52,526 nt of DNA from assembly GCA_944380895.1 (NCBI GenBank), contig CALWJB010000071.1:1-52526 (forward strand). The letters run 5' to 3'. The translations under genes and the position numbers were made by a program. Under the pieces are notes generated by a model that saw nothing but the letters and a program-made list of their open reading frames with translations, was not told where the DNA came from and made no database searches. Below, in pieces: positions 1 through 52,526 of the stretch. Each line of letters starts with the position of its first letter. Position 1 is the first letter of the stretch. This DNA comes from an uncultured Clostridia bacterium. GTDB taxonomy: Bacteria; Bacillota; Clostridia; Oscillospirales; Acutalibacteraceae.

Positions 1-402
1 GCGTATCCTCGGAAATTTATCGCTTCCACTCATTGAAAGTATATTTCTTACGCCATTTTGTCCTCCGTGAGATCCGCTTTTTCTAATCCTTATTCTACCT
101 ACCGATAAAGTGATATCATCAAAAATCAGTAAAACATTTTCAGGCGAAATTTTATAAAAATTCATCGCTTCCGTAACTGCTTCGCCGCTTAGATTCATAT
201 ATGTTTGAGGTTTTAGCAGCAAAACTTTTTTCCCGCTCAGTTCAGTGCTGCATGCGAGAGATTTAAATTTTTTCCGGTCTATATTTACTCCAAGTTTATC
301 TGCAATAAAATCAAGCGCTCTGAATCCTGAATTATGACGGGTATTTTCATAATTTTTTCCGGGGTTCCCGAGACCTGCTATAATATAATCTACACTAAAC
401 AT
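1..402 (-). CDS. pth: peptidyl-tRNA hydrolase, C-terminal end cut by window edge
   Basis: Not in the ORF track because it runs off the window. My minus-strand translation from the ATG at 402-400 reads MFSVDYIIAGLGNPGKNYENTRHNSGFRALDFIA..., which is the conserved Pth N-terminal signature. The frame stays open to position 1. It lies downstream of prs, as in Bacillus. Confidence 0.85.
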   Translation of the reverse strand, partial: MFSVDYIIAGLGNPGKNYENTRHNSGFRALDFIADKLGVNIDRKKFKSLACSTELSGKKVLLLKPQTYMNLSGEAVTEAMNFYKISPENVLLIFDDITLSVGRIRIRKSGSHGGQNGVRNILSMSGSDKFPRIR

Positions 403-417
403 ATGAGCTGCCGCTCC

Positions 418-1380
418 TTATTCCAAAATCATGGTAGAAATCGGACGATCACTGTTAATTCTTTTTATGGCCTCCGAAAGTATGGGTGCAACGTTTAAAA
501 TTTTAAATTTATCAATCATTTTTTCTTCGGGAATATTTATCGTATTAAAGAAAGTCATTTTTTTAATAACGCTGTTTTTAATTCTCTCAACGGCATTCCC
601 CGACAAAACCGGATGAGCTATATAAGCGTAAACTTCTTTAGCTCCGCCAAGCTTAATAGCCGCTTCTGCAGCATTGCAAATTGTTCCCGCGGTATCTACT
701 ATATCGTCAACCAAAATTATTTTCTTATCTTTTACGTCACCTATAATATTCATAACTTCACTTACATTCGGTTTTGGTCGGCGTTTATCCACTATTGCAA
801 CAGGGCATCCCAAACGAGTTGCAAATTGGCGTGCTCTAGAAACAGATCCAAAATCCGGAGCCAAAACGGTGAATTCTGTAGGATCAAACTCCGGCAAATC
901 TTTTATATAGGAAGAGAAAAGCGATGCAGCTACAATATGATCGACGGGAATGTCAAAAAATCCTTGAATCTGTATAGTATGAAGCTCGAGCGAAAGTATT
1001 CTGTCAGCTCCTGCGGTAGTCAGTAAATTCGAAACAAGCTTTGCCGAAATAGGTTCGCGGGGATTGGCTTTTCTATCTTGACGAGCATATCCAAAATAAG
1101 GTATAACCGCAGTAATTCTGGCTGCCGATGCCCTTTTAATTGCATCAATCATAATAAGTAATTCCATTAAATTATCGTTAATTGGTGCGCATGTAGATTG
1201 AATTATAAAACAATCGGCACCTCTGACCGATTCATGAATCGAAACCGAAATTTCACCATCGCTAAACCTATTCACGTCAGCAGATGAAAGCTCGAGATCC
1301 AATTCTTTTGCCACCTTTTTCGCCAATCTTCTATTCGAATTTGCAGTAAAAATTTTTAAATCTCTTCCTTGATTTGCCAT
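418..1380 (-). CDS. prs: ribose-phosphate pyrophosphokinase (PRPP synthetase)
   Basis: 320-aa ORF with YARQDRK, ELHTIQIQGFFDIPVDH and the PRPP-binding loop ILVDDIVDTAGT. Confidence 0.95.
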   Translation of the reverse strand: MANQGRDLKIFTANSNRRLAKKVAKELDLELSSADVNRFSDGEISVSIHESVRGADCFIIQSTCAPINDNLMELLIMIDAIKRASAARITAVIPYFGYARQDRKANPREPISAKLVSNLLTTAGADRILSLELHTIQIQGFFDIPVDHIVAASLFSSYIKDLPEFDPTEFTVLAPDFGSVSRARQFATRLGCPVAIVDKRRPKPNVSEVMNIIGDVKDKKIILVDDIVDTAGTICNAAEAAIKLGGAKEVYAYIAHPVLSGNAVERIKNSVIKKMTFFNTINIPEEKMIDKFKILNVAPILSEAIKRINSDRPISTMILE

Positions 1381-1445
1381 TATACATTCCCCTTTTCAAC
1401 GTCTTTTATTTGATTTTATATAAGAAAATAGTGATAAGCCCAAAA

Positions 1446-2480
1446 TTAAGGTAAATCATCTATACTTATAATCGAAGCAAACGGACCAACTTTTTGTTCC
1501 GCAGGCACATCTCCGTTTTTACAGTAGCTCTGATTAACCGATGCACCGCTGCCTATTCTCGAATCTATAATCTGACTATTGGGACCAATAACGCAATCTT
1601 CGCCGATAGTTGTATTTCCGCTGAGTATTGTTCCGGGTAATATTGTGGTTCCCGAGCCGACCTTCACCCACTTGCCGACTATTATACCATCTCTACAAAG
1701 AATTTTTACACCGTTTTCCATGAGTCCGTCTATCACTTTATTTCTGGCAACCTCATTCAATTTTTGTAATTGGCGCGTATCATTTGCACCAAGCGCAACA
1801 TCAGAAGAAGGCGTTTCAAAGGCATCTACTCTATGTCCGCTCTTCATTAAGAGTTTTATAATAGACGTTAAATAATATTCATTTTGTGCAGTATCATTTG
1901 TAATACTCGATAAAAATTCGAGTAAATCTCCTACTTTAAACCAATAAGCACCCGAATTAATTTCTCTTATCGAGCGCTCGTTAAAACTTGCATCCTCCTC
2001 TTCGACTATTGCTTCAACGCTATAATCTTCGCGATTTCTTATAATTCTTCCATAACCTGTGGGATTATCGATTCGAGCTGAAATAATTGTTGCAGAGTTA
2101 TTGGAGTTTTTATGAATTTTATACGCCTTGGTTATGGTGGCTTTATCTATAAACGGCGCATCGCCTCCCAAAACCAAAACATCGCCCACTGCATGTTTTT
2201 TCAAAAATTCCGTTGCCGTCATAACAGCATGGGCTGTACCTTTTCGCTCTGTTTGAATAACGCTTTCTACGCTATGTTCCAGTGTATCCAGGTACGACCT
2301 TACTTTTTCATGTTTATATCCCGTTACAACACAAACATCATTTATTCCGCAGGTGACCACCGAGTTCAGTACCCAACCCACCATTGGTTCAAAAAGCACT
2401 GATGACAAGACTTTCGGTTCATTGGATTTCATTCTCTTACCTTCACCGGCCGCCAAAATCACACAACAAACATTATTCAA
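1446..2480 (-). CDS. GlmU-family sugar-1-phosphate nucleotidyltransferase (short form, 344 aa)
   Basis: N-terminal ILAAGEGKRMKS nucleotidyltransferase motif, then only a few left-handed beta-helix hexapeptide repeats (ILPGTILSGNTTIGEDCVIGPNSQIIDSRIG). Its position upstream of prs-pth matches glmU (gcaD) in Firmicutes. Confidence 0.75.
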   Translation of the reverse strand: MNNVCCVILAAGEGKRMKSNEPKVLSSVLFEPMVGWVLNSVVTCGINDVCVVTGYKHEKVRSYLDTLEHSVESVIQTERKGTAHAVMTATEFLKKHAVGDVLVLGGDAPFIDKATITKAYKIHKNSNNSATIISARIDNPTGYGRIIRNREDYSVEAIVEEEDASFNERSIREINSGAYWFKVGDLLEFLSSITNDTAQNEYYLTSIIKLLMKSGHRVDAFETPSSDVALGANDTRQLQKLNEVARNKVIDGLMENGVKILCRDGIIVGKWVKVGSGTTILPGTILSGNTTIGEDCVIGPNSQIIDSRIGSGASVNQSYCKNGDVPAEQKVGPFASIISIDDLP

Positions 2481-2569
2481 TACATTAACCTCCGAAACAA
2501 AATAAAATCCACCAAAGCTTATGCATACAATATTTTACAACTTATTACAAAATATTGCAATAAAAAATA

Positions 2570-3514
2570 TTAATATACTTTTGCCTCAAGCGCTGCGACT
2601 ACTGCCGAAATGATATCTTTTTCAGTCATTTTGTAAATTTCCTTGAGATATGGCATTTTCCCGACCTGCCCGAATGTATCGCGAATGCCTACCGAACGCA
2701 TCGGTACAGGATAATTTTCACAAATCACCTCAGATACTGCTGAACGAAGTCCACCTACTATATTATGATTTTCCACAGTAACCGCCGCCTTTGTCTTTTG
2801 CACGGACGAAATTATACTTTCTTCATCAATAGGTTTAATAGTATGAATATTTATAATTTCCGCATTAATTCCCATTTCTTCGAGTTTTTTATTCGCCTTT
2901 AAAGTTTCATCAACCATTATCCCCGAACAAAAAATACTTATATCTTCGCCGTGTTTAATTTTTTGGGATTTAAACAGATTAAAAGTCTCGTTTTCATCAA
3001 AAATATCAGGCGTGGATTTTCTAAACATCCTTATATAAACAGGACCTTTATAGTCAACAATTTGAGGAAGTAAATTTTTGAGTTGAGCGTTATCGGTAGG
3101 CTCAAAAATAACAATATTCGGTATACTTCTGAGAACTCCGATATCCTCAAAACTCATGTGAGTTCCACCGTTATATTCCGCACTTATTCCGGGGTCACTG
3201 CCTATAATTTTGACATTTTGCTTTGCGTAACATATAGAAATTGCTATCTGATCACAAATTCTACGCGTTGCAAAAGGAGTAAAACTACAGATAAAAGGAA
3301 TGAACCCATAACTGCTCATTCCCGCAGCGATGCTTGCCATATTTTGCTCGGCAATTCCCACATTTATCGCTCTTTTAGGGAACTTTAAAGAAAAATTTCC
3401 AAATCCGTTAGGTTTCGCAAGATCTGCATTGAGAAGTACTACATTTTCATTTTTGTTCATTAATTTTTCAAGTTCAAGCGCAAACATTTTTCTCATTTCC
3501 ATATCAAATTTCAC
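2570..3514 (-). CDS. transketolase, C-terminal (pyrimidine-binding) subunit
   Basis: 314-aa ORF with GIAEQNM..AAGM and FICSFTPFATRR, typical of the C-terminal half of a split transketolase. It overlaps the upstream N-terminal subunit by 11 nt. Confidence 0.9.
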   Translation of the reverse strand: MKFDMEMRKMFALELEKLMNKNENVVLLNADLAKPNGFGNFSLKFPKRAINVGIAEQNMASIAAGMSSYGFIPFICSFTPFATRRICDQIAISICYAKQNVKIIGSDPGISAEYNGGTHMSFEDIGVLRSIPNIVIFEPTDNAQLKNLLPQIVDYKGPVYIRMFRKSTPDIFDENETFNLFKSQKIKHGEDISIFCSGIMVDETLKANKKLEEMGINAEIINIHTIKPIDEESIISSVQKTKAAVTVENHNIVGGLRSAVSEVICENYPVPMRSVGIRDTFGQVGKMPYLKEIYKMTEKDIISAVVAALEAKVY

Positions 3515-4316
3515 TCCCGAGTTCTTTCATGCTTTCTTCAAATACTTCTTTACTGACAGTCATACTATGATTTGACACTCCGGCTTTCTCCGCGAATTTT
3601 ATACCGTAACCTTTAACCGTATTTAGTATTATCATTACAGGCATTTCAATGTTTTTGGCTGACGTTATGGCATCATCTATTTCTTCACAATCATTGCCAT
3701 TTGTAACGTTTATGACGTTCCAGCCAAAAGCTTTCCACTTATCCCCCAGCGGCTCTATACCGCAAATATCGCTGACCTTTCCATCGAGCTGAAGCTTGTT
3801 GCTGTCCGTAAAGGCTATCAAATTTTTAAGCTTTTGAGCCGAAGCAAACATTGCTGCTTCCCAAATTTGACCTTCTTGACTTTCTCCGTCGCCTATTATC
3901 GTATATATTGTTGCCCCGTCGCTTCTCAGCTGAGACGCCTTGGCAATACCAACAGCACAAGAAAATCCTTGACCGAGTGAACCTGTGGTCATGTCTACCC
4001 CCGGAGTCTTGTTCATATCGCAGTGACTTGGTAAATTTGTACCCGGTTTATTAAGAGTAAGGAGCCAATCTTTTGGGAAATATCCCAAATCGGCAAGCAC
4101 AGCATAAACCGCCGGACCACTATGCCCTTTTGAAACAATTAATCTGTCACGCCCTTCTTTTTGAGGATTCCTAGGGTCTACATTCATATGTTTATAGTAA
4201 AGCGTTACCAAAAGCTCCACAATCGAGAGCGAACCACCTATATGTCCAACACCCAGAGTTCCGATTTCAAGCAGTATATTTCGTCTTATTTCTTTACATT
4301 TCAGATTCATATCCAT
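3504..4316 (-). CDS. transketolase, N-terminal (TPP-binding) subunit
   Basis: 270-aa ORF with GHIGGSLS, SKGHSGPAVYAVL and GDGESQEGQIWEA (thiamine-diphosphate-binding motifs). Confidence 0.9.
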   Translation of the reverse strand: MDMNLKCKEIRRNILLEIGTLGVGHIGGSLSIVELLVTLYYKHMNVDPRNPQKEGRDRLIVSKGHSGPAVYAVLADLGYFPKDWLLTLNKPGTNLPSHCDMNKTPGVDMTTGSLGQGFSCAVGIAKASQLRSDGATIYTIIGDGESQEGQIWEAAMFASAQKLKNLIAFTDSNKLQLDGKVSDICGIEPLGDKWKAFGWNVINVTNGNDCEEIDDAITSAKNIEMPVMIILNTVKGYGIKFAEKAGVSNHSMTVSKEVFEESMKELGSEI

Positions 4317-4342
4317 ATGTTAAATTCTCCTTATGTGTCTAT

Positions 4343-4792
4343 CTACAGATGCTCAGGCCCAAAACTCTCGGGCAACAAGTCGTTTAGAGTAAATATATTA
4401 AATTCATTTTCACTTTTCGCGAGTATAACTTTAAATTTTTTAGGATTACAAAATTCTCTGAGCGCTTGCCTACACATCCCACAGGGCGGAGCATACGAAC
4501 TCAAAATTTCTCCTTTTTCTTCACTTTTTGCCCCCACTACCGCAATTGCTTTAAATTCTCTATAATTATCATAAACAGCTCTGAAAAGCGCCGTACGTTC
4601 TGCGCAGTTGCAAACCGAATACGCTGCATTTTCTATGTTGAAACCACCGTAAATTTTCCCGTCAAATGTAAGCAAAGCCGCCCCAACATCAAATCTTGAA
4701 TACGGGGTATATGCGTTTTTTCTTGCATTTAGCGCCTCTTTTATTAATATTTTGGTATATTCCAAATTAATTCCTCCATAATTATTTTTCAC
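4343..4792 (-). CDS. cdd: cytidine deaminase
   Basis: Zinc-ligand motifs CNCAERTALF and PCGMCRQ. Size is 149 aa. Confidence 0.9.
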   Translation of the reverse strand: MKNNYGGINLEYTKILIKEALNARKNAYTPYSRFDVGAALLTFDGKIYGGFNIENAAYSVCNCAERTALFRAVYDNYREFKAIAVVGAKSEEKGEILSSYAPPCGMCRQALREFCNPKKFKVILAKSENEFNIFTLNDLLPESFGPEHL

Positions 4793-4956
4793 ACGTAATT
4801 TTTAAGTATAATATAATTCACCATAAAATTCAAATAAAATATTATTTATGCACAGGCAATAAAATATCAAAACTACTTTTCACGGTTGTATTAAATTTCA
4901 TGTTATGATACATTTGTTTATGTAGTTTAAATCATTCGAGAAAGGAGGAAATATAA

Positions 4957-5307
4957 TTGAAAAATATATCTTTTAAAAAATTGTTTTCCTGCTTTATTTC
5001 TCTTGCACTGATTTTCTGCGCTTTGTCAAAATTTGAATGCAAAGTCCATGCAAATAAATTTTCCGGCGCTATAAGTCGTATGATAAACAAAAATTCCGAA
5101 ACTGGCGATGAAAGTTTTAGCGAAGAAACGGAAAATGAAAATGAGTTCAATTTTATAAAATCAAATACTACAGATAATAATTTTTTTTATAACGGTAACT
5201 GGCTTCTTTATGGCGGAATAATTTTAATAATATTATCAATCACAGGAATGGTAATTACACTAAAACCCAAAAAAAGAAATAAAAAAAACAAAAGAAACAG
5301 GAGATGA
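4957..5307 (+). CDS. hypothetical small exported/membrane-anchored protein
   Basis: TTG start 8 nt after GGAGG. It has an N-terminal hydrophobic signal-like segment, an acidic middle, a C-terminal TM helix (LLYGGIILIILSITGMVITL) and a polybasic tail KKRNKKNKRNRR. No family recognised. Confidence 0.5.
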   Translation: MKNISFKKLFSCFISLALIFCALSKFECKVHANKFSGAISRMINKNSETGDESFSEETENENEFNFIKSNTTDNNFFYNGNWLLYGGIILIILSITGMVITLKPKKRNKKNKRNRR

Positions 5308-5313
5308 TGCAAC

Positions 5314-6588
5314 GTGGAAAATATTAAACGTTTTGATCTTGGTAATGGTATCAACTTTACTTGCATTCCAAATTCAAAATTTAAAACAATTCAGCTTTCG
5401 ATTTGTATGTTCTACCCCCTGGAAAAAGAAACTGCTTCTCAAAACGCGATAATTCCAAATTTACTCACGCACTCTTGTAAAAAATTTCCATCACTTATTT
5501 CCTTGAGCAAAAAAATGGAAGAACTTTACGGAGCATCCGTGAGTGCGGGAACGGAAAAAATTGGAGATATGCAGATGATAGAGATATCAGCGCAAAGCAT
5601 AGATAACAAATTTGTGCCTGATGGTAGCGACAATACTTTTGAAATCACAAAATTACTTTGCGATATGATTTTTGACCCCAGCACAGAAAACGAAAGATTC
5701 AAAGACGAAAATATAGAACTTGAGAAAAGACAACTAAAAGAAGAAATTTTGGCTGAGATGAACGATAAAAAAATTTTTGCAAGAAAAAGATGTATTGAAA
5801 TTATGTGCAAAAATGAAAAATTTGGAATAAATACGCTCGGCGAAACTCATGATGTTGATAAAATAGATGCCGTCTCGTCTTTTAAAGCGTGGAGAAATTT
5901 ACTTTCGCGCTCCCACATAGAAATAATACTTGTAGGTAGTGGCGCGTATGCAAAAATCGCTGATGAATTCAAGTCGAAATTCAAAGACATTAATCGTACA
6001 GATGTATTTGAATATTACTCAGAAATTATTCCTGCCAGGGAAGTCCCTGCTGAGATTACGGAACAAAAAAATATAGTACAGTGTAAGCTTGTGTTGGGAT
6101 TTAAAATAAAAAATAAATATGAAAAAATAGATTATCCTGCCATGAAAGTTATGAATGCGCTTTTGGGCGGAACTCCGCAGTCAAAACTTTTTGTAAACGT
6201 ACGTGAAAAACTTAGTCTTTGTTATTACTGCTCTTCAAGATATCTGAAGCAAAAAAAAGTTATGCTTATTGAAAGCGGTGTGGAAGAAAAAAACATCCGG
6301 AAAGCCAAAAAACAGATACTTGAACAAATTAAAGATATAAAACTCGGAAATTTTTCTGATGTCGACCTCGAAAATACAAAGTTATTCATAACTCAAGGTC
6401 TCGGAAAAATCGGCGACAGCTTATCATCAATCGGCAGCTGGTATCTGGCGCAAAGCATAGAAAAAAACATCATTTCGCCCGAAGAACACGCAGAAGAAAT
6501 AAATGCAGTTACTCGCGAAGATGTCATTCGATCAGCAAATCAAATTGAACTCGATACAGTCTATACTTTAAGCGGGAAAGGAGAATAA
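5314..6588 (+). CDS. M16-family peptidase-like protein lacking the HxxEH zinc motif (probable non-catalytic partner)
   Basis: 424-aa ORF with the overall pitrilysin/insulinase-like pattern, including the C-terminal LNALLGGTPQSKLFVNVREKLSLCYY block. No HxxEH is present. It is translationally adjacent to the next M16 gene. Confidence 0.75.
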   Translation: MENIKRFDLGNGINFTCIPNSKFKTIQLSICMFYPLEKETASQNAIIPNLLTHSCKKFPSLISLSKKMEELYGASVSAGTEKIGDMQMIEISAQSIDNKFVPDGSDNTFEITKLLCDMIFDPSTENERFKDENIELEKRQLKEEILAEMNDKKIFARKRCIEIMCKNEKFGINTLGETHDVDKIDAVSSFKAWRNLLSRSHIEIILVGSGAYAKIADEFKSKFKDINRTDVFEYYSEIIPAREVPAEITEQKNIVQCKLVLGFKIKNKYEKIDYPAMKVMNALLGGTPQSKLFVNVREKLSLCYYCSSRYLKQKKVMLIESGVEEKNIRKAKKQILEQIKDIKLGNFSDVDLENTKLFITQGLGKIGDSLSSIGSWYLAQSIEKNIISPEEHAEEINAVTREDVIRSANQIELDTVYTLSGKGE

Positions 6589-6590
6589 AA

Positions 6591-7877
6591 ATGAATCCAA
6601 AACACGTTGTAAGCAAATCTCTCGGCGAAGAGTATTACTATTTGAAACACCCATCAGGGCTTGGAATTTACATTCACCCAAAAAAAGATTATAGTTCAAA
6701 TTATGCAATTTTAGGTACCAATTTTGGCTCTATAAACAACAAATTTAGACTAAAAAACGAAAAAAGTTTTACAGAAGTCCCCGACGGTATTGCTCACTAC
6801 CTGGAACATAAAATTTTTGAAACACCCGAAGGTGATGCATTTAGTCTTTTTGCAAAAACCGGTGCCTCTGCAAATGCCTATACTTCATTTGAAAAAACAG
6901 CATTTTTATTTTCTTGCACAGACAACTTTGAAAAATCACTAAACATACTTCTTGATTTCGTAAGCTCGCCGTATTTTACTCCCGAGAACGTCGAGAAAGA
7001 ACGAGGAATTATCTGTCAGGAAATAAAAATGTATGAAGATAGTCCCGATTGGAAAGTATTTATAAATTTGCTCGGTGCGATGTATAAAAGTCATCCCATA
7101 AACAAAGATATTGCAGGTTCTGTTGAATCGATTTCCAAAATCACTCCCGAACTTCTGTATAAATGCTATGATAGTTTTTATAATCTTCATAACATGACTC
7201 TTTGCATGGTCGGAAATATGGATCCTGATAAAATTTTCACAATTGTTAACAAAAAACTCAATTATTCTATGCCGGTAGAAGTAGAAAGATATTTTCCGGA
7301 CGAACCGCATGATGTAGTAAAAAACTATGTTTCTCAAAACTTCGATATCAAGTCTTCAATGTTTAATTTGGGATTTAAAGAAAATATCTTACCTTTTCAT
7401 CGTGCCACAAACGAAGAACTTGTTTACACAGACATTATGCTCAGTTACTTCTCTTCGCCTTCGTCTGAAATGTATAACAAACTTCTTAATGAAGGACTAA
7501 TAAATACGGCAACTTTTTCAGGCGAATATCTCGAAGGTCCGGGATACGCTTCTGTGATATTCTCGGGAGAATCAAAAGATCCCGAAAAAACTTCAGAAAT
7601 AATCCGCGATTATATGAGAAAAATCCACGAAAACGGTCTTGACAGAGAGGCTTTTGAAAGAGCAAAAAAAGCTGTCTATGGAAGGAGTCTGTCGGTTTTC
7701 AACAACGTGAAAAATATTGCAAATCTTACTTTGGAATTTGATTTCTCCGGTAAAGAACTTTTCGAATATATGTATATACTTCAGGACGCGACTCTTGAAA
7801 AAGTAAACAACAGACTTAAAAAAGAATTGGATCCGAATTATTCTTCGCTTTCCGTGGTAAAACCCTATGAAAAATGA
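6591..7877 (+). CDS. M16-family zinc peptidase (HxxEH present)
   Basis: Contains GIAHYLEHKIFE (the inverted zincin HxxEH motif). Size is 428 aa. It forms a pair with the preceding M16-like gene. Confidence 0.85.
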   Translation: MNPKHVVSKSLGEEYYYLKHPSGLGIYIHPKKDYSSNYAILGTNFGSINNKFRLKNEKSFTEVPDGIAHYLEHKIFETPEGDAFSLFAKTGASANAYTSFEKTAFLFSCTDNFEKSLNILLDFVSSPYFTPENVEKERGIICQEIKMYEDSPDWKVFINLLGAMYKSHPINKDIAGSVESISKITPELLYKCYDSFYNLHNMTLCMVGNMDPDKIFTIVNKKLNYSMPVEVERYFPDEPHDVVKNYVSQNFDIKSSMFNLGFKENILPFHRATNEELVYTDIMLSYFSSPSSEMYNKLLNEGLINTATFSGEYLEGPGYASVIFSGESKDPEKTSEIIRDYMRKIHENGLDREAFERAKKAVYGRSLSVFNNVKNIANLTLEFDFSGKELFEYMYILQDATLEKVNNRLKKELDPNYSSLSVVKPYEK

Positions 7878-8691
7878 AAAAATTTATCATATTGTTTTTC
7901 CGAATTTAAATCTTAGCTTTGAACTGAGCCCTGATATTATTTCTATCGGAAACATATCTATAAAGTGGTATGGTGTGATACTGGCGGCAGCGTTTCTGTG
8001 CGCGTTCTTTTATATTTTTTATAAAAGCAATGATTTTGGCATAAAAACGGAAAATATTTATGACCTGACATTTGCATCGGCTATACCCGCCATATTGGGG
8101 GCAAGACTTTATTATGTTATCTTTTTCCCCGGCGATTTTTATATGAAGCATCCGGAAAAAATTTTTGCAATTTCAGAAGGCGGAATAGCTATATATGGTG
8201 CAATTATCGGCGGATCTATTGGCGCGATAATAGTTTGCAAAATTAAAAAATTACCAATTTTAAAAGTACTAGATATTCTTTCGCTCGGAGTAGTCTTGGG
8301 TCAGGCTATCGGACGCTGGGGAAATTTTGTTAATCAGGAGGCTTTTGGTGAACCCACAGATCTCCCCTGGGGCATGATGAGTGAAAATACTTCATTTCAA
8401 TCCGTACATCCATGTTTTCTTTATGAATCTTTAGGATGCGCAGTAATATTTTTTGTTCTTCATTTTATGATTCCAAAATTGAAAAGCACACCGGGATTAA
8501 TATTTTTATCATACAGCATGCTTTACGGCGCACTAAGATTTGTAGTCGAATCGCTACGCACAGATAGCTTAATCATTCCTAATACAGGCATAAGAATCTC
8601 ACAACTTCTGGCACTTCTGGTTTGTATAATTTCGGCTTCACTGTTGGTAATTATTAAAATGAAACAAACAATCAAAAAACAAAATACATAA
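7867..8691 (+). CDS. lgt: prolipoprotein diacylglyceryl transferase
   Basis: GGIAIYGAIIGG and GRWGNFVNQEAFG motifs in a multi-TM protein of 274 aa. Confidence 0.9.
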   Translation: MKNEKIYHIVFPNLNLSFELSPDIISIGNISIKWYGVILAAAFLCAFFYIFYKSNDFGIKTENIYDLTFASAIPAILGARLYYVIFFPGDFYMKHPEKIFAISEGGIAIYGAIIGGSIGAIIVCKIKKLPILKVLDILSLGVVLGQAIGRWGNFVNQEAFGEPTDLPWGMMSENTSFQSVHPCFLYESLGCAVIFFVLHFMIPKLKSTPGLIFLSYSMLYGALRFVVESLRTDSLIIPNTGIRISQLLALLVCIISASLLVIIKMKQTIKKQNT

Positions 8692-8737
8692 ATATATATT
8701 TTTATTATAATCAAAATAATAAATCATTCATAAAAAT

Positions 8738-8768
8738 CCCTCGACTCATTTTAAATATGAGCCAGGGG
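8738..8768. terminator. hairpin between convergent lgt and transporter genes
   Basis: CCCTCGACTCAT / ATGAGCCAGGGG forms an imperfect stem. On the minus strand it is followed by ATTTTTAT. Confidence 0.45.
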
Positions 8769-8826
8769 CTTTATATTATGTGACGTTATCATTCTGCGTT
8801 AAAATTTTATATAAATATTAGATATT

Positions 8827-10200
8827 TTAGCAAATATTCGTATTTGTTTCTGTGGCTTTTTTATGAGTTACACCAAGGTAAAGTGCAATAAAGAACCATG
8901 CTATGACAAATATATACCCAATAAAGCTACTCAAAATTCTATAACTTGCCATGCCGATTATTTGGTTAATAAGATTTAAAGTAGAACCACCTTGTTTTGA
9001 AATTCTTGCTCCAAAAGTTTCAATCCACGCTTGAGTTTTAGAACGTACATCCGCGCTTGTCGGAATATAAAGCTGTTTTAGTGAAGGTCCGTTTAGTGAG
9101 TAGTGTATTGCTTTGCAAGAAACCATCATCCAGAACAGGAAATTCAAACTGTAGGAATTTAGAGTTCCTAGCAGCGTCAAACTCAAGAAAATACTAAGAG
9201 CAATTCCAAAAAATACAGGTATACATGCGAGTGAAATTTTTAGTCCTAATTTTTTGGTTATCTTATTCACGCCAAGCAACAGGAATATCAAAGCAACTGT
9301 TCCTAAAACTGAATTATAAGTTGATAAATATTGTGTTAATTCCCCGCCTTGATATACTTTTGCAGCCTCGACTTTGAAATTAAAATCAAATATCATTGTT
9401 ATAAATTCGAAAAAAAAGTTAACCGCAAGTATGGCAATTAAATATTTGTGCGAAAATAATAACTTTAAACCTTCGATAAAGCCTGTTTTCTTCCTTTTTT
9501 CAGAAGGCTCGATTTCTTTCGAGGGGGATTGAGATTTCATTAAATCATCGGGAGTCTTTTTGTAAAGATGATTTACAAGCGGCGCAATCAGAAACGTAAA
9601 GATTCCTACTATAGCTATAGAAATCGCGTCGGATTTAACCCCTAAACTAATTGGAAGATTTATAAACAAGAGCGGAGTAACAACGGTTCCAAGCTGACCT
9701 ATCATATATACAAACGGAAATCCTGTTTTTGCAGATTCAGATTTTGTTATATCCGTTGAAAATGACCAAAATAACGCCACGACAATAGAACCAAAACTCT
9801 CGACGATACAATAAAACAAGTATCCCAAAACAGTTGTAAGAATACTTTTTTGAATCATCCCACTCTGATATACCCACACAAACACTGCGTAAGCAAGTGT
9901 TAAAGTTCCGTAAAATACAGGCGGTAAAGTACATAAAAGCTTATGTTTTGGAAAAAAATCTAACAATTTGGTATAAACGGCCACGGCTACACCTATGAAA
10001 ATTACAGAAATAAATTTTGCATATGGTTGAAATTCGGCACCCACAAGTTGAGCAAACAGGGAATCTTTAAGTGGTCTCATCATGTAGTATATTCCAAGTA
10101 TAACTGAGAGTATCGAACCCATTCTGGCAAATTTTCTAAACTCACTCTCTTCGAATTCGCCAAAATTAAATTTACACAGAGACATAAAAAATTTTATCAT
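8827..10200 (-). CDS. NTT/TLC-family (ATP/ADP-translocase-like, Npt1-type) nucleotide transporter homologue
   Basis: 457-aa protein with roughly 12 TM segments. By eye, several blocks align to rickettsial Tlc1. [27 protein letters not shown] matches [51 protein letters not shown] matches [41 protein letters not shown] matches [51 protein letters not shown] matches [36 protein letters not shown]. Confidence 0.7.
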   Translation of the reverse strand: [457 protein letters not shown]

Positions 10201-10335
10201 TGAAAGCTACCTCCTTATTTTGTTTTTAGCACATAATATAATATAATTATAACATATTTTGACATAAATTTAAAGCTTTATTTAATGAAAAAATAAATTT
10301 TTTTATTTGCTTTTTTTATACACTATTATTAATGC

Positions 10336-10365
10336 AATAAAAAAGTCCCGATAAAAAATCGGAAC
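10336..10365 (-). terminator. rho-independent terminator after the ABC transporter operon
   Basis: Minus strand reads GTTCCGAT-TTTTT-ATCGGGAC (one mismatch), followed by TTTTT. Confidence 0.55.
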
Positions 10366-10387
10366 AATTTTAATATATTGAATTCTA

Positions 10388-11137
10388 TCAGCTCGACTCG
10401 CCGACTATAAATCTAAACAGGAAGTTTTTGGTTCTTTCATTTTGAGGATTCACCAAAATTTCTTCAGGCGATCCTTCCTCGCAAATCATGCCCTCATCCA
10501 TAAACACTATTCTGTTGGATACTTCCTTTGCAAATGCCATTTCATGAGTAACTATTATCATAGTCATCTGAAGCTCAGCCAAATCGCGCATAACCTTGAG
10601 GACCTCTCCCACTGTTTCGGGATCGAGCGCTGATGTTGGCTCATCAAAAAGCAGTACTTCGGGATCCATTGCCAAAGCTCTTGCAATAGCCACTCTCTGT
10701 TTTTGACCTCCCGAAAGTTGTTTAGGCTTTGCGTCTATGAATTTGGACATTTGAACCTTGTCCAAAAATCTGAGTGCATTTTCTTTTGCTTCCGATTCTT
10801 TCTTTTTTAAAACTTTTACTTGTCCCACCGTACAGTTATCAAGAACATTCAAATTGTTAAACAAATTAAACTGCTGAAAAACCATGCCAACCTTTGAACG
10901 ATATAAATCTACATCATATTTATCCTCAAGAACATTTTTTCCTTTATATATAATCTCACCTTGTGTGGGATAATCCAGCAAATTAATGCACCGAAGAAAA
11001 GTTGATTTTCCTGAACCGGAAGGACCAATAATACAAGAAACGTCACCCTTATTTACTTTGAAATTTATTCCGTTTAAGATATTGTTTTCGCCAAAAGATT
11101 TATGAAGATTTTTTATAGTTATAATATTACTATCCAT
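10388..11137 (-). CDS. polar amino-acid ABC transporter, ATP-binding protein
   Basis: Walker [10 protein letters not shown], signature [15 protein letters not shown] and Walker [12 protein letters not shown]. GlnQ/TcyC-like. Confidence 0.9.
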
Positions 11138-11904
11138 TATTTATCCCCCGATTTTTTAGCAAATACTATCGGCATCGTCGATGAAACATGAACAAATTCT
11201 TGTGGTCCGTCCATGTGTTTTTCCAAAAGCTTGAGAAGACGCGTAACTGTAAGTGTCAAAACAAAATAAATGACAGCGGCAACTATAAAAGTCTCATAAG
11301 TTCTAAAGATAGCACCTTTAATTGTTTTCGTTACAAAGAAAAGTTCCGTGACAGATATCACATTAAGTACAGATGTATCTTTTATATTTATAATAAATTC
11401 ATTACCTGTTGCAGGAAGTATATTTCTTATTGTCTGCGGTAAAATTATATTCCACATAGCTTGACCGTGTGTCATACCAATAGCTTTTGCAGCTTCCATT
11501 TGCCCCGGATCTACGCTTTCTATTCCGCCACGGACAACCTCAACCATATATGCACCTGTATTAATCGAAACAATTATTATTCCCGCTATTGTTGGATTAA
11601 AATTAATTCCCAAAAACTCTTGCATTCCAAAATACAAAACTATTGCTTGAACCATCATAGGCGTCCCACGAAAAATTTCGACATAGCAAGTTATTAAAAA
11701 ATTTACTGCCGACATAAATATTCTATTAAATTTATTGCGAGAAACAGGAATCTTTTTTACCGTTCCGAGTCCGAGACCTATCAAAAAGCCAACTACTGTT
11801 CCAAGTAATGCTATCATTAATGTAATGCCTGTACCTTGTAAAAACCATAAACCATAGTACTGAAGTATATAGGAAATCCATTCAAAAAATGATTTTTCTA
11901 CCAT
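11137..11904 (-). CDS. polar amino-acid ABC transporter permease
   Basis: Multi-TM protein with the EAA-loop block [22 protein letters not shown]. Its stop and start abut the ATPase gene. Confidence 0.9.
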
Positions 11905-11927
11905 TATTTTAATATACCTCCAATTAT

Positions 11928-12788
11928 TTAATCTATCGCCGATGCAGGTTGATGTTCTACCGCTTCTTCCATTAATTTCGTCCTCGTTTCGTTATCAATC
12001 TTAGAAAGTGCGGCATTTATCTCTTCTCTTATGGGATTACCTTTTTTAACTCCTATTGCGATCGAAACTTCGTCCTGTGAAAAATTAAACCCTTTTCCCT
12101 TTTCAAATTCTATGTACTTGAGATTCGGATTAGTATACGCAGCAACCATTGCCGCAGGACGTTCGCTCACATATCCATCTATTTTTCCCGCATTGACAGC
12201 CGATACCATAGCTGAAAAATCTTCCATGGCAACTTGTTTTACAGCATTTGGAATTTGATCTATAAACAAATCATAATGAACAGTACTGAGCTGCCCGGTT
12301 ATTCTGGCACCGTCAAAATCATCCAGTGATTTTGCATTCGCATAAGGGCCGTCTTTCTTTACAACAATTACTATGTCGCTGTCATAATAATTATCAGTAA
12401 AATCCATACTCCGTTTTCTTTCTTCGGTCGCAGACATACCTGCAATTATCGCGTCGATTTTGCCGGAAGTAAGTGCAGGAAGCAATCCGTCCCAATCTAT
12501 CTTAACTATTTGCAGCTTACGTCCCATATTCTCGGCTATCAATTTTGCCATATGAACGTCATAACCGTTGGCATACCACATCGGAGCAACTTCAATTCCG
12601 CCGTGGTGATCATTCGGCTGTATCCAGTTAAACGGTGCATAAGCGCATTCCATACCAACTTTAAACACAGGCTTTTCATCTTCCGCATCTTTAGTGCATC
12701 CCGAAAAACATAATAAGACAATTGAAAAAATTATACTAGTTTTTAAAAAATTTATAAACGCTTTCATTTTATTATTCCTTTCATACAT
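11928..12788 (-). CDS. amino-acid ABC transporter substrate-binding lipoprotein
   Basis: Family-3 solute-binding pattern (DGLLPALTSGKIDAIIAGMSATEERK). The N-terminus has a lipobox-like FSGC. A likelier start is the second Met at 12767, with AAAGGA upstream. Confidence 0.85.
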   Translation of the reverse strand: MYERNNKMKAFINFLKTSIIFSIVLLCFSGCTKDAEDEKPVFKVGMECAYAPFNWIQPNDHHGGIEVAPMWYANGYDVHMAKLIAENMGRKLQIVKIDWDGLLPALTSGKIDAIIAGMSATEERKRSMDFTDNYYDSDIVIVVKKDGPYANAKSLDDFDGARITGQLSTVHYDLFIDQIPNAVKQVAMEDFSAMVSAVNAGKIDGYVSERPAAMVAAYTNPNLKYIEFEKGKGFNFSQDEVSIAIGVKKGNPIREEINAALSKIDNETRTKLMEEAVEHQPASAID

Positions 12789-12804
12789 AATAATTTATAC
12801 CTAT

Positions 12805-12840
12805 CAAAAAAATTGTGCAACTACTTCTTTGGAGTTGCAC
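12805..12840 (-). terminator. rho-independent terminator after the Cys-rich gene
   Basis: GTGCAACT (12815-12822) pairs with AGTTGCAC (12833-12840) in a perfect 8-bp stem. On the minus strand it is followed by AATTTTTTT. Confidence 0.7.
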
Positions 12841-12904
12841 GCAATATAAATTATGGTATAAGCACTAAACAACGAAAGCCTTACACATCAAACAGCATAA
12901 TTCA

Positions 12905-13384
12905 TTACTCTTCGCCACAGTGGCAGCCGCACTCACAATCATCATCACAATGGCATTCGGGATTACAATCACAATCACAGTCACAACCGTCTATATCGCT
13001 CAAATCAAATTCTAAAACTTCCCCGCAGCCCGGACAATTAATTTGTCCATCACAAAGCGTATCTTCGTCAAAACACGATGTTTTTCCGCAAGAAGGACAT
13101 TTCACTTCATAAAAGTCGTCATCATCATCGCAATCGCAACAGCTGCAATCATCACATTTATCGCTGCCAAAAACTTCTTTTTCAACATCACAAAGATCTT
13201 CATCAATAATGCTGAGCTGCTCACAAATATCATCGACGTCTTCTTCCAGATTACTAAAAGACGAAGAAATGCTGTCCATCCATTCAAGAATCGCAGATAT
13301 AGCTTTAGTTTCCTTTTTATCATCATCGAGCTCCAAGCCCTCGATTAATCCTTTAACATATGCTGATTTTTCTTTAACTGTCAT
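12905..13384 (-). CDS. Cys/Asp-rich zinc-ribbon protein with metallothionein-like tail
   Basis: Start chosen at the ATG at 13384, 9 nt after GGAGG (MTVKEK...). It has a helical N-domain, a CxxC...CxxC ribbon (KCPSCG...CPGCG) and the tail DGCDCDCDCNPECHCDDDCECGCHCGEE. It lies 48 nt downstream of efp. Confidence 0.75.
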   Translation of the reverse strand: MTVKEKSAYVKGLIEGLELDDDKKETKAISAILEWMDSISSSFSNLEEDVDDICEQLSIIDEDLCDVEKEVFGSDKCDDCSCCDCDDDDDFYEVKCPSCGKTSCFDEDTLCDGQINCPGCGEVLEFDLSDIDGCDCDCDCNPECHCDDDCECGCHCGEE

Positions 13385-13432
13385 TTTTAATTTCCTCCAC
13401 AATTTTAAATCGTATTTTATTTATAGTATTTA

Positions 13433-13990
13433 CTATGCTCTTTCAAGATATTCACCCGTACGAGTGTCAATTTTTATTTTGTCGCCTTCCTCAACAAACA
13501 GCGGAACTTTTATTTCTGCTCCCGTTTCCAAAGTTGCCGGCTTAGTTGCATTTGTTGCCGTATCTCCTTTGAATCCAACATCGGTTTGTGTTACAAGAAG
13601 CTCAACAAACAGCGGGGGCTCGACTCCAAAAACGTTACCTTTATATGAAAGCACTTTGCAAATCATATTCTCCTTCACAAATTTAAAATTATCGCCCAAA
13701 ACCGATGAATTAATCGGAATTTGCTCATAAGTCTCGTTATCCATGAAGTAATAAAGGTCACCGTCATTGTAAAGGTACTGCATTTCGCGTCGTTCAATGA
13801 AAGCCTCTTGATATTTATCACTTGGATTAAAAGTTTTTTCTGTAACTGCTCCGGTTATAACGTTTTTCACTTTTGTTCTTACAAATGCCGCACCTTTCCC
13901 CGGTTTAACATGCTGAAACTCAACTATAGACACAACATTCCCATCTAACTCAAAAGTAGTTCCGTTTCTAAAGTCTCCTGCCGATATCAT
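13433..13990 (-). CDS. efp: translation elongation factor P
   Basis: 185 aa. [21 protein letters not shown] and the overall EF-P pattern. Confidence 0.95.
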
Positions 13991-14159
13991 AAAATTCCTC
14001 CCGATTAAAATTAAACTGTATAATCAACTAAAACCGATGTTCATAATAAAAATACCATAACCTTAGTCAATTATATACCACAATGAAAAATTATGCAACA
14101 AAAAAATATCGTCATATTTATTTTATTTTTAAAAATTTCAAATTTCTACAAATTTTCCA

Positions 14160-14186
14160 CAAAAACAAGCATCTAAAAAGATGCTT
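14160..14186 (-). terminator. rho-independent terminator after the orphan gene
   Basis: AAGCATC (14167-14173) pairs with GATGCTT (14180-14186). On the minus strand it is followed by GTTTTTG. Confidence 0.6.
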
Positions 14187-14193
14187 AAAAATT

Positions 14194-14772
14194 CTAGGGC
14201 TTATTTTTTTTTACAATCTCATAAATTATATGATTAAATCTAAAAATTTTAGGTCTATTTTTGTTATCAGCAGACTTTGCTTCTTCGTCTTTTGTAGCTT
14301 TTCTACAAACGTATTTGTAGTCATTGTTAATAAAAAATTCGGTACCGGTCTTTTGGAGCGCAGTAAGAGAATTATTGAGCCAACGCTCCAAGCTGCCTCC
14401 CGTCATTTTATTAGCTATTTCTGCCCTTCCTACCGATGATTTAAAATAACGGTGACTTTTAGCACTATGTCTATATGTTCGTAGCGCTTTTAATAGACTA
14501 CTGTAAAGATTCCTGCACTTGTCTAAAAATTCATTAACACTACACTGGAGAATCATTTCAGAACTGCTTACAAAATTTAAGTAATCATTTACAGCTTTAA
14601 TACACTGATCGGCAAATACCAAAAAAGGTGTACTTTCTTTCCTAAGTAATTTTATTCTAAGCTCCCTTATATCTTCAACGTCAATCTTGGAAGATTCATT
14701 CGTCCTACCTTCAACAATAGATGCGAATTTTTCAGCGCCCTTTCTAAGTCTGCTCACTGCGTTATTACCCAT
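14194..14772 (-). CDS. hypothetical helical protein (orphan); reading frame stays open upstream to 14949 without a start
   Basis: 192-aa ORF with no recognisable family. A hairpin terminator follows directly downstream. See the frameshift finding. Confidence 0.5.
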   Translation of the reverse strand: MGNNAVSRLRKGAEKFASIVEGRTNESSKIDVEDIRELRIKLLRKESTPFLVFADQCIKAVNDYLNFVSSSEMILQCSVNEFLDKCRNLYSSLLKALRTYRHSAKSHRYFKSSVGRAEIANKMTGGSLERWLNNSLTALQKTGTEFFINNDYKYVCRKATKDEEAKSADNKNRPKIFRFNHIIYEIVKKNKP

Positions 14773-14920
14773 TTTACAAATTAGCTCACTAACATCACCA
14801 CTTTCGTCTGTTTTTTTATCATGTTCCCGTCTTAGAACTCTATTTATTTTATCAATTTCAGTTTCAATAGCTTCCCTGAAATTATTAACATTTCTGTAAT
14901 CAAAAAAATTTTTTTCTCTC

Positions 14921-14995
14921 TTAGCACCACGACTCCTGTTTAGCCAATTTTAAAAAGTTTTGATACGTAACTGTTGGTGTACTTTTTGCGCCCAT
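14921..14995 (-). pseudogene. 24-codon ORF with strong RBS, probably the displaced N-terminus of the 14194-14772 gene (1-nt frame offset)
   Basis: GGGAGAG sits 8 nt before the ATG at 14995. The ORF reads MGAKSTPTVTYQNFLKLAKQESWC*. The downstream gene's frame is already open from 14949, and the two frames overlap across a T5A4 run (14945-14957). Confidence 0.4.
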
Positions 14996-15237
14996 CCAAA
15001 ACACTCTCCCTAAAACTTCTTTCTTTTTTGTTTATATTTTAAAAAATAATAACCAAGCCATGATAGAACTTTTTCATATCCTATACATCTAATCGGACTA
15101 ATTTTTTAGCTCTTTTCCCCACATTTTTTTACAAGGCATTTTAAAATATTTAATTTTATTTTATTACCTAATCAATATCCTCACTATTAATTTTTTCTTT
15201 TACCATACTAATCATTCCTTATCTAAAATTAAATCAC

Positions 15238-15257
15238 AGAGAGTTATAGTGCTCTCT
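15238..15257 (-). terminator. weak hairpin downstream of gatB
   Basis: AGAGAG / CTCTCT forms a 6-bp stem with an 8-nt loop. On the minus strand it is followed by TGATTTAATTTT. A TTGACA-16 nt-TATAAT promoter-like element (15292-15265, minus strand) lies just upstream of it. Confidence 0.3.
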
Positions 15258-15325
15258 AACTAATATTATATATTATTTTTGTTTTGTGTCAACTGTTTTT
15301 TAGTAATAACTTTTATTTTTTGCGG

Positions 15326-16765
15326 CTATTTCACAATTATACCTTTTAATATCTCTTCTATTTCTTGAGCGTTTCCCCTGCCCCTCGTCTGTTTCATAAC
15401 ACTTCCCAAAAGTGCTTTTAATGCCTTTTCTTTACCGCTGAGATAATCTTTTACGGCATTTTCATTAGCTTTAACAGCTTCTTCACACATTTTCTTCATT
15501 TCTTCGCGTGAAATTCCCTTCATATCACTCTCTGAAACAAATTCGGTTACAGGCTTTCCACTTTCAAGCATTTTTATCAGTGCTTTCTTTGCCAAATTCA
15601 TATTGAGTTTACCGGATTCTATCAATTTGGCCAATTCATTAATTTGATTTGGTGCAGTCAAAATTTTAAATTCTTCTTTTTCCGCTTCTGTTTCCAAACT
15701 TCTAAAAATTTGTCCTATTATAAAATTCGAAACAGTTTTTACATTTTTCAAACCTTCTATAGCCGATTCAAAATAATCAGACACATTCTTATATTTGACC
15801 AAAAGAACGGCGTCGTTTTCTGATATTCCAAACTCATTTACGTATTTTTTAAAACGCTCACCGGGCAATTCGGGCAATGAATTCCTAATTTCATTAATCT
15901 GCTCTTTTGTCAGGACTATATCAACCAAGTCCGGGTCACGAAAATACCTATAATCCTGGGCGTCTTCCTTACTACGCATGCTTTCGGTAGAATTTGTCTC
16001 AGGCAAATATCTGAGTGTCTGCTGCATAATCTTTCCGCCGTTTTCAATAATCTCTATGTGACGCTCACGCTCATAATCTATGGCTTTTGCCATAAACGTT
16101 ATTGAGTTCATGTTCTTTATTTCTGTGCGTATTCCCAATTTATCCGACCCTTCAGGCTTTACCGATACATTTACGTCACATTTGATGGATCCTTCCTGCA
16201 TCTTACAATCCGAAACACCTATATAACGCATAATCATCTGAAGCTTTTCAAGATATTCTTTTGCTTCGTCGGAAGAACTTATATCCGGCTCAGTAACCAC
16301 TTCCAAAAGAGGAACTCCGCCTCGGTTATAATCCACGTAAGTATCGCCACCTTTATAAACCAATTTGGCTGCGTCTTCTTCCATGTGGATATGATTTATA
16401 CGGATTTTTTTGCCACTATCGAGCTCAATGTACCCATTTTTGCATATTGGATCGTAAAACTGCGATATCTGATAAGCTTTCGGTAAATCCGGATAAACAT
16501 AATTTTTTCTGTCCATTTTGGAAATCAAATTTACTTCGCAGTTAAGCGCTAATCCCGCTCGTATTGCAAAATTTACAACCTTTTCATTAAGTTTCGGAAG
16601 CGTTCCGGGATGCCCCAAGCAAATCGGACAGCAATTGGTGTTGGGCTCGGAGCCGAATTTATTTGCACAGTTACAAAATATCTTAGTTTTTGTATTTAGT
16701 TCAACATGCGTTTCAAGTCCCACTACTAAATCATATCTCACAGTCTTACCCCCATATCTACACAT
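15326..16765 (-). CDS. gatB: Asp/Glu-tRNA amidotransferase subunit B
   Basis: YDLVVGLETHVELNTKTKIFC and the C-terminal GatB/YqeY domain. A likelier start is the GTG at 16741, preceded by GGGGGTAAG and overlapping the gatA TGA (GTGA). Confidence 0.95.
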   Translation of the reverse strand: MCRYGGKTVRYDLVVGLETHVELNTKTKIFCNCANKFGSEPNTNCCPICLGHPGTLPKLNEKVVNFAIRAGLALNCEVNLISKMDRKNYVYPDLPKAYQISQFYDPICKNGYIELDSGKKIRINHIHMEEDAAKLVYKGGDTYVDYNRGGVPLLEVVTEPDISSSDEAKEYLEKLQMIMRYIGVSDCKMQEGSIKCDVNVSVKPEGSDKLGIRTEIKNMNSITFMAKAIDYERERHIEIIENGGKIMQQTLRYLPETNSTESMRSKEDAQDYRYFRDPDLVDIVLTKEQINEIRNSLPELPGERFKKYVNEFGISENDAVLLVKYKNVSDYFESAIEGLKNVKTVSNFIIGQIFRSLETEAEKEEFKILTAPNQINELAKLIESGKLNMNLAKKALIKMLESGKPVTEFVSESDMKGISREEMKKMCEEAVKANENAVKDYLSGKEKALKALLGSVMKQTRGRGNAQEIEEILKGIIVK

Positions 16766-18210
16766 TTATTGTTTTCATATTGTGTTTCAATCTCATATCT
16801 ATGTGCCACGTTTAAAATCTTACTTTCGCTGAATCTATCGCCTAAAATCTGCATACCCACAGGCAAACCTTTTGAATCAAATCCGCACGGAACCGATATT
16901 CCCGGTATTCCTACTGTATTTACAGGCACGGTGCAAATATCGGCAAGGTAAACTTCTTGAGGGCTGCCATAATTTTTATTCATTGGAAATGCAGTTACGG
17001 GTGATGTTGGTGTAAGAAGAACATCATACTCTCTAAACGCTTTATAAAACGCCGAAGTTATCAATTTTCTTATGTTTTGTGCTTTTTTATAGTATGCATC
17101 ATAATATCCCGAGCTAAGAACATAGTTTCCAAGCAAAATTCTTCTCTTTACTTCTGCGCCAAAACCTTCGCTGCGTGTCTTACACATCATTTCGTTTACA
17201 TCTTTATAATGCTCCGTACGATGACCGTATCTTACGCCATCGAATCTTGCCAAATTAGATGCAGCTTCTGCGCACACCAAAATGTAGTAAACAGGCAGCG
17301 TATACTTTACTTCTGGCAAACTGAAATATTCTATTTTTACTCCCATGCTTTCATATACTTTCATTGCCTCTTCGATCAGCTTTCGCACTTCTTCGTCAAC
17401 ACCGTCGTAGTATTCTTTTGGTATACCCATTTTTAGTCCTTTAATGTCGCCGCTTAAACTTTCATACGAGTTTGGAGTATATTTGGGACTCGATGTTGAA
17501 TCCATGGGGTCATATCCTGCAATGGAGTCGAATATAATTGAGGCATCTTCTGCAGTTTGTGCGAGTACTCCTATTTGGTCAAACCCTGAACCATAGGCTA
17601 TAAGTCCATAGCGCGAAACACTTCCGTACGTAGGCTTTAATCCCACAATACCACAAAAACTTGCCGGTTGTCTCACCGATCCGCCTGTATCGGAGCCCAG
17701 CGCATAAGCTGCTATATTTCCTGCAACCGCAGCAGCTCCCCCGCCTGAACTTCCTCCCGTAACATAATCTGTATTATGTGGATTTTTCGATCCTCCGATA
17801 CAAGAATTTTCACACGATGAACCCATAGCAAATTCATCCATGTTAGTCTTTCCTAAAAGCACCGCTCCTTTATCTTTGAGCGTTTTCCAGGCAGTAGCAT
17901 CATAAATCGGTTTATATCCCATTAACATCTTTGAAGCACATGTTGTTTCGATGCCTGCTGTTGATATAACGTCTTTAAGTGTCATAGGCACACCCGCAAG
18001 AATATCTATTTCTTCACCAGCACCCACTTTTTCATCAATTTTTTTAGCTTGTTCCAACGCATCTTCTTCGCAAACCGTAATATAAGCGTTAAGCAAACTT
18101 TTATCTATCTCATCCAGATACTTTTTTGTGAGTTCCATACACGAAATTTCTTTTTTCGAAATAAGCTTATGAATATGTTTAATTATTCCTCTTTTTTGAT
18201 CGCTCATCAA
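16738..18210 (-). CDS. gatA: Asp/Glu-tRNA amidotransferase subunit A
   Basis: Amidase signature GGSSGGGAAAVA and ALGSDTGGSVRQPASFCG. Size is 490 aa. Confidence 0.95.
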   Translation of the reverse strand: MMSDQKRGIIKHIHKLISKKEISCMELTKKYLDEIDKSLLNAYITVCEEDALEQAKKIDEKVGAGEEIDILAGVPMTLKDVISTAGIETTCASKMLMGYKPIYDATAWKTLKDKGAVLLGKTNMDEFAMGSSCENSCIGGSKNPHNTDYVTGGSSGGGAAAVAGNIAAYALGSDTGGSVRQPASFCGIVGLKPTYGSVSRYGLIAYGSGFDQIGVLAQTAEDASIIFDSIAGYDPMDSTSSPKYTPNSYESLSGDIKGLKMGIPKEYYDGVDEEVRKLIEEAMKVYESMGVKIEYFSLPEVKYTLPVYYILVCAEAASNLARFDGVRYGHRTEHYKDVNEMMCKTRSEGFGAEVKRRILLGNYVLSSGYYDAYYKKAQNIRKLITSAFYKAFREYDVLLTPTSPVTAFPMNKNYGSPQEVYLADICTVPVNTVGIPGISVPCGFDSKGLPVGMQILGDRFSESKILNVAHRYEIETQYENNKCVDMGVRL

Positions 18211-18221
18211 ACTAATCCTCC

Positions 18222-18500
18222 TTAATTAAATTTTTTAATGTAAAAGTATCCGTCTTTTCCACCATCTACACTTTCCAAAATCTTATTTTGTGGATATGAT
18301 TCCTTTATTTCATCTTCGTGAAAAGCATTGCTTATACTGTTAAATTCCGGCAAATCTTTAAAATCGACATCAATTTTATCAATCTTTTTGGCAAAATTTA
18401 TCATTCCGTCCATTTCTTTCCTTGCGTCCTCTATTTCCGATTCATCAAGATAAAGTTTTGAAAGGTTTGCTATATTTAAAACTTCTTCTCTGCTTATCAT
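18222..18500 (-). CDS. gatC: Asp/Glu-tRNA amidotransferase subunit C
   Basis: 92 aa, positioned between aspS and gatA. It has the typical N-terminus (...VLNIANLSKLYLDESEIE...). Confidence 0.9.
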   Translation of the reverse strand: MISREEVLNIANLSKLYLDESEIEDARKEMDGMINFAKKIDKIDVDFKDLPEFNSISNAFHEDEIKESYPQNKILESVDGGKDGYFYIKKFN

Positions 18501-20272
18501 AACATCGTCTCCTTTTGACCCCTGATTTTTATGTGAACTTCTCTGAGTTGCTGCTCACTGACCTGATTCGGCGAACCAAGCATTACATCTTGAGCGTTGC
18601 TGTTCATCGGAAATGCAATAATTTCTCTGATGTTTTCTTCGTCTGTGAGAAGCATTATCATTCTATCAAGACCCGGTGCCATTCCTGCGTGCGGCGGTGC
18701 GCCAAATCTGAACGCATTATATAGTGCTCCAAATTTTTCTTCAATTGTTTCTTCTCCGTAACCCGCTATTTCAAACGCTTTGAGCATTATTTCAGGATCA
18801 TGATTACGCACGGCACCCGACGAAAGCTCTATACCATTACATACCAAGTCGTACTGGTAAGCAAGTATATCTAGCGGATTTTTATTATTAAGTGCGTCAA
18901 GACCTCCTTGTGGCATGGAAAACGGATTATGTGTGAATATAATTTTTCCTGTTTCGTCATCCTCTTCATACATCGGGAAATCTACTATAAAGCAAAACTC
19001 AAACCTACTTTTATCAATTAAATCAAGCCTATTTGCAAGCTCCGTACGAATTTGTCCCGCGAATTTCGGCGCTGTTTTCGCGCTGTCTGCAATAAAAAAA
19101 ATCACGCTTTCAGGGACAAGATTTGTCCTTTTAATAATTTCTTCTCTCTTGTCATTAGGGATAAACTTATTTATCGGTCCGTTAAATTCACCGTTTTCGG
19201 TTACTTTTATATATCCAAGGCCTTTCATTCCTATTTCAAGTGCATAATCATTCATTTTATCAAAAAATTTTCTAGGCTGTCTCGCACATTTGGGAACAGT
19301 TATCGATCGCACAGTTTTACCGTCAAAAGCCCCAAAACCTGAACCTCTAAATATATCACTGACGTCAATTATCTTAAGTGGATTCCTTAAATCAGGTTTA
19401 TCAGAACCATAGTTTAGCATAGCTTCTTTGAAAGAAATGCGTTTAAACGGCTTTTCTGATACTTTTTTATTCGAAAATTTTGTAAATATTTCATAAATTA
19501 TATCTTCTGTTACCTTAAATACATCTTCTTGAGTAGCAAACGACATCTCATAATCAAGCTGATAAAACTCTCCGGGCGAACGATCTGCTCTTGAATCTTC
19601 ATCTCTAAAGCAAGGCGCTACTTGAAAATATTTGTCAAATCCCGACACCATCAACAATTGCTTAAAAATTTGAGGCGCTTGAGGAAGTGCATAAAATTTG
19701 CCCTGATGTTTTCTACTCGGAATTAAATAATCCCTTGCTCCCTCAGGAGATGACGCCGATAAAATGGGTGTTTGAATCTCAGTAAATCCAAGTTCATGCA
19801 TTTTGTTTCTCAAAAAATGAAGAATTTCAGAACGTAATTGTATTTTGCTATGAACTCCCTTATTTCGCAGATCTAAAAATCTATACTTTAATCTCAATTC
19901 CTCTTTAGTGTCGGTCGAGCTTGTTATCTCGAACGGCAAAAGTTCTTTCGGTTTACTCAAAATTTTGAGATCATAACATTTAATTTCAATTTTTCCCGTT
20001 TTAAGTTTTGGATTTACATTTTCAGGCGTCCTCGCTATAACCTCTCCATGAGCTGATACTATAGTTTCCTTAGAAATATTTTTTAAAAGTACATCATCAT
20101 TGAGCACAATTTGTACGTTACCATAGTGATCACGAACATCCAAAAATGTGATTCCGCCATGATCGCGAATATTCTCCACCCAACCCGAAACTTTAATATT
20201 TTTTCCTATTAAATTTTCTGTAACATCACCACAATAACAACTTCTATAACCGTTTTCAATAAACATATTCAA
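18497..20272 (-). CDS. aspS: aspartyl-tRNA synthetase
   Basis: 591 aa. Class II motifs FRDEDSRADRSPEF-like (FRDEDSRADRSPGEFYQLD) and GAPPHAGMAPGLDR. Its stop overlaps the gatC start. Confidence 0.95.
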   Translation of the reverse strand: MNMFIENGYRSCYCGDVTENLIGKNIKVSGWVENIRDHGGITFLDVRDHYGNVQIVLNDDVLLKNISKETIVSAHGEVIARTPENVNPKLKTGKIEIKCYDLKILSKPKELLPFEITSSTDTKEELRLKYRFLDLRNKGVHSKIQLRSEILHFLRNKMHELGFTEIQTPILSASSPEGARDYLIPSRKHQGKFYALPQAPQIFKQLLMVSGFDKYFQVAPCFRDEDSRADRSPGEFYQLDYEMSFATQEDVFKVTEDIIYEIFTKFSNKKVSEKPFKRISFKEAMLNYGSDKPDLRNPLKIIDVSDIFRGSGFGAFDGKTVRSITVPKCARQPRKFFDKMNDYALEIGMKGLGYIKVTENGEFNGPINKFIPNDKREEIIKRTNLVPESVIFFIADSAKTAPKFAGQIRTELANRLDLIDKSRFEFCFIVDFPMYEEDDETGKIIFTHNPFSMPQGGLDALNNKNPLDILAYQYDLVCNGIELSSGAVRNHDPEIMLKAFEIAGYGEETIEEKFGALYNAFRFGAPPHAGMAPGLDRMIMLLTDEENIREIIAFPMNSNAQDVMLGSPNQVSEQQLREVHIKIRGQKETML

Positions 20273-20548
20273 AAGTCCTTTCTTAAATATATGAAAATAA
20301 ACATATGAAGAAAATTATACCACAAATAGAAAGTATCTTTCAATTGCTTAAAATCGACATTTTTAAAATGTAAAAAATATACATAAAATAAAAACATTAA
20401 ATAAAAATTACGTTTATGTATCTAAACATGTTTCGTGAATGTTGTTTTTTTGTAATTTTTTGTTATAATAATTTAAGAAAGGTCTTTTAAATGAAGTTAC
20501 CATTAGCGTTATTTTTATTAGTGGTTAAATAAGGAGGAAGTTTAGTTA

Positions 20549-21919
20549 ATGAGTTCAGATACTCAAAAACTTAAAAAAGTTGTTAAAAATAGCATATTAC
20601 CCGTACTTTCTTGCACATTTTTTTTGGCAACGGTATCATATTTTAACAATCAAAATTATGGACTGGCACTGGAATATAACGGTGAACAAATTGCAACCGT
20701 TTCGCGTGAAGAAATATACGAAAAAGCTAATCATATGATTATGGATCAGCTTACCCCCGATGAAAAATCAAAAGTTGAAAGCAAATATTCACAAATTAAA
20801 ATTGTTCCGATAAACGCAGAAGAATGCTGTGAATCTCCCAGCGAAATCAAGAATAAAATAATTGAGAATTCACAAGATATTTTTGTGGAAGCCTGCGGCG
20901 TTTATGTTGACGACAAACTTATAGGAGTCGGTAAAAACGAAGAATCACTGAAGAGTATGCTGGAAGGCGCCATAGAAAAGCAGAGAGAACTGAACCCCGA
21001 TAAAATCGTAAATATCGCAGAAAAGATCGAATTTAAAAAAGGTTTTTTCGCTCCGGAAGATGTTAAAAGCAGTGAAGAGCTTAGAAATTACTTTTTTGAT
21101 GAAACCGAAAAAGAATTTAAATATCTCACTTCAAAAAACGAAACCATCGCAAGTATAGCCAAAAAATTCGATATCTCCGAAGAAATCATAAAAAACAAAA
21201 ATAATATAGACAAAGAAACAGTGGCACCGTATGATGTATTGAAAATAACACTTAGAGAATCTATTCTCCACTTTGAATTTTCGAAAACAGTTGAAGAAGA
21301 AATGGAAATTCCATTCGAAACCGAAGAAAAACAAAATGATTCACAATATAAATCTTGGTCTGAAGTGATACAAGAAGGCAAAAACGGTAAAGAAATTTTT
21401 ATCTATGAAATTAAGTATGACGTAAACGGCAAAGAGCTCAGCAAAACAGAATTAAATCACGCTGTTATTTCGGAGCCTGTAGCCAAAATAATAGAAAAAG
21501 GAACCAAAGAAGAACCCGAAGGATTTTTATGGCCCGTTCCATATACGCGTAATATAACAAGTCCGTTCGGACCGCGTTGGGGCACCATACACAAGGGAAT
21601 AGACATCGCAGAAGCAGGTGTACTTGGTACGGATATTGTCGCAGCGGATGACGGAGTTGTACAAAAAGCATCTTATGGCTCCACGGGTTACGGAAATCAC
21701 ATAGTTATTAAGCATGAAGGTGTGTACTCAACTCTCTATGCTCATTGCAAGGAACTTAGTGTAAAAGCTGGAGATAAAATAAAAAAAGGTCAAGTAATCG
21801 CGAAAGTGGGCAGTACGGGAGATTCTACAGGTCCGCATCTGCATTTCGAAATAAGAATAAACGGACAGCAAGTAGATCCACAGGAATATCTTCAAAAAAT
21901 AAAAAACAGACATCATTAA
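20549..21919 (+). CDS. secreted/membrane-anchored M23 peptidoglycan endopeptidase with LysM- and G5-like segments
   Basis: N-terminal TM segment, a LysM-like ETIASIAKKFDISEEIIKNKN, and a G5-like WSEVIQEGKNGKEIFIYEIKY. M23 motifs HKGIDIA, GYGNHIVIKH and GPHLHFEIR are present. Confidence 0.85.
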   Translation: MSSDTQKLKKVVKNSILPVLSCTFFLATVSYFNNQNYGLALEYNGEQIATVSREEIYEKANHMIMDQLTPDEKSKVESKYSQIKIVPINAEECCESPSEIKNKIIENSQDIFVEACGVYVDDKLIGVGKNEESLKSMLEGAIEKQRELNPDKIVNIAEKIEFKKGFFAPEDVKSSEELRNYFFDETEKEFKYLTSKNETIASIAKKFDISEEIIKNKNNIDKETVAPYDVLKITLRESILHFEFSKTVEEEMEIPFETEEKQNDSQYKSWSEVIQEGKNGKEIFIYEIKYDVNGKELSKTELNHAVISEPVAKIIEKGTKEEPEGFLWPVPYTRNITSPFGPRWGTIHKGIDIAEAGVLGTDIVAADDGVVQKASYGSTGYGNHIVIKHEGVYSTLYAHCKELSVKAGDKIKKGQVIAKVGSTGDSTGPHLHFEIRINGQQVDPQEYLQKIKNRHH

Positions 21920-21937
21920 TTTGGTGTCTGTTTTTTT
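21906..21937 (+). terminator. rho-independent terminator of the M23 peptidase gene
   Basis: ACAGACA / TGTCTGT stem enclosing the stop codon, followed by T7. Confidence 0.6.
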
Positions 21938-21947
21938 GCATAAAAAA

Positions 21948-21975
21948 TACCCTTGATCACTTTAGATCAAGGGTA
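21948..21975 (-). terminator. rho-independent terminator of the ABC-2 exporter operon
   Basis: Perfect 11-bp stem TACCCTTGATC / GATCAAGGGTA. On the minus strand it is followed by TTTTTTATG. Confidence 0.75.
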
Positions 21976-21983
21976 AAAGTATA

Positions 21984-22832
21984 TTAATCTATATCTCTTT
22001 TTTTGAATGTCCATAATCCGATCACAGTTGCAATAACTATATAGACTGCACAAACAATTAATCCTCTGGTAAGTATCGGCTGGAAAAAGTCCATGTGCAA
22101 AATATCTATATTCGAAAATTCCGAAAGATACGGCAGCGGCCAATAATCATTCGACGAGAAATTTTCAATCTTAAGCCAGCTATTAAGCCAATCTACCGAA
22201 GCAACAACCGGAGCAAGCCAACTATTGACTGCAAAATCTATTAAGGTAAGCACCATGCTCGGTAAAAATGCGAAAATCGCAATATTCACACCAATAGTCC
22301 AGCCTGTACTGCGAATCAAAAATCCCATCATTTGAAAAATACTTTGCAGTGCAATTTGGGCTAAAAGGAAAAGTCCGAAAATCTCTAAAATATCCAAAAA
22401 TATATTCCTGTCAAAATCGCCGACACCCGCAAGACAGCAACCTGTGATAAATGCCGCAGCAGCACAAAGCAAGCTGTATGCAACCGATATAAAAATCGTA
22501 ACTATAAATTTCGAAAAATATATTCCCATCCTGCTTATACCGCTCGGAACAATATTTTTTATGGTTCCAAATTTGAATTCTCCGGGCACAAACATAGATA
22601 CCAGTATCGTTATAAACAAAGTCGCCGAGCCCAGACCTAATGCGAGAGAGTATACACCCGTGTACTGAGAAATAAACATATCCTCAAGACCGTACATTGC
22701 ATACTGCATTTTATCCATAGCATTAGCTGCAAAAATTCCTAACCCCGCAAGCACAGCTGCGATTAATCCGCATATGTAGAATGATTTCATTCTAAAAAGC
22801 TTATAAAAATCAGATTTAATAAGTCCAAACAT
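21984..22832 (-). CDS. ABC-2 type exporter permease
   Basis: 282-aa protein with about 6 TM segments, translationally coupled to the upstream ABC ATPase. Confidence 0.7.
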   Translation of the reverse strand: MFGLIKSDFYKLFRMKSFYICGLIAAVLAGLGIFAANAMDKMQYAMYGLEDMFISQYTGVYSLALGLGSATLFITILVSMFVPGEFKFGTIKNIVPSGISRMGIYFSKFIVTIFISVAYSLLCAAAAFITGCCLAGVGDFDRNIFLDILEIFGLFLLAQIALQSIFQMMGFLIRSTGWTIGVNIAIFAFLPSMVLTLIDFAVNSWLAPVVASVDWLNSWLKIENFSSNDYWPLPYLSEFSNIDILHMDFFQPILTRGLIVCAVYIVIATVIGLWTFKKRDID

Positions 22833-23791
22833 TATTCTTCACCTTCTTCCATAAGTTTAATGAGATACTCTTCGTTATCATCGTTTATTGTTCTCACAGA
22901 GCTTATAACAATGTCGTTTTCTTCAAGACATCTCTTAATATCATCGCACTTTTCAACCGCTTCGCCAATACGTATCCAATTGCCCTGAATCTCCATATCA
23001 TTTATTCCAAACACTTCCGTAAAAATGGCACGAGCTTTTTCGGGGTCGTTTACTACAAATTCTGCCTGAGGTTTTACGATTTCTCTCAGTTCTTCAACAG
23101 TTAACTGCTTTACAATTCTGCCGTCTTTTATAATTCCGTAGCAAGTTGCAATCTTCATAAGCTCACCCAAAATATGACTCGAAATAAGCACAGTGATCCC
23201 GGCCTCTTTGGTTAATTTCAAAATTAAATTCCTGATATCTTTTATTCCAATCGGGTCAAGACCGTTTATAGGCTCGTCCAAAATTAAAAATTCAGGACTA
23301 CCCACAAGAGCTATAGCAATGGCAAGCCTCTGCTTCATACCAAGAGAAAACTTCTTCGCTTTTTTGTTTCCCACATCGCTAAGGCCCACTATACTGAGTA
23401 CTTGATCGGTAATCTTCTTGTCACCTATACCCTTCATAATGCGCTGAACCTCTATATTTTCACGTGCACTCATATAAGGATATATCGCAGGATTTTCAAT
23501 AATCGTACCGATTTTTTTGCGTCCCTCCGAAAGATCGCTGCTCCCGAAAAGCTCAATGCTACCCGATGTCGGATTTGTAAGACCTGAAATCATTTTGATG
23601 GTTGTTGTCTTTCCTGCACCGTTTTTCCCAATGAATCCATATATGTCGCCTTTGCGAATTTTAATACTTAAATTATCCACAACAGCTCTTTTGGAATATT
23701 TTTTGGTTAAATTTTTAGTTTCCAATACATATTCTGTCACAGAAACTCCTCCTTCAATTAAATTTCCAAATACAGCATTAATATATATCAA
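22832..23791 (-). CDS. ABC exporter ATP-binding protein
   Basis: Walker A GKNGAGKTT, signature FSLGMKQRL and Walker B LILDEPINGLD. A likelier start is the GTG at 23740, 5 nt after GGAGGAG. Confidence 0.9.
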   Translation of the reverse strand: MIYINAVFGNLIEGGVSVTEYVLETKNLTKKYSKRAVVDNLSIKIRKGDIYGFIGKNGAGKTTTIKMISGLTNPTSGSIELFGSSDLSEGRKKIGTIIENPAIYPYMSARENIEVQRIMKGIGDKKITDQVLSIVGLSDVGNKKAKKFSLGMKQRLAIAIALVGSPEFLILDEPINGLDPIGIKDIRNLILKLTKEAGITVLISSHILGELMKIATCYGIIKDGRIVKQLTVEELREIVKPQAEFVVNDPEKARAIFTEVFGINDMEIQGNWIRIGEAVEKCDDIKRCLEENDIVISSVRTINDDNEEYLIKLMEEGEE

Positions 23792-23830
23792 TTTAAAAAA
23801 TAAGTCAAGAGATAATTAAAGATTTTTAAT

Positions 23831-25216
23831 TTACTTGTTTTTGACAAAATCATTGCGTATATCTTTTATCATGGCCCCCGCAATCGGTCCCGCAGACTTT
23901 ATGCCGAAATCTCCGTTTTCCACCACAACCACAAAAGCTATCGGAAAGCTCTCATCATATGAAAAACCAACCATCCAGCCGTGTGGAAGCTTATTCTCTC
24001 CCACTTCTGCCGTTCCTGTTTTTGCGCACATCCGAATGCCTCCGAAAAGTGAATCGTTATACTGATTTTTCATTGTAAAACGCATCATTTCTTTCATTTT
24101 GTCCGCAATAATTTTTGAAATAATATTTCTTTCGGATGTGTTTGTAAATTTTTGATTATCATTTGTGCCTGAAACCGCAATTGATTTTACAACAAACGGC
24201 TCGATGAGATTTCCGCCATTTGCAAGAGCACCCATAATTTTAAGCATATACATCGGATTTAACGTGTCTGTATACTGCCCTATCCCCGACCAACCCAAAC
24301 CAGCTTTTGACGCTGAATTTACATCATATGTACTTTTTGCAAGTTCTATTCCTTCAAAAGTCTGCAAAGAATTAAAACCAAATTTTTCAAGTTCCGAGGT
24401 CATTTTCTCTTTCCCGAGTTCCACTGCAATATCACAAAAAGCCATATCGCAAGACTTTGAAAATGCAGTTTTCAGATCGAGTTTTCCGTGACTTTGCATG
24501 CACGTCACTTTCTCGCCGTCTATAATCTTAATCTTTTTGCATTCGTATTTACGAGTTTCTGCATCCGGTAAACATTTTATTCCAACCATCGTCGTAAAAA
24601 TTTTAAACACGGAACCCGGAGTATAGGCCGCGGATAAGGCGCGGTTTAGATATACTCCGTCATATTTTCCGTCTGAATCTTTTGTAAAATCAGGACGATC
24701 ATTTACATCATATGTCGGCAAACTGACCATACAAATCACTTCGCCCGTCTTGTAATTGTAAGCAACAGCAGTACCTTTTTTATTACCGAATTTTTTGGAA
24801 ACCGAAGCACAAATTTTAGAATCCAAAGTAAGCGTCACGTCTTGATTTGAGCTGAAGTACTCAGGCGCACCGAAACCTGTAATAAAATTGTATCCGAAAA
24901 GCTCTGCGTTATATCTGCTTTGAACGGAAGTCGGAATAAGCGTGGAACCATCACCAACAGTATGAAGTACCGCATTTCTGACATCGCTGCTCTCATGATA
25001 CATCCTCTTTCCGTTTATCGTCTGAGCCAAAATTTCACCTTTTATATCAAAAATTTTTCCGCCCGAAAGTGAGTCGCTTGATAAATGCCTGTTAACTGGT
25101 GAAAATGCCCAGTTTTTAGAATTTTGAGCAAATTCAAATATGTAATATCCAAGTCCTGCAAAGAATGCAAATATCACAAAATATAAAATCATAGACCGAA
25201 ATTTCATGTTTCTCAT
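23831..25216 (-). CDS. penicillin-binding protein 2-type transpeptidase
   Basis: N-terminal TM anchor, the SxxK motif in YTPGSVFK, and KTGT in AKTGTAE. It is adjacent to a SEDS (RodA/FtsW) gene. Confidence 0.85.
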   Translation of the reverse strand: MRNMKFRSMILYFVIFAFFAGLGYYIFEFAQNSKNWAFSPVNRHLSSDSLSGGKIFDIKGEILAQTINGKRMYHESSDVRNAVLHTVGDGSTLIPTSVQSRYNAELFGYNFITGFGAPEYFSSNQDVTLTLDSKICASVSKKFGNKKGTAVAYNYKTGEVICMVSLPTYDVNDRPDFTKDSDGKYDGVYLNRALSAAYTPGSVFKIFTTMVGIKCLPDAETRKYECKKIKIIDGEKVTCMQSHGKLDLKTAFSKSCDMAFCDIAVELGKEKMTSELEKFGFNSLQTFEGIELAKSTYDVNSASKAGLGWSGIGQYTDTLNPMYMLKIMGALANGGNLIEPFVVKSIAVSGTNDNQKFTNTSERNIISKIIADKMKEMMRFTMKNQYNDSLFGGIRMCAKTGTAEVGENKLPHGWMVGFSYDESFPIAFVVVVENGDFGIKSAGPIAGAMIKDIRNDFVKNK

Positions 25217-25227
25217 ATTTTCGCCTC

Positions 25228-26883
25228 CTATTCTCTTGAATACGTACGTTCATCGGAAGCTTTTATGAAAGCCATAAGCGCCCAAACTGAAACCAAACTT
25301 GAACCACCCAAACTTATAAATGGCAGCGTTACACCTGTAAGCGGAAGAATATCAGTTACACCGAAAACATTCATAATCATCTGAAATGTCATCATTCCCG
25401 CCGCACAGCAAGAAGAAATCGTGTAAAACGCAGACCTTGATCTGATTCCCGCTTGCCTTACGTAAATAGCTAAAAAAACTATCATTAATAGTACTATTAT
25501 TCCAAGCACCGTACCCCATTCCTCACACAACATTCCAAAAACCAAATCGCTCGGTGCAGCAAAAATATACTTCAAATAACCCTTTCCTATACCCAATCCC
25601 AAAAGTCCACCGCTTGCACTGTATGTAAGAACACGCGTTTGCTGATATCCAATATCATTCAGATGTTCCCAAACATGGCGCCATGCCGAAAAACGCGTCA
25701 CTATATATGGCTTGAAATTAAATATAAATGCCGCTCCCAAAGCTGCAGTCGCACAAGTTAAAACAACCGTACGAATACTTCCCGACCTCATGAATGCAAT
25801 AAGTATGAACGTCACTAAAAATATGAGTGCTGTACCGAAATCTCCCATTAAAAACAGCGCTCCCATACACGCCGCGGAAAAAAGTATGAACCATGTTAAA
25901 TTTTTTGTGGTTTGTATGCCTTTTAAGGTGGATGCTCCCAAAAAAATGAATGCCACTTTTACAAATTCAGACGGTTGAACAGAATATCCGCCTATCATTA
26001 TCCAGTTTTGAGAACCGTTTTTTACTTTTCCAAAAATTAAGTTTGCCGCCAAAAGTGTCAACGCAAAAAATGCAACGTATGGTCTTAATTTCATTGAAAA
26101 ATCGGCATGCTTTATGATCAAAACAATAACTTCAAAAATTATTATTCCGATTGCCATTGCAATAAGCTGAGTAAAAGCATCGTTTATATCCACCCCACAT
26201 AAATTAATAACGCCTATTCCGCTAAGAAACATAGCTATTGCTTCGATTTCAAAATTATCACGCCCAAAACCGTATTTCGTAACAATGAAAACAAGCCACT
26301 CAAAAAGAAGCATAATTCCACTTAAAATAACAGGTTTATAGTCCAAATCTCCCGAACTAAAACAAACGCTTAAAGTTGATAACATTTGAAAAACCGTTAT
26401 CAAAGTAAGAAGTCCGCCACCTGAATAAGTATCATAATCATAATCGTTATCGCCACTGCCTTTATTTTTCAGCTTCAACACATCGGCACGGCAAATCTCA
26501 AGCTTAACTCCGCCTATGTTGATCACATCGCCTATAAATACTTTTTCATCATTTTCGATTTTTTCTCCATTTACCGAAATACCCATTTTAGAATTTGTGT
26601 CAGCTATAAACCATCCTTCCCTGCGCCTATAAAGAACTGCATGGTCTCTTGAAACAGAAGGCAAATTAAGCACTATATCGCAGTGCTTGTCCCGCCCAAC
26701 AGAATTTTCCCAATACATAATCGGCATTTTTTCGCCAGTAGCACGATTTAACAGCACAATCAGCGGATGCATCGGCTTTAAACTTCGAAAAAGAGCTCTA
26801 AAACAGCAGTATGCAATCAAAATGGCCATAAACGGCAAAATTATCTGTATCGAATATAAAAACAAAGAGAACATCGTTTTCAT
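25228..26883 (-). CDS. FHA-domain / SEDS (RodA/FtsW/SpoVE) fusion protein
   Basis: N-terminal TM segment, then an FHA core (SVGRDKHCDIVLNLPSVSRDHAVLYRRREGWFIADTNSKMGISVNGEKI), then a roughly 10-TM SEDS domain (..GYQQTRVL..PLTGVTLPFISLGGSS). Confidence 0.85.
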   Translation of the reverse strand: MKTMFSLFLYSIQIILPFMAILIAYCCFRALFRSLKPMHPLIVLLNRATGEKMPIMYWENSVGRDKHCDIVLNLPSVSRDHAVLYRRREGWFIADTNSKMGISVNGEKIENDEKVFIGDVINIGGVKLEICRADVLKLKNKGSGDNDYDYDTYSGGGLLTLITVFQMLSTLSVCFSSGDLDYKPVILSGIMLLFEWLVFIVTKYGFGRDNFEIEAIAMFLSGIGVINLCGVDINDAFTQLIAMAIGIIIFEVIVLIIKHADFSMKLRPYVAFFALTLLAANLIFGKVKNGSQNWIMIGGYSVQPSEFVKVAFIFLGASTLKGIQTTKNLTWFILFSAACMGALFLMGDFGTALIFLVTFILIAFMRSGSIRTVVLTCATAALGAAFIFNFKPYIVTRFSAWRHVWEHLNDIGYQQTRVLTYSASGGLLGLGIGKGYLKYIFAAPSDLVFGMLCEEWGTVLGIIVLLMIVFLAIYVRQAGIRSRSAFYTISSCCAAGMMTFQMIMNVFGVTDILPLTGVTLPFISLGGSSLVSVWALMAFIKASDERTYSRE

Positions 26884-26894
26884 AAAATCACCTC

Positions 26895-28487
26895 CTAATT
26901 TATCGGACTAATTTTTCTCATCAATGATTTTATAATTTTAATAATCTCTTTAAATTCGGAAGTTTTGTAAAATAAAATTAAATTGAGAGTATTTGGAATA
27001 ATCATAGATACAGCCAAATAAAATAATATTTCAGAAACGTGGAACGACGACGAAATGGGTACCCCAATCTTGCTTATAAATTCAGAAAGATTTTCTAAAA
27101 CTAAAGTTTTATTTTTGAAAAATTCGCAAACTGAATATGATAAAACAGCGTAAAACAGTGTTAATGAAGTATATAAAATAAATTTCATATGATATGGTTT
27201 CACATTCTTTTTAAATACCCCATCATAAACAAGATATGCTTGAACCCAGTAGGAAATCGACATTATTCCAACTATGTTCCCGATCATAACACCTATTATG
27301 CCAAGTGGTTTGGCTAAAACCAAAGATACCGCAAATGTTACAAACGCTCCAAGTATTGCCATATATTTATCGGGGTCATATATTCCCGCAACTACCTTTG
27401 CCATTGTCACAGATTGCCTTATTCCATATACATATAAATATCCTGCAATAGAAACCGTTGTTGCCAGCCCGAAAGATGAACCTTCTCCGGTCCAAAGCGT
27501 TACGAACGGCGCCGATATACACAGAAATCCACTTACTATAAAAGAATACATCAAAAAATTCACGAAATATAAAATATTAAAATTTTTATAAACTTTTTCT
27601 CTGCTTTCGGTGTTCAAAAGATTGCCAAAACTCGCCAAAATTCCATTAAACACTTCATTCGTGATTGTGTTGAGACCCGTGACTACAAGCATATAATTGC
27701 CGTAAATTCCGTTTTCTCTCAGACTTATAAAATACATTATTATGAGGCTTGAAACCGTAGTTGCTCCGAATCCGGAAACTTTATGACACAAAAGCGCTTT
27801 CATATTCTTAAATAAATCTTTTTTCTCGATTTCAGGCATAGGCACCTTTGTTTTTAGATTTATATAACTATATTTTTTATTAAATTTATATGAAATGACC
27901 ATATTTTCGGTCAATCTGAATATTATCTTGGATATAAGATACATCTCAAATGAACCGAAAATTTTCAAAATTGCTATCTGAGACGCAAAAAGAGTCAGCT
28001 GAACCACTATATGCGTTGTATTATTTATATAATTTTTTTGATCAGCTATGAACATCGCTCTTTTATGCGAGTAGAGATATGACGCAACAACATCCAGAAC
28101 ATAAAGCATAAAAATTTGCATTAGCCATAATTTGGAAAAATCTTCTTTTATGGGCATCGCCACAAAATAAGAACATACCGCACCCAAAATCATAATTACC
28201 GCGGCAATCACATAGTAACACTTCTTCAAAAAACAAAGTATGGATGACACTTGACACCAATTTTTTTCGGCTATAGGTTGATAAAGTTTATAAACTATTC
28301 CAAAACCAAGCCCCAATTCAACGATCGCAAGCATAGAAACTACATATAAAAATCCGCTCTCAATTCCTACAATTTCGAGCCCCAAAACACTCGCAAAAAT
28401 TCGTCTTGTTACAAATGAGCATACCATGATCGTGCCGTAAGAAAGAAAGCTCACAATTATATTGATAAAAGAATTTTTTGTTCTCAT
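26895..28487 (-). CDS. Wzx-like polysaccharide/oligosaccharide flippase (MOP superfamily)
   Basis: 530-aa polytopic membrane protein with a Wzx-like N-terminus (NSFINIIVSFLSYGTIMVCSFVTRRIFASVLG). It sits within a glycan locus. Confidence 0.65.
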   Translation of the reverse strand: MRTKNSFINIIVSFLSYGTIMVCSFVTRRIFASVLGLEIVGIESGFLYVVSMLAIVELGLGFGIVYKLYQPIAEKNWCQVSSILCFLKKCYYVIAAVIMILGAVCSYFVAMPIKEDFSKLWLMQIFMLYVLDVVASYLYSHKRAMFIADQKNYINNTTHIVVQLTLFASQIAILKIFGSFEMYLISKIIFRLTENMVISYKFNKKYSYINLKTKVPMPEIEKKDLFKNMKALLCHKVSGFGATTVSSLIIMYFISLRENGIYGNYMLVVTGLNTITNEVFNGILASFGNLLNTESREKVYKNFNILYFVNFLMYSFIVSGFLCISAPFVTLWTGEGSSFGLATTVSIAGYLYVYGIRQSVTMAKVVAGIYDPDKYMAILGAFVTFAVSLVLAKPLGIIGVMIGNIVGIMSISYWVQAYLVYDGVFKKNVKPYHMKFILYTSLTLFYAVLSYSVCEFFKNKTLVLENLSEFISKIGVPISSSFHVSEILFYLAVSMIIPNTLNLILFYKTSEFKEIIKIIKSLMRKISPIN

Positions 28488-28493
28488 AAATAT

Positions 28494-29903
28494 TTACTTA
28501 CAAAAAGTATAACTTTTCGCGCCTTTCATACCATAATCTAAATAATTAACAGATATGCCGATAAAAAACCAAAAAACAAACGAGCATACTGAATTTACAA
28601 ACAAAACCTCTGATTCCACAAAACCATAAATCAAAACGCAAGCAAAAACAAGCGCACAAAGATTCAAAACCGGTGCACTTCTTATGATTCCGATTTTTTT
28701 ATAATTTTCGTAAAAATCAAAAAATTTTTTTATAAAAAACCCAAACATACAAAAAGTACCGCAAATCCCCGTATACAGCGGAATTCCAAACCATATGCTA
28801 TGAACGCGCTTGTAACCCCTCACTGCCATAAATGTTTCCGGCATAACGCTTTTGGCATAAGTGAGTATATTTCCGGGAGTAACACCAAAAATCCAGTTAT
28901 TTTTGAAAATTTCCCAGGCGCTTATCCATATATTAAACCTTGAATTTGAAACATCGTTATTATTAACATAATCAGAACGCTTACCGATTCGCGACGAGCA
29001 TCCATATCGACTCAAAACCTCTACATCACTGCTGAAAGACGGTATAACAGAAAAAAATTTTGTGATTAAATTCATGGTGCAAAACAGTGCTAAAGTGAAT
29101 ATTGACGCCGTGCAAAAAGATACCAAAATACCATAAAATCCTTTGAATTTAAAAATTTTATAGCTAAACAAAAATGCCAAAACAAAACCCAAAAACAGGC
29201 AAACCATATAGCTGCCACGAGATTCCGAAAGAGAAATGTATACAAGCTGAATCGCTATACTCACCATATTAAAAATTCTATTTAGTGATCCCTTTGAATT
29301 ATAAAAAATCTGAAAAGTCGAGAATAAAATTGCAATAACAGAAACTATCGACGCACTGTTGGGATTGACAAACACTCCAAAAAGTCTATTTTCAGCTATA
29401 CCTACCGCAATCCACGAAATTTCTTTAATATGAAAAACATGACCAATCTGAAACAATGCCGTGAATACAGATAAAAGCGACATAGCAAACCAAAATATTA
29501 TGATTATGTTTTGTATCTTTACAACTCTGGAAACCGTGAATAAATTATTTTTGCGATTACAGCAAAATCCAACAACAAAAAATGAAATTATTGTCCATAT
29601 ACATTCTTTTATATTTTGAAAAATTCCATACCTAAAATTTATTATCGAACTTAAAATTAACGTCCCTATAAAAAAAGTAAGAAGTAAATTATCAGTCAGA
29701 TGAAAATCTATGTCTTTTCTCATCAGTTCAAGAAAAAATATAAAAAATCCAACAATTGCCAATCCCGAAAAAACAGAAATATCTATAAAAGACGGCAAAA
29801 AAGCATATACACCTATGTTTCTGGCGCACAAACAAACAAGCAACACAGTTAAATAAGCACTGCGAAACTTTTCAATCGGAACTTTACCGATAAGTGCGGT
29901 CAT
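28494..29903 (-). CDS. O-antigen polymerase/ligase-like (Wzy-type) membrane protein
   Basis: 469-aa polytopic protein with the SESRGS block characteristic of the Wzy_C/O-antigen ligase family. Locus context supports the call. Confidence 0.6.
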   Translation of the reverse strand: MTALIGKVPIEKFRSAYLTVLLVCLCARNIGVYAFLPSFIDISVFSGLAIVGFFIFFLELMRKDIDFHLTDNLLLTFFIGTLILSSIINFRYGIFQNIKECIWTIISFFVVGFCCNRKNNLFTVSRVVKIQNIIIIFWFAMSLLSVFTALFQIGHVFHIKEISWIAVGIAENRLFGVFVNPNSASIVSVIAILFSTFQIFYNSKGSLNRIFNMVSIAIQLVYISLSESRGSYMVCLFLGFVLAFLFSYKIFKFKGFYGILVSFCTASIFTLALFCTMNLITKFFSVIPSFSSDVEVLSRYGCSSRIGKRSDYVNNNDVSNSRFNIWISAWEIFKNNWIFGVTPGNILTYAKSVMPETFMAVRGYKRVHSIWFGIPLYTGICGTFCMFGFFIKKFFDFYENYKKIGIIRSAPVLNLCALVFACVLIYGFVESEVLFVNSVCSFVFWFFIGISVNYLDYGMKGAKSYTFCK

Positions 29904-29925
29904 CAGCTTTTCACTTCCTTAAATC

Positions 29926-31029
29926 CTATGTTCTGTCTATAAGCTCATACCATTTATTTATAATCACTTCTTGACTAAAATTATTTATGTTATCACACGA
30001 ATGCTGCGAAAACTTTTTTCTGAGTTCATAATTTTCAACCAAACTACAAATTCTATTTGCCATATCCTCAATATTATAGCACGTAACCAAATACCCGTCC
30101 ATACCATTATTGATAATCTCGCCGGGGCCCGAACTGCAATCAAAACTCACAACCGGTAAACCGCTTATTTTTGCCTCCAACAACACAACCGCAAATCCCT
30201 CTCTATATGACGGCAAAACACATATGCTATAATCTTTGTATTTGCTTCGGATATTAAAATTCGCTCCTTTTAAAAAAAGATGATTTTGAAGATTGTTTTC
30301 ATTTATCTTATATTTTATCTTCTCAAAATCAGGTCCGTCACCATAAATATCCCACGTCCAATCACGGTGCTTTTCAAAAACTATCCGCGCGACATCGACA
30401 GCCATATCAAAACCCTTTTCCGAGCTTATTCTTCCCACCGATATAATCTTCTTACTCGTTACATCACTTCGACCCTCGGGCGTATAGTCAACACTGTTAT
30501 ATATTTGCTCAATTTTATCATCTTTTATTCGAAAAATTTTTTTGTAATCCTCAAGCGTTTGCTTGGTCAGCACAACCACTTTATCGCTTATACTACATGC
30601 CAACTTTCTGAACAAAACGGACTTTTTATCACGCTTTGCAAGGTTTTCGTGATCACAAAAAATAATCTTAGTCTTTATAAACGGCTTAATCAAACTTACC
30701 AGAGGTATCGGCAGCGAACCTGCAATAAATAAAATGTCTATATTATTACTGTGTAAAAATTTTATAAGCTTCGGCGCGGAAATAAGTGATTTTCTGGCCC
30801 GCATGTTGAGCGGCATTCCAAAACTGTGCACTTTAACTCCATCGTCCACATTGTACCCATGGCTGTTCGGTATCTCACAGAGCGACAAAAGATGTGTTTC
30901 ATATCTGTCACACAGGCTGTTTGCAAGCGAAATCGTTACTCTCTGACATCCGCCTATCGTAAACAGTCCAAACCCTAAAAAACAAATTTTCTTCATTCCA
31001 AAACTCCCCAATATTCCTACAAATTCCAC
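29926..31029 (-). CDS. family 4 (GT-B) glycosyltransferase
   Basis: EGFAVVLLEAKISGLPVVSFDCSSGPGEII..GYLV (the EX7E region). A likelier start is MKKICFLG at 30996. Confidence 0.85.
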   Translation of the reverse strand: MEFVGILGSFGMKKICFLGFGLFTIGGCQRVTISLANSLCDRYETHLLSLCEIPNSHGYNVDDGVKVHSFGMPLNMRARKSLISAPKLIKFLHSNNIDILFIAGSLPIPLVSLIKPFIKTKIIFCDHENLAKRDKKSVLFRKLACSISDKVVVLTKQTLEDYKKIFRIKDDKIEQIYNSVDYTPEGRSDVTSKKIISVGRISSEKGFDMAVDVARIVFEKHRDWTWDIYGDGPDFEKIKYKINENNLQNHLFLKGANFNIRSKYKDYSICVLPSYREGFAVVLLEAKISGLPVVSFDCSSGPGEIINNGMDGYLVTCYNIEDMANRICSLVENYELRKKFSQHSCDNINNFSQEVIINKWYELIDRT

Positions 31030-32033
31030 TTAAAAACAGTCTTAAACGGTATGTTTAAATCGTTTTGAAACACTCTGTGTATATCGTCAGTGCTGCCTAC
31101 AGGTCCATCCTCGAAGATGATCCTGCTTATTCTCTTCATAAAAACTTCATCTTCCATACACCTTACAGCATTTTCAAAGTCTTCTCTGCCCGACCTACTG
31201 CATCCTACAAATGTCAATCCTTTTTCCAATATGTCACGAGTATTCAGTGCGACCTTATTTTCACTAACTCCTAAAAGCATCACGCTTCCTTGTGGATTTA
31301 TATGCTTTATTATATCGTCTATGGCATAATAACTGCCTTCACCTCCCGCACACTCAAAAGCATGATCGATATTAAAATCTTCGGGCAAATCTTCTGCCAA
31401 AAAAGTGCTATCGGAAAACATAAATTGTGAAAGTTTATAAGCATCTTTTCCGACTATCGTCAAATTAACTCCGGGAAAAGCTTTTTTTATCATACACGCA
31501 AGAACATACGCCAAGCTTCCGTCTCCCCATATCCCCACGGAATTTTTTATATCATGTGCAGTTTTTTTGAATCTATCTATAGCGTGTACACCCACGCTCA
31601 CAAATTCGGTTATAGCCATATAACTATCTTTGGCGCATTTATACGGTACCACTCTATCTGTGGGCAAATTTACAAATTCCCTCATAAATCCATCATATCC
31701 GCTCGAACGAAATCCCGAACCTTTTGCATAATTTTCATATATTATCTTACTCGGATTTTTTGGAGGAATATTTGGTATTAATACTACTTTTTCTCCGGTG
31801 AAATACGTTCCGGTTTTGTCATACGCAACCTTTCCTACGCACTCGTGAATAAGAGCCATCGGAAGTTTACCTCTCAATTTGTTAAAATCTCTTTTGCCCA
31901 TATAATACCGCTGATCAGCGTGACAAATTGCCATATACGTCGGCTTGACTATAACTTCTTCTCCCAGAAAAATATCTTCATATTTTATCGAAATAATACC
32001 CGGGCTCACCAACTGATAAACATAGTTAATCAC
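31017..32033 (-). CDS. tarJ: zinc-type alcohol dehydrogenase, ribulose-5-phosphate reductase (TarJ-like)
   Basis: MDR/ADH fold (ICHADQRYY, GxGxxG-like GIWGDGSLAY). It overlaps tarI by 4 nt, as in CDP-ribitol tarIJ pairs. Confidence 0.7.
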   Translation of the reverse strand: MINYVYQLVSPGIISIKYEDIFLGEEVIVKPTYMAICHADQRYYMGKRDFNKLRGKLPMALIHECVGKVAYDKTGTYFTGEKVVLIPNIPPKNPSKIIYENYAKGSGFRSSGYDGFMREFVNLPTDRVVPYKCAKDSYMAITEFVSVGVHAIDRFKKTAHDIKNSVGIWGDGSLAYVLACMIKKAFPGVNLTIVGKDAYKLSQFMFSDSTFLAEDLPEDFNIDHAFECAGGEGSYYAIDDIIKHINPQGSVMLLGVSENKVALNTRDILEKGLTFVGCSRSGREDFENAVRCMEDEVFMKRISRIIFEDGPVGSTDDIHRVFQNDLNIPFKTVFKWNL

Positions 32034-32746
32034 TCAGGCATACCTCCAAGAATAGCTTCTGCTATTTTATAATCGCTTAATGTTGTTATTTTTATGTTAA
32101 ATGTATCACCCATAACTAATTCCACGAGTTCATTTCTAGCCACAAATACACCACATGCATCTGTCATATTCGATTTTTCTTCGTCGCTTAAATCGAGGTA
32201 CAACTTCTTCAGCTTTTTTATTTTAAAACTTTGCGGTGTTTGTCCTTGATAAAGATATTTTCTGTTCGGTACATTTGTTACCACTTTTCCGCTTTTCGAC
32301 TCAACAATCGTATCAACCGCAGGAATTACTGTATCGCACGCTCCGCTTCTTTTAGCGGCATCTATGTTTTCACTTATCATTCTCAGCGTTAAAAACGGTC
32401 TTACCGCATCATGCGTAACTATTATATCTTCGTCACTGACATCATGCCGATTTTCAATGGCGTCTATTATATTAAATATTGTAGAATTCCTATCCACCCC
32501 GCCTGCCACTATGATTATCTTTTCGCTCTTAAGTTTATATTTTTCTACCAATTCTTCAGCATATTGCGTCCAGTCTTTATGCACTCCCAAATATATATAA
32601 TCAAGCTGATCGCACATTAAAAATTTTTCAAGCGTATGAATTATTATGGGCTTTTTACTCGACCCCAACGGTAAAAATTGTTTTGGCAAACCCGAAAGAT
32701 TCATCCTGTTGCCCACTCCGCCTGCTACTATTGCTCCAAATATCAT
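32030..32746 (-). CDS. tarI: IspD-family cytidylyltransferase, D-ribitol-5-phosphate cytidylyltransferase (TarI-like)
   Basis: IVAGGVGNRM..PKQFL N-terminal motif. Size is 238 aa. It is coupled to tarJ. Confidence 0.8.
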   Translation of the reverse strand: MIFGAIVAGGVGNRMNLSGLPKQFLPLGSSKKPIIIHTLEKFLMCDQLDYIYLGVHKDWTQYAEELVEKYKLKSEKIIIVAGGVDRNSTIFNIIDAIENRHDVSDEDIIVTHDAVRPFLTLRMISENIDAAKRSGACDTVIPAVDTIVESKSGKVVTNVPNRKYLYQGQTPQSFKIKKLKKLYLDLSDEEKSNMTDACGVFVARNELVELVMGDTFNIKITTLSDYKIAEAILGGMPE

Positions 32747-32747
32747 T

Positions 32748-33623
32748 TTAATTCCTCCCGTTTTCCCGATTTTTTTCTCCCTTTTCCAAATCCATGTATA
32801 TTATATCATGATGCGGAATCCGCTTTACCTTTGGCGGCAATTTCATATAATCACCAAATGCTATTTTTAAATATTCATCGTATCCCACCGGAAGAGGTTC
32901 GGCTCGACCTTCAAATTCTTTATATACTGCGCTTTCAAATATATGTTTCGGATATTTATTTTTCATATAATGCGGTCCTGAACAGAGCTCCGTAATATAT
33001 TCACTTTCCGAAATTTTATATTTTGTCATTTGTTTTTCGGCAAATTTCCAGATTTTATATTTTAATCCGTCACTCGGAACAAGTGCAAGAAGCATCTTAC
33101 ATACAAGCGCCATAAGTTTACCATGATTCGTCGGAACCATTCTCGAACAATAAAGCGAAAAAATCATACTCCAAATCATTTGCAGTTTGCGTTTTAAACC
33201 GTCGGGCGCACACCCATCAAGCGGTATTATATCTATCATCACACCTTTTACTCCATCTTTTCCCTTTTGCCACGGCCTTATAAGCGTTGTGCGGTTATCG
33301 GTTATTGTAGTCATGATGTTACCCATAAATTTGTCTTTTGTGGTTCGGTTGCAGGAATACATATCTTTATTTGCATATTTTTCCCAGAGCTCCGGAAGTT
33401 TTTCATAATCTTCCCTTGGCATAAACACATCAATATCATCGTCCCACGGAATAAACCCTTTATTTCTGAGCGCACCTATACAGCATCCTCCGCAAAAATA
33501 ACAAAGTAAACCATGTTCTTTACAAAAATTTTTAAAATATTCAAAAATTTCAAGTCCTTTTAGCTGTAACGCACGCAATTCATCGCTTTTTAAATTTATT
33601 ATCTCATCATTACCCGAATTCAT
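32748..33623 (-). CDS. licD: LicD-family phosphotransferase
   Basis: CYFCGGCCIGALRNKGFIPWDDDIDVFMPREDY (the LicD DxD region). Size is 291 aa. Confidence 0.85.
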   Translation of the reverse strand: MNSGNDEIINLKSDELRALQLKGLEIFEYFKNFCKEHGLLCYFCGGCCIGALRNKGFIPWDDDIDVFMPREDYEKLPELWEKYANKDMYSCNRTTKDKFMGNIMTTITDNRTTLIRPWQKGKDGVKGVMIDIIPLDGCAPDGLKRKLQMIWSMIFSLYCSRMVPTNHGKLMALVCKMLLALVPSDGLKYKIWKFAEKQMTKYKISESEYITELCSGPHYMKNKYPKHIFESAVYKEFEGRAEPLPVGYDEYLKIAFGDYMKLPPKVKRIPHHDIIYMDLEKGEKNRENGRN

Positions 33624-33791
33624 AATTTTTACCTCAATTACTATTGATTTTTTAAAAAATGTGAATTATATAATTTTTAATAAATCTTGTTTTTATGCAA
33701 AAATTCCTCGCGTGTACCTTATTCGTAAACGCCGCTTTCTTTAAAAAATTAAAAATTCTTTTATGTTTTTTAATCATTAAAAATTTTAAAG

Positions 33792-34796
33792 TTAAACCCA
33801 TTTATAATTCCAAAATTTGAATATTCCGGTCCAAAATCCCAATCCGTAAGAAATATGAATTATCATGTGCGCATACATTAAACCTAATTTATTCAAAAAA
33901 CCGCATATATGCTTCGATCTGAAAGAAAAATATGCATCGAGCAAAAAATAAAGCGTCATTACGCTCAAAAGCGTTATCAGAGCAATCGGAAACACAAACG
34001 ATAAAATACTAAAAATTATGATAAACGCAACAAACAACATCGGCACAAGGTGAACAATTCTAGAGGGTTTTTTATGCTTTTTTATTACCGCTACTTTCCA
34101 TTTTCCATATTCAAAATATTGTCTGAAAAGTTTAAAAAATCTATCTCTCGGATAATAAACGCTTCTAATTTTGGGCGTTACAAATATTTTCCCACCACTT
34201 TCCGTAATTCTGAAATTTAAATCATCATCCTCGCTTTTTGGTAATCTCTCATCATACATCCCGAGCTTTAAAAGTGTTTCTCGCCTGAATGTTCCCCAAG
34301 CAACAGTATCTGCATATCCTTCGTAGTTTTCGTCATAATGCTTGCTCCCTCCCAGCGCGAACGGCGAATGATACGATGCAGCTATAATTTTTTGAATGAC
34401 ATTTTCGCCGCGCACCACAGTCGTACCCCCAACATTTTCGGCACCGGTACTTTCAGAATATTCCACACACTTTGAAATGTAATCTTTTGCGTATTGAGCA
34501 TGTGCGTCCATCCTAATAATATAGTATCCTTTCGCATGTTTTATCCCCAGGTTCATTGCATGTTGCACTGTCTTTTGAGGGTTTTTTATAAGATAAATGT
34601 AGCTGTATTTCTTCAAATATTCAGCTATAATCTCTTTTGTGCCGTCATTTGATCCTCCATCAACAAGCAGTATTTCTAGTTGTTCCTTGGGGTAATCCTG
34701 CTCAATTAAACAGTCCAAACATTTTTTTATATATTTTTGTTCGTTTAAAATCGGTATTATCACCGAAACTTTGTTATAATTCATTTTAGTCTCCAA
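33792..34796 (-). CDS. family 2 glycosyltransferase with C-terminal TM segments
   Basis: VSVIIPILNEQKYI...EILLVDGGSNDGT plus a DAH region (IIRMDAHAQY). The C-terminus is hydrophobic. Confidence 0.85.
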   Translation of the reverse strand: METKMNYNKVSVIIPILNEQKYIKKCLDCLIEQDYPKEQLEILLVDGGSNDGTKEIIAEYLKKYSYIYLIKNPQKTVQHAMNLGIKHAKGYYIIRMDAHAQYAKDYISKCVEYSESTGAENVGGTTVVRGENVIQKIIAASYHSPFALGGSKHYDENYEGYADTVAWGTFRRETLLKLGMYDERLPKSEDDDLNFRITESGGKIFVTPKIRSVYYPRDRFFKLFRQYFEYGKWKVAVIKKHKKPSRIVHLVPMLFVAFIIIFSILSFVFPIALITLLSVMTLYFLLDAYFSFRSKHICGFLNKLGLMYAHMIIHISYGLGFWTGIFKFWNYKWV

Positions 34797-34937
34797 AAAT
34801 CAAAGATAATTTAAATTATTTTCTTCCGAAACAATATTATTGCATATAACGAATGTAAAATCTACCTTGTAAAGTTTGAAAAATATAAAAAAATTCATAT
34901 TTCGAGAAAATAATTCAAAAAAACGTAAAAAAACACC

Positions 34938-34967
34938 TTGACAAAACTTTTTTACACGATATATAAT
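34938..34967 (+). promoter_or_regulatory. sigma-A-like promoter upstream of rpsU
   Basis: TTGACA (34938-34943), an 18-nt spacer, then TATAAT (34962-34967). Confidence 0.5.
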
Positions 34968-35092
34968 GTTATGTATGTGTTCGTAAGTTCAAAAAATATT
35001 AGGTATTATTTTGCTATATAATCAATTATTATTATCCTAGTTTTGAACATTCAGTACACAATAATTTGACTTGACAGATTGGAGGGAAACAA

Positions 35093-35380
35093 GTGGCCGA
35101 AGAAATTAAATCAGAAGAGACAGTAGCTTCAGAAGATGTTGAAAAAATTGACTCTACGAGCGAATCAACAAGTGGTTCAAACGAAGCGACTGCGCCTACC
35201 GAACCAAAAAAGATAGAAAATTTGGAAAAAGCTCTGAGAATATTTAAAAGGAAAAGTGCCGGAATAATCTCGGAAGTCAGAAAAAGAGAAGCCTATGATT
35301 CGCCCTCCGTTAAGCGTAAAAAGAAGTCTAAGGAAGCGCGCAAACATAAAAAAAATTACCGATTCAACAGCAGTTATTAA
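35093..35380 (+). CDS. rpsU: 30S ribosomal protein S21 with a ~40-aa acidic N-terminal extension
   Basis: The C-terminal two-thirds reads [44 protein letters not shown], matching the S21 pattern ALRRFKRK...E.RKRE.YEKPS.KRK. The GTG start lies 6 nt after GGAGGG, and there is no alternative in-frame start closer to the S21 core. Confidence 0.8.
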
Positions 35381-35399
35381 TTTAGAAATAATTTTTGAT

Positions 35400-35430
35400 C
35401 CCCTCGTGATTCACTCGGGGGGGATTTTTG
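35400..35430 (+). terminator. putative rho-independent terminator after rpsU
   Basis: CCCCTCGTG...CACTCGGGGGGG is an imperfect GC stem followed by ATTTTTG. Confidence 0.5.
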
Positions 35431-35454
35431 ATATTTTGTTTATGGAGGATATTC

Positions 35455-35973
35455 ATGGCAATTTTCAAACCCGGATGTTTTGTAGATTCAATTTTGGAAA
35501 TCTCGCCGAAAATATTAAAAAAAAATCATATCAAATCTGTCTTTATTGATATAGACGATACTTTGACTCCTCATGGTTCACAAGTTGTCGAAAGAGATGT
35601 CTATGACTGGATAAATTTAATGATTTCAAATAATATAAAACTTATACTGGTATCTAACAACTTTAAAAGAAGAGTGCAAAAATTTGCACAAAAAATTTCT
35701 CTGCCTTTCATTTATTTAAGCCTTAAACCTCTGCCTATCGGATTTTTTTTGGCGCTGCGTAAAGCTAAAATTAAAAAAAGTGAAGCCGTCGTGGTAGGAG
35801 ATCAAATTTTTACAGATATTCTCGGAGCAAATCTATTTGGAATGAAATCAGTTTTGGTAGAACCCAAAAGCAAAAGCAGGACTCTTTCACTAAAATTAAA
35901 AAGATTCATTGAAAAACCAATCAGAAACCGTCTTAAAAAAACATACTTTTGCCATAGTGAGGAATTAGAATGA
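35455..35973 (+). CDS. yqeG: YqeG-family HAD-IIIA phosphatase
   Basis: FIDIDDTLTPHG, LVSNN and VVGDQIFTDILGANLFGMKSVLVEP. Start chosen at the ATG at 35455, 7 nt after GGAGG. The track ORF starts at 35428. Confidence 0.8.
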   Translation: MAIFKPGCFVDSILEISPKILKKNHIKSVFIDIDDTLTPHGSQVVERDVYDWINLMISNNIKLILVSNNFKRRVQKFAQKISLPFIYLSLKPLPIGFFLALRKAKIKKSEAVVVGDQIFTDILGANLFGMKSVLVEPKSKSRTLSLKLKRFIEKPIRNRLKKTYFCHSEELE

Positions 35974-36407
35974 AGAAAAAAAATATTCTCATACTGTTAG
36001 GTCCAAATTTAAACCTTACCGGAGTGCGAGAAAAAAGCGTATACGGCGAGGAAACTGCCGAAAGTATAAAAGAACAGATTATCAATCTTGGAGAGGAGTT
36101 GGGACTTAATTGTGAAGTTTTCCAGTCAAACTGGGAAGGCGCACTGATAGATAAAATTCATGACGGAAAAGATAATTTCGATGGTGCAATAATAAATGCA
36201 GGGGCGCTTGCTCACTACAGTTACGCCCTTCGTGACGCCATTTCGTTTTCAAGAATGCCTTTTGTCGAGGCGCATATGACAAATATATCGAACCGCGAAG
36301 ATTTTAGAAAATACAGTGTTATTTCCGAAGTGTGCGCAGGATATATTTCGGGATTTGGGAAAAACAGCTATTTTTTAGCACTCAGAGCAATAAAAAAATT
36401 AATATAA
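35970..36407 (+). CDS. aroQ: type II 3-dehydroquinate dehydratase
   Basis: LLGPNLNLTGVREKSVYG, AIINAGALAHYSYALRDA and EAHMTNISNRE. Confidence 0.9.
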   Translation: MKKKNILILLGPNLNLTGVREKSVYGEETAESIKEQIINLGEELGLNCEVFQSNWEGALIDKIHDGKDNFDGAIINAGALAHYSYALRDAISFSRMPFVEAHMTNISNREDFRKYSVISEVCAGYISGFGKNSYFLALRAIKKLI

Positions 36408-36414
36408 TACTAAG

Positions 36415-36443
36415 TTGAAAATATTTTAAATAAATTATATAAT
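36415..36443 (+). promoter_or_regulatory. sigma-A-like promoter upstream of ireB-like gene
   Basis: TTGAAA (36415-36420), a 17-nt spacer, then TATAAT (36438-36443). Confidence 0.5.
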
Positions 36444-36466
36444 ATACTGCATTAAAAAATTATGAG

Positions 36467-36754
36467 GTGATGAAAATGAGTGACAAAATGGGAGACAAGA
36501 TAACCGAAAAAACAATGACTTTTTCTTTAAATAGCGAAGATAAAAATGTCAAAATGAAAACAATACTATCGCATATTTATAATTCACTTGCCCAAAAAGG
36601 TTACGACCCCGTAAATCAGATCGCAGGCTACATAGTTTCGGAAGACCCCACGTATATCACCACGCATAATGGCGCACGGAAAGCAGCGCAAAAACTTGAT
36701 CGTGACGAACTTTTAAAGGCTATGATCAGAGAATACCTTAGCCATCCGGCGTAA
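36467..36754 (+). CDS. ireB: IreB/UPF0297-family small regulatory phosphoprotein
   Basis: TMTFSL...ILSHIYNSLAQKGYDPVNQIAGYIVSEDPTYITTHNGAR, the characteristic UPF0297 (YrzL) core. Confidence 0.8.
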   Translation: MMKMSDKMGDKITEKTMTFSLNSEDKNVKMKTILSHIYNSLAQKGYDPVNQIAGYIVSEDPTYITTHNGARKAAQKLDRDELLKAMIREYLSHPA

Positions 36755-36771
36755 TAATAAGTATCCTATTT

Positions 36772-36798
36772 ATCCTCGAGATATTTTATCTCGAGGAT
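36772..36798. terminator. perfect 11-bp hairpin between convergent genes (bidirectional terminator)
   Basis: ATCCTCGAGAT (36772-36782), loop ATTTT, ATCTCGAGGAT (36788-36798), with T/A-rich flanks on both sides. It overlaps the last codons of the minus-strand orphan gene. Confidence 0.7.
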
Positions 36799-37364
36799 TT
36801 ATTTATAAAATTTAAAATTTCTTCCATTTTCATGTTCTCTTTTTTGATCAATAAAATGTGGTACTGTAAAATCAATCTGAGCTGCGGACAAATTCTATAT
36901 TTTAGTGCGTTTTGAATCAGTAAGATAGAAAAATTATTGTAATGAATCATAAATCTTAAGAAAAAAATGTTTACATCGCAAATATTTACACGTTTTCTTA
37001 AAATGCTGTTATAATTACTGCATATTTTTTCAGATTCATTTTTATAATTTTTTATTCCTAAAGCACAATTTTTAAAATCATCACAAAAATTTTCTATCTT
37101 TCGTATGTCTTTGAAAATCTCTTGTCTTTTTTTGACAATTTCCGATACAATAATAAAAATCGGTTTAAAATTAGTACACATAGCCGTATTTTTAGAAATT
37201 TTTTCTGCTGCTTTTTCAAGAATCAACAACTGACTCACAAAATCCCTCGATATACTGCAAGTAGTTTTTAAATCACTTAATTCCGAAAACATATCATTTA
37301 CAATTTTTTCTACGCTAAATATATAGCTTTTATATAAAAAAATTTTACCTCTATTGTTAATCAT
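36786..37364 (-). CDS. hypothetical cytoplasmic helical protein (orphan)
   Basis: 192-aa ORF with an excellent RBS (GGAGG 6 nt before the ATG). There is no signal peptide and no recognisable motif. It is divergent from the 898-aa secreted protein gene. Confidence 0.6.
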   Translation of the reverse strand: MINNRGKIFLYKSYIFSVEKIVNDMFSELSDLKTTCSISRDFVSQLLILEKAAEKISKNTAMCTNFKPIFIIVSEIVKKRQEIFKDIRKIENFCDDFKNCALGIKNYKNESEKICSNYNSILRKRVNICDVNIFFLRFMIHYNNFSILLIQNALKYRICPQLRLILQYHILLIKKENMKMEEILNFINKSSR

Positions 37365-37656
37365 CGTGATTCCTCCGTAATCGTATACAACATAATATTC
37401 CGAAAAAATAAAATTGTAACATTACGAATTTAAGTATATAAAATTTATTGTTTTTTGTATTAAATATCGTGATTTATATATTATAATTATAAAAAATGTT
37501 TTTTAGAAGTTATAAAAATTACGAAAAATATATTTGAAATAATATATAAAAGCAAGTACCAATTTTTTGCATAACCAGTTTATTTTTTTAAGCACTAAAT
37601 TTTAAAATTAATTATGTGAACATAAATTTTAACATTTAAAAATTTACAAAAAATAC

Positions 37657-37684
37657 TTGATAATTTTTATATATAATATATAAT
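37657..37684 (+). promoter_or_regulatory. sigma-A-like promoter upstream of the large secreted-protein gene
   Basis: TTGATA (37657-37662), a 16-nt spacer, then TATAAT (37679-37684), inside a 375-nt extremely AT-rich intergenic region. Confidence 0.4.
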
Positions 37685-37740
37685 AAAATGGCAAAGAATT
37701 TTTACTTTGTAAGCAAATATAAAATTTGGAGGTAATATTT

Positions 37741-40437
37741 ATGAAATTTAAAAGGTCCCTGGCATCCGCATTAAGTACAGCACTTTTCATCCCATACGCA
37801 TTTAGTCCATGCTCAGCTATAGCCGATGATGAATCTGCAAAATCTAAAACATCCGGTAATACGTGTGAGTCTGCTAAAAATCCGGGTAACGCTTCACCAC
37901 TTATGGATTTTACTTTTAATGGAGAAAAAATTCAAAGTAATGCCGACACAAGCAAAATTAAACTGGATTTATTTGAAGGTGATAACTTAAACATTGCTTT
38001 GATGCATGGGCTCGAGTTTATTATCGGAGAAAACTCTTCACCGTACATAGATGATAAAAAATTAATTGTAGGAGGCATTCGTGCTAACCGATCTATCTGT
38101 GAGAGTTTGAATAGTATAGTAGATTACGTAAAAGCAAAAAAAGAAAATGATAATGATAAAAATTTAGAAATTTTGAAAAAACTCCACGCACTCGAATCAA
38201 TGATGAAACACGATAAAAATATACCTGACGATAATGTTGCTCTTGGATTTATATCAGCTATGAAATCCGCGTATCAAGCAGTTATTTCTCGCTCGGTAGC
38301 AATAAGTGTACTCGAAGATAACAGAGAAAAAATAGAATCTAAAATGAGTTCGCAGTCATACTACGCGGATTCCGAACTATCTGCCGGTATTCCGAGCGAA
38401 GGTTTTAACATGAGTCTTTCTGCAGGTCTTTCCACCAACCAGCAATCAACAGAAACTTCATTTTATAAAATCGACAATTCCGGAAATTTAGGCCTGAGTA
38501 TCGGTGCCGGATTGACTCATTATTTATCTTTAAACGCAGCATGCTCATTTGAAATAACAAATTCGCTTATTTTTTATTCTTTAGAAGAGTTTTTAGATGC
38601 CGGCATGGATAAAGGAAATATTTCGTTTTTAAAATTAAAAGACGATGACCTAAAAAAAGTGATATCTTCGAGGAAAAAAATGCAGGACGATGAAACTGCC
38701 ATTATGATCAAACTTAAGACATCAATAGAACCATTTTTAAAATCTGCGAATATTGTTCCTCAAAACTTAACATTCAAAATACCCGAACCTACATGTTTGA
38801 GTATCCCGGAAAAAAGCAATAAATTTAGCATAAATTCCAAACTGTCGGCAGAGACAAATTGTCTGCTGGCAGCCGGAATGACCGTCTCGAAAGAAACCTC
38901 CTTTACAAAAATCAAGTCATATCATCCATATCTTGAATTAGTAGATAAAAATTTTTTAATAACTAATTACTGCACCGATATCGACGACTTGATTACATAC
39001 TTAAAAATTTCAGATACATCCAAATACAAAGAAATAAAAAAATTTTTTTCGTGTGAGCTGCCAAATGCGAATATGGCAGAAATATTCTCCATTATAATTG
39101 CAAATTTAATAGGTGATCTAAAAAGGTATAATGCAGCACTGACAATTATAGCGGATGATACATCCGGCAGCAGACACAAAAGTGATGCTCGAAATGTCAA
39201 AAAATACATAGAAAGCAATTGGGTAGGTACCAGCTTTTCGTCAAAATCTAAGCACGGCAGGAAAACCATGCTAAAAATTGCCATAGCTCTGGGAGCATAT
39301 TTGCGCGCTTTATATCCATCGGACGATAATAACGAATTATTTTCATCACTTTATAATGAAGTAGAAAATCTTTCGCTGTTTCAAAAATTTAATAGCAAGC
39401 TTTTTTTTGAAACCAAGCAAGGGTTTAATACTTCAATAACATCAAACAAAATCAGCGTAACGGGCACAACATATCTGGACATACCTTTTGTAGGGAGAAC
39501 TAATCTGACTGTTTCGCGTTCGGATACAAAAAGTCCTCTATATACGGATAACTGTCAGGATATTACCGTTACAACCCAATTGCCAATAATAAATGGCAAA
39601 TATTATGGCTCTGACACTTTAAGAGAAAAGCTGAGGAATTTAATCAGTATAATTTCAAAAACGAACGATGCTGCTGCCCTTACGCTGGCAGATTCTTTGA
39701 GTTTGATAGAAAAAGAATTCGATAACACTGTATCAAGCTACGGAATAGAAAAAACACTGTATGTTCCCAAAGTGTTTTCAATAATAAATTATGTTAATTT
39801 ACATTTTTATTTTACTAAAGTTCCAAAAACTGAAAATCCAAATGAATTAATTCCACTTCCTGACAATAATTTGATTGAAAAAGATAAGGACTCAGTCATA
39901 TTAAAACTCACCAAAAGAATTGACAGCAGAAATACAGATCTCAAAATCATATCTGATGCCGTTGATATCAAGGCATCGAACAAAGTTGGAAAAGCTTCTT
40001 CAAAAATAGGCACAGACAGCCTTATGTTCATTACAAAAAAATTTAACGCGCTCGAATTGAGTGAAAATTTAGCTGCTTCCGCCAATCTTTGGAACAAATT
40101 TAAACAAGGACAAAAAAATTCTCTGGAAAAATTATTTATTAATATGACAAACGACGATTCAAATGCAAAATATGAACTCCAAAACATTTATTCGCTAATT
40201 ATCAAAAACATAAGATCTAAGCACGAAATCGGCAGCACTGCACAGTCTTCTTTGATAACCGCAACTGAACATATATTTCGCAATTTTCTTGTGGCTTGTG
40301 AAAAACTGAAAGATTCCGAAAGTAGTGACGCGTCGGACCAATCATACGAAACCGCAAGTAATTTACTGGATTCTATACTCAAACTAAATTATGAGTTTGT
40401 CTGGTATCCTGCACTGGTTGCGGCAAACAGTAAGTAA
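37741..40437 (+). CDS. large (898 aa) secreted protein of unknown function
   Basis: The ATG at 37741 lies 8 nt after GGAGG; the track ORF begins at the TTG at 37726. The Sec signal peptide reads MKFKRSLASALSTALFIPYAFSPCSA|IADDE. I found no enzyme motif. A Gly/Ser-rich alternating segment lies at 38371-38580. A hairpin terminator follows. Confidence 0.8.
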   Translation: MKFKRSLASALSTALFIPYAFSPCSAIADDESAKSKTSGNTCESAKNPGNASPLMDFTFNGEKIQSNADTSKIKLDLFEGDNLNIALMHGLEFIIGENSSPYIDDKKLIVGGIRANRSICESLNSIVDYVKAKKENDNDKNLEILKKLHALESMMKHDKNIPDDNVALGFISAMKSAYQAVISRSVAISVLEDNREKIESKMSSQSYYADSELSAGIPSEGFNMSLSAGLSTNQQSTETSFYKIDNSGNLGLSIGAGLTHYLSLNAACSFEITNSLIFYSLEEFLDAGMDKGNISFLKLKDDDLKKVISSRKKMQDDETAIMIKLKTSIEPFLKSANIVPQNLTFKIPEPTCLSIPEKSNKFSINSKLSAETNCLLAAGMTVSKETSFTKIKSYHPYLELVDKNFLITNYCTDIDDLITYLKISDTSKYKEIKKFFSCELPNANMAEIFSIIIANLIGDLKRYNAALTIIADDTSGSRHKSDARNVKKYIESNWVGTSFSSKSKHGRKTMLKIAIALGAYLRALYPSDDNNELFSSLYNEVENLSLFQKFNSKLFFETKQGFNTSITSNKISVTGTTYLDIPFVGRTNLTVSRSDTKSPLYTDNCQDITVTTQLPIINGKYYGSDTLREKLRNLISIISKTNDAAALTLADSLSLIEKEFDNTVSSYGIEKTLYVPKVFSIINYVNLHFYFTKVPKTENPNELIPLPDNNLIEKDKDSVILKLTKRIDSRNTDLKIISDAVDIKASNKVGKASSKIGTDSLMFITKKFNALELSENLAASANLWNKFKQGQKNSLEKLFINMTNDDSNAKYELQNIYSLIIKNIRSKHEIGSTAQSSLITATEHIFRNFLVACEKLKDSESSDASDQSYETASNLLDSILKLNYEFVWYPALVAANSK

Positions 40438-40475
40438 TTTTCAAATGACTAAATTCTCTATATTAATAAAATATT

Positions 40476-40505
40476 TCCTCGGCCTAAGGTCGGGGATTTT
40501 GTTTT
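40476..40505 (+). terminator. rho-independent terminator
   Basis: TCCTCGGCC / GGTCGGGGA forms a 9-bp stem with two G-U pairs and a TAA loop, followed by TTTTGTTTT. Confidence 0.65.
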
Positions 40506-40688
40506 ATATAATACATCCGATTTTAAATATTAGAAATAAAAAAATAATAAAATCAACGAATATTAAAGCGCAAATACATACCAAATCATTATGTGGTAAT
40601 TAATCTGGTAAAAATTTTTTAACTGCCGGATGCACAGTCTCTAAAATTTATGCATAATCTGTTAAAAACTATGTTCGAGGTTAAGAAT

Positions 40689-40937
40689 ATGCTTAAAACC
40701 GTCTTTATACCGCTAAACGAATCTAAAATTAACAAATCATATAAAATTTTTAGAATTAAAATCGGAAATAACATCACACTACGAAGAATGCTTGATTTGG
40801 GAATAGTCAGCGGATCGGAAATAAAAGCTATTCATAAAAGTCCAATGGGAAATTTGACAGCGTATTTTATAAAAGGCACAGTAATTGCCATACGAGATAG
40901 CGATGCGAAAAATATACTTGTTTATAAGGCGCCTTAA
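40689..40937 (+). CDS. feoA: ferrous iron transport protein A
   Basis: FeoA SH3-like pattern LRRMLDLGIVSGSEIKAIHKSPMGNLTAYFIKGTVIAIRDSDAKNILV. Start chosen at the ATG at 40689, 8 nt after GAGG. Confidence 0.8.
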   Translation: MLKTVFIPLNESKINKSYKIFRIKIGNNITLRRMLDLGIVSGSEIKAIHKSPMGNLTAYFIKGTVIAIRDSDAKNILVYKAP

Positions 40938-40962
40938 AAAATTAATTCTTTAAAATTTTATT

Positions 40963-42459
40963 TTGGAGATGAGCTATGCTTTGAATATTATAAAAAACTC
41001 CGTAAAAAAAATAAAAAATTTTAAAATTAAAAAAATTAGAAATCGCAAAATACAAAAAATTTCAGCTCATATAGCAATAGCAGGAAATCCGAATGTTGGA
41101 AAAAGTACGGTTTTCAACGCTCTTACAGGACTTAATCAGCATACGGGAAACTGGCCCGGAAAAACGGTTGAATGTACTGAAGGGGAATATACTTATAACG
41201 AAAAATTTTTCAAAATTACAGATATCCCGGGCACATACTCACTTATGCCGAATTCTCCGGAAGAAGAAATTGCAAGAGATTATATTTGCTTTTCGAATCC
41301 AGACGTTATAATAGTCGTTTTGGACGCCACGTGCCTTGAAAGAAATCTTAATTTAGCATTGCAAATTTTAGAAATAACACAAAACGTCGTAATTTGCGTA
41401 AATCTCATCGACGAGGCAAAAAAGAAAAAAATATATATCGATCTTGACGAACTTTCCATGCAACTTGGCGGAGTGCCTGTAGTATACAGCAATGCGCGAA
41501 AAAAATTCGGAATCAACAATCTAATGAAAGCGGTGGATGACGTCGCTACAAAAAAGAAAAAAATATTTTATGTTAAAAATGACGACTATCCCGAAATTTT
41601 AAAAAATTCCGTGAATACAATTTCAAAAACTATATCAAATTTTATTCCCAAACATATGAACGAAAAATGGTTGGCAGAAAAAATTTTGGAAAATAATGAA
41701 ATTATAAAAAATTTCATACCAAAAAACATCGGCTACAATCTTCTTCAAGATGAAAAAATTATTGGTATCATAACCTCCGAACAAAAAAAATTATGTGAAG
41801 AAGGATTTGATGGCAAACGAATAAGAGAAATTTTTGCAAATAGTATTATTAAAAAATCTGAAAAAATATATAATCTATGCGTTTATGTAGAGAACAAAAA
41901 TTACGACAAAAAAGACCGCATCATAGATAATATTCTTACCTCAAAACTCACAGGCATACCTATAATGATTGCACTTTTAACTTTGATTTTTTGGATAACT
42001 TTAGTCGGAGCAAATTATCCATCACAGCTGCTTTCAAATGCTCTTTTTTGGATTCAAGACAGACTTACAGAATTTTGTATAAATGTAAATTGCCCTTGGT
42101 GGATTCACGGAATTTTTGTCGAAGGAATATACAGAACTCTTGCATGGGTAGTTTCGGTAATGCTGCCTCCTATGGCAATATTTTTCCCTCTTTTCACTTT
42201 CTTGGAAGACACCGGCTATTTACCCAGAATCGCATTTAATCTCGATAATGCATTTCGAAAGTGTGGCGCTCACGGTAAACAGGCTCTCACAACTTGCATG
42301 GGGTTTGGATGCAACGCTTGTGGAGTTATCGGATGCAGAATTATAGATTCGCCGCGTGAAAAATTAATTGCAATTCTTACAAATAATTTTGTTCCATGCA
42401 ACGGTCGTTTACCGCAATTTAAAATGTCAAAAAATTATTCGAATTCTTCGATTAAATGA
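40963..42459 (+). CDS. feoB: ferrous iron transporter FeoB, apparently truncated at the C-terminus (possible pseudogene)
   Basis: G-domain IAIAGNPNVGKSTVFNALTG...DIPGTYSL...NLID, then the first membrane (gate) region up to ...LIAILTNNFVPCNGR. From about 42409 the sequence turns into an unrelated tail (LPQFKMSKNYSNSSIK*). The start is ambiguous (TTG 40963, ATG 40969 or TTG 40981). Confidence 0.8.
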   Translation: MEMSYALNIIKNSVKKIKNFKIKKIRNRKIQKISAHIAIAGNPNVGKSTVFNALTGLNQHTGNWPGKTVECTEGEYTYNEKFFKITDIPGTYSLMPNSPEEEIARDYICFSNPDVIIVVLDATCLERNLNLALQILEITQNVVICVNLIDEAKKKKIYIDLDELSMQLGGVPVVYSNARKKFGINNLMKAVDDVATKKKKIFYVKNDDYPEILKNSVNTISKTISNFIPKHMNEKWLAEKILENNEIIKNFIPKNIGYNLLQDEKIIGIITSEQKKLCEEGFDGKRIREIFANSIIKKSEKIYNLCVYVENKNYDKKDRIIDNILTSKLTGIPIMIALLTLIFWITLVGANYPSQLLSNALFWIQDRLTEFCINVNCPWWIHGIFVEGIYRTLAWVVSVMLPPMAIFFPLFTFLEDTGYLPRIAFNLDNAFRKCGAHGKQALTTCMGFGCNACGVIGCRIIDSPREKLIAILTNNFVPCNGRLPQFKMSKNYSNSSIK

Positions 42460-42602
42460 TTTATTATTAAAATTTTTTCTGTGTCGGAAATTTTATTTTC
42501 TTCAAAATATTTTTCAAGTTCCGAAACATAAAACTTCGCCACTTGTTTTTTGAAATAATTATTATTTTCAATTTCTGAAATGTTTAATTCAGTAGGCTTC
42601 AA
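42435..42602 (-). CDS. 55-codon TTG-initiated ORF, possibly a gene remnant
   Basis: My translation reads (M)KPTELNISEIENNNYFKKQVAKFYVSELEKYFEENKISDTEKILIINHLIEEFE*, with GGGAG 10 nt upstream. Its 3' end overlaps the feoB tail by 25 nt. There is no obvious promoter. Confidence 0.25.
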   Translation of the reverse strand: MKPTELNISEIENNNYFKKQVAKFYVSELEKYFEENKISDTEKILIINHLIEEFE

Positions 42603-42654
42603 CTAAACTTCACTCCCAAAAAATATAAATAACAGCATTAGAAAAACATCAAAA

Positions 42655-42683
42655 GAAAAAAGACGCTTTAAACGTCTTTTAAA
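42655..42683. terminator. bidirectional hairpin terminator
   Basis: AAAAGACG / CGTCTTTT stem with loop CTTTAAA, and T-runs on both strands. It lies 10 nt downstream of the aminopeptidase stop. Confidence 0.65.
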
Positions 42684-42692
42684 ATTTATATT

Positions 42693-44102
42693 TTATATAT
42701 TACCGAAAAATGCAGATATTGCTTTAAACGTCATATAAAGATCAATTTTTGAAATAACCTCAAACGGAGCATGCATCGAAAGAACAGGAACTCCTATATC
42801 TATAACATCGGCATTCAAGTTTGCAACGTATTTTGCAATAGTCCCTCCACCGCCAATATCAACTTTGCCAAGTTCGCTGCTTTGCCAAATAATATTCTTA
42901 TCACTGAGCAAATTACAAATTTCACCCATAAACTCAGCCGTAGCATCGGAAGTTCCATATTTTCCGCCACTTCCCGTATATTTTGTGATAACCACACCTC
43001 TATTAATGTATGAACTGTTCTCAGGCTCAAAACTTGAAGAATAAGTTGGGTCATACGCTGCATTGACGTCTGCAGAAAGGCATTTTGTGTGAGTTAAAAC
43101 GTCGCGCACAGCAACACCGTCCAACTCCGCCAAATCAGAAATGAAATATTCTAAAAATTTAGACTGCGAACCTGTATTACCATCACTACCTGTCTCTTCT
43201 TTATCCGTTAACATGGTAATCGTAGTTTTTGAGGGATTTTTACAATCAAGTATAGCTCTAAGCGAAGGATATGCGCACGAACGGTCATCATGTGCGTAAC
43301 CACCTATCATACTCCTATCAAATCCCACATCTTGCGCTTTCATCGCAGGAACTATCTCTAAATCCGATGATATAAAATCACTTTCGACTATTCCATATTT
43401 TTCATTAAGAAGCTTTAGTATGTTGAGTTTTACTATATCACTGCTGTCTTCACAATCTTCCAGCGGCAAACTGCCCACAAGCAAATTAAGATCCTCACCC
43501 ATAATAGCCTCAGACATCTTCTTGCTCATTTGCTCTTTGGCAAGATGAGGCAACAAATCGGTTACGCAAAAACATGGCTCGTCTTCGGATTCACCAATAA
43601 CAACATCCACAACGCTTCCGTCACGCCTTACAATTCTTCCGTGAATAGCAAGCGGTATAGTAGTCCACTGATACTTCTTAATTCCGCCATAATAATGCGT
43701 TTTTAAAATTCCCAAGTCATGCTGCTCTGTCAGCGGGTTGGGTTTTAGGTCGAGTCTTGGTGCATCGACGTGCGCAACTGCCAAATTTATTCCATTTTTT
43801 GTGCCGGCCTCTCCGATGACTGCAAGAACTATGTTTCTGTCTCTATTTATTTTATAAATTTTGTCGCCGGGATTATATTTCTTAGTCTTATCAAACTCCT
43901 CAAAACCATTCTCTACTGCGCGTTTGAGAGCATATTTCACACTTTCTTTTTCGGTTTTTGATTTATCTAAAAATTCTTTATACTCCTCCGCAAATGAAAA
44001 GCTCTCACCCAGTTCCGCTTTCGAGATGATTTTTCCGCCGTTCTCTCTTTTAACAAACAGCCTTTCCTTCAATTCTTTCACATTATCTTTTTTAGCGCTC
44101 AT
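42693..44102 (-). CDS. M18-family aminopeptidase (aminopeptidase 1-like)
   Basis: AVAHVDAPRLDLKPNPL, GGYAHDDRSCAY, TDKEETGSDGNTG and DIGVPVLSMHAP. Start chosen at the ATG at 44102, after GAGGAG. The track ORF extends to 44162 and would overlap the upstream gene. Confidence 0.75.
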   Translation of the reverse strand: MSAKKDNVKELKERLFVKRENGGKIISKAELGESFSFAEEYKEFLDKSKTEKESVKYALKRAVENGFEEFDKTKKYNPGDKIYKINRDRNIVLAVIGEAGTKNGINLAVAHVDAPRLDLKPNPLTEQHDLGILKTHYYGGIKKYQWTTIPLAIHGRIVRRDGSVVDVVIGESEDEPCFCVTDLLPHLAKEQMSKKMSEAIMGEDLNLLVGSLPLEDCEDSSDIVKLNILKLLNEKYGIVESDFISSDLEIVPAMKAQDVGFDRSMIGGYAHDDRSCAYPSLRAILDCKNPSKTTITMLTDKEETGSDGNTGSQSKFLEYFISDLAELDGVAVRDVLTHTKCLSADVNAAYDPTYSSSFEPENSSYINRGVVITKYTGSGGKYGTSDATAEFMGEICNLLSDKNIIWQSSELGKVDIGGGGTIAKYVANLNADVIDIGVPVLSMHAPFEVISKIDLYMTFKAISAFFGNI

Positions 44103-44115
44103 TTTTCCATTCTCC

Positions 44116-44661
44116 TCACTTAAAATAAAGTTTTTTATACATTTTCTTCGCACGACGCACACGTCTTACATATTCTTTTGTCTCGGGATACGGTATATGC
44201 TCGGTATCAGCCGATTTTTTAAATTCACTATTTTCCTTCAGCCACCTATCCACGGCATTCATTCCCGCATTATAAGCACACAGCGCCAGAGTCTCGTTTT
44301 TGTATTTTTTTATCAGCGTAGATATAAACAAAGTCCCAATTTTGATGTTAGTTTCAGGTTTGTGTATGTCAACGATATTCAAGTCTTTGTTTTTTGCTTG
44401 ATATTTACTGACCCACTCAAAAGTTTCAGGTGTTATCTGCATAAGTCCGAGAGCTCCCGCGTGAGATTTGGCGTTTTCGTCAAAACCACTCTCGCACTTT
44501 ATTATAGCATATACTAATTCTTTTTCAACACCATACTCTTCCGAATTCTTCTCAACCAAACTTTCATATTTAGGGGGAATATGATAAATATACTTTAAAA
44601 CCGACTTGGAACCAAAAATTATTCCCAATATGACTAACCCTAAAATAAAAACCAAAAACAA
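44116..44661 (-). CDS. membrane-anchored SLT-domain lytic transglycosylase
   Basis: N-terminal TM segment. AIIKCESGFDENAKSHAGALGLMQI (catalytic ES..., GLMQ) and AYNAG. Confidence 0.85.
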   Translation of the reverse strand: MFLVFILGLVILGIIFGSKSVLKYIYHIPPKYESLVEKNSEEYGVEKELVYAIIKCESGFDENAKSHAGALGLMQITPETFEWVSKYQAKNKDLNIVDIHKPETNIKIGTLFISTLIKKYKNETLALCAYNAGMNAVDRWLKENSEFKKSADTEHIPYPETKEYVRRVRRAKKMYKKLYFK

Positions 44662-44716
44662 AATATTAAAAATTAATTTTGATAATCTTATTACTATAAA
44701 ACCACCCCCAAAAAAA

Positions 44717-45766
44717 TCACAAACTAATAACGCAAAATGCCGCAGCCCGTATGAGACGATTATATACCGCCAAACTCAGAGAATCAATTTCTTTATAGTG
44801 TGCATACAAAATTTTTACATCAAGCTTATCAACTTCTCTCAAAGCCTCAAAAAGATTTCTCGACTGAGAAATTGTATCATAAACACTTCCATAAGATACA
44901 TATGGTACTTTCAAAAATGGTATGTCTTCATCAAAACAGAGCGCACCAATATCTTCGTTTCGGTGCGTGTTAACAAACTCCGCATATTTACAAGCATCCC
45001 CTATTACCATTTTAATAGGTGTTTTCGGAGAGTAATGCTTATATTTCATTCCCGGCGAAAGTATCTTTTCAAATCCATTTGGTTTTTCGAAAACTGATTT
45101 ATCTATCTCCACGGCTCCCACAACTTTTTTAATATCTTCAGCGCTTATTTTTCCCGGCCTCAATATTTTGGGAATATCTGAAAGCATGGAAACAACTGTA
45201 GATTCAAGCCCTACGGCACATTCACCGCCGTCAACCACCGCATTGATTTTTCCGTTTAAATCATTCACAACATGCTCAAATTTCGTAGGGCTCGGTCTGC
45301 CTGAAATGTTTGCAGACGGAGCAACCAGCGGCACTCCCGCCTGTGAAATTATCCTACGTGATATCTCATTAGCAGGATATCTAATCGCAACAGAATCAAG
45401 ACCCCCTGTGACCTCTTTTGGAATTTTTGAATTTTTGGGCATTATCATCGTAAGAGGTCCGGGCCAAAATTTTTCGGCGAGTTTTTTTGCGTTTTCGGGA
45501 ATTTTTGAAACAATATTTTCAATATCTTCCAAGCCGGATATATGGACTATCAGTGGATTATCAGACGGACGACCTTTTGCTTTAAATATCGCTTTTATGG
45601 CATTTTTGTCATATACACTTGCCGCCAAACCATAAACAGTTTCAGTCGGAATTGCTACTATTCCGCCGCCTTTTAATATTTCTGCCGCACGTTTCGTTTG
45701 ATCTTCGCTTAAAAATTCCGTTTTCAACAACATTCCCTCTTCAAATCTATTCTTCGTTGCCTGCAA
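44717..45766 (-). CDS. tsaC: L-threonylcarbamoyladenylate synthase (Sua5/YwlC type, with C-terminal Sua5 domain)
   Basis: [27 protein letters not shown] and [15 protein letters not shown]. Size is 349 aa. Confidence 0.9.
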
Positions 45767-46820
45767 GTTTCGCGGCTCTGTCCGCTGTTATAAGGGCATC
45801 TATAATTTCATCGAGATCCCCGTTTAAAACGTCTTCAAGACGATAAAGCGTCAACCCTATTCTATGATCGGTGATCCTGCTTTGAGGATAGTTATACGTG
45901 CGAATTCTCTCCGACCTATCCCCCGTCCCGACCTGCGAACGTCTTTCCTGCGCAACTGCAGATTCCTGCTCTCTTATCTTAGCCTCCAAAAGCCTGGATT
46001 TTAATACTTTCATCGCTTTATCTTTGTTTTTATACTGACTTCTTTCATCCTGACACTCCACGACAACACCCGTCGGAATATGAGTGATTCGTATTGCCGA
46101 TTCGGTTTTATTGACGTGCTGACCGCCTGCTCCTCCCGCGCGATAGGTGTCTATTTGTAAATCTGCCGGATTTATTTCTATTTCTACGTCTTCAGCCTCG
46201 GGAAGTACCGCAACTGTGACCGTGGAAGTATGCACTCTGCCTTGAGCCTCGGTGTCGGGAACTCTCTGTACTCTATGGACTCCGCTTTCAAATTTAAATC
46301 TTGAATATGCACCTTCGCCCGATATCATAAAGCTGATCTCTTTATATCCGCCGAGCTGCGTTTCGTTCGCATTTAAAATCTCAACTTTCCAGCGGCGATT
46401 TTGTGCATACATGTTGTACATTCTAAAAAGTACTCCCGCAAAAAGCGCAGCTTCTTCTCCGCCCGCTCCGCCACGTATTTCAATTATTACATTTCGGTCG
46501 TCGTTTGGATCTTTCGGAAGAAGTAAAACCTTAAGCTGTTCCGAAATCTTCTCTAAATTCTCTTTGGCCGATTCCATTTCTGATTCGGCCATTTCCTTAA
46601 GCTCTTTATCCGCAGAACTATCAGAAAGAATTGTTTTGGCTTCATTTAAATTTTGATTTTCCTTTTTGTATTCCCTATATTTTTCCACAATGGGAGTAAG
46701 ATTTTTGAGCTCTTTCATTAAGGCTCTGTATCTGTTTTGGTCAGATAAAACGTTTTGGTCGCAAAGTTCACTGTTTATCTCCAAATAACGTTTTTCTATA
46801 TTTTCAAGTCTTTCAATCAT
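45747..46820 (-). CDS. prfA: peptide chain release factor 1
   Basis: PxT-type decoding region ([17 protein letters not shown]) and the GGQ motif ([21 protein letters not shown]). Confidence 0.95.
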
Positions 46821-46961
46821 TATCTATACCTCCAAATTTAAGCTTTCCAACTACCATATTGTACCACAAATCAATGCACCGATAAATAAAAAATATGATA
46901 GTTAATTTCTAAATAATAATTTCCAATAACAGTTATAATATCAAAATAATCTCTTGTAAAA

Positions 46962-47149
46962 AAAAATATTAAAATGTATTTACAAACGATTTATTATATG
47001 ATATAGTACACATTGTGATATGATCATGTCGGTATATTTTTGATTATTGAAGGAGATATATATGAAATTAAATCTAAAATTAACAAGTTTGCTTTTAGGT
47101 ACATGCGTACTCGCTGGACCAAGCGCCAGTGCAATGGATCCACATGACC
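46962..47149 (+). repeat. 5' module, copy 1 (promoter + RBS + signal-peptide codons), paralogous to 48298-48485
   Basis: My hand alignment is 188 nt against 188 nt with no indels and roughly a dozen mismatches. It contains TTTACA-17 nt-TATAGT (46979-47007), GGAG and the ATG at 47062. Confidence 0.9.

Positions 47150-52526: not shown

Follow-up and report, generated by a model that had tools for sequence, protein, structure and literature searches.

A candidate membrane-type beta-barrel in a predicted secreted Clostridia protein of an undescribed family

The gene and its expression signals

The window, the whole 52,526-nucleotide stretch of DNA analysed here (contig CALWJB010000071.1, assembly GCA_944380895.1), comes from an uncultured Clostridia bacterium of the Acutalibacteraceae and carries, at positions 37,741 to 40,437, a coding sequence of 898 amino acids plus a stop codon; this and all other features described below lie on the plus strand. 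The gene is real, with full-length homologs at 36–99% identity, and it is the largest in the window, as a sequence-only reading of the same DNA had noted (the next-largest open reading frame encodes 591 amino acids). The longest version of the frame opens at a TTG codon at 37,726 and would give 903 amino acids. The ATG at 37,741 appears to be the better start because GGAGG, the ribosome-binding site (37,728–37,732), lies 8 nt ahead of it and because the block of ribosome-binding site and ATG is invariant at five orthologous loci; when the upstream regions were compared, GGAGGTAAT...ATGAAA was unchanged across the five orthologs.

The AT-rich intergenic region upstream measures 376 nt (37,365–37,740; 375 nt in the earlier reading) and has a GC content of 16.8%. 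Its best promoter-like site is a putative sigma-70-type promoter at 37,657–37,684, in which a -35 box, TTGATA, and a -10 box, TATAAT, are separated by a 16-nt spacer (11/12 matches). Apart from the ribosome-binding site and ATG, the -35 (TTGAC-type) and -10 (TAyAAT) boxes are the only upstream elements conserved among the orthologs (54–70% protein identity), while the spacer is otherwise not conserved among the five loci. Downstream, an intrinsic-terminator-like hairpin (G-C pairs make up 6 of its 9) and TTTTGTTTTA after it occupy 40,476–40,506, beginning 38 nt past the stop codon. The gene thus seems to have the promoter and terminator of its own that had been claimed for it, and the promoter type together with the strong ribosome-binding site argues for vegetative expression. 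The GC3 of the gene (0.305) is similar to that of neighbouring genes, so that recent horizontal transfer, which was considered, is unsupported by composition. Comparison of related loci revealed no conserved partner genes or operon, the neighbours varying between lineages; wall and polysaccharide functions are found among the neighbouring genes of this locus.

Export and sequence motifs

Residues 1–26 (37,741–37,818) have the n/h/c layout of a Sec signal peptide, with MKFKR followed by a hydrophobic stretch and a putative cleavage site after C-S-A (C-S-A/I), in agreement with the earlier prediction. Orthologs have A-F-A or similar at this site, with small residues at -3 and -1. A signal-like N-terminal segment is present in 61 of 69 full-length family members, and none of the 69 has a transmembrane helix beyond the N-terminus. 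The product is therefore predicted to be a Sec-exported protein of about 97 kDa, belonging to an undescribed family. A variable, probably disordered linker follows (residues 27–55; 37,819–37,905), with pLDDT below 50 over residues 1–48 and no conservation in the alignment. A lipoprotein was considered and rejected: the Cys close to the signal peptide's end is preceded by residues (P, T, I, V, M) that misfit a lipobox, and it is absent from some orthologs.

The statement that no known domain or catalytic motif could be assigned held up in database searches. No significant match to a characterised family was obtained in Pfam, NCBIfam, PHROGs or PDB sequences and profiles, and a motif scan found no HExxH, LPxTG or Walker A motif. 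Outer-membrane protein families were likewise absent when the protein and 38 relatives were searched against Pfam and NCBIfam and when a PDB profile search was run, and the long distant members of the family contain no additional known domains. Pfam and motif scans also gave no SLH, CWB2, LysM, choline-binding or sortase signal. A catalytic role was set aside, since no His is conserved and no catalytic motif can be recognised; among the conserved polar residues R/E/K/D predominate, alongside some Ser, Asn, Gln and Tyr, and these residues lie within or beside helices. Internal duplication was also rejected (hhalign of nine segments and two halves, best probability 12%).

Family distribution and the clade of the source genome

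The protein had been called an orphan, which no longer applies: it has 16 close homologs, and a profile search yielded 108 clusters (50% identity), whose members are for the most part full-length at about 900 amino acids and all uncharacterised. A profile search of a 5.8-billion-protein set returned 15 close homologs only. Organism names were looked up for 30 clusters, and the named members come only from gut Clostridia MAGs, from Holosporales/Holosporaceae and other Alphaproteobacteria, and from Puniceicoccales. No Holospora species name occurred among these 30 clusters; the 89-kDa periplasmic invasion protein of Holospora obtusa is a lead for a possible relation to the family.

One family member (L013) is MGYG-HGUT-04496 (MGYG000004496), a genome listed in the "small genome clade", a group within the Acutalibacteraceae whose members are putative ATP parasites of protists. 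The TLC ATP/ADP translocase encoded in the window shares 55% identity with its counterpart in Ca. Improbicoccus pseudotrichonymphae and 49% with Holosporales transporters; the former similarity places the source genome in or near this clade of putative intracellular energy parasites. Verified clade members are described as Gram-positive, endospore-forming and enclosed by a host membrane (PMC10579323). Related contigs encode sortase, Spo0A, SpoIVA and SpoIIM; these genes and the 52 kb of the source genome seen here suggest that the producer is a monoderm, a Clostridium with a wall only and no outer membrane.

The family has been seen so far only in lineages living, or probably living, inside gut protists. 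Together with the placement of the genome in or near the energy-parasite clade, the restriction of its named members to host-associated lineages bears out the host-interaction theme that had been suggested for the locus. Among the family matches that could be named, none came from the three microscopically verified endosymbionts, and the protein may therefore not be essential for intracellular life. Takahashi et al. describe three clade-specific groups of hypothetical proteins, OG0003398, OG0004343 and OG0005234, that were acquired along with the ATP/ADP translocase at the clade's root, occur in only 30–70% of clade genomes, showed no domain, gave unconfident AlphaFold2 models at that time and were left uninterpreted (Takahashi et al. 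2023, PMC10579323). The present family may be one of these three.

Predicted fold

The AlphaFold2 model was built from an alignment of 107 family sequences and is a compact monomer with a pLDDT of 88 and a pTM of 0.84. A first model from 16 close sequences (pLDDT 69, pTM 0.46), whose Foldseek matches, headed by TolC and ST50, were non-significant, was set aside. In the final model, twelve long antiparallel strands of 10–20 residues are spread over residues 205–756, interrupted and capped by some 530 residues of helices; the strand meander is split by four helical inserts and followed by a C-terminal helical domain of 142 amino acids. Both termini and the helical bundles are gathered at one end of the barrel and tight turns at the other, which gives a cap-on-stem shape.

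The N-terminal helical domain (residues 56–204; 37,906–38,352) comprises predicted helices 82–95, 106–131, 137–157 and 166–204 at pLDDT 85–98, and its conserved residues are D76, N82, F170, R184 and E199. Strands 1–4 (residues 205–278; 38,353–38,574) are 15–19 residues long each, with turns of 2–3 residues and pLDDT 69–94, and form the region of strongest dyad amphipathicity in the protein. Here lies most of the Gly/Ser-rich segment to which the sequence-only reading had drawn attention; its coordinates were exact (residues 211–280), and hydrophobic residues do alternate with small or polar ones. Helical insert 1 (residues 279–356; 38,575–38,808) carries a near-invariant FYSLEEFLD with R311 and E318, and is followed by strands 5–6 (residues 357–395; 38,809–38,925), which have a short helix in their connecting loop. 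Helical insert 2 (residues 396–561; 38,926–39,423) contains the invariant Y463, R507 and L544, and strands 7–9 (residues 562–617; 39,424–39,591) end at the invariant P615. On the tight-turn side an amphipathic helical hairpin (residues 618–682; 39,592–39,786; helices 624–639 and 644–666) then separates these from strands 10–12 (residues 683–756; 39,787–40,008), which include a conserved L706-P707 loop; strand 12 covers residues 741–756 and strand 1, at the other end of the meander, 205–219. The C-terminal helical domain (residues 757–898; 40,009–40,434) is modelled at pLDDT 91–98 over most of its length and contains an N808...YELQ motif and C853, with E812, L813, Q814 and C853 conserved in at least 90% of sequences.

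Structural matches and the strand pattern

The combination of AlphaFold and Foldseek, which the earlier reading had proposed as a check, produced a confident model whose matches are all outer-membrane beta-barrels but superpose poorly. Against the PDB, outer-membrane barrels made up the whole of the top 50 and were the only significant matches; the best was FadL (E 4.3e-4, prob 0.93), and others included OprB, the 12-strand autotransporter barrels of EstA and NalP, CdiB, porins and BamA. The superpositions reached TM-scores of only 0.12–0.31 at rmsd 15–27 Å, and the matches therefore rest mainly on local strand geometry. A search of viral structures returned only weak matches to ssRNA-phage maturation proteins, which were rejected.

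The distribution of residues along the strands was followed in 38 diverse family members. Over the 10 residues nearest the tight-turn end, hydrophobic residues make up 72% of one strand face and charged ones 7%, while the opposite face, rich in G/S/T/N, has 13% hydrophobic and 24% charged residues; more than 10 residues from this end the alternation vanishes. All twelve strands share this belt of roughly 10 residues. An up-down meander with a single belt predicts at which end of each strand the strong dyad should sit, and it sits there in 10 of 10 informative strands (P about 0.001). The strands thus make up an even-numbered antiparallel meander of amphipathic next neighbours, and it would probably close into a membrane-type beta-barrel; the top Foldseek matches are themselves closed barrels. 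Strand-pair covariation (MI-APC ladders) was uninformative for this purpose, even obvious control hairpins being unrecovered.

It is possible, though unlikely, that the protein is instead a soluble secreted or wall-associated one, with a barrel, closed or half-open, that turns its hydrophobic face inward, serving as a binder of lipids or other hydrophobic ligands, a scaffold or an adhesin, with no membrane insertion. The producer apparently has neither an outer membrane nor BAM machinery, the model is a confident compact monomer (pTM 0.84), it superposes on true membrane barrels only at low Foldseek TM-scores, and every helix is an ordinary amphipathic helix of soluble type. However, the hydrophobic dyad is limited to the 10-residue belt at one end of the twelve strands and does not run along the whole sheet, and the other strand face is G/S/T/N-rich, as in barrel lumens. 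The sole candidate filler for a cavity would be the hairpin at residues 618–682. No other region of the protein is as poorly conserved (highest mean column entropy, 2.89), and 25–34% of the hairpin's residues are charged; being amphipathic as well, it is unlike a hydrophobic core. Moreover, there was no soluble beta-protein among the top 50 Foldseek matches. As for the adhesin reading in the form given by the sequence-only reading, no support was found for it, the protein having neither repeats nor an anchor.

Comparison with known pores and barrels

The closest likeness is to monomeric outer-membrane barrels such as FadL and the 12-strand NalP and EstA, with which the protein shares a Sec signal, long antiparallel up-down strands, twelve in number, that turn tightly on one side, and a hydrophobic belt some 10 residues deep whose opposite face is polar and Gly/Ser-rich. 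The 12-strand nucleoside channel Tsx is another monomeric barrel of the outer membrane. Unlike these, the 898-residue chain has four helical inserts and a C-terminal helical domain of about 140 amino acids, and it has no sequence relationship to them. It also lacks the C-terminal aromatic beta-signal of BAM-assembled barrels, ending in ...LVAANSK with the last strand stopping at residue 756, and its producer, in a clade with a Gram-positive type wall, apparently lacks the outer membrane in which they reside. The strand number of 12 agrees with that of the type V autotransporter beta-domain, but the present barrel is split by four inserts, is not C-terminal and has no Autotransporter match in Pfam. 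TolC-type factors are similar in combining a barrel with short outer turns and a large helical domain on the side of both termini. TolC, however, is a trimer with 4 strands per chain and very long coiled helices, whereas the protein described here has 12 strands per chain, ordinary helical bundles, no OEP match in Pfam and no internal repeat by hhalign.

The beta-barrel pore-forming toxins of the alpha-haemolysin and aerolysin families are similar in their secretion from Gram-positive bacteria, their cap-plus-stem logic and their Ser/Thr/Gly-rich amphipathic hairpins, and the sequence-only reading had compared the Gly/Ser-rich segment with the membrane-inserting hairpins of such toxins. The hairpins themselves are borne out, in that residues 205–278 are predicted to form amphipathic hairpins with one hydrophobic and one G/S/T/N-rich face. 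They are not an isolated stem; in the model, they make up one third of a single-chain 12-strand meander that Foldseek matches to outer-membrane barrels. Toxin protomers contribute one or two hairpins each and must oligomerise, while six hairpin equivalents are predicted within this one chain. An oligomeric cytolysin, secreted as a soluble monomer in which residues 205–278 and perhaps other hairpins refold and join several protomers in a large lytic pore, appears quite improbable. The short-tipped, Ser/Gly/Thr-rich amphipathic hairpins and the stand-alone secreted gene with its strong promoter would suit such a toxin, and for toxins AlphaFold2 can blend different conformational states in one model. 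Against it, twelve strands in one chain already suffice for a barrel of its own, Pfam and PDB sequence and profile searches gave no match to the Leukocidin, Aerolysin/ETX-MTX2, CDC or MACPF families or any other pore-forming-toxin family, and every named family member belongs to a lineage dependent on a live host cell, to which a lytic toxin would be costly. Of the earlier toxin proposal, then, the pore-type hairpins stand as a prediction. Serving as a toxin is just one of the uses that a barrel could have, and the taxonomic distribution is matched at least equally well by a channel in the symbiont's enclosing membrane.

A structural part of the bacterium's own envelope or spore, S-layer-like or coat-associated and with no role at a host membrane, is very improbable: the protein is large and exported, its strong expression signals suggest abundance, the clade forms endospores and the neighbours include wall and polysaccharide functions, but SLH, CWB2, LysM, choline-binding and sortase signals are missing, the promoter seems to be of housekeeping rather than sporulation-sigma type, the family extends to the Holosporales and Puniceicoccales, diderms that do not sporulate, and the gene neighbourhood is unconserved.

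A proposed channel in the host-derived membrane

The reading we favour, tentatively, is that the protein is a single-chain membrane beta-barrel, acting as a channel or pore and most likely targeting the host-derived membrane around the parasite. The 898-residue protein would be exported through Sec by a wall-only Clostridium, and the barrel end with the tight turns and the hydrophobic belt of about 10 residues would insert into a membrane, leaving the helical cap at the other end. We infer the insertion, the target membrane and the transported solute alike from the predicted structure and its context. The host membrane is the most likely target because verified clade members sit inside one. 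As a channel, the protein could let host solutes such as ATP reach the bacterial ATP/ADP translocase; alternatively, a pore might help the bacterium to breach the food vacuole. The proposed job resembles that of GRA17 and GRA23 of Toxoplasma and EXP2 of Plasmodium, parasite-made pores in the host-derived vacuole membrane: the common task is for a secreted protein to let small solutes through the host membrane that surrounds an intracellular parasite. These eukaryotic pores are helical oligomers, and there is no homology.

A membrane-type barrel is unexpected in a bacterium without an outer membrane, and several points speak against a channel. Monoderms lack BAM, and a preformed hydrophobic belt would somehow have to be kept in solution once exported; the 65-residue hairpin at the tight-turn side would have to pass through the target membrane; and there is no conserved partner gene. 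A bolder version of the channel proposal, which we consider decidedly doubtful, is that a porin-like family of single-chain barrels has spread horizontally among mutually unrelated intracellular symbionts of gut protists (Holosporales, Verrucomicrobia and the Gram-positive Acutalibacteraceae) and that the Clostridia export it through Sec and insert it without BAM into the host-derived membrane. Host ATP and metabolites could then reach the translocase, the monoderm in effect fitting out its vacuole as an outer membrane.

Implications for gut-protist parasites

Bacteria that steal ATP need it to cross the membrane that encloses them, and for the Gram-positive parasites of gut protists this route is a gap; we know of no such route in these recently found organisms. 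A predicted secreted membrane-type barrel encoded alongside the translocase is a concrete candidate for it. If the proposal is true, this would be, to our knowledge, the first single-chain membrane beta-barrel from a bacterium without an outer membrane. The analysis also provides a functional lead for a family that has no Pfam or NCBIfam model, and the family could serve to flag unrecognised intracellular lifestyles in gut MAGs from humans and ruminants.

Gene and expression signals

The open reading frame at 37741-40437 (+) is real, and no ORF of the window exceeds it, as the sequence-only reading had proposed. The longest ORF begins at TTG 37726, upstream of ATG 37741. The ATG, which gives the 898-aa product, is the preferred start because GGAGG lies 8 nt 5' of it and the GGAGGTAAT...ATGAAA block is unchanged across five orthologous loci, at a protein identity of just 54-70%. 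The upstream spacer is indeed AT-rich (376 nt, 16.8% GC); the expected promoter has its best candidate in TTGATA-16-TATAAT (37657-37684), and in the five loci the two promoter hexamers and the RBS are the sole conserved blocks of the spacer. A candidate for the gene's own terminator is the hairpin and T-run at 40476-40496, 3' of the stop codon. Base composition is like that of the neighbouring genes, no paralog occurs within the window, and the family gene stands alone at every locus, with flanking genes that vary between lineages.

Protein family and conserved features

No match to the 898-aa protein was found in Pfam, NCBIfam, PHROGs, PDB sequences or a PDB profile search. It had been called an orphan, a description that does not hold: there are 16 close homologs (36-99% identity, all about 870-940 aa), and a profile built from them and searched against 1.84 billion representative proteins returned 108 clusters, 70 of them with E below 1e-30 and most matching at full length (860-1100 aa). 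Known domains were absent from the 38 diverse relatives and 8 long distant members scanned. Separately, P0111-P0119, a set of weak profile matches (E 1e-5 to 5e-4; e.g., Photobacterium WP_064609296.1) of about 870-1100 aa without a signal peptide, align only with the helical domain at the C-terminus (approximately residues 650-880), which may be a separately mobile module.

The N-terminus has the layout of a Sec signal peptide, positions -3 and -1 being occupied by small residues, also in orthologs; a signal-like segment is present in 61 of 69 full-length relatives, none of which has a transmembrane helix beyond it. The motifs listed as missing are absent on checking, and the Gly/Ser-rich segment falls at residues 211-280. 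Conserved positions are scattered (e.g., D76, N82, F170, R184, E199, S280, E282, D286, R311, E318, Y463, K487, E491, R507, P615, L706-P707, E812-L813-Q814, C853) and include no His and no recognisable catalytic motif; no internal repeat was detected in the 898-aa protein.

Predicted structure and amphipathic belt

AlphaFold2 gave a poor model with 16 sequences and a confident one with 107 family sequences (mean pLDDT 88, pTM 0.84), in which disorder is limited to residues 1-48. The model has twelve long strands, many linked by tight turns (residues 205-219, 222-237, 240-258, 262-278, 357-366, 381-395, 562-581, 585-597, 605-617, 683-694, 718-737 and 741-756). Under a simple up-down topology, one side holds both chain ends, the helical domains at the N-terminus (56-204) and C-terminus (757-898) and two inserts made of helices (279-356 and 396-561); the other has nothing but short turns, a single short helix and a helical hairpin (618-682). 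In a Foldseek search of the PDB the best 50 matches were all outer-membrane beta-barrels, led by five FadL chains with E below 1e-3 and followed by OprB, EstA, CdiB, NalP, porins and BamA. TM-scores were low (0.12-0.31) because the helical inserts break superposition, and we therefore treat the predicted barrel as likely rather than proven.

Using only the model's strand boundaries and 38 diverse sequences, each strand was found to have two alternating faces, one hydrophobic and one of small or polar residues. The dyad is strict in the first 10 residues counted from the tight-turn end, where one face is hydrophobic (mean KD +1.9, 72% hydrophobic, 7% charged) and the other is rich in G/S/T/N (mean KD -1.45, 13% hydrophobic, 24% charged), and is gone from residue 10 onward. 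All ten strands long enough carry the strong dyad at the end expected for an alternating meander (P about 0.001). By estimate, ten residues of a tilted strand cover about 25 A, close to the thickness of a membrane's hydrophobic core. Hairpin 618-682 is amphipathic, has 25-34% charged residues and shows the weakest conservation of all regions, which fits an exposed loop rather than a buried hydrophobic plug.

The simplest reading, held tentatively at somewhat under even odds, is a single-chain 12-strand membrane barrel or channel beneath a helical cap. The same alternating strands could instead form a soluble barrel with its hydrophobic face turned inward, which we regard as unlikely. An oligomeric cytolysin is less probable again: the suggested resemblance to pore-formers survives in the amphipathic hairpins, which beta-pore-forming toxins share, but not in toxin family membership or in their design of one hairpin per protomer. 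That the protein is an envelope or spore component seems the least probable.

Nearest to the membrane barrel in working mode would be monomeric outer-membrane barrels or a one-chain, TolC-like cap-and-barrel. It cannot be placed in these classes, however, because it has no sequence match to them and no C-terminal beta-signal, its barrel is interrupted and its producer appears to lack an outer membrane.

Genomic context and distribution

The Acutalibacteraceae small genome clade comprises putative energy parasites that live obligately inside the cells of gut protists, with genomes of 0.9-1.4 Mb and 30-39% GC, an ATP/ADP translocase, eukaryote-like proteins with Sec signals, PTPs included, a wall of Gram-positive type and endospores (Takahashi et al., 2023; PMC10579323). 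The window fits this description in its 35% GC, its eukaryote-type protein-tyrosine phosphatase (48380-49657 (+); Y_phosphatase, E 1.7e-31), PTPc being among the clade's reported eukaryote-like domains (PMC10579323), and its TLC/NTT-type nucleotide transporter (8827-10200 (-)). The phosphatase's 295-aa neighbour (47047-47934 (+)) has no Pfam match. The transporter shares 55% identity with the ATP/ADP translocase of Ca. Improbicoccus pseudotrichonymphae, 56% with that of the IJI84 MAG, which also encodes a family member (P0016), and 49% with Holosporales transporters; this likeness puts the window inside or close to the clade. FeoB (40963-42459 (+)) has only 498 aa, ends just past the first Gate domain and has no continuation in any reading frame; this suggests a decaying gene with a truncated 3' end, consistent with genome reduction.

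The locus is plastic (window 37365-37740 and 40438-40650 compared with contigs L001, L026, L027 and L028): in relatives, one or two DUF4352 genes precede the family gene, and what follows it is an ankyrin-repeat gene, a 697-aa gene or a GH25 lysin, none of these being in the window. A divergent 192-aa ORF (36786-37364 (-), 24% GC) matches nothing in Pfam or PHROGs; genes of 188-192 aa, without Pfam matches, hold the same position and strand beside ireB in L001, L026 and L028.

In species-representative genomes the family occupies 16 loci, all in uncultured gut MAGs (Clostridia, Eubacteriales, Ruminococcaceae or Acutalibacteraceae) from humans (Hadza, UMGS, HGM, MGYG), goat intestine and other samples; one, MGYG-HGUT-04496, is also in the clade list of Takahashi et al. 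(2023). Distant members with organism names belong to Holosporales or Holosporaceae (7), Puniceicoccales (6) and unclassified Alphaproteobacteria (2), the sole other name being a Photobacterium hypothetical protein whose match is weak and confined to the C-terminus (E 1.4e-5). Holosporales live in obligate association with eukaryotes, for the most part protists, and termite guts hold a known verrucomicrobial cluster of protist endosymbionts, of which the Puniceicoccales MAGs are at most candidate members. This cross-phylum spread among symbiont-type lineages is unusual. A rough tree built by neighbour joining, which carries no support values, unites the Clostridia copies in a single derived group, brings the named Puniceicoccales copies together and scatters the alphaproteobacterial copies on several deep branches. 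This pattern parallels a published proposal that Alphaproteobacteria may have been the source of the clade's translocase (PMC10579323). One Holosporales member (P0045, contig L007) lies between a Myb DNA-binding-domain gene (2994-3563) and an LRR_5 gene (6802-9111), both counted as eukaryote-like domains of the clade (PMC10579323).

Implications

Takahashi et al. (2023; PMC10579323) noted three hypothetical orthogroups, specific to the clade and resisting interpretation, whose gain accompanied that of the translocase; the present family may be one of them. A beta-barrel channel or pore would be unexpected in a bacterium of monoderm type. In diderm family members the protein would count as an outer-membrane protein, and an unusual one. 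In the window's producer, apparently a monoderm, the Sec-exported barrel would go to the host membrane around the bacterium, since a monoderm offers it no other membrane, and a host membrane does enclose verified members of the clade (PMC10579323). The barrel might alternatively serve in breaching the vacuole after ingestion. As a channel in the enclosing membrane, it would let host ATP through and so meet a real need, since this membrane stands between the host's ATP and the translocase.
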